Shown: piece after piece, positions 1 to 31,328 of the stretch
Layout of the letters: each line of letters starts with the position of its first letter
Numbering within the stretch: position 1 is the first letter of the stretch
Assembly (NCBI GenBank): GCA_046726415.1
Contig: JBKPAK010000192.1
Span: 1 to 31,328 of the forward strand
Length of the DNA: 31,328 nucleotides
From: Candidatus Methylomirabilota bacterium
GTDB taxonomy: Bacteria > Methylomirabilota > Methylomirabilia > Rokubacteriales > CSP1-6
Direction of reading: 5' to 3'
The notes under the pieces: model-generated
Databases searched by the model: none
What the model saw: the letters and a program-made list of their open reading frames with translations, nothing else
What the model was told of the DNA's origin: nothing
Position numbers and translations under genes: made by a program

Positions 1-1
1 T

Positions 2-112
2 GTCTATGGCTGTACCGAGTTCGTCTCCCTCTTCGACCCGACGATCATCCAGCGCTCGGACCTCGCGGCTGTCCGCGGCGTCATCGACCGCTGGCTGGCG
101 CCGGCGGCCTGA
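2..112 (+). CDS. C-terminal end of an uncharacterised protein (partial at window edge), paralog of the 490-1085 protein
   Basis: Frame from base 2 reads [44 protein letters not shown] recurs exactly at 927-950. Not in the ORF track because the start lies outside the window. Confidence 0.75.
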   Translation, partial: VYGCTEFVSLFDPTIIQRSDLAAVRGVIDRWLAPAA

Positions 113-120
113 TGGTGCGG

Positions 121-161
121 GGGGCGTCACGAAGGGGAAACACCCTTGTGGCGCCCCTGTT
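121..161 (+). terminator. GC-rich hairpin, possible intrinsic terminator
   Basis: GGGGCGTCAC(G)AAGGG / CCCTTGTGGCGCCCC stem followed by TGTT, 8 bp after the stop at 112. Confidence 0.45.
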
Positions 162-204
162 CCAGAGAGCGAGCGGAGGGAGAGGGGCATGCACGGTGGA
201 GCCG

Positions 205-408
205 GGCGAGCGCGACTCGGTCTGCGAGGTGGCGTCATGAGGGCCCACCGTTGGCGACCAGACGCTCGTGGTGAGCGGGGATATCATCCTGCACGTTGAG
301 GGCATGCCGTGCGACGAAACGCACAGGGTCCGGGACGCGGTGGCGGGAGCTGAAACCGGGCGACGCCTGACCATGACCGTGTGCGTCAGGGGCACGTGCG
401 AGAGCTGA
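205..408 (+). pseudogene. Remnant of an HtrA/DegP-type (S1C) protease C-terminal PDZ domain
   Basis: Joining two frames (shift near 245) gives ARLGLRGGVMRA-TVGDQTLVVSGDIILHVEGMP..RVRDAVAGAETGRRLTMTV..*, resembling the GLRGG..GDIIxxVxG PDZ pattern. No protease domain upstream. Confidence 0.5.
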
Positions 409-489
409 CCATGGTTGTGTCCGAAGGGGTCGAGCGATGACGACGCAGCGCCGAGGCGCGTCCGGTCGCCGGCTCAGGAGGTAACGCTC

Positions 490-1085
490 ATGAAGAGGCG
501 GCTGTTCTGGCGCTCTATGATCGGCGCGCTCGCCGTCCTCTCGACGGGAGCGCATGCGGAGGAGGTCGGCAAGGGCCTCCTGGACGCCCTGTACCGGAAG
601 TTCGCTCCCTCGTGGATCGAGATCGCCCAGCCGGGTCGGCAGGGAGTCGTGACTCGTCAGGAAGGCTGATCGTCCTGGCCATCGACGGCATTCCGGCCAT
701 GCCGTTCCGGGTGATGCGCGGTGGAGCCGATTCCCCCGCCGTCCACGTCATGGACTTTGCGATTCTGGAGATGACGGCCACGGGGAGGGTCGTGGCGAAG
801 CCGGGTCCGCTGTCGCTGGACGCCGGCACCCGCCTGGTGGTCCTGGACGTCCTGGTGAAGGGCGACCGCGTGCACCTGCTGACGCACACAGCCGACCCGA
901 TCCGCGGCGCACCGGGCGCCGGACCGGTCTACGGTTGTACGGAGTTCGTGTTCCGCATCGAGCCGCAGGAGCTCAGGGCGGAGGCCTTCGGGTACCTCGC
1001 CGAGCGCATCGAGCAGGCGTTCGCGTGGACTCCGCTGGAGCGGGTGTGCACCCCGGGTGTCGGCCCGCTCTGCGTCGAGCCATGA
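490..1085 (+). CDS. Exported hypothetical protein (one frameshift near 660)
   Basis: RBS CAGGAGG before ATG 490; signal peptide [23 protein letters not shown]. Restoring one G in CAGGAAGG (~658-665) joins it to ORF 612..1085, which contains VYGCTEFV and a C-terminal C-x7-C. Confidence 0.7.
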
Positions 1086-1122
1086 TCCGGTCGGCCGGGA
1101 TCCCGGCCACAGGAGCGGGCGC

Positions 1123-4100
1123 GTGATCAACTGGCTGATCGAGGTCTCGCTCCGCAACCGTTTCCTCGTCATCGCGTTTTTCCTACTTGTCGCGGGCTGG
1201 GGCTACTGGGCGCTGTTGACGACGCCGATCGACGCCATCCCCGACCTCTCCGACAACCAGGTGATCGTCTTCACCGACTGGACGGGGCGCTCGCCTCAGG
1301 AGGTCGAGGACCAGATCACCTACCCGCTCACCGTGAGCCTGCAGGGGCTACCTGGCGTGCGCGTGGTGCGATCCGCCTCGGCCTTCGGGTTCTCTATGAT
1401 CAACGTGATCTTCGAAGACAACGTCGACCTCTACTTCGCCCGCACGCGCGTGCTCGAACGGCTGAATCTCCTTTCCAAGTCGCTCCCGGCCGGCGCGGTG
1501 CCGACCTTGGGGCCGGACGCCACGGGCGTCGGTCATGTCTTCTGGTACACGGTCGAGGGCAAGGGCTACTCACTGCGCGACCTGCGCTCGATCCAGGACT
1601 GGTACGTCCGCTACCAGCTCAATGCCGTGCCAGGCGTGGCCGAGGTCGCGAGTGTGGGAGGAGTCGTGCGCCAGTACCAGGTGGATGTGGATCCCAACCG
1701 CCTCCGCGGCTACCGGATCTCGCTCGCCGCCGTGGTGGACGCGGTGATGCAGAGCAACCGGAACGTGGGTGGCAACGTCGTGGAATCGAGCGGGACGTGG
1801 ACTGTCATCCGCGGGCTCGGGCTGGTCCAGGACGTTCGCGACATCGAGCAGATCGTGGTGGCCGCCGAGAACGGGATCCCCATCTTCGTGCGCCAGGTGG
1901 CGACGGTGAAGATCGGCGATGCCTTCCGGGCCGCGGCGCTCGTCAAGGGGGCTGACGAGGCGGTCGGCGGCGTGGTGGTGGCCCGGTACGGCGTCAGCAC
2001 CGTGGACGTCATCGAGCGGGTGAAGGAAAAGATCAAGGCCCTCGAACTCGGTCTTCCGCCTGGTGTGAGGATCGTCCCGTTCTATGACCGCTCGGCCCTC
2101 ATCGAGCGCGCCGTGAATACCCTCAAGCGCGCGCTGCTCGAGGAGGCCGCCGTTGTCACGCTCGTGAACATCATCTTCCTCCTGCATTTCCGTTCGGTCC
2201 TGATCGTGACGATCCCTCTCCCGCTCGCCGTCCTCACCGCCTTCCTCTTCATGCGCTATCTGGGGATCAGCTCAAACATCATGTCGCTGGCGGGCATCGC
2301 TATCGCCGTCGGCGTGCTGGTCGACGCGGGCATCGTCGTCACGGAGAACGCCTTCCGCTTCATCGAGAGGCGGGGCGTCAATCCAAGGAACCGGCGACGC
2401 GTGGCGGAGACGGTGCTGGAGGCCACCCGCCTCGTGGGGCGGCCGATCTTCTTCTCGCTGGCCATCATCATCCTGGCCTTCCTGCCCGTATTCGCGCTCA
2501 CCGGCCAAGGGGGCAAGCTGTTCCACCCCCTCGCCTTCACCAAGACCTTCGCGATGATCGGCGCCACTGTGCTCTCCGTGACCCTGGTCCCGGTGCTCTG
2601 CAGTCTGCTCATCGGTGGGAAGATCCGCGGCGAGGAGTCCAACCCCGTGATGCGGCCGCTGGTGTGGCTCTACCGGCCGGTGCTCGACTTCGCACTCCGG
2701 CATCGCGTGATGACGCTCGGGCTCGCCGTGCTGGTCGTCGCGGGCGCGCTGGTGTTAGTGCCGCGGATCGGCAAGGAGTTCATGCCGCCGCTGAACGAGG
2801 GCGACCTGATGTTCATGCCGGTCACCGACCCGTCGATCTCCCTGGCGCAGAGCGTCGACATCGCGAAGATGCAGAACGAGGCGATCCAGGAGGTGCCCGA
2901 AGTGGCGTCGGTGGTGGCCAAGATCGCTCGGGCCGACACCTCGACCGACCCGGCGCCGGTGAACATGACGGAGACGGTCGTGAATCTCAAACCGGAGTCC
3001 CAGTGGCGGCCGGGAATGACGCGCGAAAAGCTCATCGGCGAGCTGGACCAGGCGACGGCGCTCCCGGGCGTGGCCAACATCTGGACCCAGCCCATCATCA
3101 ACCGGATCAACATGCTGACCACGGGGATCCGCTCAGAGGTCGGCGTGAAGGTCTTCGGGAGCGACCTGAAGGTCCTGGAGGAGCGGGCGCGGACCATCGC
3201 CGAGGTGCTGAAGACAATCCCGGGGGCGGCGGACGTCTACCCGGAACAGGTGACGGGGGCCCCGTACCTCGACATCCGGATCAAGCGGGAGGCGGCAGCG
3301 CGCTACGGCATCGGCGTCGGCGTGATCCAGGACGTGATCGAAACGGCGGTGGGGGAGACGAACCTCACGCTGACGATCGAGGGGCGGCAACGGTTCCCGG
3401 TGCGCGTGCGCTACGCCCCCGAGTACCGCGGAAGCTCGCAGGCGCTGGGTGACCTGCCCGTGCCCGCACCCAACGGTGCGCAAATTCCCCTCGCGCAGGT
3501 CGCCGAGATCCGGCAGGTGCCGGGCCCCGCCATGATCTCCAGCGAGAACGGGCTCCTGGTCGTGACTGTGCTTCTGAACGTGCGCGGGCGCGACGTGGGC
3601 AGCTTCGTCGAGGAGGCACGGGCGGCCACCGCGGCCAAGGTGCCGCTGCCGGCGGGATCGTACGTGGAGTGGAGCGGGCAGTACGAGAACGAGCGGCGGG
3701 CCCGCCAGCGCCTGCAGATCGTGATCCCCGTCGTCCTAGCCGTGATCTTCGTGCTCCTTTACCTAACGTATAGCTCGTTCCTCGACGCGCTGCAGGTGCT
3801 GCTGGCGGTCCCGTTCGGCCTGGCCGGCGGGATCTATCTGCTGTACCTCGTCGGCTACAACTTCTCGGTTGCCGTCTGGGTGGGTTTCATCGCGCTCTTC
3901 GGCACTGCCGTCCAGACGGCCGTGGTGATGGTGATCTACCTGGAGGAGGCGGTGCTGCGGAAGCGCGAGGAGCTGGACGGCCGCCTCACGCGCGAGGCCC
4001 TCCTCGAGGCAGTGAAGGAGGGCGCGCTGCTCCGGCTCCGCCCCAAGGTCATGACCGTCTCCACGGTGGTGCTGAGCCTGCTTCCCATCATGTGGAGCAC

Positions 4101-4299
4101 GTCCACGGGCGCCGAGGTGATGAAACCGCTCGCCACGCCCGTGCTAGGCGGCATGGTCAGCTCGCTCGGTCTCGTGCTGATCGTGACGCCCGTCATCTTC
4201 TTCTGGCTGCGAGAGCGTGACCTGCGACGCGCCGAGGCCGAGGCGCGAGCGGCCGCGCACTCACCGGCGGCGCCGCCGGTCGCGGGCACGGCGGATTGA
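1123..4299 (+). CDS. cusA: CusA/CzcA-family heavy-metal efflux RND permease (Cu+/Ag+ type)
   Basis: AGGAG RBS at 1111-1115 and GTG at 1123. Motifs [33 protein letters not shown]. Met triad equivalents in [18 protein letters not shown] and NRINMLTTG. Confidence 0.95.
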
Positions 4300-4333
4300 C
4301 TGACAACTCCAATCCCGACGCAGGAGGACTCGA

Positions 4334-4750
4334 ATGAACCGACGGACTGCGGTGGTTGCACTGAGCGGGCTGTTACTGTCGAACGCGCTGATGACGGCGG
4401 CGTGGGCCGCCGACCTGAAGGTGATCCAGACCCAGAAGAGCAAGGATGTCGTGGTCGCGTTGCTGAGCGAGTCCGGACAGTGGACGCAGGGCAAGAACAG
4501 CTTCGTCCTCGAGATCAAGTCGACGGCCACCAACCAGCCGGTCGACGCCGGCAAGGTGAGCCTGAGCACGAGCATGGCGATGCCGGGCATGGCGCCGATG
4601 ATCGCAGGCGCGAAGCTGTCGGCCGACAAGACCCCGGGTCGGTACCTGGGCGAGATCAGCTTCCCGGATAGTGGAGCGCGCCAGGTCACGGTGACCTGGG
4701 ATGGGCCGGCGGGGAAAGGCTCGACGAAGTTTTCAGTCTCCGTTCGCTGA
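4334..4750 (+). CDS. Periplasmic YtkA/FixH-like Ig-fold protein with Met-rich motif
   Basis: AGGAGG RBS; signal peptide ending AWA; SMAMPGMAPM motif; GRYxGxISFPDSG beta-strand pattern typical of YtkA-like proteins. Confidence 0.75.
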   Translation: MNRRTAVVALSGLLLSNALMTAAWAADLKVIQTQKSKDVVVALLSESGQWTQGKNSFVLEIKSTATNQPVDAGKVSLSTSMAMPGMAPMIAGAKLSADKTPGRYLGEISFPDSGARQVTVTWDGPAGKGSTKFSVSVR

Positions 4751-4755
4751 CCGCC

Positions 4756-6060
4756 ATGCGCTGGCTCGGGCCTGTTCTCGGCGTCATCGCAGGCCTCGTC
4801 GTCGCCGCGCCACTTCGGATTTTTGCACAGGAGACGGGCGCCGGCGTCATGACGGTGGACGAAGTCGTTGCGCGTGCCCTCGCCGACAACCCCGACCTCC
4901 GAGCGGTCCGGGCGGAGGTGGATGCCGCCGTGGGCCGCGTGAAGCAGGCGGGGCTGCGTCCGAACCCGATGCTGGAGCTTGGAGGGCAGAAAGCCATCAG
5001 TCCCGACAACAACCTCAACATCGGGGTCACCCTGCCCCTGGATCTGAACGGACGCGTGGACGGTCGGGTGGGTGTGGCGCAGCGCGAGCTGGAGATGAAG
5101 CGGGCCCAGGTCGCCGAGCGCGAGCGCCGGCTGGCCGCTGACGTCCGCCTCAAGGCCGGCGAGCTGCTCGCCGGCCGCCGCAACGTGGAGGTGACCGAGG
5201 AGCTCCTGCGGATCAATCGGGACGCGCTGCGCCTGGTGGGCGATCGCGTGCGCGAAGGGGCGGCGCCGCCCCTGGAGGAAAACCTTCTCCTCGTCGAGGT
5301 GAACCGCCTGGACGCGAGCCGCCAGATGCTGGAGAGCCGCGTGACGGTGACGGCCCTCCAGCTCAAGGCGCTGGCGGGCATGGAACCCGACGCGCCACTC
5401 GCGCTGCGCGGCGAACTGGCCGGGGTCTCTCCAGCGGTCAGTCGTGCGGAGGCAGTGGCGCAGGCGTTGGCGGGACGTCCCGACCTCGAGGTGGCCCGCG
5501 CCGACGCCGCCATGGCGCGCGCGAAGATCCGCAAGGAGGAGGCCGAGGGACGCTGGGACGCCAGCGTGAGCGTCGGCTACCAGCGCCAGGACTTCGGGTT
5601 CAGTGGCCTGCGCGGCGTCGCGTCGAACGGGTCGCTGCAGCAGATCCAGGATGTCTTCCACTACTTTGGGGCGGGCGTGAGCATCACCCTCCCGGTGCGC
5701 AACCGGAATCAGGGCAACGTGGCGGCGGCCGTCGCGGAGACGCGGGCGGCCGACCGGAGGCAGGAGTTCATGGTGCTGGTGATCCGCCAGGAAGTCGAAG
5801 CGGCCTTCACGCAGCTCGACGCCGCCCAGCGCGCGCTCAGCCTCTACGAGCGCGGCGTGCGGGACGTCGCCCAGCGGAACCTCGAGGTCGTCCGCCGCAC
5901 GTGGGAGCTGGGGCGCGGCAACCTGCTGGACGTGATCACCGAGCAGCGCCGCCTGATCGAGATTGAGAACGGCTACACGGATGCCCTCAAGCAGGTCTTC
6001 GACGCCACCGTCGAGATCGATCGGGCCGTAGGCCTGACCACGACCGCGCCGCGGGGGTGA
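4756..6060 (+). CDS. TolC-family outer-membrane efflux protein (CusC/CzcC-like)
   Basis: Signal peptide; ALADNPDL, LRPNP, RPDL, SITLPVRNRNQG and ELGRGNLLDV outer-membrane efflux repeat motifs; lies in the RND operon. Confidence 0.9.
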   Translation: MRWLGPVLGVIAGLVVAAPLRIFAQETGAGVMTVDEVVARALADNPDLRAVRAEVDAAVGRVKQAGLRPNPMLELGGQKAISPDNNLNIGVTLPLDLNGRVDGRVGVAQRELEMKRAQVAERERRLAADVRLKAGELLAGRRNVEVTEELLRINRDALRLVGDRVREGAAPPLEENLLLVEVNRLDASRQMLESRVTVTALQLKALAGMEPDAPLALRGELAGVSPAVSRAEAVAQALAGRPDLEVARADAAMARAKIRKEEAEGRWDASVSVGYQRQDFGFSGLRGVASNGSLQQIQDVFHYFGAGVSITLPVRNRNQGNVAAAVAETRAADRRQEFMVLVIRQEVEAAFTQLDAAQRALSLYERGVRDVAQRNLEVVRRTWELGRGNLLDVITEQRRLIEIENGYTDALKQVFDATVEIDRAVGLTTTAPRG

Positions 6061-6062
6061 TC

Positions 6063-7364
6063 ATGGAGGGACGGGTGAACGACCTCGAACCTCGCTCACG
6101 GTGGCGGCGCCGGCTCGGTCAGGTCGCGCTGGCTCTGGCGCTGCTGGCGGCCGGCGTGGCCGCAGGCGTCCTGTGGAGCGAGCGACGCGCTGCCGCCACC
6201 CGCACCGCGACGTCCGCCAGCGCGCCTTCTGGCGCTGCCACCGCCCCGGCACCGCCCGTCGCCGCTCCGGCGAACCCGACCACCTCAGCGGGAACGAACA
6301 CGGAGCCGGTCGAGGTCTCACTGACGCCTGACGCGATCGCGCGCGTCGGCCTCAAGACCGCGGTCGTGCGACAGGCTCCGGGAGGGGAGAGCCTCGCCGT
6401 TCCGGCGACGGTCATGCCCAATGCCTATCGCGACACCAAGGTCAACGCGCTCGTCGGAGGCATCGTCCGCGCGGTGTCCGCGGAACTGGGCTGGCTCGTG
6501 GTGCCGGGGCAGACGCTTGCCGTGATCTCGAGCCAGGAGCTGGCCGAAGCCCAGATGAAATACCTCTCCATGCAGGCCATGCTGGAGGCCGACCACCAGA
6601 AGCTCCGGCGCACGGAGAAGCTCGTCGACCTCGGCTCCGCGAGCCGACAAGAGCTGGAAGAGACCACCGCCGTCCACGCCGCGCATGCCACGGAGGTTGC
6701 CGCCGCCCGTGAACGGCTCGCGATCCTCGGCCTCTCCCGGCCGCAGATCGAACGACTCACGGATGCCTCCCAGATCGTCTCGGATGTCGTGGTGGCCGCT
6801 CCTGCTGAAGGCGTGGTGACCAGCCGCGCCGTCAACCCCGGCCAGGTGATCCCGGCAGGTCAGGAGCTGTTCGTGGTGGCCGACCTGAGCGCGGTGTGGG
6901 CGGTGGGCGAGGTTTACGAGCGAGACATGGCGCACGTGCGAGAGGGCGCGGAAGCTGAGATCTTGGCGTCGCCGTTGCCCGGCGCCGTCCTGCGTGGCCG
7001 TATCTCCTACATCGATCCGCGGGTCGATCCGGTAGCGCGCACGGTGAAGGTGCGCGTGGAGATCGGTAATCCGCGGAAGGAGCTCCGGTTCGGGATGTAC
7101 GTCACCATGCGCCTCTCCGTCGCAGGGGCAGGGCCAGTCGCGCTCGTGCCGCGAAGCGCGGTGCAGCCCCTGGGAGAGGTCTCGGTCGTGTACCTGCCCG
7201 TCGCCGAGGGCGAAGGACGGTTCGTGGAGCGCCCGGTGACGCTCGGCGGCGTTGTGGGAGACGCCGTCCAGGTCCTGAAGGGCCTGAAGCCGGGCGACCA
7301 CGTGGTGACGGACGGGAGCTTCTTTCTTCGCGCAGAGGCGGCCCGGGCGCGGTCGGGCGGGTAA
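6063..7364 (+). CDS. RND membrane-fusion (periplasmic adaptor) protein, CusB/CzcB-like
   Basis: N-terminal TM anchor, ADLSAVWAVGEVYE, GRISYIDPRVDPVARTVKVR, GLKPGDHVVTDGSF. Start is ATG 6063 or GTG 6057 overlapping the upstream stop. Confidence 0.9.
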   Translation: MEGRVNDLEPRSRWRRRLGQVALALALLAAGVAAGVLWSERRAAATRTATSASAPSGAATAPAPPVAAPANPTTSAGTNTEPVEVSLTPDAIARVGLKTAVVRQAPGGESLAVPATVMPNAYRDTKVNALVGGIVRAVSAELGWLVVPGQTLAVISSQELAEAQMKYLSMQAMLEADHQKLRRTEKLVDLGSASRQELEETTAVHAAHATEVAAARERLAILGLSRPQIERLTDASQIVSDVVVAAPAEGVVTSRAVNPGQVIPAGQELFVVADLSAVWAVGEVYERDMAHVREGAEAEILASPLPGAVLRGRISYIDPRVDPVARTVKVRVEIGNPRKELRFGMYVTMRLSVAGAGPVALVPRSAVQPLGEVSVVYLPVAEGEGRFVERPVTLGGVVGDAVQVLKGLKPGDHVVTDGSFFLRAEAARARSGG

Positions 7365-7369
7365 GCGCG

Positions 7370-7826
7370 GTGCCGACGGCACGCCTCGTCGGCAGACTCC
7401 TGGCCATCAGCCTGCCGCTCTACTTCGCGTGGGAGATGCTGCAGATGCCGGCCTTCACCGGCACTCCGGCGGGATGGCTGGTGAACACGCTCATGTCCGT
7501 CCTCGCCACTCTCCTCGATGCAGCCTTGGTGCTGGGTCTCTACGGCATCGGGTGGGTCTTTCGCGATTCGCTCTGGTTCCGGCCACCACGGTCGCTACCT
7601 GCTTGTCGTTCTCTTGGCCATCGCGGTGTGAACTCGGTCTGGGAGTGGGTCACCGTCGATGGGTCTCTGTGGCTACAGTGCGTGGCATCCCACCGGGGTG
7701 GGTGTCGGATTGGCGGCCATCCTCCAGGCGGTTGTCATGCCGCCCGCGGTGCTTCTGCTCCTCGCCCGATGGGAAGTGTGCGCGGGGCTCCCTAAATCCG
7801 TCACCTCGCCGCGCCAGCCCGGCTGA
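7370..7826 (+). pseudogene. Small membrane protein, multiply frameshifted
   Basis: Frame 1 LYFAWEMLQMPAF..LLDAALV. Later pieces RYLLVVLLAIAV, VWEWV and GYSAWHPTGVGVGLAAILQAVVMPPAVLLLLARW..* lie in different frames. Confidence 0.6.
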
Positions 7827-7874
7827 GGGAGACTGGCGGCTAACCTGTAAGCCGCGTTCGACAGGAGGTCGAGG

Positions 7875-10356
<2,482 letters not shown>

Positions 10357-10500
10357 CTACTCCAGCTCGCCCGTATGCCGCCCGATGCGATGAGGCTGAC
10401 GCTAACGAAGAAGCACGATGCGCCGCGGTCTTTCTGGGTGAAAGAAACCGGCAGTGGAACCGTCAGAGTAGTGCAACAAGCTGATTCGATGGAGATGCGC

Positions 10501-10617
10501 TGGCCCTTCCCAAGGGTGAAACATGGGTTCGAATCCCTGGCGTTACGCTGCCCTGCGGTAGACGACCCCGCGGACAGGCACCGCTGCAAAGGGTATCGAA
10601 TCCCGTTGGGGCCACCA
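10501..10617 (+). other. Split 3' fragment of a tRNA (most like tRNA-Glu); att-site remnant
   Basis: Degenerate anticodon arm + AAAC + GGGTTCGAATCCC (10501-10537), then a 58-bp insert, then TCGAATCCCGTTGGGGCCACCA (10596-10617). No D-arm or 5' acceptor strand upstream. Confidence 0.7.
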
Positions 10618-10695
10618 CTTGAATTTCGTTAGCGTTTTTCGCTCCGGGTTTGAAGAACATTCGAGAGTTCCTCAAATATGGAACGGGTTCTCACC

Positions 10696-11206
10696 TCACG
10701 CCCCGAGCATCCGCGCGGCCTTCTCCTCGTAAAACCTCACGGCGTGCTTGAGCTGCGACGGCCGGATGCTGGTCTAGATCTGGGTCGTGTCGATGCGGGC
10801 GTGGCCGAGGAGCGCGCGCACCTGCTCGAGGTCGTGCTGCTGCTCGAGCACCTCCATCGCCGCACCGTGCCGGAGATCGTGGGGCTTGAGCTCCGGAACT
10901 CCGATCATACGGCCGTATACCTTGCACAACCGCCACACGTTCTTCCCCGTCATCGGCCCGCGCACCTTGCCGAGCATGCGCTTGCCCCACGTCGACCAGA
11001 ACAGCGGCGTCTCGCCGTCGAGCCGGTCGACCTCCTTCGCGAGCACCTGCTCGATGTAGAGCTGCAGGAACTGCATCACCGCGCGAGGCAGGGGAATGTC
11101 CCGCGTCCTGCCCCCTTTCACAACCACTCCGCGAAGACCCCCACTCCATGTCGAGGTGTCTCAGCCGCAGAGTCGCGACGGACTCGCGGCGCATGCCGGT
11201 AAAGCG
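10696..11206 (-). pseudogene. Tyrosine recombinase/integrase catalytic-domain remnant
   Basis: RFTGMRRES, VKGG, KPHDLRH, LLGHARIDTTQI then TAG (10774-10776) where the catalytic Tyr belongs; the frame continues to TGA at 10696. Frameshift near 11138; N-terminal domain absent. Confidence 0.9.
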
Positions 11207-11379
11207 CGTGGGTCTTGGCGATGACCACGGTGTACCCGCGGTAGAACTGGTCGTGGCCCAGGATGGCCCATCGAGGCGGGGAGCTCGCGGACCTTCCGGT
11301 AGAGGCCCCCCCGAGGGGCTGCGGTACACCTCGGCCTTCTCAGCTCCCGGACCACCGCGCAGAAGACGCATTCGCTCAC
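11205..11379 (-). pseudogene. N-terminal half of a HIT-family protein
   Basis: G-rich RBS and GTG 11379. MSECVFC..LYRKVRELPAS then (frameshift) AILGHDQFYRGYTVVIAKTHA. Truncated before the HxHxH motif by the recombinase fragment. Confidence 0.7.
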
Positions 11380-11419
11380 GCTGTGGGTCCCCCCTCTGGG
11401 TCGTGTCTCGGTTTGACGT

Positions 11420-11683
11420 TCAGACGATAAAGTGGATCGCGGGCGCACCTAGCACGCCGGCCTTCTGCATCACCGTCTTCACGTCTTCACCCGCCGACCA
11501 CGCGCGCGCTTTCGCCACGTCGGCGACGTCGAGGAGGATCACGAGATCATTCGGGTCATCCGCCTTGCGGTAGACGCGGCCGTTCGTGATCCCGGCTCCG
11601 GCTCGACTCGACTCGTGAGCGTCATAGGCTGGGCCCCATGCTGCATAGTCGCGGACCTTGTGCTGGATGACCATCGAAGGCAT
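11420..11683 (-). CDS. Small dimeric alpha/beta-barrel ('cyclase'-annotated) family protein
   Basis: GGAGGGAGG RBS; HKVRDYAAW..YD..R...VYRKADDPND...MQKAGV pattern; 87 aa. Confidence 0.75.
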   Translation of the reverse strand: MPSMVIQHKVRDYAAWGPAYDAHESSRAGAGITNGRVYRKADDPNDLVILLDVADVAKARAWSAGEDVKTVMQKAGVLGAPAIHFIV

Positions 11684-11856
11684 CGCTTCCTCCCTCCATC
11701 GTTAGAGATGGCCGATACGCAGCGTGCCAGGAGCGGCTTCGGGTACTCCGCGCACAGGGGGTCAGTGGCCGGAGTATGCCACGGCGGGGCGCCTTCCGGT
11801 CACCGGCCGGGCGGGGTCTGGATTTCAAACACCGACACTCCCGAACCCGGGTCTTC

Positions 11857-11886
11857 TTGACGGCGCTTTGGTCGCCGGGCTAGCAT
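11857..11886 (+). promoter_or_regulatory. Candidate sigma70 promoter for the cyclase-AAA gene
   Basis: TTGACG-18 nt-TAGCAT, about 64 bp upstream of ATG 11950. Confidence 0.4.
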
Positions 11887-11949
11887 CAAAAGCGACGATT
11901 CTGCCTCTATTTCCCTGGACGAGCCCGTACGTGAGTTGAGGGGAGAGAC

Positions 11950-12870
<921 letters not shown>

Positions 12871-12871
12871 T

Positions 12872-13690
12872 GTCGATGGAGGGTCGTATTACGTAGAATC
12901 ATCCGGCGCGCGCGATGGGCCGCTTGGTCGATGTGGTGGCCCGAGAGATGTCGCCGTACGTCGCACTGCTGTACGCGCAGAGCGGATGCCCATCGATTGT
13001 TCTCCAGACGGTGCGGCCGTCCGAGTTGGTCCAGGTCCGGTATACCGGTCTGAGCGAGAGGCTGCGCGTTGAGCAGTTGATTGCAAACTGCTCTTTCGCC
13101 GGTTCGTGGGTCTGACCATGGACGACGCGGTCTGGGGCGCCACGGAGGTCACCAGATAGCGGGGAGGGCTGGGCGGCGAGGCGGCCCGCGCGCTCCTCGA
13201 GCACGTCGTGGCGGGGGCCCGCGCCCAGCATCTGCTGTCCAGTGAACACTTCTCCGTCGACGGTATCCTGATCGAAGCGTGGGCGAGCCTCGAGAGGTTC
13301 CAGCGCACGGCCGGGGTGGGCGGCCCGCCTGCCGACGATCCCGGGAATCCGACCGTCGCTTTGGGTGGGGAGCGGTGTAGTAACAGTCCCCGTGCCTCGA
13401 CGACGCACCGGGAGGCCCGGCGCGTTCTGAAAGAAAACGGTCACGGGTCCAAGCTTCGCCACCAAGGGCATGTCTTGATGGAAAGCGGCTAGGGGCTCGT
13501 CGGCGACGGCGTCACGCCACCGGCCGGCACCGCGAAGCGGGAGGCGGCGGTGGAGATGGCCGGGCGGGTGCCACAGGACGGCCGCCTGCCGCTGGGCGGC
13601 GACAAAGGCTCTGACACCCGCGAGTTTGTCGCGGCCCTGCGGGACATGGCGGTGACGCAGCACGTCACCCGAACCACGAGGAACCGGTTG
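12872..13690 (+). mobile_element. Heavily degraded IS5-family transposase
   Basis: Fragments LYAQSGCPSI, SERLRVEQL, MDDAVW, LLSSEHFSVDGILIEAWAS, DDPGNPTV, GHVLME, LGGDKGSDT..FV, with several stops and frameshifts. Confidence 0.85.
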
Positions 13691-13825
13691 TCCTTCGCCA
13701 AATTCCATTCGGCCGACCTAACGGCTATCAGGGACCCTGGGCTGGCGGCGCGTCGTCGATCAAGACAATCATTACCGGCGCCGACGTGTCAACCATCTTG
13801 CCGCGGCCGTCCTAGGCGACCACAC

Positions 13826-13910
13826 TGCGCATTCCGACCATCGTGAACATCGCGATCGCTCCATCGTGAACGCATCGATCGGTCGATCATGATCGGAGCG
13901 CAGCGACGCT
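13826..13910 (-). repeat. IS21-family right end (terminal repeat array)
   Basis: Starts TGCGCATTCCG; CCATCGTGAAC repeated at 13838-13848 and 13861-13871 plus a degenerate third copy; directly downstream of istB. Confidence 0.8.
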
Positions 13911-13916
13911 AGGCGG

Positions 13917-14445
13917 TCAGGTTTCGAGCTTGCCCTCCTTTCGCCGTGAGGGACCTTTTGGCACGATACGCTGGGCGTTGTGGAGGAGGCGGTCGCAGAT
14001 CGAGTCGGCGAGAGTGGGATCGCCGATGAAGGTGTGCCACTGGGCGGCGGGGAGCTGGCTGGTCAGGATGGTGGCGCGGGTGCCGTGCCGGTCGTCGAGG
14101 AGTTCGAGGAAGTCCCGCCGATCCTGCGGGGCGAGCGCATCGAGTCCCCAGTCGTCGACGAGCAACACGTGGACGCGGGCGAGCTTGGTGAGCAGGCGCA
14201 GGTAGGTGCCATCGGCGCGGGCGAGGGGGAGCTCGTGGAAGAGGTGGGACGCGCGCCGGTAGAGCGCCCGGAAGCCCTTGCGACAGGCTTGATGGGCGAA
14301 GGCGCAGCCGACGAACGTCTTGCCGGTGCCGGTAGCGCCGACCACCAGGAGATTCTGGTGTTCCTCGACCCAGCGGCAACTGGCGAGCTGCCGGACGAGG
14401 GCTTTGTCGAGCTCGCGCCGAGCCGGATAGTCGATGGCTTCCACG
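13917..14445 (-). pseudogene. istB: IS21 helper ATPase IstB, 5'-truncated
   Basis: IDYPARRELD, Walker A GATGTGKT, Walker B LLVDDWG, TSQLP..W, ADSICDRLLHNA. The N-terminus and istA are replaced by the repeat starting at 14446. Confidence 0.92.
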
Positions 14446-14509
14446 GAGCATAGGCCGCATAAAAGCCTAGTTGGCGGAACCTCCGTTCTCAGCCCCTCCC
14501 GCCCCCCTG
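14446..14509 (-). repeat. ~97-bp dispersed repeat, copy 1 (truncated, 64 bp)
   Basis: GAGCATAGGCCGCATAAAAGCCTAGTTGGCGGAACCTCCGTTCTCAGCCCCTCCCGCCCCCCTG, near-identical to the copies at 17487 and 18698. Confidence 0.97.
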
Positions 14510-14977
14510 GAGACCGCGAACTTCGGCTTGGACTGAACGGACGGGGTCCAGATCGCCATGAGAGGGTGGAAGGGGGCGGGCCTCGATGCCGATCTGAAGC
14601 TCAAGGAGACGGGGGCCTTCGTGTCCAGCGCGATGCTCGGCCGCTTCGAGCGGATGATGCTGGCGATGCGCGGCGGCGCTCTCTTTCCCGACCCGTATCT
14701 GGCGGCGCTGCACTTGCCGGGCGAGCGCACCAACTCCTCGGGCGTCAACGACCCCAAGCTCACGGAGCTCATCCGGCTCCAGCGACGCACCTTCGACGTG
14801 GCCCGCCGGCGCGACATCGTCTGGGATATCCAGCGCCACCTGGCCGGGCAGGTTTACTACCTCTACGGGCCTTCGCCGCGAGTGGTCGCGGCCTGGGAGG
14901 GGTACGTGCGGAACTTCGCGCCGAATCTCGGCAACGACTACGGGGGTCGCCTCGTGGCCGCGTGGCTCGACCGCTGA
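14504..14977 (+). pseudogene. C-terminal fragment of a family-5 (peptide/nickel) ABC substrate-binding protein
   Basis: NSSGVNDPKLTELIRLQRRTFD..RR.IVWDIQRHLA..AWLDR*; in-frame TGA at 14534-14536; the 5' part of the gene is replaced by repeat copy 1. Confidence 0.75.
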
Positions 14978-15591
14978 GTGGCCGCCCACACGGGAATGCT
15001 GGCCGAGACCATCCGGCTCATTCAGGGCGACGCCTGGCGGATGGAATGCCTGGAGGCCATCGCCTCGCTCGGGCTTCCCGACTGGTACATCGCGGCCGGC
15101 TTTCTCCGCAACGCCATCTGGGACGCGCGTCACGCGAAACCCGTCCCCACCCCCCTCAATGACGTCGACGTCATCTACTACGACCCGGGGGACGGCGGGA
15201 CGGCCGCTGAGGCCCAGATCGAGTCCGCGCTGCGGACGCGGGGCCCCATCGTGACGTGGGAGGCCCGGAACCAGGCCCGGATGCACCTTCGCAACGGGCA
15301 TGCTCCCTATCGGGACTCCGCGCATGCCATGGCTCACTGGATCGAGACGCCGACGTGCGTCGGCGTCCGGATGCGCGGCGATCGACGTCTGGAGATCGTC
15401 GCGCCGTATGGCATCGAGGAAAACTGGTCGCTGAGACTCGCCCCAATCCATGCGTCCGGTATCCGGCCGCTCTGTTCACCCAGCGGGTGCGGGAGAAGCG
15501 CTGGCTGGAGCACTGGCCCCGGCTCCGGGTCGAGTGGCCTCCGGAGAGTCGGGGCCACGTCATGATCCACCTCGGCTCCGATCCGGGATGA
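14978..15591 (+). CDS. Putative nucleotidyltransferase (DUF925-like); one frameshift near 15443
   Basis: LPDWYIAAGFLRNAIWD, DVDVIYYD, NQARMH, APYG. The C-terminus NP..FTQRVREKRWLEHWPRL lies in another frame after CCCCAAT. Confidence 0.85.
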
Positions 15592-15595
15592 TCCG

Positions 15596-16441
15596 GTGAC
15601 TCAGGCCGACGCGCTCCGTCGCTACGCCGAGGAGCTGGCCTACACGGCTCACCTGACCTCGCCGGCCGTCATCGAGGCGTTCGCGCGGGTGCCGCGCGAG
15701 CGCTTCCTCGGCCCGGGACCGTGGAGGATCTTTCAGCCCTACGCGCGCAGTTACTGGACCACTCCTGATGCCGACCCGCGACATCTCTATCACGACGTGC
15801 TGGTGGCCATCGACGAAGCGCGCTGGCTGAACAACGGCCAGCCGAGCTTTCTGGGCTTCCTCATTCAGGCCCTCGACGTCCGCGAGGGCGATCACGTCCT
15901 CCACGTCGGTTGCGGCACGGGCTACTTCACGGCCATCCTCGCCGAGCTCGTCGGACCGGCGGGCCGGGTCACGGCCACCGAGGTCGACGCCGACCTCGCC
16001 CTCCGCAGTCAGAACAACCTGGCGGACCGGCCCAACGTGGAGGTCTTTCACGCCGACGGTGGCGACCATGATTCCGGTCCCGCCGATGCCGTCATGATCA
16101 ACGCCGGCGCCACCCACCCTCGCCCCATCTTGCTCGATGCTCTCCGCCCTGGCGGCAGGATGCTCCTGCCGCTCACCGGGCCGCTCGGCAACGGGTGGGT
16201 GCTCAAGGTGGTGCGTCGGGGCGCCGGCTATGCGGCGAGCTGGGTGTCGGCCATCACCATCTTTCCGTGCGTCGGAGCTCGCGACGAGGAGACGGCCGGC
16301 CTTCTCCGCGATGCCTTCGTCAGCGGCGGCGGCGCGGCCGTGCACTCTCTTCGCCGCGAGCTCCATGAACGCGAGCCCAGCTGCTGGTTTCACCGCGACA
16401 GGTTCTTTCTGTCCACGGCCGATCCAGCGCCGGAGGGCTAG
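15596..16441 (+). CDS. Protein-L-isoaspartate O-methyltransferase (PCMT)-like SAM methyltransferase
   Basis: AFARVPRERFLGPGPW, NNGQPS, SAM motif VLHVGCGTGYFTAILAELVG, LRPGGRMLLP. Confidence 0.88.
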   Translation: MTQADALRRYAEELAYTAHLTSPAVIEAFARVPRERFLGPGPWRIFQPYARSYWTTPDADPRHLYHDVLVAIDEARWLNNGQPSFLGFLIQALDVREGDHVLHVGCGTGYFTAILAELVGPAGRVTATEVDADLALRSQNNLADRPNVEVFHADGGDHDSGPADAVMINAGATHPRPILLDALRPGGRMLLPLTGPLGNGWVLKVVRRGAGYAASWVSAITIFPCVGARDEETAGLLRDAFVSGGGAAVHSLRRELHEREPSCWFHRDRFFLSTADPAPEG

Positions 16442-16478
16442 CCCTCGGCGCCGAGCGAGCTCCTCGGCGCCGGTGACG

Positions 16479-16509
16479 CGGAGGTCCAGGCCCTGGTCCT
16501 GGACCTCCG
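16479..16509. terminator. Perfect 12-bp hairpin between convergent genes
   Basis: CGGAGGTCCAGG-7 nt-CCTGGACCTCCG. A second 9-bp stem lies at 16447-16471. Confidence 0.55.
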
Positions 16510-16522
16510 GTTCCGGGGATGC

Positions 16523-17038
16523 TTACTGGGTCAGGCGGTATCCCGAGATCGCCACGTTACAGGTCATGGTCGGGGTATTCGTGGTCGGAAACGCCGTGAG
16601 CCTCACGCTGCTGCCGGGCCCGGCATATATCCGGGTGATCTGGCTCGCGACCCCCTCCGCGGGAAACGTCGTCGGGTTGAGAGCAAAGAAGTGGTCGACA
16701 CTGGTCGACAGGCGGAGCGTCCCCGGTATCGTGGGCTGTCCCTGGCAAGCCGCCGAGACAAATTCGATGACCAGGACCTCGCCGGCCGGGACCGTGGTGA
16801 GGGTCAATCCGAACCCGGTCGTGTTGAACTGGTTGGTCAGGATACCGGTCGACGTCTGGAAGGCATGCCGCGCGGCATTGTCCACGTCACGCACGATCGC
16901 GGGATTCGCCTCCGTGTTGTCCACGGTGACCTGCTTGTCGGGCGCGGCGTCGATGCCGGCCGGCCACACGAGGGCGAGCGCAGCCCAGCCCCCGACGATC
17001 GCGGACGAGACGAGGTTCAGTCGTCTTGCTGTACCCAT
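16523..17038 (-). CDS. Exported hypothetical protein (beta-rich)
   Basis: GAGAGGAG RBS, signal-peptide-like N-terminus, three Cys/Thr-rich beta segments ending ISGY; no family recognised. Confidence 0.7.
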   Translation of the reverse strand: MGTARRLNLVSSAIVGGWAALALVWPAGIDAAPDKQVTVDNTEANPAIVRDVDNAARHAFQTSTGILTNQFNTTGFGLTLTTVPAGEVLVIEFVSAACQGQPTIPGTLRLSTSVDHFFALNPTTFPAEGVASQITRIYAGPGSSVRLTAFPTTNTPTMTCNVAISGYRLTQ

Positions 17039-17486
17039 GAAGTGGCTCCTCTCTTGACGCTGATCGGTTCCCGTCGGGCAGCGAGGTCACGCTCGCTGCG
17101 CGACGTCGGCGCCGGCCTCGAGCCCGGTGCCGATCTGCGGACCCACAGCCACGAAGAGAGCCGCGCCGCGAATCCGCCCGCTTCTCGTCTCGCGAGTCGG
17201 TTGCCGCGGCGAGGCGCCCGCGTCCGCGGAGGGCCCCGCGCTCTCCGCGGCACCGTGACCGTGGTCAGACGGCCGCTCGATGACCCGTCGCGTCTGAACA
17301 TTCCGCCGTCAGGGAGAGACACCAGCGCCGGTCGGCGGAGACATCGGGACGACCAGCCCGAGCAGGGGAAGAGCCGACTCGCAGATGATCGTGAAGGCCG
17401 CCCCAGGGTGACCGTGACGCTGCGGAGAGTGAAGTCCAGGAGCCGGCCGGTGGTAAGGTTTCGGCACACCGCAAATCGGATATGGC

Positions 17487-17582
17487 GAGCATAGGCCGGA
17501 TAAAAGCCTAGTTGGCGGAACCTCCGTTCTCAACCCCTCCCGCCCCCTGCCGCCGCTCCTGCCACTGCCCCCCCGGCACAGA
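17487..17582 (-). repeat. ~97-bp dispersed repeat, copy 2
   Basis: GAGCATAGGCCGGATAAAAGCCTAGTTGGCGGAACC...CCGGCACAGA; same orientation and same left boundary as the other copies. Confidence 0.97.
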
Positions 17583-17751
17583 CGGCGGCCGCTAGACGCG
17601 GCGCAATCCGGCCTCGATGACCGGATCGGCCATTCTTCCCGCCGGCACCAAGGCCTCAGGCCCATCGATCCCCCCGCCCGCGGGAGGGTGGGACCTCGGA
17701 CAGCGGCCCGGCGGATGGTATGGTGTCCCACGTCTTCCCTGGGAGGTCTAC

Positions 17752-18187
17752 ATGAGGCGAATGATGCTCGCGATCGCGCTGCTGCTTCCGGGCTTCCATC
17801 GTCAATGGCGCGAACCAGAAGGTGTACCTCGACTCGGTTCCCCCCGGCGCTCACGTCACCATCTCGGCGATCGAGAAGTCGACCGGACAGCCGGAGACGA
17901 CGGGGGCGCCGCGCTCCACTCCGACGACCGTGGAGTTGAGCCGCAGCAAAGTCTATCGCTTGCTCTTCAGGGGTGCTGGGTTCCCCGACCGCGAGGTCAC
18001 GCTCGGTCAGTCCGTGTCCGGCTGGGTGTGGGGGAACCTCATTTTCGGCGGGCTGGGCTTCCTGATCGACATGGGTACGGGTGGGATGAACAAGCTCGTC
18101 CCGGAACCGGTGGTCGTCGACATGGCGTCGGGGAAAGTGCGCGGTGTCGATGCCGCGCCCGGCGTGGTGGCAGCAACCCCGCGCTAG
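17752..18187 (+). pseudogene. PEGA-like lipoprotein with frameshift at the lipobox
   Basis: GGGAGG RBS; MRRMMLAIALLLPG then a shift to SIVNGANQKVYLDSVPPGA..TP..WVWGNLIFGGLGFLIDMGTG. The lipobox Cys codon is missing. Extended -10-like TGGTATGGT at 17716-17724. Confidence 0.75.
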
Positions 18188-18277
18188 CAATAGAGCGATC
18201 ACCGCCGGGCGCCCGGGGGCTTCGGGTTGCCCTTGGACCCACCCGAGCGACCGGACGACCCCCGGCCGCCCGCCGGG

Positions 18278-18697
18278 CTAGCGAACGACCCCGGCCGCCC
18301 GCAAGCGGGTCAGTTCGTCCGGGGAGAGGCCGGCTTCACGGAGTACGACGTCGGTGTGCTCGCCGCGCGCCGGTGCGCCGGGTGCCCGGCGTCTTTTCGA
18401 AGCGGACCGCTGTGTCGATCGTGCGAAAGCGCCCAGCTCGCGGATGCTCTTCCTCCACGATGATCCGGCTCGCGCTGATCTGGGGGTCGCGCTCGAGCTC
18501 GGCGTAGCGGTTGACCGGGGCGCCAGAACATCGCAGGCTTCGAACGCGCTCATCCAGTCAGCCACCGTGCGCTCGCGGAAGACGGGCGCCAGGATGTTCA
18601 TCAGCGCGGCGCGGTGTTTGGCCCGGCCCGCTCGGGACGCGAAGCGCGGATCGCGCGCGAGGTCGCCCCGGCCGACGGCCGCGCAGAAGGGCTCACA
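18278..18697 (-). pseudogene. C-terminal fragment of a CaiB/BaiF (family III) CoA-transferase
   Basis: FCAAVGRGDLARDPRF..R, APVN..DPQ, HPRAG, GEHTDVVLREAG..LRAAGVV across frameshifts; 5' part replaced by repeat copy 3. Confidence 0.85.
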
Positions 18698-18796
18698 GAG
18701 CATAGGCCGCATAAAAGCCTAGTTGGCGGAACCTCCGTTCCCAGCCCCTCTCGCCCCCCTGCCGCCGCTCCTGCCACGGCCCCCCCCCGGCACAGA
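18698..18796 (-). repeat. ~97-bp dispersed repeat, copy 3 (bounded by a 12-bp direct repeat)
   Basis: Full copy; CACAGAGCATAG occurs at both 18694-18705 and 18791-18802. Confidence 0.97.
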
Positions 18797-18799
18797 GCA

Positions 18800-19027
18800 T
18801 AGCAGGGGCGGGAAGCCGAGCACGCGCAGGGCCACCGCCGCGAACACGGCGCCCTCCAGGCAATGCGCCGTCCAATCGCGGAGCACGAGACGGGGAGGCC
18901 AGGCGGTCGGCGCGAGATGGTACGGCATGCTGTCCAGCGCGCGCTGGACCCCACGCGTCGTCCGAAACGAGCCGAGCGTGCGCAGCTCGCGCGCCGTGAA
19001 ACCGAAGTCGCGGCGCGCGGCGGCCAC
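18800..19027 (-). pseudogene. N-terminal half of a conserved hypothetical (transglutaminase-like Cys motif) protein
   Basis: VQRALDSMPYH..PRLVLRD.TAHCLEGAVFAAVALRVLGFPPLL, cut off by repeat copy 3. Confidence 0.65.
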
Positions 19028-19031
19028 GCCC

Positions 19032-19245
19032 TCAGCGCGGGAGCAGCTTGGCGATGGGGTCGAGGTGCCGGGGACTCGGCAAGAAGCCGACACCGTGTCG
19101 GTGCATCTCGGCGACGACGGCGTCGTTGATGGGCGTCGGAACCCCGCGCTCGCGCCCGCGCCGGCTCACGTAGCTGTTGAGGTGGTCGATCTCGGTGCGG
19201 CGCTTGCGCATCACGTCCTGCAGCATCGAGGGCCCGGTCGCGCCG
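19032..19245 (-). pseudogene. C-terminal fragment of a ketopantoate reductase (ApbA/PanE) family protein
   Basis: PSMLQDVMRKRRTEIDHLNSYV..G...GVPTPIN motif; the Rossmann domain is absent. Confidence 0.85.
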
Positions 19246-19327
19246 GCCGCTCCCGGCCGCCGGCACACCGGGGGAGCGTACCACGGGATCGGCGGGATCC
19301 TTCGCCGCTCGAGCTGGAAAACTCCCC

Positions 19328-20071
19328 TCAGGCGATAGCGCCGACCAGTTCCCCGGCCACCCCCGCCTTCAATTTCTCCGCGAACTCCTCGACCGTGAGC
19401 ACCCAGCCGATGCACCGGGCGATGTTCTGAAGGCCGAACACGTGGAGATCGTGCCCGTACATGCTGGCCACGCAATCGGAGATCACCACGACGGCGAAGT
19501 CCCGATCCAGGGCGGAGAACGCGGTGTTGAGGACGCAGGTGTTCGTGTTGATCCCGGTCAGGACCACCGTCTTGGCGCCCAAAATCCGCAGCAGGTGCTC
19601 GAGATCCGTGTTGGTGAAGCAGTTCAGACGCTTCTTGTTGTCGACGACGTAGTCCCTTCCTCGCTCGTAGAGCGAGGGGATGACCTCGGTGAGCATGCTG
19701 CCCTCGATGTTGTGCGAGTCCAGTGTGCTCTTCTTCCCGGGAATCCATCGATCGGACTCCACCATCTGGCTGAGCTTGTCCCAGAAGGGGCACGCGCGCC
19801 CCTCCGCACCCAGGCCGGGGATCAACCGCTGCACGGTGACCACGTGAATCACGGGCACGCCGGCGGCCCGAGCGTGCTTGAGCAGGCGCTCGGTGGCCCG
19901 GATGACGCGCTCGCAGTCCTCCGTCGAGGCCGGCATCGTCGCCACTGCCGGATCGAGGTGTCCCCGGTGCATGTCAACGGTGACGATCGCGGTCTCCCGG
20001 GGATTGATCTCGAGCAGGGCCTTCATCTTCTCGATCATGTCTGACCGGTCGACGATTTCAACAGTCGCCAT
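19328..20071 (-). CDS. Isochorismatase-family cysteine hydrolase
   Basis: GGAGG RBS; triad motifs TVDMH (Asp), NKKRLNCF (Lys), GINTNTCV (Cys). Confidence 0.9.
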   Translation of the reverse strand: MATVEIVDRSDMIEKMKALLEINPRETAIVTVDMHRGHLDPAVATMPASTEDCERVIRATERLLKHARAAGVPVIHVVTVQRLIPGLGAEGRACPFWDKLSQMVESDRWIPGKKSTLDSHNIEGSMLTEVIPSLYERGRDYVVDNKKRLNCFTNTDLEHLLRILGAKTVVLTGINTNTCVLNTAFSALDRDFAVVVISDCVASMYGHDLHVFGLQNIARCIGWVLTVEEFAEKLKAGVAGELVGAIA

Positions 20072-20361
20072 GGCGCACCTCCTCGGGTCGCCCTAGCCCG
20101 GGCTCGGGCTGGGTTCAGGTACTGTCCGCGTACTGCTACCGCGCCGACCTGTCAAGGCCGAAGTTTCGCCGATCGCGCTCGTCCGACCGAGCATGGACGA
20201 CCGCGGCGACGAGGCGCTGGAATCCCACGCTCGGCGGCAACTTGAGCTTCCTGGTAGCCTTGAGCATACGTTCCTCCGTGATCGGCGCCGATGCTCGTTA
20301 CCGGCGCTGGTTGAGCCGACCGCATCACGCTCCCGTCCGTTCCACGATGGGAGGAGCCGCC

Positions 20362-22113
20362 ATGGCAGACAGCGCCACTCAACAACGCCGCGTCAAAGTT
20401 CCCCAGGGTATGGTCATCGAGCGAGCCGTCGATATCCCCATGGACGATGGGCTCGTGCTGAAGGCGGACGTCTACCGGCCGGAGGCGAAAGGCCCCGTCC
20501 CCGTCATCATGACCATGGGTCCCTACGGCAAGGGCGTGATGTACCAGGATCACTACAAGCCCATGTGGGACTGGCTGGCCGGCAAGCATCCCGACATCCT
20601 CCGCAGCTCGACCCGCAGCTTCCTGACGTGGGAGACCGTCGATCCCGAGATCTGGGTGCCGTGGGGCTACGCCGTGGTGCGGGTGGACTCGCGCGGCGCC
20701 GGCCGTTCGCCAGGCTACCTCGATATCTTCTCGCCGCGCGAGACCCGGGACTTCTACCACTGCATCGAGTGGGCCGGTACGCGGCCCTGGTCCAACGGCA
20801 AGGTCGGCCTCAACGGCATCTCGTACTACGCCATCAACCAGTGGCACGTGGCCGCGCTGCAGCCGCCGCACCTGGCCGCCATGGTGCCCTGGGAGGGCGC
20901 GGCCGATGCGTACCGCGACTGGTACCGCCACGGCGGCATCCTGTCGAACAAGTTCATGGAGGTCTGGTATCCGCGTCAGGTCGAGGCCGTGCAGCATGGA
21001 AACCCGAAAGGACCATGGGACCACTGGATGAACGAGCGCTCGACCGGACCGAAGGAGCTCTCCGAGCGGGAGCTGCCGGCAAACCGTTGCGACAACCTCG
21101 CCAACGCGCGCGCCCGCGAGATGGACGATGACTGGTACCGCGGCCGTTCTCCCGACTGGTCGAAAGTCACCGTGCCGTTCTTGAGCCCGGCCAACTGGGC
21201 CGGATTCGGCCTGCACCCCCGCGGGAACTTCGCGGCGTTCACCGAGGCCGCGTCCAGGGAGAAGTGGCTGGAAGGCCATCCCGGCCGGCACGAGGAGTGG
21301 TTTTACCTGCCGTACGGGATGGATTTGCAGAAGCGGTTCTTCGATCACTACCTGAAGGGCGAGAAGAATGGCTGGGCCGAAGAGCCGCGCGTCTGGCTGA
21401 ATCTGCGCCGGCCCTTCACCGAGGATGTAGAGCTGCGCAAGGAAAACGCGTGGCCGCTGCCGTCCACCCGATGGACGAAGCTCTACCTGGATGCGGCCGC
21501 CGGCGCGCTCGACTGGAAGGCGCCCGGCAAGGAAGGACGGGCCTCCTTCGTGGCGCTGGGCGAGGGGCTCAGATGGCTCTCGCCGCCCCTGGAGCAGGAA
21601 ACCGAGATCACCGGTCCCATGGCCCTCAAGCTCCCCCTCTCCTCGAGCACCGTGGATGCCGACCTCTTCGTCACCGTTCAGGCATTCTCGCCCGACGGCC
21701 GCGAGGTCGAGTTCCAGGGAACTCTCGATCCCCACACGCCGCTCGCGCAGGGCTGGCTGCGCGCCTCGCACCGAAAGCTCGATCCCGTGAGGTCTAAGCC
21801 GTGGCAGCCCTATCACACCCACGACGACAAGCAGCCCTTGAAGCCCGGCTGGGTCTACGACGTGGACGTGGAGATCTGGCCGACCTGCGTCATCCTTCCC
21901 CAGGGTTTCCGGCTGGCGGTGATCATCGCGGGCAGGGACTTCCAGCGCCCCGGGCCGGACCAGATGCCGGTGTTTCCCTCCCGCGGCTCGGGCCCGTGGC
22001 TGCACGACGACCCGAGCGACCGCGCGCCCGAAATCTTCGGCTGCACGACGACCGTGCATACGGGGCCCGGGCGGGAAGCCTATCTGATCCTGCCGGTGAT
22101 CCCGCCGCGCTGA
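20362..22113 (+). CDS. CocE/NonD-family (S15) serine hydrolase
   Basis: GGGAGGAG RBS before ATG 20362; IPMDDG.VLKADVYRP, GPYGK, DSRGAGRSPG, WSNGKVG, nucleophile GISYYA, C-terminal GWLRASHR. Confidence 0.93.
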   Translation: MADSATQQRRVKVPQGMVIERAVDIPMDDGLVLKADVYRPEAKGPVPVIMTMGPYGKGVMYQDHYKPMWDWLAGKHPDILRSSTRSFLTWETVDPEIWVPWGYAVVRVDSRGAGRSPGYLDIFSPRETRDFYHCIEWAGTRPWSNGKVGLNGISYYAINQWHVAALQPPHLAAMVPWEGAADAYRDWYRHGGILSNKFMEVWYPRQVEAVQHGNPKGPWDHWMNERSTGPKELSERELPANRCDNLANARAREMDDDWYRGRSPDWSKVTVPFLSPANWAGFGLHPRGNFAAFTEAASREKWLEGHPGRHEEWFYLPYGMDLQKRFFDHYLKGEKNGWAEEPRVWLNLRRPFTEDVELRKENAWPLPSTRWTKLYLDAAAGALDWKAPGKEGRASFVALGEGLRWLSPPLEQETEITGPMALKLPLSSSTVDADLFVTVQAFSPDGREVEFQGTLDPHTPLAQGWLRASHRKLDPVRSKPWQPYHTHDDKQPLKPGWVYDVDVEIWPTCVILPQGFRLAVIIAGRDFQRPGPDQMPVFPSRGSGPWLHDDPSDRAPEIFGCTTTVHTGPGREAYLILPVIPPR

Positions 22114-22171
22114 GGGATCGAGGAGCGTCCCGGCCAAGCACCCGCGTTGCGCGTTCTGGCCGGGTCTGATA

Positions 22172-22182
22172 TGGTCCGGCCA
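22172..22182. promoter_or_regulatory. Possible GntR/FadR-type operator upstream of the ABC operon
   Basis: TGGTCCGGCCA, one mismatch from the TGGTCnGACCA palindrome; next to a TTGACC -35-like hexamer at 22189. Confidence 0.35.
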
Positions 22183-22269
22183 CTTCGTTTGACCTAGGGG
22201 AATCATGGATCCTCGATAGCGCCATCGCACAGTCGGCATCGAATGGGACCGGCCCTGGAGGTGGAGAGC

Positions 22270-23754
22270 ATGAGTGAGACGCGACGGGACCGGGGAACGG
22301 TGAGCCGGCGGACGTTCCTGAAAGCCACCGGGGCGGCAGGCGCGGGCCTGCTCGGCGGGCCCTATTTCGCTGCCGACTTCGCCTGGGCTGCGTCGGTCCC
22401 GGGAGACACGCCCGAGGAGCGCGCGGTGAACGGCGCGAAGGCGCTGAAGAAGAACCTCGATCTGAACGTCCTGATCTGGGGCCAGTACTACCCGGGGAAG
22501 ATGCGCGAGCTGGCCACCGACTTCAAGGAAAAGACCGGAATCGGCGTCGGCGCCACCCAGGACCTCGTCACCTTCCAGATCCCGGCGCGCGTCATGGCCG
22601 AGGCTGTGGCGAAGTCCAGCGCCTTCGACATCGTGCACGTCGGGGCCGGCATGATCCCCACGCTGGTCAGCGCCGGCTATCTGCAGCCCCTGAACAAGTT
22701 CATGGAGCGCGGCGGGATGGTGTACCGGTCGGTGGGGCCGCAGAGCCTCCAGACCCACTATCACGGGGAGAACTACGGGTTCGTGACGGACGGCAACGTC
22801 ATGGCCACCGGCATCCGCAAGGATTTGTTCGAGAACCCCGACGAACGCAAGCGGTTCGCGGACAAACACGGCAAGCCGCTGAAGTGGCCGGAGACGTGGG
22901 AGGACTATCTGGAGGTGGCTCGCTTCTTCACGCGGCCGCCCGACCTCTACGGCGTCTCCGACCTCCGCTCCCGCAACTGGGGAGGGACGGTGTGGTTCCT
23001 GATGCAGTTCTACGCGAACGGTGGTTTTCCGTTCTCCGACGACATGACGCCGACCCTCTACAACGACGCGGGGCGGAAGGCGGCCGAGGGATTCCTGGCC
23101 ACCAAGGCCTTCTCGACGCGGGACATCGCGGTCTGGGGCACGACCCAGAACATTCCCTTCGTCGTGGGCGGAGGCGCCGCCATGTGGACCTACTGGACGG
23201 GAGCCTTCGGGGTCGCCGAGCGCGGTGACTCCAAGACGAAAGGCAAGTGGTCCTACGGCGTCGTCCCGGGCTCGCGCATGACCGGACGGCTGGTGAAGCG
23301 GTCGGTCTCGGAACCGGTGATCGCGCTGGTCGTCAACCGGCGCGGTCAGGACCCGGAGGCGGCGTACTGGCTCTGCCAGTACCTGAGCACGCCCAAGCAC
23401 TCGACCGAAATCGTCGCCGATCCCAAGCTCCAGTTCCACGATGCGTGGGCCCCCGAGCACATGACGGACCCGCGCGTCCTGGCCAAGTACACCCCCCAGG
23501 GGGTCGAGGCCACGAAGAAGTGCCTCGAGATCAGCTGCCCGCCGATCCTGCTGCCCGGGTTTCTCGAGTTCACCGACATCCTGGACAAGAACCTGACGGA
23601 CGCCTTCGTCGGAACCATCTCCGGCGACGAGGCCCTGAAGAAGACCGAGGCGGACTGGCGGGACGTCGTCAAGCGAGTTGGGAGCAAGTTGCTCGTCAAG
23701 GACCTGGCCAGCTACCAGGCGGCCTTCCCGAAGATCGATCAGCCGAAGGGCTGA
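22270..23754 (+). CDS. Tat-exported ABC substrate-binding protein (sugar/CUT1 type)
   Basis: Twin-arginine SRRTFLK signal; RKDLF, WPETWEDY..ARFF motifs; first gene of the operon. Confidence 0.9.
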   Translation: MSETRRDRGTVSRRTFLKATGAAGAGLLGGPYFAADFAWAASVPGDTPEERAVNGAKALKKNLDLNVLIWGQYYPGKMRELATDFKEKTGIGVGATQDLVTFQIPARVMAEAVAKSSAFDIVHVGAGMIPTLVSAGYLQPLNKFMERGGMVYRSVGPQSLQTHYHGENYGFVTDGNVMATGIRKDLFENPDERKRFADKHGKPLKWPETWEDYLEVARFFTRPPDLYGVSDLRSRNWGGTVWFLMQFYANGGFPFSDDMTPTLYNDAGRKAAEGFLATKAFSTRDIAVWGTTQNIPFVVGGGAAMWTYWTGAFGVAERGDSKTKGKWSYGVVPGSRMTGRLVKRSVSEPVIALVVNRRGQDPEAAYWLCQYLSTPKHSTEIVADPKLQFHDAWAPEHMTDPRVLAKYTPQGVEATKKCLEISCPPILLPGFLEFTDILDKNLTDAFVGTISGDEALKKTEADWRDVVKRVGSKLLVKDLASYQAAFPKIDQPKG

Positions 23755-23761
23755 CCGAGCC

Positions 23762-23792
23762 GGGCCCGACTCCGGAGCGCGGGGTCGGGCCC
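23762..23792 (+). other. Intercistronic hairpin after the binding-protein gene
   Basis: GGGCCCGACTCCG / CGGGGTCGGGCCC stem with no U-tract; typical of mRNA-stabilising stems in ABC operons. Confidence 0.5.
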
Positions 23793-23814
23793 TCCTCTCA
23801 CCCGAGCACGGTCG

Positions 23815-24726
23815 ATGGCGCGGCGACGGGGACGACACTACAAGTGGTCCATCCTACCCGTGGTAGGCGTGCCCGTCCTGTTCCTGGCGGCGCCGATCAT
23901 CTTCTTTCAGATCTACTTCAGCCTGCACCAGTGGACGGCATATCTGGGCGACTGGTGGCAGGCGGAGTTCGTCGGCCTGCAGAACTTCGCCGACGTGCTC
24001 CGGGACCCGCGGTTCTACTGGTCGCTCGCGCGCTCGCTGATCTTCGCCGGGGCGTCGACCGTCCTGTGCCTGATCATCGGCTTCACCCTGGCCTACCTGA
24101 TGCGCGAGCCATTCCCGGGACGCGGTCTCCTCTATCTCCTGTTCATCACCCCGATGCTCATCGTTCCCATCGCCATCGGCTACAACTTCGAGATGCTGCT
24201 CGTCGAGAAGGGGCCGCTGAACCAGTTGCTCGGCTGGATCACAGGAGGGGAGATCCGGGTCTCCTGGTTTGCCCAGCCGATCCCGGCCTTCCTCTCCATC
24301 ATCTTCATCGAGACGTGGAACTGGACGCCGTTCGTCTTCATCCTGATGCTGGCCGGACTCAGCGGCATACCCAAGGAGCCGATCGAGGCGGCCAGGGTCC
24401 TCGGCGCCAGCTCTCTGCAGATCTTCCTTCAGGTCGAGCTTCCGCTGCTCCGGCCGGTCATCGTCCTTGCGGTGATCCTGCGCTTTCTGGAGGCGCTGGG
24501 GGAGTACCCCAAGGTGTGGGCGCTGACCCGCGGCGGGCCCGGGAGTTACACGGAGACGATGCCCGTGTACCTGTACATCACGAGCTGGCAGCACTTCAAC
24601 ATCTCGAAGGGCGCGGCCATCTCCTACCTCGTGCTCGTGATCGTGGCCGCCATCGTCTACCTCTGCATCCGTATCCTGCTGCGAGAGAAGCGGGCCCTGG
24701 AGGCCCTGTACCGGCGCTCGCCATGA
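23815..24726 (+). CDS. Carbohydrate-type ABC permease (MalF-like)
   Basis: FVGLQNF, WNWTPF, EAA loop EAARVLGAS, LTRGGPG. Confidence 0.92.
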   Translation: MARRRGRHYKWSILPVVGVPVLFLAAPIIFFQIYFSLHQWTAYLGDWWQAEFVGLQNFADVLRDPRFYWSLARSLIFAGASTVLCLIIGFTLAYLMREPFPGRGLLYLLFITPMLIVPIAIGYNFEMLLVEKGPLNQLLGWITGGEIRVSWFAQPIPAFLSIIFIETWNWTPFVFILMLAGLSGIPKEPIEAARVLGASSLQIFLQVELPLLRPVIVLAVILRFLEALGEYPKVWALTRGGPGSYTETMPVYLYITSWQHFNISKGAAISYLVLVIVAAIVYLCIRILLREKRALEALYRRSP

Positions 24727-25598
24727 CTCGACGAAGCAAGCGGAGGCTCCTGGTCGTGGCGCGCTACCTGATCCTTGGCCTCTGGCTCCTCGTCGTCCTG
24801 TTCCCGCTCTTCTGGTCGGTGATGACATCGTTCAAGCCGCCCTACGAGTGGTTCACGTGGCCCCCGACCTGGATCCCGCATCCCTTCACGCTGAACAACT
24901 ACCGCGTGGCCTGGTTCGGCGAGCTCCTGGACAGCAAGTACGTCCAGTCGGCCTCGATCCAGACGCCGTTCCACGCCCTGGTGAACAGCCTCTTTATCGC
25001 GGGGACGTCGACGGCGCTCTCGGTGGCCCTGGGCCTGCTCCTGGCCTACGGGGCCTCGCGCTACGGCATTCTCAGCGAGCGGGCGCTCTTCCGCTTCCTG
25101 ATGCTGCGGATGATTCCCCCGATCGTGGTGGCCGTCCCCATCCTCATCTACTACGCCACCCTCGGGCTGCTGGACAGCTACGTCGGCCTGATCACGCTCT
25201 ACGTCGTCTCCACGCTGCCCTACTCGCTGTGGATGACCAAGAGCTTCATCGACGAGATCCCTATCGAGGTGGAGCAGGCGGCCGAGCTCCTGGGAGCGGG
25301 GCGCATCAGAACCCTGTGGGAGGTGGTCCTGCCGCTGATCCGCTCCGGTGTGGTGGCGACCTTTCTGTTCATCCTGATCCTGACGTGGAGCGAGTACCTC
25401 ATGGCCATCACCCTCTCGGCGACGCGGATCTCCACCCTGCCGGTCCAGCTGAGCAAGTACGAGGGAGCGACTGAGGGGCGCCTGTACGGCTGGCAGCAGG
25501 CCATGTCGATCGGAGTGACGATGCCGCTGATCGCCATCGGCTATGCGATCCACCGGCACCTGGTGCGCGGCTTCAGCTTCGGGATGCTGAAGAGGTAG
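24723..25598 (+). CDS. Carbohydrate-type ABC permease (MalG-like)
   Basis: ATGA overlap with the upstream permease; FPLFWSVMTSFK, TLNNY, EIPIEVEQAAELLGA, WSEY. Confidence 0.92.
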   Translation: MTRRSKRRLLVVARYLILGLWLLVVLFPLFWSVMTSFKPPYEWFTWPPTWIPHPFTLNNYRVAWFGELLDSKYVQSASIQTPFHALVNSLFIAGTSTALSVALGLLLAYGASRYGILSERALFRFLMLRMIPPIVVAVPILIYYATLGLLDSYVGLITLYVVSTLPYSLWMTKSFIDEIPIEVEQAAELLGAGRIRTLWEVVLPLIRSGVVATFLFILILTWSEYLMAITLSATRISTLPVQLSKYEGATEGRLYGWQQAMSIGVTMPLIAIGYAIHRHLVRGFSFGMLKR

Positions 25599-25603
25599 GA
25601 GGG

Positions 25604-26677
25604 ATGGCCGAGATCACGCTGGCGAAGCTGCGCAAGGAGTTCAGGGGAACGGTGGCCGTTCAGGAGATGGACCTGGCCATCAAGGAGGGCGAGTTCCTCG
25701 TGCTGGTGGGCCCGTCCGGGTGCGGCAAGACTACGACGCTCCGAATGATCGCGGGCCTGGAGGACCCGACCTCCGGCGAGATCGCGATCGACGGGCGGCC
25801 GGCGAACGATCTGGAGCCGGGCCATCGGAACATCGGGATGGTGTTCCAGAACCTCGCCCTCTTCCCGCACAAGACCGTGTACGACAACATCGCCTTCGGC
25901 CTCCGGGTGAAGAAGGTCGACGCCGACGAGATCCGGGCGCGGGTCGAGCAGGTGGCGGCGACCATGCGCATCGGACACCTCCTGGCCAAGCTGCCGGCGC
26001 AGTGCAGCGGGGGCGAGGCGCAGCGCGTGGCGCTGGCCCGCACGCTGGTGACCAATCCGAGCGCGTTTCTGCTGGACGAGCCGCTCTCCAACCTGGACGC
26101 CAAGCTCCGGAAGGAGATGCGGGCCGAGATCGACGCCCTGCATAGCCGGCTGGCGAAGACGTTCGTCTACGTGACCCACGACCAGGAGGAGGCGATGACC
26201 CTGGCCGACCGCATCGTGGTCATGCGGGACGGCCGGATCGAGCAGGTCGGGACCCCGCTGGAGATCTACCACGAGCCGGTGAACCAGTTCGTGGCCAGCT
26301 TCTTCGGATCGCCGGCCATGAACCTCATCGCCGGCCACGTGCGACACGAGGCCCGTGGGCAGGCCTTCGTCTTCGACGGCTCCGCGATTCCCCTCGAGGG
26401 CATGGCCGACGTTCCGGACGGGCCGGCCACGCTCGGAGTGCGGCCGGAGAGCGTGCGGGTCGACGGGGTCGTGGAGGGCCGCCCGGCGCGGGTGACCTTG
26501 GTGGAGCCTCTCGGAAAAGAAACGCTCGTCTACCTGAACCACGGCCCCGAGCGCCTGCTGATCGCGATCGCCGGTCCCGGCTTCCGGGCCGAGGAGGGCG
26601 CGAGCGTGGAGTTCGACCTTCTGGGTGGACGCCTCTATCTCTTCGACGGGGAGGGGAGGCGGCTCGGTCGGGGGTGA
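25604..26677 (+). CDS. MalK/UgpC-like ABC ATPase
   Basis: GPSGCGKTT, variant signature CSGGEAQR, LLDEPLSNLDAKLR, YVTHDQEEA, C-terminal TOBE-like region. Confidence 0.95.
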   Translation: MAEITLAKLRKEFRGTVAVQEMDLAIKEGEFLVLVGPSGCGKTTTLRMIAGLEDPTSGEIAIDGRPANDLEPGHRNIGMVFQNLALFPHKTVYDNIAFGLRVKKVDADEIRARVEQVAATMRIGHLLAKLPAQCSGGEAQRVALARTLVTNPSAFLLDEPLSNLDAKLRKEMRAEIDALHSRLAKTFVYVTHDQEEAMTLADRIVVMRDGRIEQVGTPLEIYHEPVNQFVASFFGSPAMNLIAGHVRHEARGQAFVFDGSAIPLEGMADVPDGPATLGVRPESVRVDGVVEGRPARVTLVEPLGKETLVYLNHGPERLLIAIAGPGFRAEEGASVEFDLLGGRLYLFDGEGRRLGRG

Positions 26678-26686
26678 GGCGCAGCC

Positions 26687-27423
26687 TCACCCGAGAGTTC
26701 TCACGATCAGCGCGGCGCCGGTGAGAAACAGCGCCGCTCCGACGATGCGCGTCACCGTCGAGGGGCCACGCGCAGGTGAACGCGATTGCCGACCCATACG
26801 CCGGTCCAGGCCACCGGGAGCAAGAGGGCCACGGCGATCCAGGGCGTGCGGGAGCCCAGAAGTCCGGCGAGGGCGAACGCCACCACGCGTAGCTCCACGT
26901 TCAGGATGACCATCTGTGAGATCGTCGCGCGCTGCGCGGCCGGCTCGGGGACCCGGCCGGCAATGTACGCGACGTACGGTGGACCGCCCATGCCGAACAG
27001 CGCGCCCGCCACCCCGCCGGCGAGGCCCGCGGGCGCGGCCCACCAGCGGCTCAATCGCCGCGCCGTCTCCCGACGAAGCATCACGTGGATGGCGTAGCCG
27101 CACACGAACAGCCCGAGCGCCAAGAGGGTGGCGGTGCACGGCAGGCTGACGAGCAGGGTCACGCCCAGCGTGAGACCGACGAGCGTGAAGGGCAAGAGCG
27201 TGAGGAGCTCGCGGGTGTCCGCATGCCGGCGCGTATGGAGCGCCAGCGCCGAGCCGAGGTCGAGGATCGCGGCCAGGGGGAGCACGAATACGAGGGGAAG
27301 GACCTGGACCAGTAGCGGAATGGTGATCGGGGAGGCGCCGAATCCCGTGACGCCGAATATCAGGTATCCGGCAAAAATCACCAGGGCGGCGAAGATCACC
27401 GCGTCGGGGCTGAGTCGATCGAT
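26687..27423 (-). pseudogene. TauE/SafE (sulfite-exporter) family membrane protein, frameshifted
   Basis: GVTGFGA and GALFGMGGPP repeats; shift in the G/C run near 26762; no clear ATG start. Confidence 0.8.
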
Positions 27424-27430
27424 CGCCGCG

Positions 27431-28075
27431 TCAGCCGCCGGACCGCTGGCCGCCAAGATACATGCGCCGGACCTCGGGGTTGTCGAGCAGCTCTCGGCCG
27501 GTGCCCTCGAAGCGGTTGCGGCCGAGCTCCAGCACGTACCCGCGATCGGAGATCTCCAGCGCTCGGGCCGCATTCTGCTCCACCAGCATCACCGTCAGCC
27601 CGGCCCGCGCCATCTCCACGGTCTTGTCGAACACCTCGTCGACGAACCGCGGGCTGAGCCCCAGCGAGGGCTCGTCGAGCATGAGCATCCGGGGCCGCAT
27701 CATGAGGCCGCGGCCCATGGCGAGCATCTGCTGCTCCCCCCCGCTCATCGTGCCGGCGAGCTGGCGGGGCCGCTCGGCCAGCCGGGGAAACAGCGTGAAG
27801 ACGTACTCCATCGCCGCCTTGACCTTGGCCGGGTCCCGCTCGAGGTAGGCGCCCATCTCGAGGTTCTCGCGCACGGTCATCGTGCTGAAGACCACGCGTC
27901 CCTGGGGCACGTACCCCAGGCCTAGGCCCAGGACCCGGTCCGGCCGCTGGCCGACCAGGCTGCTCCCCTCGAACACGACCTCGCCGCCGAGGAAGGTGAT
28001 CAGGTTCATGATCACCTTGAAGGTGGTCGACTTGCCGGCGCCGTTGGGGCCGATCACCGAGACGATCTCGCCCTC
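27431..28075 (-). pseudogene. livF: LivF-like ABC ATPase lacking its N-terminus
   Basis: EGEIVSVIGPNGAGKST, VPQGR, MSGGEQQMLAMGR, LDEPSLGL, VEQN, VRRMYLGG. Confidence 0.85.
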
Positions 28076-28500
28076 AGCTTCTGCTGCCCGTAGGAGAGAC
28101 GCCCCCCATATTCGGCCCGCAGGTGGGTGAGGTTCACGAAGGCGATGAGCTCTTCGGCCCGCTCGCGGGCGATCCGGTCGGGCACGGCGAGCCCCGTCAC
28201 CGACAGCATGTTCTCCAGGACCGTCATCTCCCGGAAGATGCGGGTGACCTGAAACGTCCGGGTGATGCGCTTGCCGAAGATCTGGTGAGGCTTGAGGCCG
28301 GCCATGTCCTCGCCTCGATAGATCACCTGGCCGTCATCGGGCCTGATGACCCCGGTGAGCAGGTTAAAGGTCGTCGTCTTGCCGGACCCGTTGGGCCCGA
28401 TCAGCCCGGAGATCTTGCCCCCGGGCACGGCGAAGCTGCATCCGTCGACGGCGCGCACCCCACCGAACGCTTTCCGGAGGTCGCGCACCTCGAGGACGAT
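28074..28500 (-). pseudogene. livG: LivG-like ABC ATPase lacking its C-terminal part
   Basis: KAFGGVRAVD, GPNGSGKTT, RTFQ, LSYGQQKL, then an abrupt junction into livF; no Walker B. Confidence 0.85.
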
Positions 28501-28520
28501 CCCGTCCGGGCTCGGGCGCG

Positions 28521-29460
28521 TCAGTGAACCATTCCTTTGCGGACCCAGCCGCGGTCGATGGCCAGCCCCATCAGGCCCCGTGGCATGAAGCGCGCGACCA
28601 CGACGATGAAGAGCCCGTACGCGATGAGGTGGGCGCTCGGGAAGTTCACCCAGGTGAGCTCCTGGACCGTGTAGAGCAGCACCGCGCCCACGATGGGGCC
28701 GATGACCGTGCCCTTGCCGCCGAGCATCGACATGAGGGCCATGGCGATGGTGATCTGCACAAAGAAGACCGACGGAGGGTCGATGTAGAGGACCTTGTAG
28801 GCCTGGATGCCGCCGGCGACGGCCGGAAAGATCGCCGAGAGCACGAAGGCCGCCAGCTTGTAGCGGGTGGCGTTGACCCCCAGCACCTCGGCCGCCCCCT
28901 CGTCTTCACGGATGGCGTTCAGGCGGACGCCGAAGCGGGAATGCCCGACCCCGTACGCCACCACGACCGTCACCACCACCAGGACGAGCATCGCGTAATA
29001 GGTCTGGAACGAGGTGTCGGCACTGGGCAGGCTGATGCCCAGCCCGCCGTGGGTCAGGCCATCCCACACAGTGGCGATCACGCGCGTGCCCTCGGCCGCT
29101 CCCAGCATGGCAATGGCGAAGTAGGGGCCCTTGAGGCGTAGCACCAGATAGCCGATCGCCACCGCTACCACCCCGGCCACCACCGCGCCGATCCCGAGCG
29201 TGGGGATCCAGTGCAGCGGTAGTCGGCGACCAGAATGGCGCAGGCATAGGCGCCGATCCCGTAGAACGCCACGTGGCCGAACGACGTGTAGCCCGTGAAG
29301 CCGCTGATGATGTTTCCAGGAGAGGGCGAGCACGACGTACATCATCGTGAACAGCACGAAACGAGCGCAGGTAGACGCTGAGCGCGTTGGGGGCGAAGGC
29401 CAGGACGAGTCCCACGACGGCCAGCAGGGCGAGGTTGCGGACGTGCTCGTGCTGCTTCAC
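28521..29460 (-). pseudogene. livM: LivM-like branched-chain amino-acid ABC permease, frameshifted
   Basis: WNIISGFTGYTSFGH, LRLKGPYFAIAML, AIREDE, LGGKGT..GP, split across at least three frameshifts at 29215-29360. Confidence 0.85.
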
Positions 29461-29469
29461 CGCGCCCCC

Positions 29470-30303
29470 TCAGGCTTCCTTCACGCCCATGAGCCCGCCG
29501 GGACGGATCAGCAGCACGAAGATCATCAAGCCGTAGGCGGCCAGCTCGACCATCGCGGTGCCGTTGGGAACCATGAGCGATACCAGATTTTCGAGGATGG
29601 CCAGCATGAAGCCGCCGATCAGCGCGCCCACGTAGTGCCCGCGGCCGCCCAGGATGATGATGGCGAAGGCCTGCAGGGTGTAGAGCACGCCCGTCTCCGG
29701 GTTGAACCCGAACTGGATCGACACCAGCGCCCCGCCCGCCACGGCCAGGGCGGCGGCGAGGCCGGTCGTGACCAGGTAGATGCGCCGCACGTTGATTCCG
29801 CACACCATCGCCACCTCGGCGTTCAGCGCGGTGGCCCGGACGGCCTTGCCCAGCCGGCTCAACTTCAAGAAGAGATAGACGCCGACCGAGATCACCAGCG
29901 CCGTGGCGAAGCTGATCACCCGGTTCTGGCCGACCGCGATGGAGGGGGGGTGAGATGGACCGTTTGCGGGGCGTACGGGATCGTCCGGAAGTCAGTGGTG
30001 AAGATCAGCTCGGCCGTGTAGATCATGCTCAGGCCGAGACCGAAGGTGATCAGGAGTCCCGTGAGCTCGGGCGCTCCGACGGCGGCGTTCAGCAGGACCT
30101 TCTGCACCGCCACGCCGAACAGGAAGGCGAGGGGGAGGGTGAAGACCATGGCGAGCAGCGGATCGATCCCGAGATAGAAGAAGGAGACCCACGTCAGGTA
30201 GGCGCCCATCATCACCATCTCGCCGTGCGCCGCGTTGATGATGCGCATGACGCCGAAGATCAGCGTGAGTCCCACCGCGAACATCGCGTAGACCCTGCCC
30301 TGC
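29470..30303 (-). pseudogene. livH: LivH-like ABC permease, N-terminally truncated and frameshifted
   Basis: YAMFAVGLTLIFGVMRIINAAHGE, LGKAVRA, AFAIIILGG, IRPGGL; shift at the G-run 29944-29950; no start codon. Confidence 0.85.
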
Positions 30304-30346
30304 CGCGGACCTCGCCGTGCAGCAGGCGTATCTCGGCGCGTCGTGA
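30302..30346 (+). pseudogene. Last 14 codons of a second LivF/LivG-type ATPase
   Basis: AADLAVQQAYLGAS* matches the C-terminal ..VxxAYLG motif of these ATPases. Confidence 0.55.
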
Positions 30347-30450
30347 GGTACTCTGGGGCGGCTGGTCGGAACCGCCCGCGCCGCCGTGCTCGACGCGCCT
30401 CGGCAGACTCGTCGAGAAACAGAATTCTCCGGCGCGAAGAGGGGACGTAG

Positions 30451-31328
30451 ATGAGCCTCGACGACACCTGGCAGAAGATTACCGGTGCAATCACCGACGG
30501 GCAGGTGCTGACGCTGGAGCAGGCGGCGATCCGGATCCCGAGCACCACGATGGAGGAAGGTCCGATCGCGGATCTCTTCGCCAACTACATGTCGGACTTG
30601 GGTCTCGCCGTCGAGATGATGGACGTCACCCACCCGGCGAAACCCGGCAAGAAGACGCGCCAGCCGATCGGACGGCTCCGCGGGACGGGTGGCGGCCCGA
30701 GCCTGATGCTCAATGGTCACATGGACCCGGGCGTCGAGATGAGCGGCTGGTCCGTGGATCCCTATGGCGCCAAGTTCGAGGATGGCTGGGTCTGGGGGAT
30801 GGGCGCACACGACGACAAGGGCGGCGTGGTCGCCGCGATCTGCGCCGTCGAGGCGATCGTCAAGGCCGGCGTGCGGCTCCGCGGCGACGTCCTCGTCTGT
30901 CCGGTCGTCGCGCACAAGCTCGGCGGGTGGGGCACCCGGGCGCTGCTGGCGCACGGCGTGCGAGCGGATCTGGCCATCAACATGGAACACTCCGCGCTCA
31001 CGGTCGCGAACGTCTGCGTCGGGATCGTGATGGTACGCATCCGGACGCGCAGCCCCGAGCTGTTCTTCCGTTACAGCGCTGAGGCCAAGGCGGCGTACCA
31101 GAACCCGATCGAGCAGCTCTGTCGGATCATCCAGCGCATCGGCCCGAGCCTCGACCCGATCCCGCCCGGAGGCTGGCTCCGGTTCACGCCGCACCCCGAG
31201 CTGCCGGGATTCCCGACGCACACGTTCGACACGATTCACAAGGAGCACTACTACCAGCCGAACGCGACGGGCATGTCGAGTCGCGAGGCGGAGCTGATCT
31301 TCCAGATCCGCACGGTGCCGGGCCAGAC
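30451..31328 (+). CDS. M20/ArgE-DapE family metallo-hydrolase (partial, runs off the window)
   Basis: GAGGGG RBS and ATG 30451, open to the window end; RIPS, GGGPSLMLNGHMD, WSVDPY, GMGAHDDKGG. Not in the ORF track because there is no stop. Confidence 0.9.
   Translation, partial: MSLDDTWQKITGAITDGQVLTLEQAAIRIPSTTMEEGPIADLFANYMSDLGLAVEMMDVTHPAKPGKKTRQPIGRLRGTGGGPSLMLNGHMDPGVEMSGWSVDPYGAKFEDGWVWGMGAHDDKGGVVAAICAVEAIVKAGVRLRGDVLVCPVVAHKLGGWGTRALLAHGVRADLAINMEHSALTVANVCVGIVMVRIRTRSPELFFRYSAEAKAAYQNPIEQLCRIIQRIGPSLDPIPPGGWLRFTPHPELPGFPTHTFDTIHKEHYYQPNATGMSSREAELIFQIRTVPGQ

Follow-up and report, generated by a model that had tools for sequence, protein, structure and literature searches.

Short co-oriented repeats at gene breakpoints in a Methylomirabilota genome: probable miniatures of an IS91-family insertion sequence

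Repeat copies and truncated genes at the locus

The window analyzed here is a 31,328-nt stretch of DNA from a Candidatus Methylomirabilota bacterium whose 7.6-Mb genome is designated G000; other G numbers denote genomes of the same order (n = 183), and C numbers denote contigs of the named genome, or of G000 where no prefix is given. A repeat search found a 68-nt family, D1, with 100, 87, and 96% identity across three copies in the window, all co-oriented and all sharing the left edge GAGCATAGG. Alignment and an nhmmer profile agreed with this result, and with a first-pass annotation of the same DNA that had pointed out three near-identical co-oriented copies with a common left boundary. Run against the whole genome, the profile built from the three copies scores those in the window at E = 1.5e-19 to 3.6e-28. 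The repeats and the gene remnants around them are listed below.

13917..14444, minus strand: IstB (IS21 helper ATPase) fragment; PF01695, E 1.9e-51, profile positions 64-236 of 238
14446..14509, minus strand: copy c1, terminal 64 nt only of an oriIS-type module, far (ter) side missing
14470..14490, no strand assigned: subterminal palindrome core GTTGGCGGAAC-N4-GTTCTC, also at 17511-17531 and 18722-18742
14510..17486, no strand assigned: segment 1, from c1 to c2
14558-14977, plus strand: tail of an SBP-like gene in segment 1; in DNA, 14741-14971 is 75% identical to the 3'-terminal part of an SBP_bac_5 gene (contig C19)
14978-15565, plus strand: nucleotidyltransferase (PF06042) in segment 1
15596-16441, plus strand: PCMT-like methyltransferase in segment 1, which also includes DNA with no assignment
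17487..17581, minus strand: copy c2, complete 95-nt miniature; oriIS terminus at 17487, CTGT/ACAG far end at 17581
17582..18697, no strand assigned: segment 2, from c2 to c3
From 17582: alpha/beta-hydrolase gene tail in segment 2, the last ~70 nt of a paralog
Within segment 2: insert of ~640 nt, with 17714-18135 resembling contig C261
18278-18712, minus strand: tail of a CoA-transferase family III gene, paralogous part 18288-18694
18698..18795, minus strand: copy c3, complete 98-nt miniature
18796..18802, minus strand: putative start of a fourth copy, cut off; 7 nt, AGCATAG, which with the G at 18795 reads GAGCATAG
18803..19288, no strand assigned: gene debris right of c3, a fragment resembling C46:1-316 plus a deleted PanE/ApbA paralog
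18990-19232 and 19233-19288: the internally deleted PanE/ApbA paralog, matching C102:2-244 and C102:1082-1137

The length of about 97 bp first given for the copies is close for c2 and c3, but c1 retains only 64 nt. Over that shared part, c1 is identical to c2 at 61 of 65 positions and to c3 at 62 of 64; c2 and c3, which both end GGCACAG, match each other at 90 of 98. The end of c3, previously drawn at 18802, lies at 18795. The seven bases beyond it, AGCATAG, repeat the start of the element and are absent from the paralog on C46, which suggests that they are the remnant of a further copy. Read together, positions 18791-18802 mimic a predicted circle junction, GGCACAG followed by AGCATAGG.

In the transposase sense, the minus strand of the window, a complete copy runs from 5'-CTGTGCC through a C/G-rich stretch and the subterminal palindrome GAGAACGGAGGTTCCGCCAAC to GGCTTTTATGCGGCCTATGCTC-3', and c1 on the same strand ends ...CCTATGCTC at 14446. 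The minus-strand ending GCTTTT-N6-CCTAT-GCTC, called in the first pass, is present in all three copies. The GAAC and GTTC of the palindrome core are kept in nearly all family members, while the 4 nt between them vary. The copies lack terminal inverted repeats and target-site duplications, as had been noted: none of the 22 inverted pairs in the window listed by the search lies at copy ends, and the flanks of all listed copies contain no duplication. Both edges of c3 do carry a 12-nt sequence, CACAGAGCATAG, but it is composed of element end plus element start and so cannot be counted as a target duplication. The copies do not stand out in fold energy, with z from -1.2 to -2.3 for those in the window and a positive value for one copy on C255.

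Genes are broken precisely at the edges of the repeats. IstB lacks about its first 63 profile positions, the match beginning at 63-64 of 238 exactly at the edge of c1, and the CoA-transferase match covers CoA_transf_3 positions 248-366 of 366 up to the edge of c3; both truncations had been proposed from inspection. The binding-protein tail reported to the right of c1 is upheld by its DNA identity to the SBP_bac_5 gene but not by a Pfam search, which returned no match for it. Copy c2, thought at first to have no truncated neighbor, in fact adjoins the hydrolase tail. The repeat also contains an ATG that creates false gene starts, since the open reading frames 13909-14460 and 18278-18712 both begin within the element, and annotators should be wary of it. 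The copies differ from one another by 3-8%, and the segments between them are 75-88% identical to paralogs that are intact elsewhere in G000; this divergence means that the events are old or that the DNA has another source.

A transposase-linked module and its distribution

The repeat module is the transposase-distal end of IS91-family elements. In related genomes it lies directly downstream of a gene with Zn_Tnp_IS91 and Y2_Tnp domains, at the 3' (oriIS) terminus of the element, where it ends ...TTTAT-N-CTAYGCTC; this position therefore supports an oriIS reading. Contig G068:C19 has a 498-residue tnpA product (PF14319, 3.1e-19; PF04986, 5.9e-20), followed by a second non-coding module, module B, and then, within 313 nt of the gene, by the window-type module, ending ...GTTCCGTCAACCAGGGCCTTTATCCCGTCTACGCTC / CTACGCTC. 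The same order of gene and module was found by sequence in G158:C12, G158:C16, and G034, and the coordinates place it in G028:C97 and G035:C503 as well. In alignment A4, three tnpA-linked ends line up with the last ~60 nt of the window copies. The first pass took the repeat for an oriIS-type terminus of the IS91 family (Y2 HUH) and suggested looking for a Y2/HUH transposase gene followed by the same end; G068:C19, the two G158 contigs, and G034 bear this reading out.

Relatives of the G068-type transposase occur in 76 of the 183 genomes. At 26 tnpA loci, four of which had less than 300 nt of downstream DNA, an end resembling T[TA]AT..-N-CTAYGCTC was found within 700 nt of the tnpA stop codon in 13 cases by a loose pattern and in six by a strict one. 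One of the 13, L074, comes from an unpublished genome, G148, and the claim is independent of it. The strict pattern matches the window copies, and gives nine matches in G000 against four for a reversed control.

The pairing of a Y2 HUH domain (PF04986) with a Zn_Tnp_IS91 domain (PF14319) in G068:C19 is that of the IS91 family, and was not found in the window or as an intact gene in G000; the transposase-distal terminus with its subterminal palindrome, and the lack of terminal inverted repeats and target duplications, also agree with the IS91 family. No intact cognate transposase occurs in the window or the G000 assembly. The best G000 sequence is a frameshifted copy, 57-59% identical, that runs off contig C298. 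None of the G000 Y2_Tnp loci on C69, C298 (where the contig runs out), and C296 has a window-type end downstream, and a search of G000 with the Rep_trans-like profile PF02486 gave nothing at E <= 0.01. Remnants of the tnpA C-terminus do lie just inside two other G000 copies, at C18:7411-7629 (73% identity) and C255:5766-6038 (56%). Because only transposase fragments were assembled in G000, we infer rather than observe mobilization in trans there.

About 18 diverged relatives of the window copies are found elsewhere in G000. The nhmmer profile gave eleven matches at E < 0.01 beyond those in the window, and a core regular expression matched 19 places, of which one, on C75, is apparently unrelated. 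Across the order, the core pattern turned up in 26 of 183 genomes and was most abundant in G000 (16 matches), while the reversed pattern matched nothing in any of the 183. Lengths span 64-98 nt in the window and about 67-115 nt genome-wide, and co-oriented copies cluster 1-3 kb apart. Of the G000 copies, 11 have their far end at ...ACAG with unrelated DNA beyond it, four run on into module B, and two are cut earlier. The complete miniatures stop at a fixed internal CTGT, the border between two non-coding modules of the full element. Upstream alignments of full-length elements have ragged boundaries on the 5' (terIS) side; a ter-like role for CTGT is suggested by a single feature, the fixed end of the miniatures.

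Several copies lie just past the stop codons of apparently whole genes (C18:7890, a UbiD gene on C252, and C215), and on C18 a copy is followed by whole Hcp, TPR, and methyltransferase genes and then by the next copy. Copies in intact intergenic spacers had been named in the first pass as a finding that would count against a mobile element, and these placements go part of the way toward it; they are nonetheless compatible with one. A DNA search of 40 relatives for the empty site of the C252 copy gave no match outside G000, a result uninformative about mobility because the relatives are too diverged in DNA.

Origin of the joints

We consider it probable that the repeats are transposase-less miniatures of an IS91-family rolling-circle insertion sequence widespread in the order. 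If the process resembles that of IS91 and IS801, a full-length copy would provide a Y2 HUH transposase that nicks the oriIS terminus, and the strand would be displaced toward the far end until transfer ended at a ter-like tetranucleotide. A stop at CTGT would yield the ~95-nt miniature, while passage beyond CTGT, or its loss as in c1, would carry adjoining DNA along. We read the window as at least four units lying head to tail in a decaying island. The most likely history may be repeated insertion at or beside the ends of resident copies, with pieces of neighboring genes carried along or lost meanwhile, which would leave genes cut exactly at repeat edges.

Whether the segments between copies are cargo bears on a further claim of the first pass, that they are passengers of read-through transposition. 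This is plausible, and the signature fits at c2, where homology of segment 2 to a paralog on C66 begins at the first base after the ACAG end, as read-through predicts. However, that start would also be expected if a copy had simply inserted and the other flank had then been lost, and the pattern would look no different had the copies been sites of recombination or deletion. It is possible, if on the whole unlikely, that the repeats are IS91-type miniatures whose broken-gene joints arose through homologous recombination between dispersed co-oriented copies together with ordinary deletions, with no read-through cargo, each copy retaining its left flank from one site and its right flank from a second. 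Every copy does join unrelated flanks, and the right junction of c1 (14509/14510), where DNA resembling the SBP gene tail begins, lies inside the element at a possible CTG microhomology. The ApbA paralog is deleted at 19232/19233 with no repeat there, so decay of the island does not depend on the element; integrase, cyclase, and sigma-54 activator fragments in the island are likewise repeat-free decay. According to Bardaji et al. (PMC3189936), most IS801 fragments in genomes are reorganizations and did not arise by one-ended transposition. Against recombination, in addition to the C66 boundary, the copies are poor substrates because they are short (95-98 nt) and 3-8% diverged.

That one or more joints are assembly chimeras formed at the repeat is very improbable. 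G000 is a metagenome-assembled bin of 352 contigs with an estimated contamination of 4.66%, and contigs from public sequencing runs stop at 18697 and restart at 18809/18818, the edges of c3; among the matches listed, none bridges the left edge of c1 or either edge of c3. However, run X2 has contigs that span both c2 junctions, run X1 has one that crosses the right junction of c1 with a short side of 30 nt, and the repeat is shorter than the usual read length. Another X2 contig joins 18200 to 19236, omitting c3 and its neighbors, with a side of 53 nt.

A host element in place of mobile DNA, whether an intergenic REP-like repeat, a terminator, a regulatory RNA, or a cassette-array recombination site of attC type, would suit the clustering of co-oriented copies and the placement of some of them at stop codons of whole genes, but is scarcely credible. 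The direct association of the module with IS91-type transposase genes, seen in several genomes, largely refutes it. The patchy distribution and the genes broken at the edge also count against it, as does a search of window positions 13500-19500 and five loci with modules A and B that matched none of the Rfam 15 covariance models at E <= 1. An attC site is an imperfect inverted repeat whose R'' and R' ends (RYYYAAC...GTTRRRY) fold together; the ends here, GAGCATAG... and ...GGCACAG, are not complementary, and an integron origin was rejected. Two other candidates were set aside: sigma-70, sigma-54, and ECF promoters did not fit the conserved core when compared by eye with their consensus sequences, and an IS200/IS605-type element, with two hairpins and a fixed flank tetranucleotide, was abandoned given the linkage to a Y2 transposase.

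Relation to known elements

The repeats belong to a known kind of mobile DNA, not to a new kind of system. PMC13181058 describes the IS91 family, including IS91, IS1294, and experimental mini-IS91, as having ends that differ from each other, an oriIS with a subterminal palindrome, a tetranucleotide target, no target-site duplication, and a Y2 HUH transposase whose N-terminal domain binds zinc; ends of 89 and 82 bp suffice in trans, and read-through past terIS, in 1-10% of events, is the route of DNA capture. The elements described here share the unlike ends, palindrome, lack of duplication, and transposase type, but show no clear tetranucleotide target: in the 15 copies that the search pattern caught, the flank has one invariant base, the C adjoining ...GCT, and position 2 is C in eight, G in three, T in three, and A in one. 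The flank of c3 is CTGT, the same as the start of the miniature itself.

A close natural parallel is found in Pseudomonas syringae pv. phaseolicola, where, according to Bardaji et al. 2011 (PMC3189936), miniatures of the right end of IS801 (229, 360, and 679 nt) transpose, moved in trans, and IS801 itself can carry 290-1431 nt of adjacent DNA. Those miniatures, like ours, are gene-less, keep the oriIS (right) terminus, and stop at a fixed tetranucleotide. The copies described here are shorter, at 64-98 nt in the window, and there are more of them (about 18). They stop at CTGT and not at GAAC-type sites, are stacked head to tail, and belong to an uncultured soil lineage, known from sequence alone; the assembly contains no intact partner. 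In complex class 1 integrons, ISCR elements leave oriIS ends, stand-alone or truncated, where captured segments of unrelated origin meet; the ends here likewise lie where unrelated segments join, but with no resistance genes or integron context, and the segments are mostly broken housekeeping-type paralogs. Eukaryotic non-autonomous Helitrons offer an analogy only: they move by a rolling-circle route, encode no enzyme of their own, acquire fragments of genes, and form head-to-tail arrays, but they use another enzyme family (Rep/helicase) in other hosts.

A more doubtful extension is that the locus represents natural cassette stacking, in which each new unit would land where the transposase nicks the end of a resident copy, so that units of miniature plus cargo would accumulate in one direction at one locus. 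If true, genes and gene pieces would accrete much as in an integron, with an HUH enzyme taking the place of the integrase, and the C18 unit would be an example with whole genes. As probable IS91-type miniatures, the repeats would gain a family name and a mechanism in a little-studied phylum known only from metagenomes, and the cutting of genes in the island at identical sequence edges would be accounted for. They would also add a natural case to the short list of such miniatures, one relevant to the shuffling of DNA by rolling-circle elements outside the clinical ISCR setting.

Copies and gene fragments in the window

A repeat search of the window found a repeat family with three co-oriented copies (c1, c2 and c3, starting near 14442, 17483 and 18694) that align at a common left edge, GAGCATAGG. 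Run against the 7.6-Mb genome, the c1-c3 profile scores its own three copies at E-values between 1e-19 and 1e-28, and chance is therefore excluded. Repeat search, alignment and profile thus agree with the first-pass annotation on three co-oriented copies with one left edge. Its length of ~97 bp fits c2 and c3, which are identical at 90/98 positions, but c1 keeps only the first 64 nt.

Repeat copies and gene fragments of the window:
10777-11160, minus strand: C-terminal part of a tyrosine recombinase, left of the array
11935-12414: adenylate/guanylate cyclase piece, left of the array
12146-13072: AAA+ piece of a sigma-54 activator, left of the array
Directly left of c1, minus strand: IstB fragment, Pfam profile positions 64-236 of 238
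14446-14509, minus strand: c1, first 64 nt retained; identity 62/64 to c3 and 61/65 to c2
17487-17581, minus strand: c2, 95 nt, terminal GGCACAG
Directly left of c3: CoA-transferase III fragment, Pfam profile positions 248-366 of 366
18698-18795, minus strand: c3, 98 nt, terminal GGCACAG

The seven bases directly after c3, AGCATAG, repeat the start of the element, which accounts both for an earlier end point at 18802 and for the 12-nt CACAGAGCATAG at both edges of c3. None of the window's 22 inverted-repeat pairs bounds a copy and no duplication was found in the flanks of the window copies, as had been proposed. Homology to IstB at c1 and to CoA-transferase III at c3 begins no more than two codons from the repeat edge. 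The region from 10.7 to 19.3 kb is gene debris, with fragments of an integrase, a cyclase and a sigma-54 activator and a PanE/ApbA paralog (18990-19288) that lacks ~840 nt internally relative to the intact copy on contig C102. Upstream of this island, 883-10481 is ordinary-looking and encodes an RND efflux pump, an outer-membrane factor, a membrane-fusion protein and a P-type heavy-metal ATPase.

In four soil sequencing runs, 39-73% of the words sampled from 13900-19300 are present; the source sample may itself be among the four. Both c2 junctions are bridged by contigs of public run X2, and the right junction of c1 is crossed by one contig of run X1, with a short side of 30 nt. At c3, public-run contigs end at 18697 and restart at 18809/18818, while one X2 contig joins 18200 to 19236 (side 53 nt), omitting c3 and its neighbours; this join could represent a variant of the island within the population. 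The intact form of PanE/ApbA appears in public-run contigs as loose ends at 19232/19233.

Association with IS91-type transposase genes

Of the order's 183 genomes, 26 carry the core pattern of the repeat, which is most frequent in the window's own genome (G000); the reversed control gave no match. A Pfam scan at core-pattern loci, covering 68 ORFs of 81 passing a codon-composition filter, found one Y2_Tnp gene adjoining a copy, a 498-aa ORF with Zn_Tnp_IS91 and Y2_Tnp domains in genome G068. There the stop codon of the transposase gene, tnpA, is followed by a second non-coding module (module B), reversed, and then by the window-type terminal module (module A), also reversed, the element ending ...GAGAAGGCGCGTTCCGTCAACCAGGGCCTTTATCCCGTCTACGCTC. 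The same order is found in G158 (C12 and C16) and G034 and, judged by coordinates, in G028:C97 and G035:C503. Relatives of the G068 transposase occur in 76 of the 183 genomes. Among 26 tnpA genes surveyed downstream, four with too little sequence, an end of the type T[TA]AT..-N-CTAYGCTC follows 13 by a loose pattern (one from the unpublished genome G148) and six by a strict one. The window copies match the strict pattern, which has nine matches in G000 versus four in the reversed control. Because of this tnpA-linked order and shared end pattern, we identify the repeat as the oriIS-type terminus of an IS91-family element on the window minus strand; the identification proposed in the first-pass annotation is upheld by the G068, G158 and G034 loci and by the end pattern. 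Apart from target specificity, every defining IS91-family feature tested holds both for the parent element and for its end, the repeat. The flanking tetranucleotides of copies follow no clear target rule.

Module B is conserved, measures ~100 nt and reads CGCGGACAACCAGCGTGTCAC... on the window-plus-like strand. It separates tnpA from the terminal module and is seen at locus L070 (G068:C19, 6174-6290); in G000 it is seen at C160:391, C229:3948 and C255:5642. Its end, ...TTTGTCCGCG and then CTGT, resembles an additional oriIS-type site in an inner position, so that the present element may have formed when an older IS landed beside a miniature and fused with it. Within the terminal module of L070 (6300-6410), a 19-nt unit (GGGGGCGGACGCGAGAACC) is repeated five times in tandem, and single or double units make the variable hairpin of several G000 copies; the tandem units may be repeated transposase-binding sites. 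About 20 loci carry the strongly conserved motif GTGTATCCATCTTTGGGCATTG ~55 nt before the tnpA start (L070 4620-4650, for example), ahead of transposases that share no more than 50-60% identity. The motif may act as a promoter/operator or belong to the ter end. A sigma-54 activator fragment, present in the window's gene debris, is also found in G040 (locus L048), directly after modules A and B.

In G000 itself, tblastn found only fragments related to the G068 protein: the longest a frameshifted copy (57-59% identity) running off contig C298, others short C-terminal remnants just inside copies on C18 and C255. Binned assemblies frequently miss insertion sequences, and this result therefore does not establish that a partner is absent.

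Origin of the joints between copies

The DNA between copies is patched together from pieces that match other G000 contigs at 75-88% identity. Contig C66 carries a convergent gene pair, one gene encoding an alpha/beta-hydrolase and the other a full-length CoA-transferase. In segment 2, between c2 and c3, the match to the hydrolase tail opens with the first base past the ACAG of c2, so c2 does have the truncated neighbour that the first-pass annotation missed. An insert of ~640 nt, partly C261-like, follows, and then the CoA-transferase tail up to the edge of c3, with CAGAG shared at the joint. The C66 order continues neither beyond c2 on the left nor beyond c3 on the right. The longest segment (3 kb) is preceded by c1, which has lost the CTGT side.

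Read-through capture of these segments is plausible from such matches: c2 would once have lain inside the hydrolase gene, been copied with 1.1 kb beyond its far end, and landed beside c3. We grade capture no higher because insertion followed by loss of one flank, or recombination between copies, gives the same picture, and because decay without any repeat exists in the island, in the ApbA deletion at 19232/19233.

The repeat family and its miniatures

A search of G000 with nhmmer found eleven further members at E<0.01, and the core regular expression marks 19 places, one of which, on C75, is apparently unrelated. Members share GAGCRTAG at the left end, a core GTTGACGGAAC-N4-GTTCTC (GAAC and GTTC constant, the middle variable), C-rich sequence containing a hairpin-like insert that varies, and CCCCCGGYACAG at the far end. 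There 11 copies stop and four continue into module B; two are cut earlier. Rfam gave no match at E<=1 in window 13500-19500 or in five loci with modules A and B. Several short contigs hold co-oriented clusters of copies, and some copies lie directly at the stop codons of apparently whole genes, as with a TPR-methyltransferase on C18; a UbiD-type gene on C252 takes its terminal TAG from the element.

Individual loci vary. At C18:7890-10154, three apparently whole same-direction genes (Hcp, TPR protein, TPR-methyltransferase) lie between two co-oriented copies, the final stop codon touching the next copy in a cassette-like unit. A pair in opposite orientation, ~80 nt apart, separates UbiD-type and TauE-type genes at C252:5254-5365 and about 5444-5578, the second detected solely by a BLAST match to C255. 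At C160:380-621, three tandem 64-nt partial units (core to ACAG, lacking the GAGCATAG start) precede module B, an arrangement not accounted for by simple insertion. Both full and miniature copies repeatedly end in a short duplication of the final 7-11 nt of the terminus, for example ...CTTACGCTCTACGCTC (L072, L078, C160:601 and window 18796-18802), which suggests that incoming copies insert a few bases within the terminus of a copy already in place.

In full-length elements, CTGTRCC opens the window-type module directly after ...TTGTCCGCG, and stand-alone copies start with the same CTGT. By trapping IS801 transpositions, Bardaji et al. (PMC3189936) found fragments (229, 360 and 679 nt) with a common right terminus, their starts lying at a tetranucleotide that resembles the left end of the element, and full copies carrying along 290-1431 nt of adjacent DNA. 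The stand-alone G000 copies likewise keep one terminus and start at a fixed tetranucleotide. For IS91, 89 bp of the ter end and 82 bp of the ori end are enough with transposase in trans, and termination fails in 1-10% of events (PMC13181058). By analogy, the 95-98-nt copies may have arisen when termination occurred at an internal ter-like site, or they may be true ter-plus-ori miniatures. A literature search aimed elsewhere returned no Methylomirabilota/Rokubacteria paper on such elements, from which we claim no absence. Right-end miniatures and DNA capture are already published for IS801 and IS91, and the repeat family is a further instance of this known IS91-type miniature kind.
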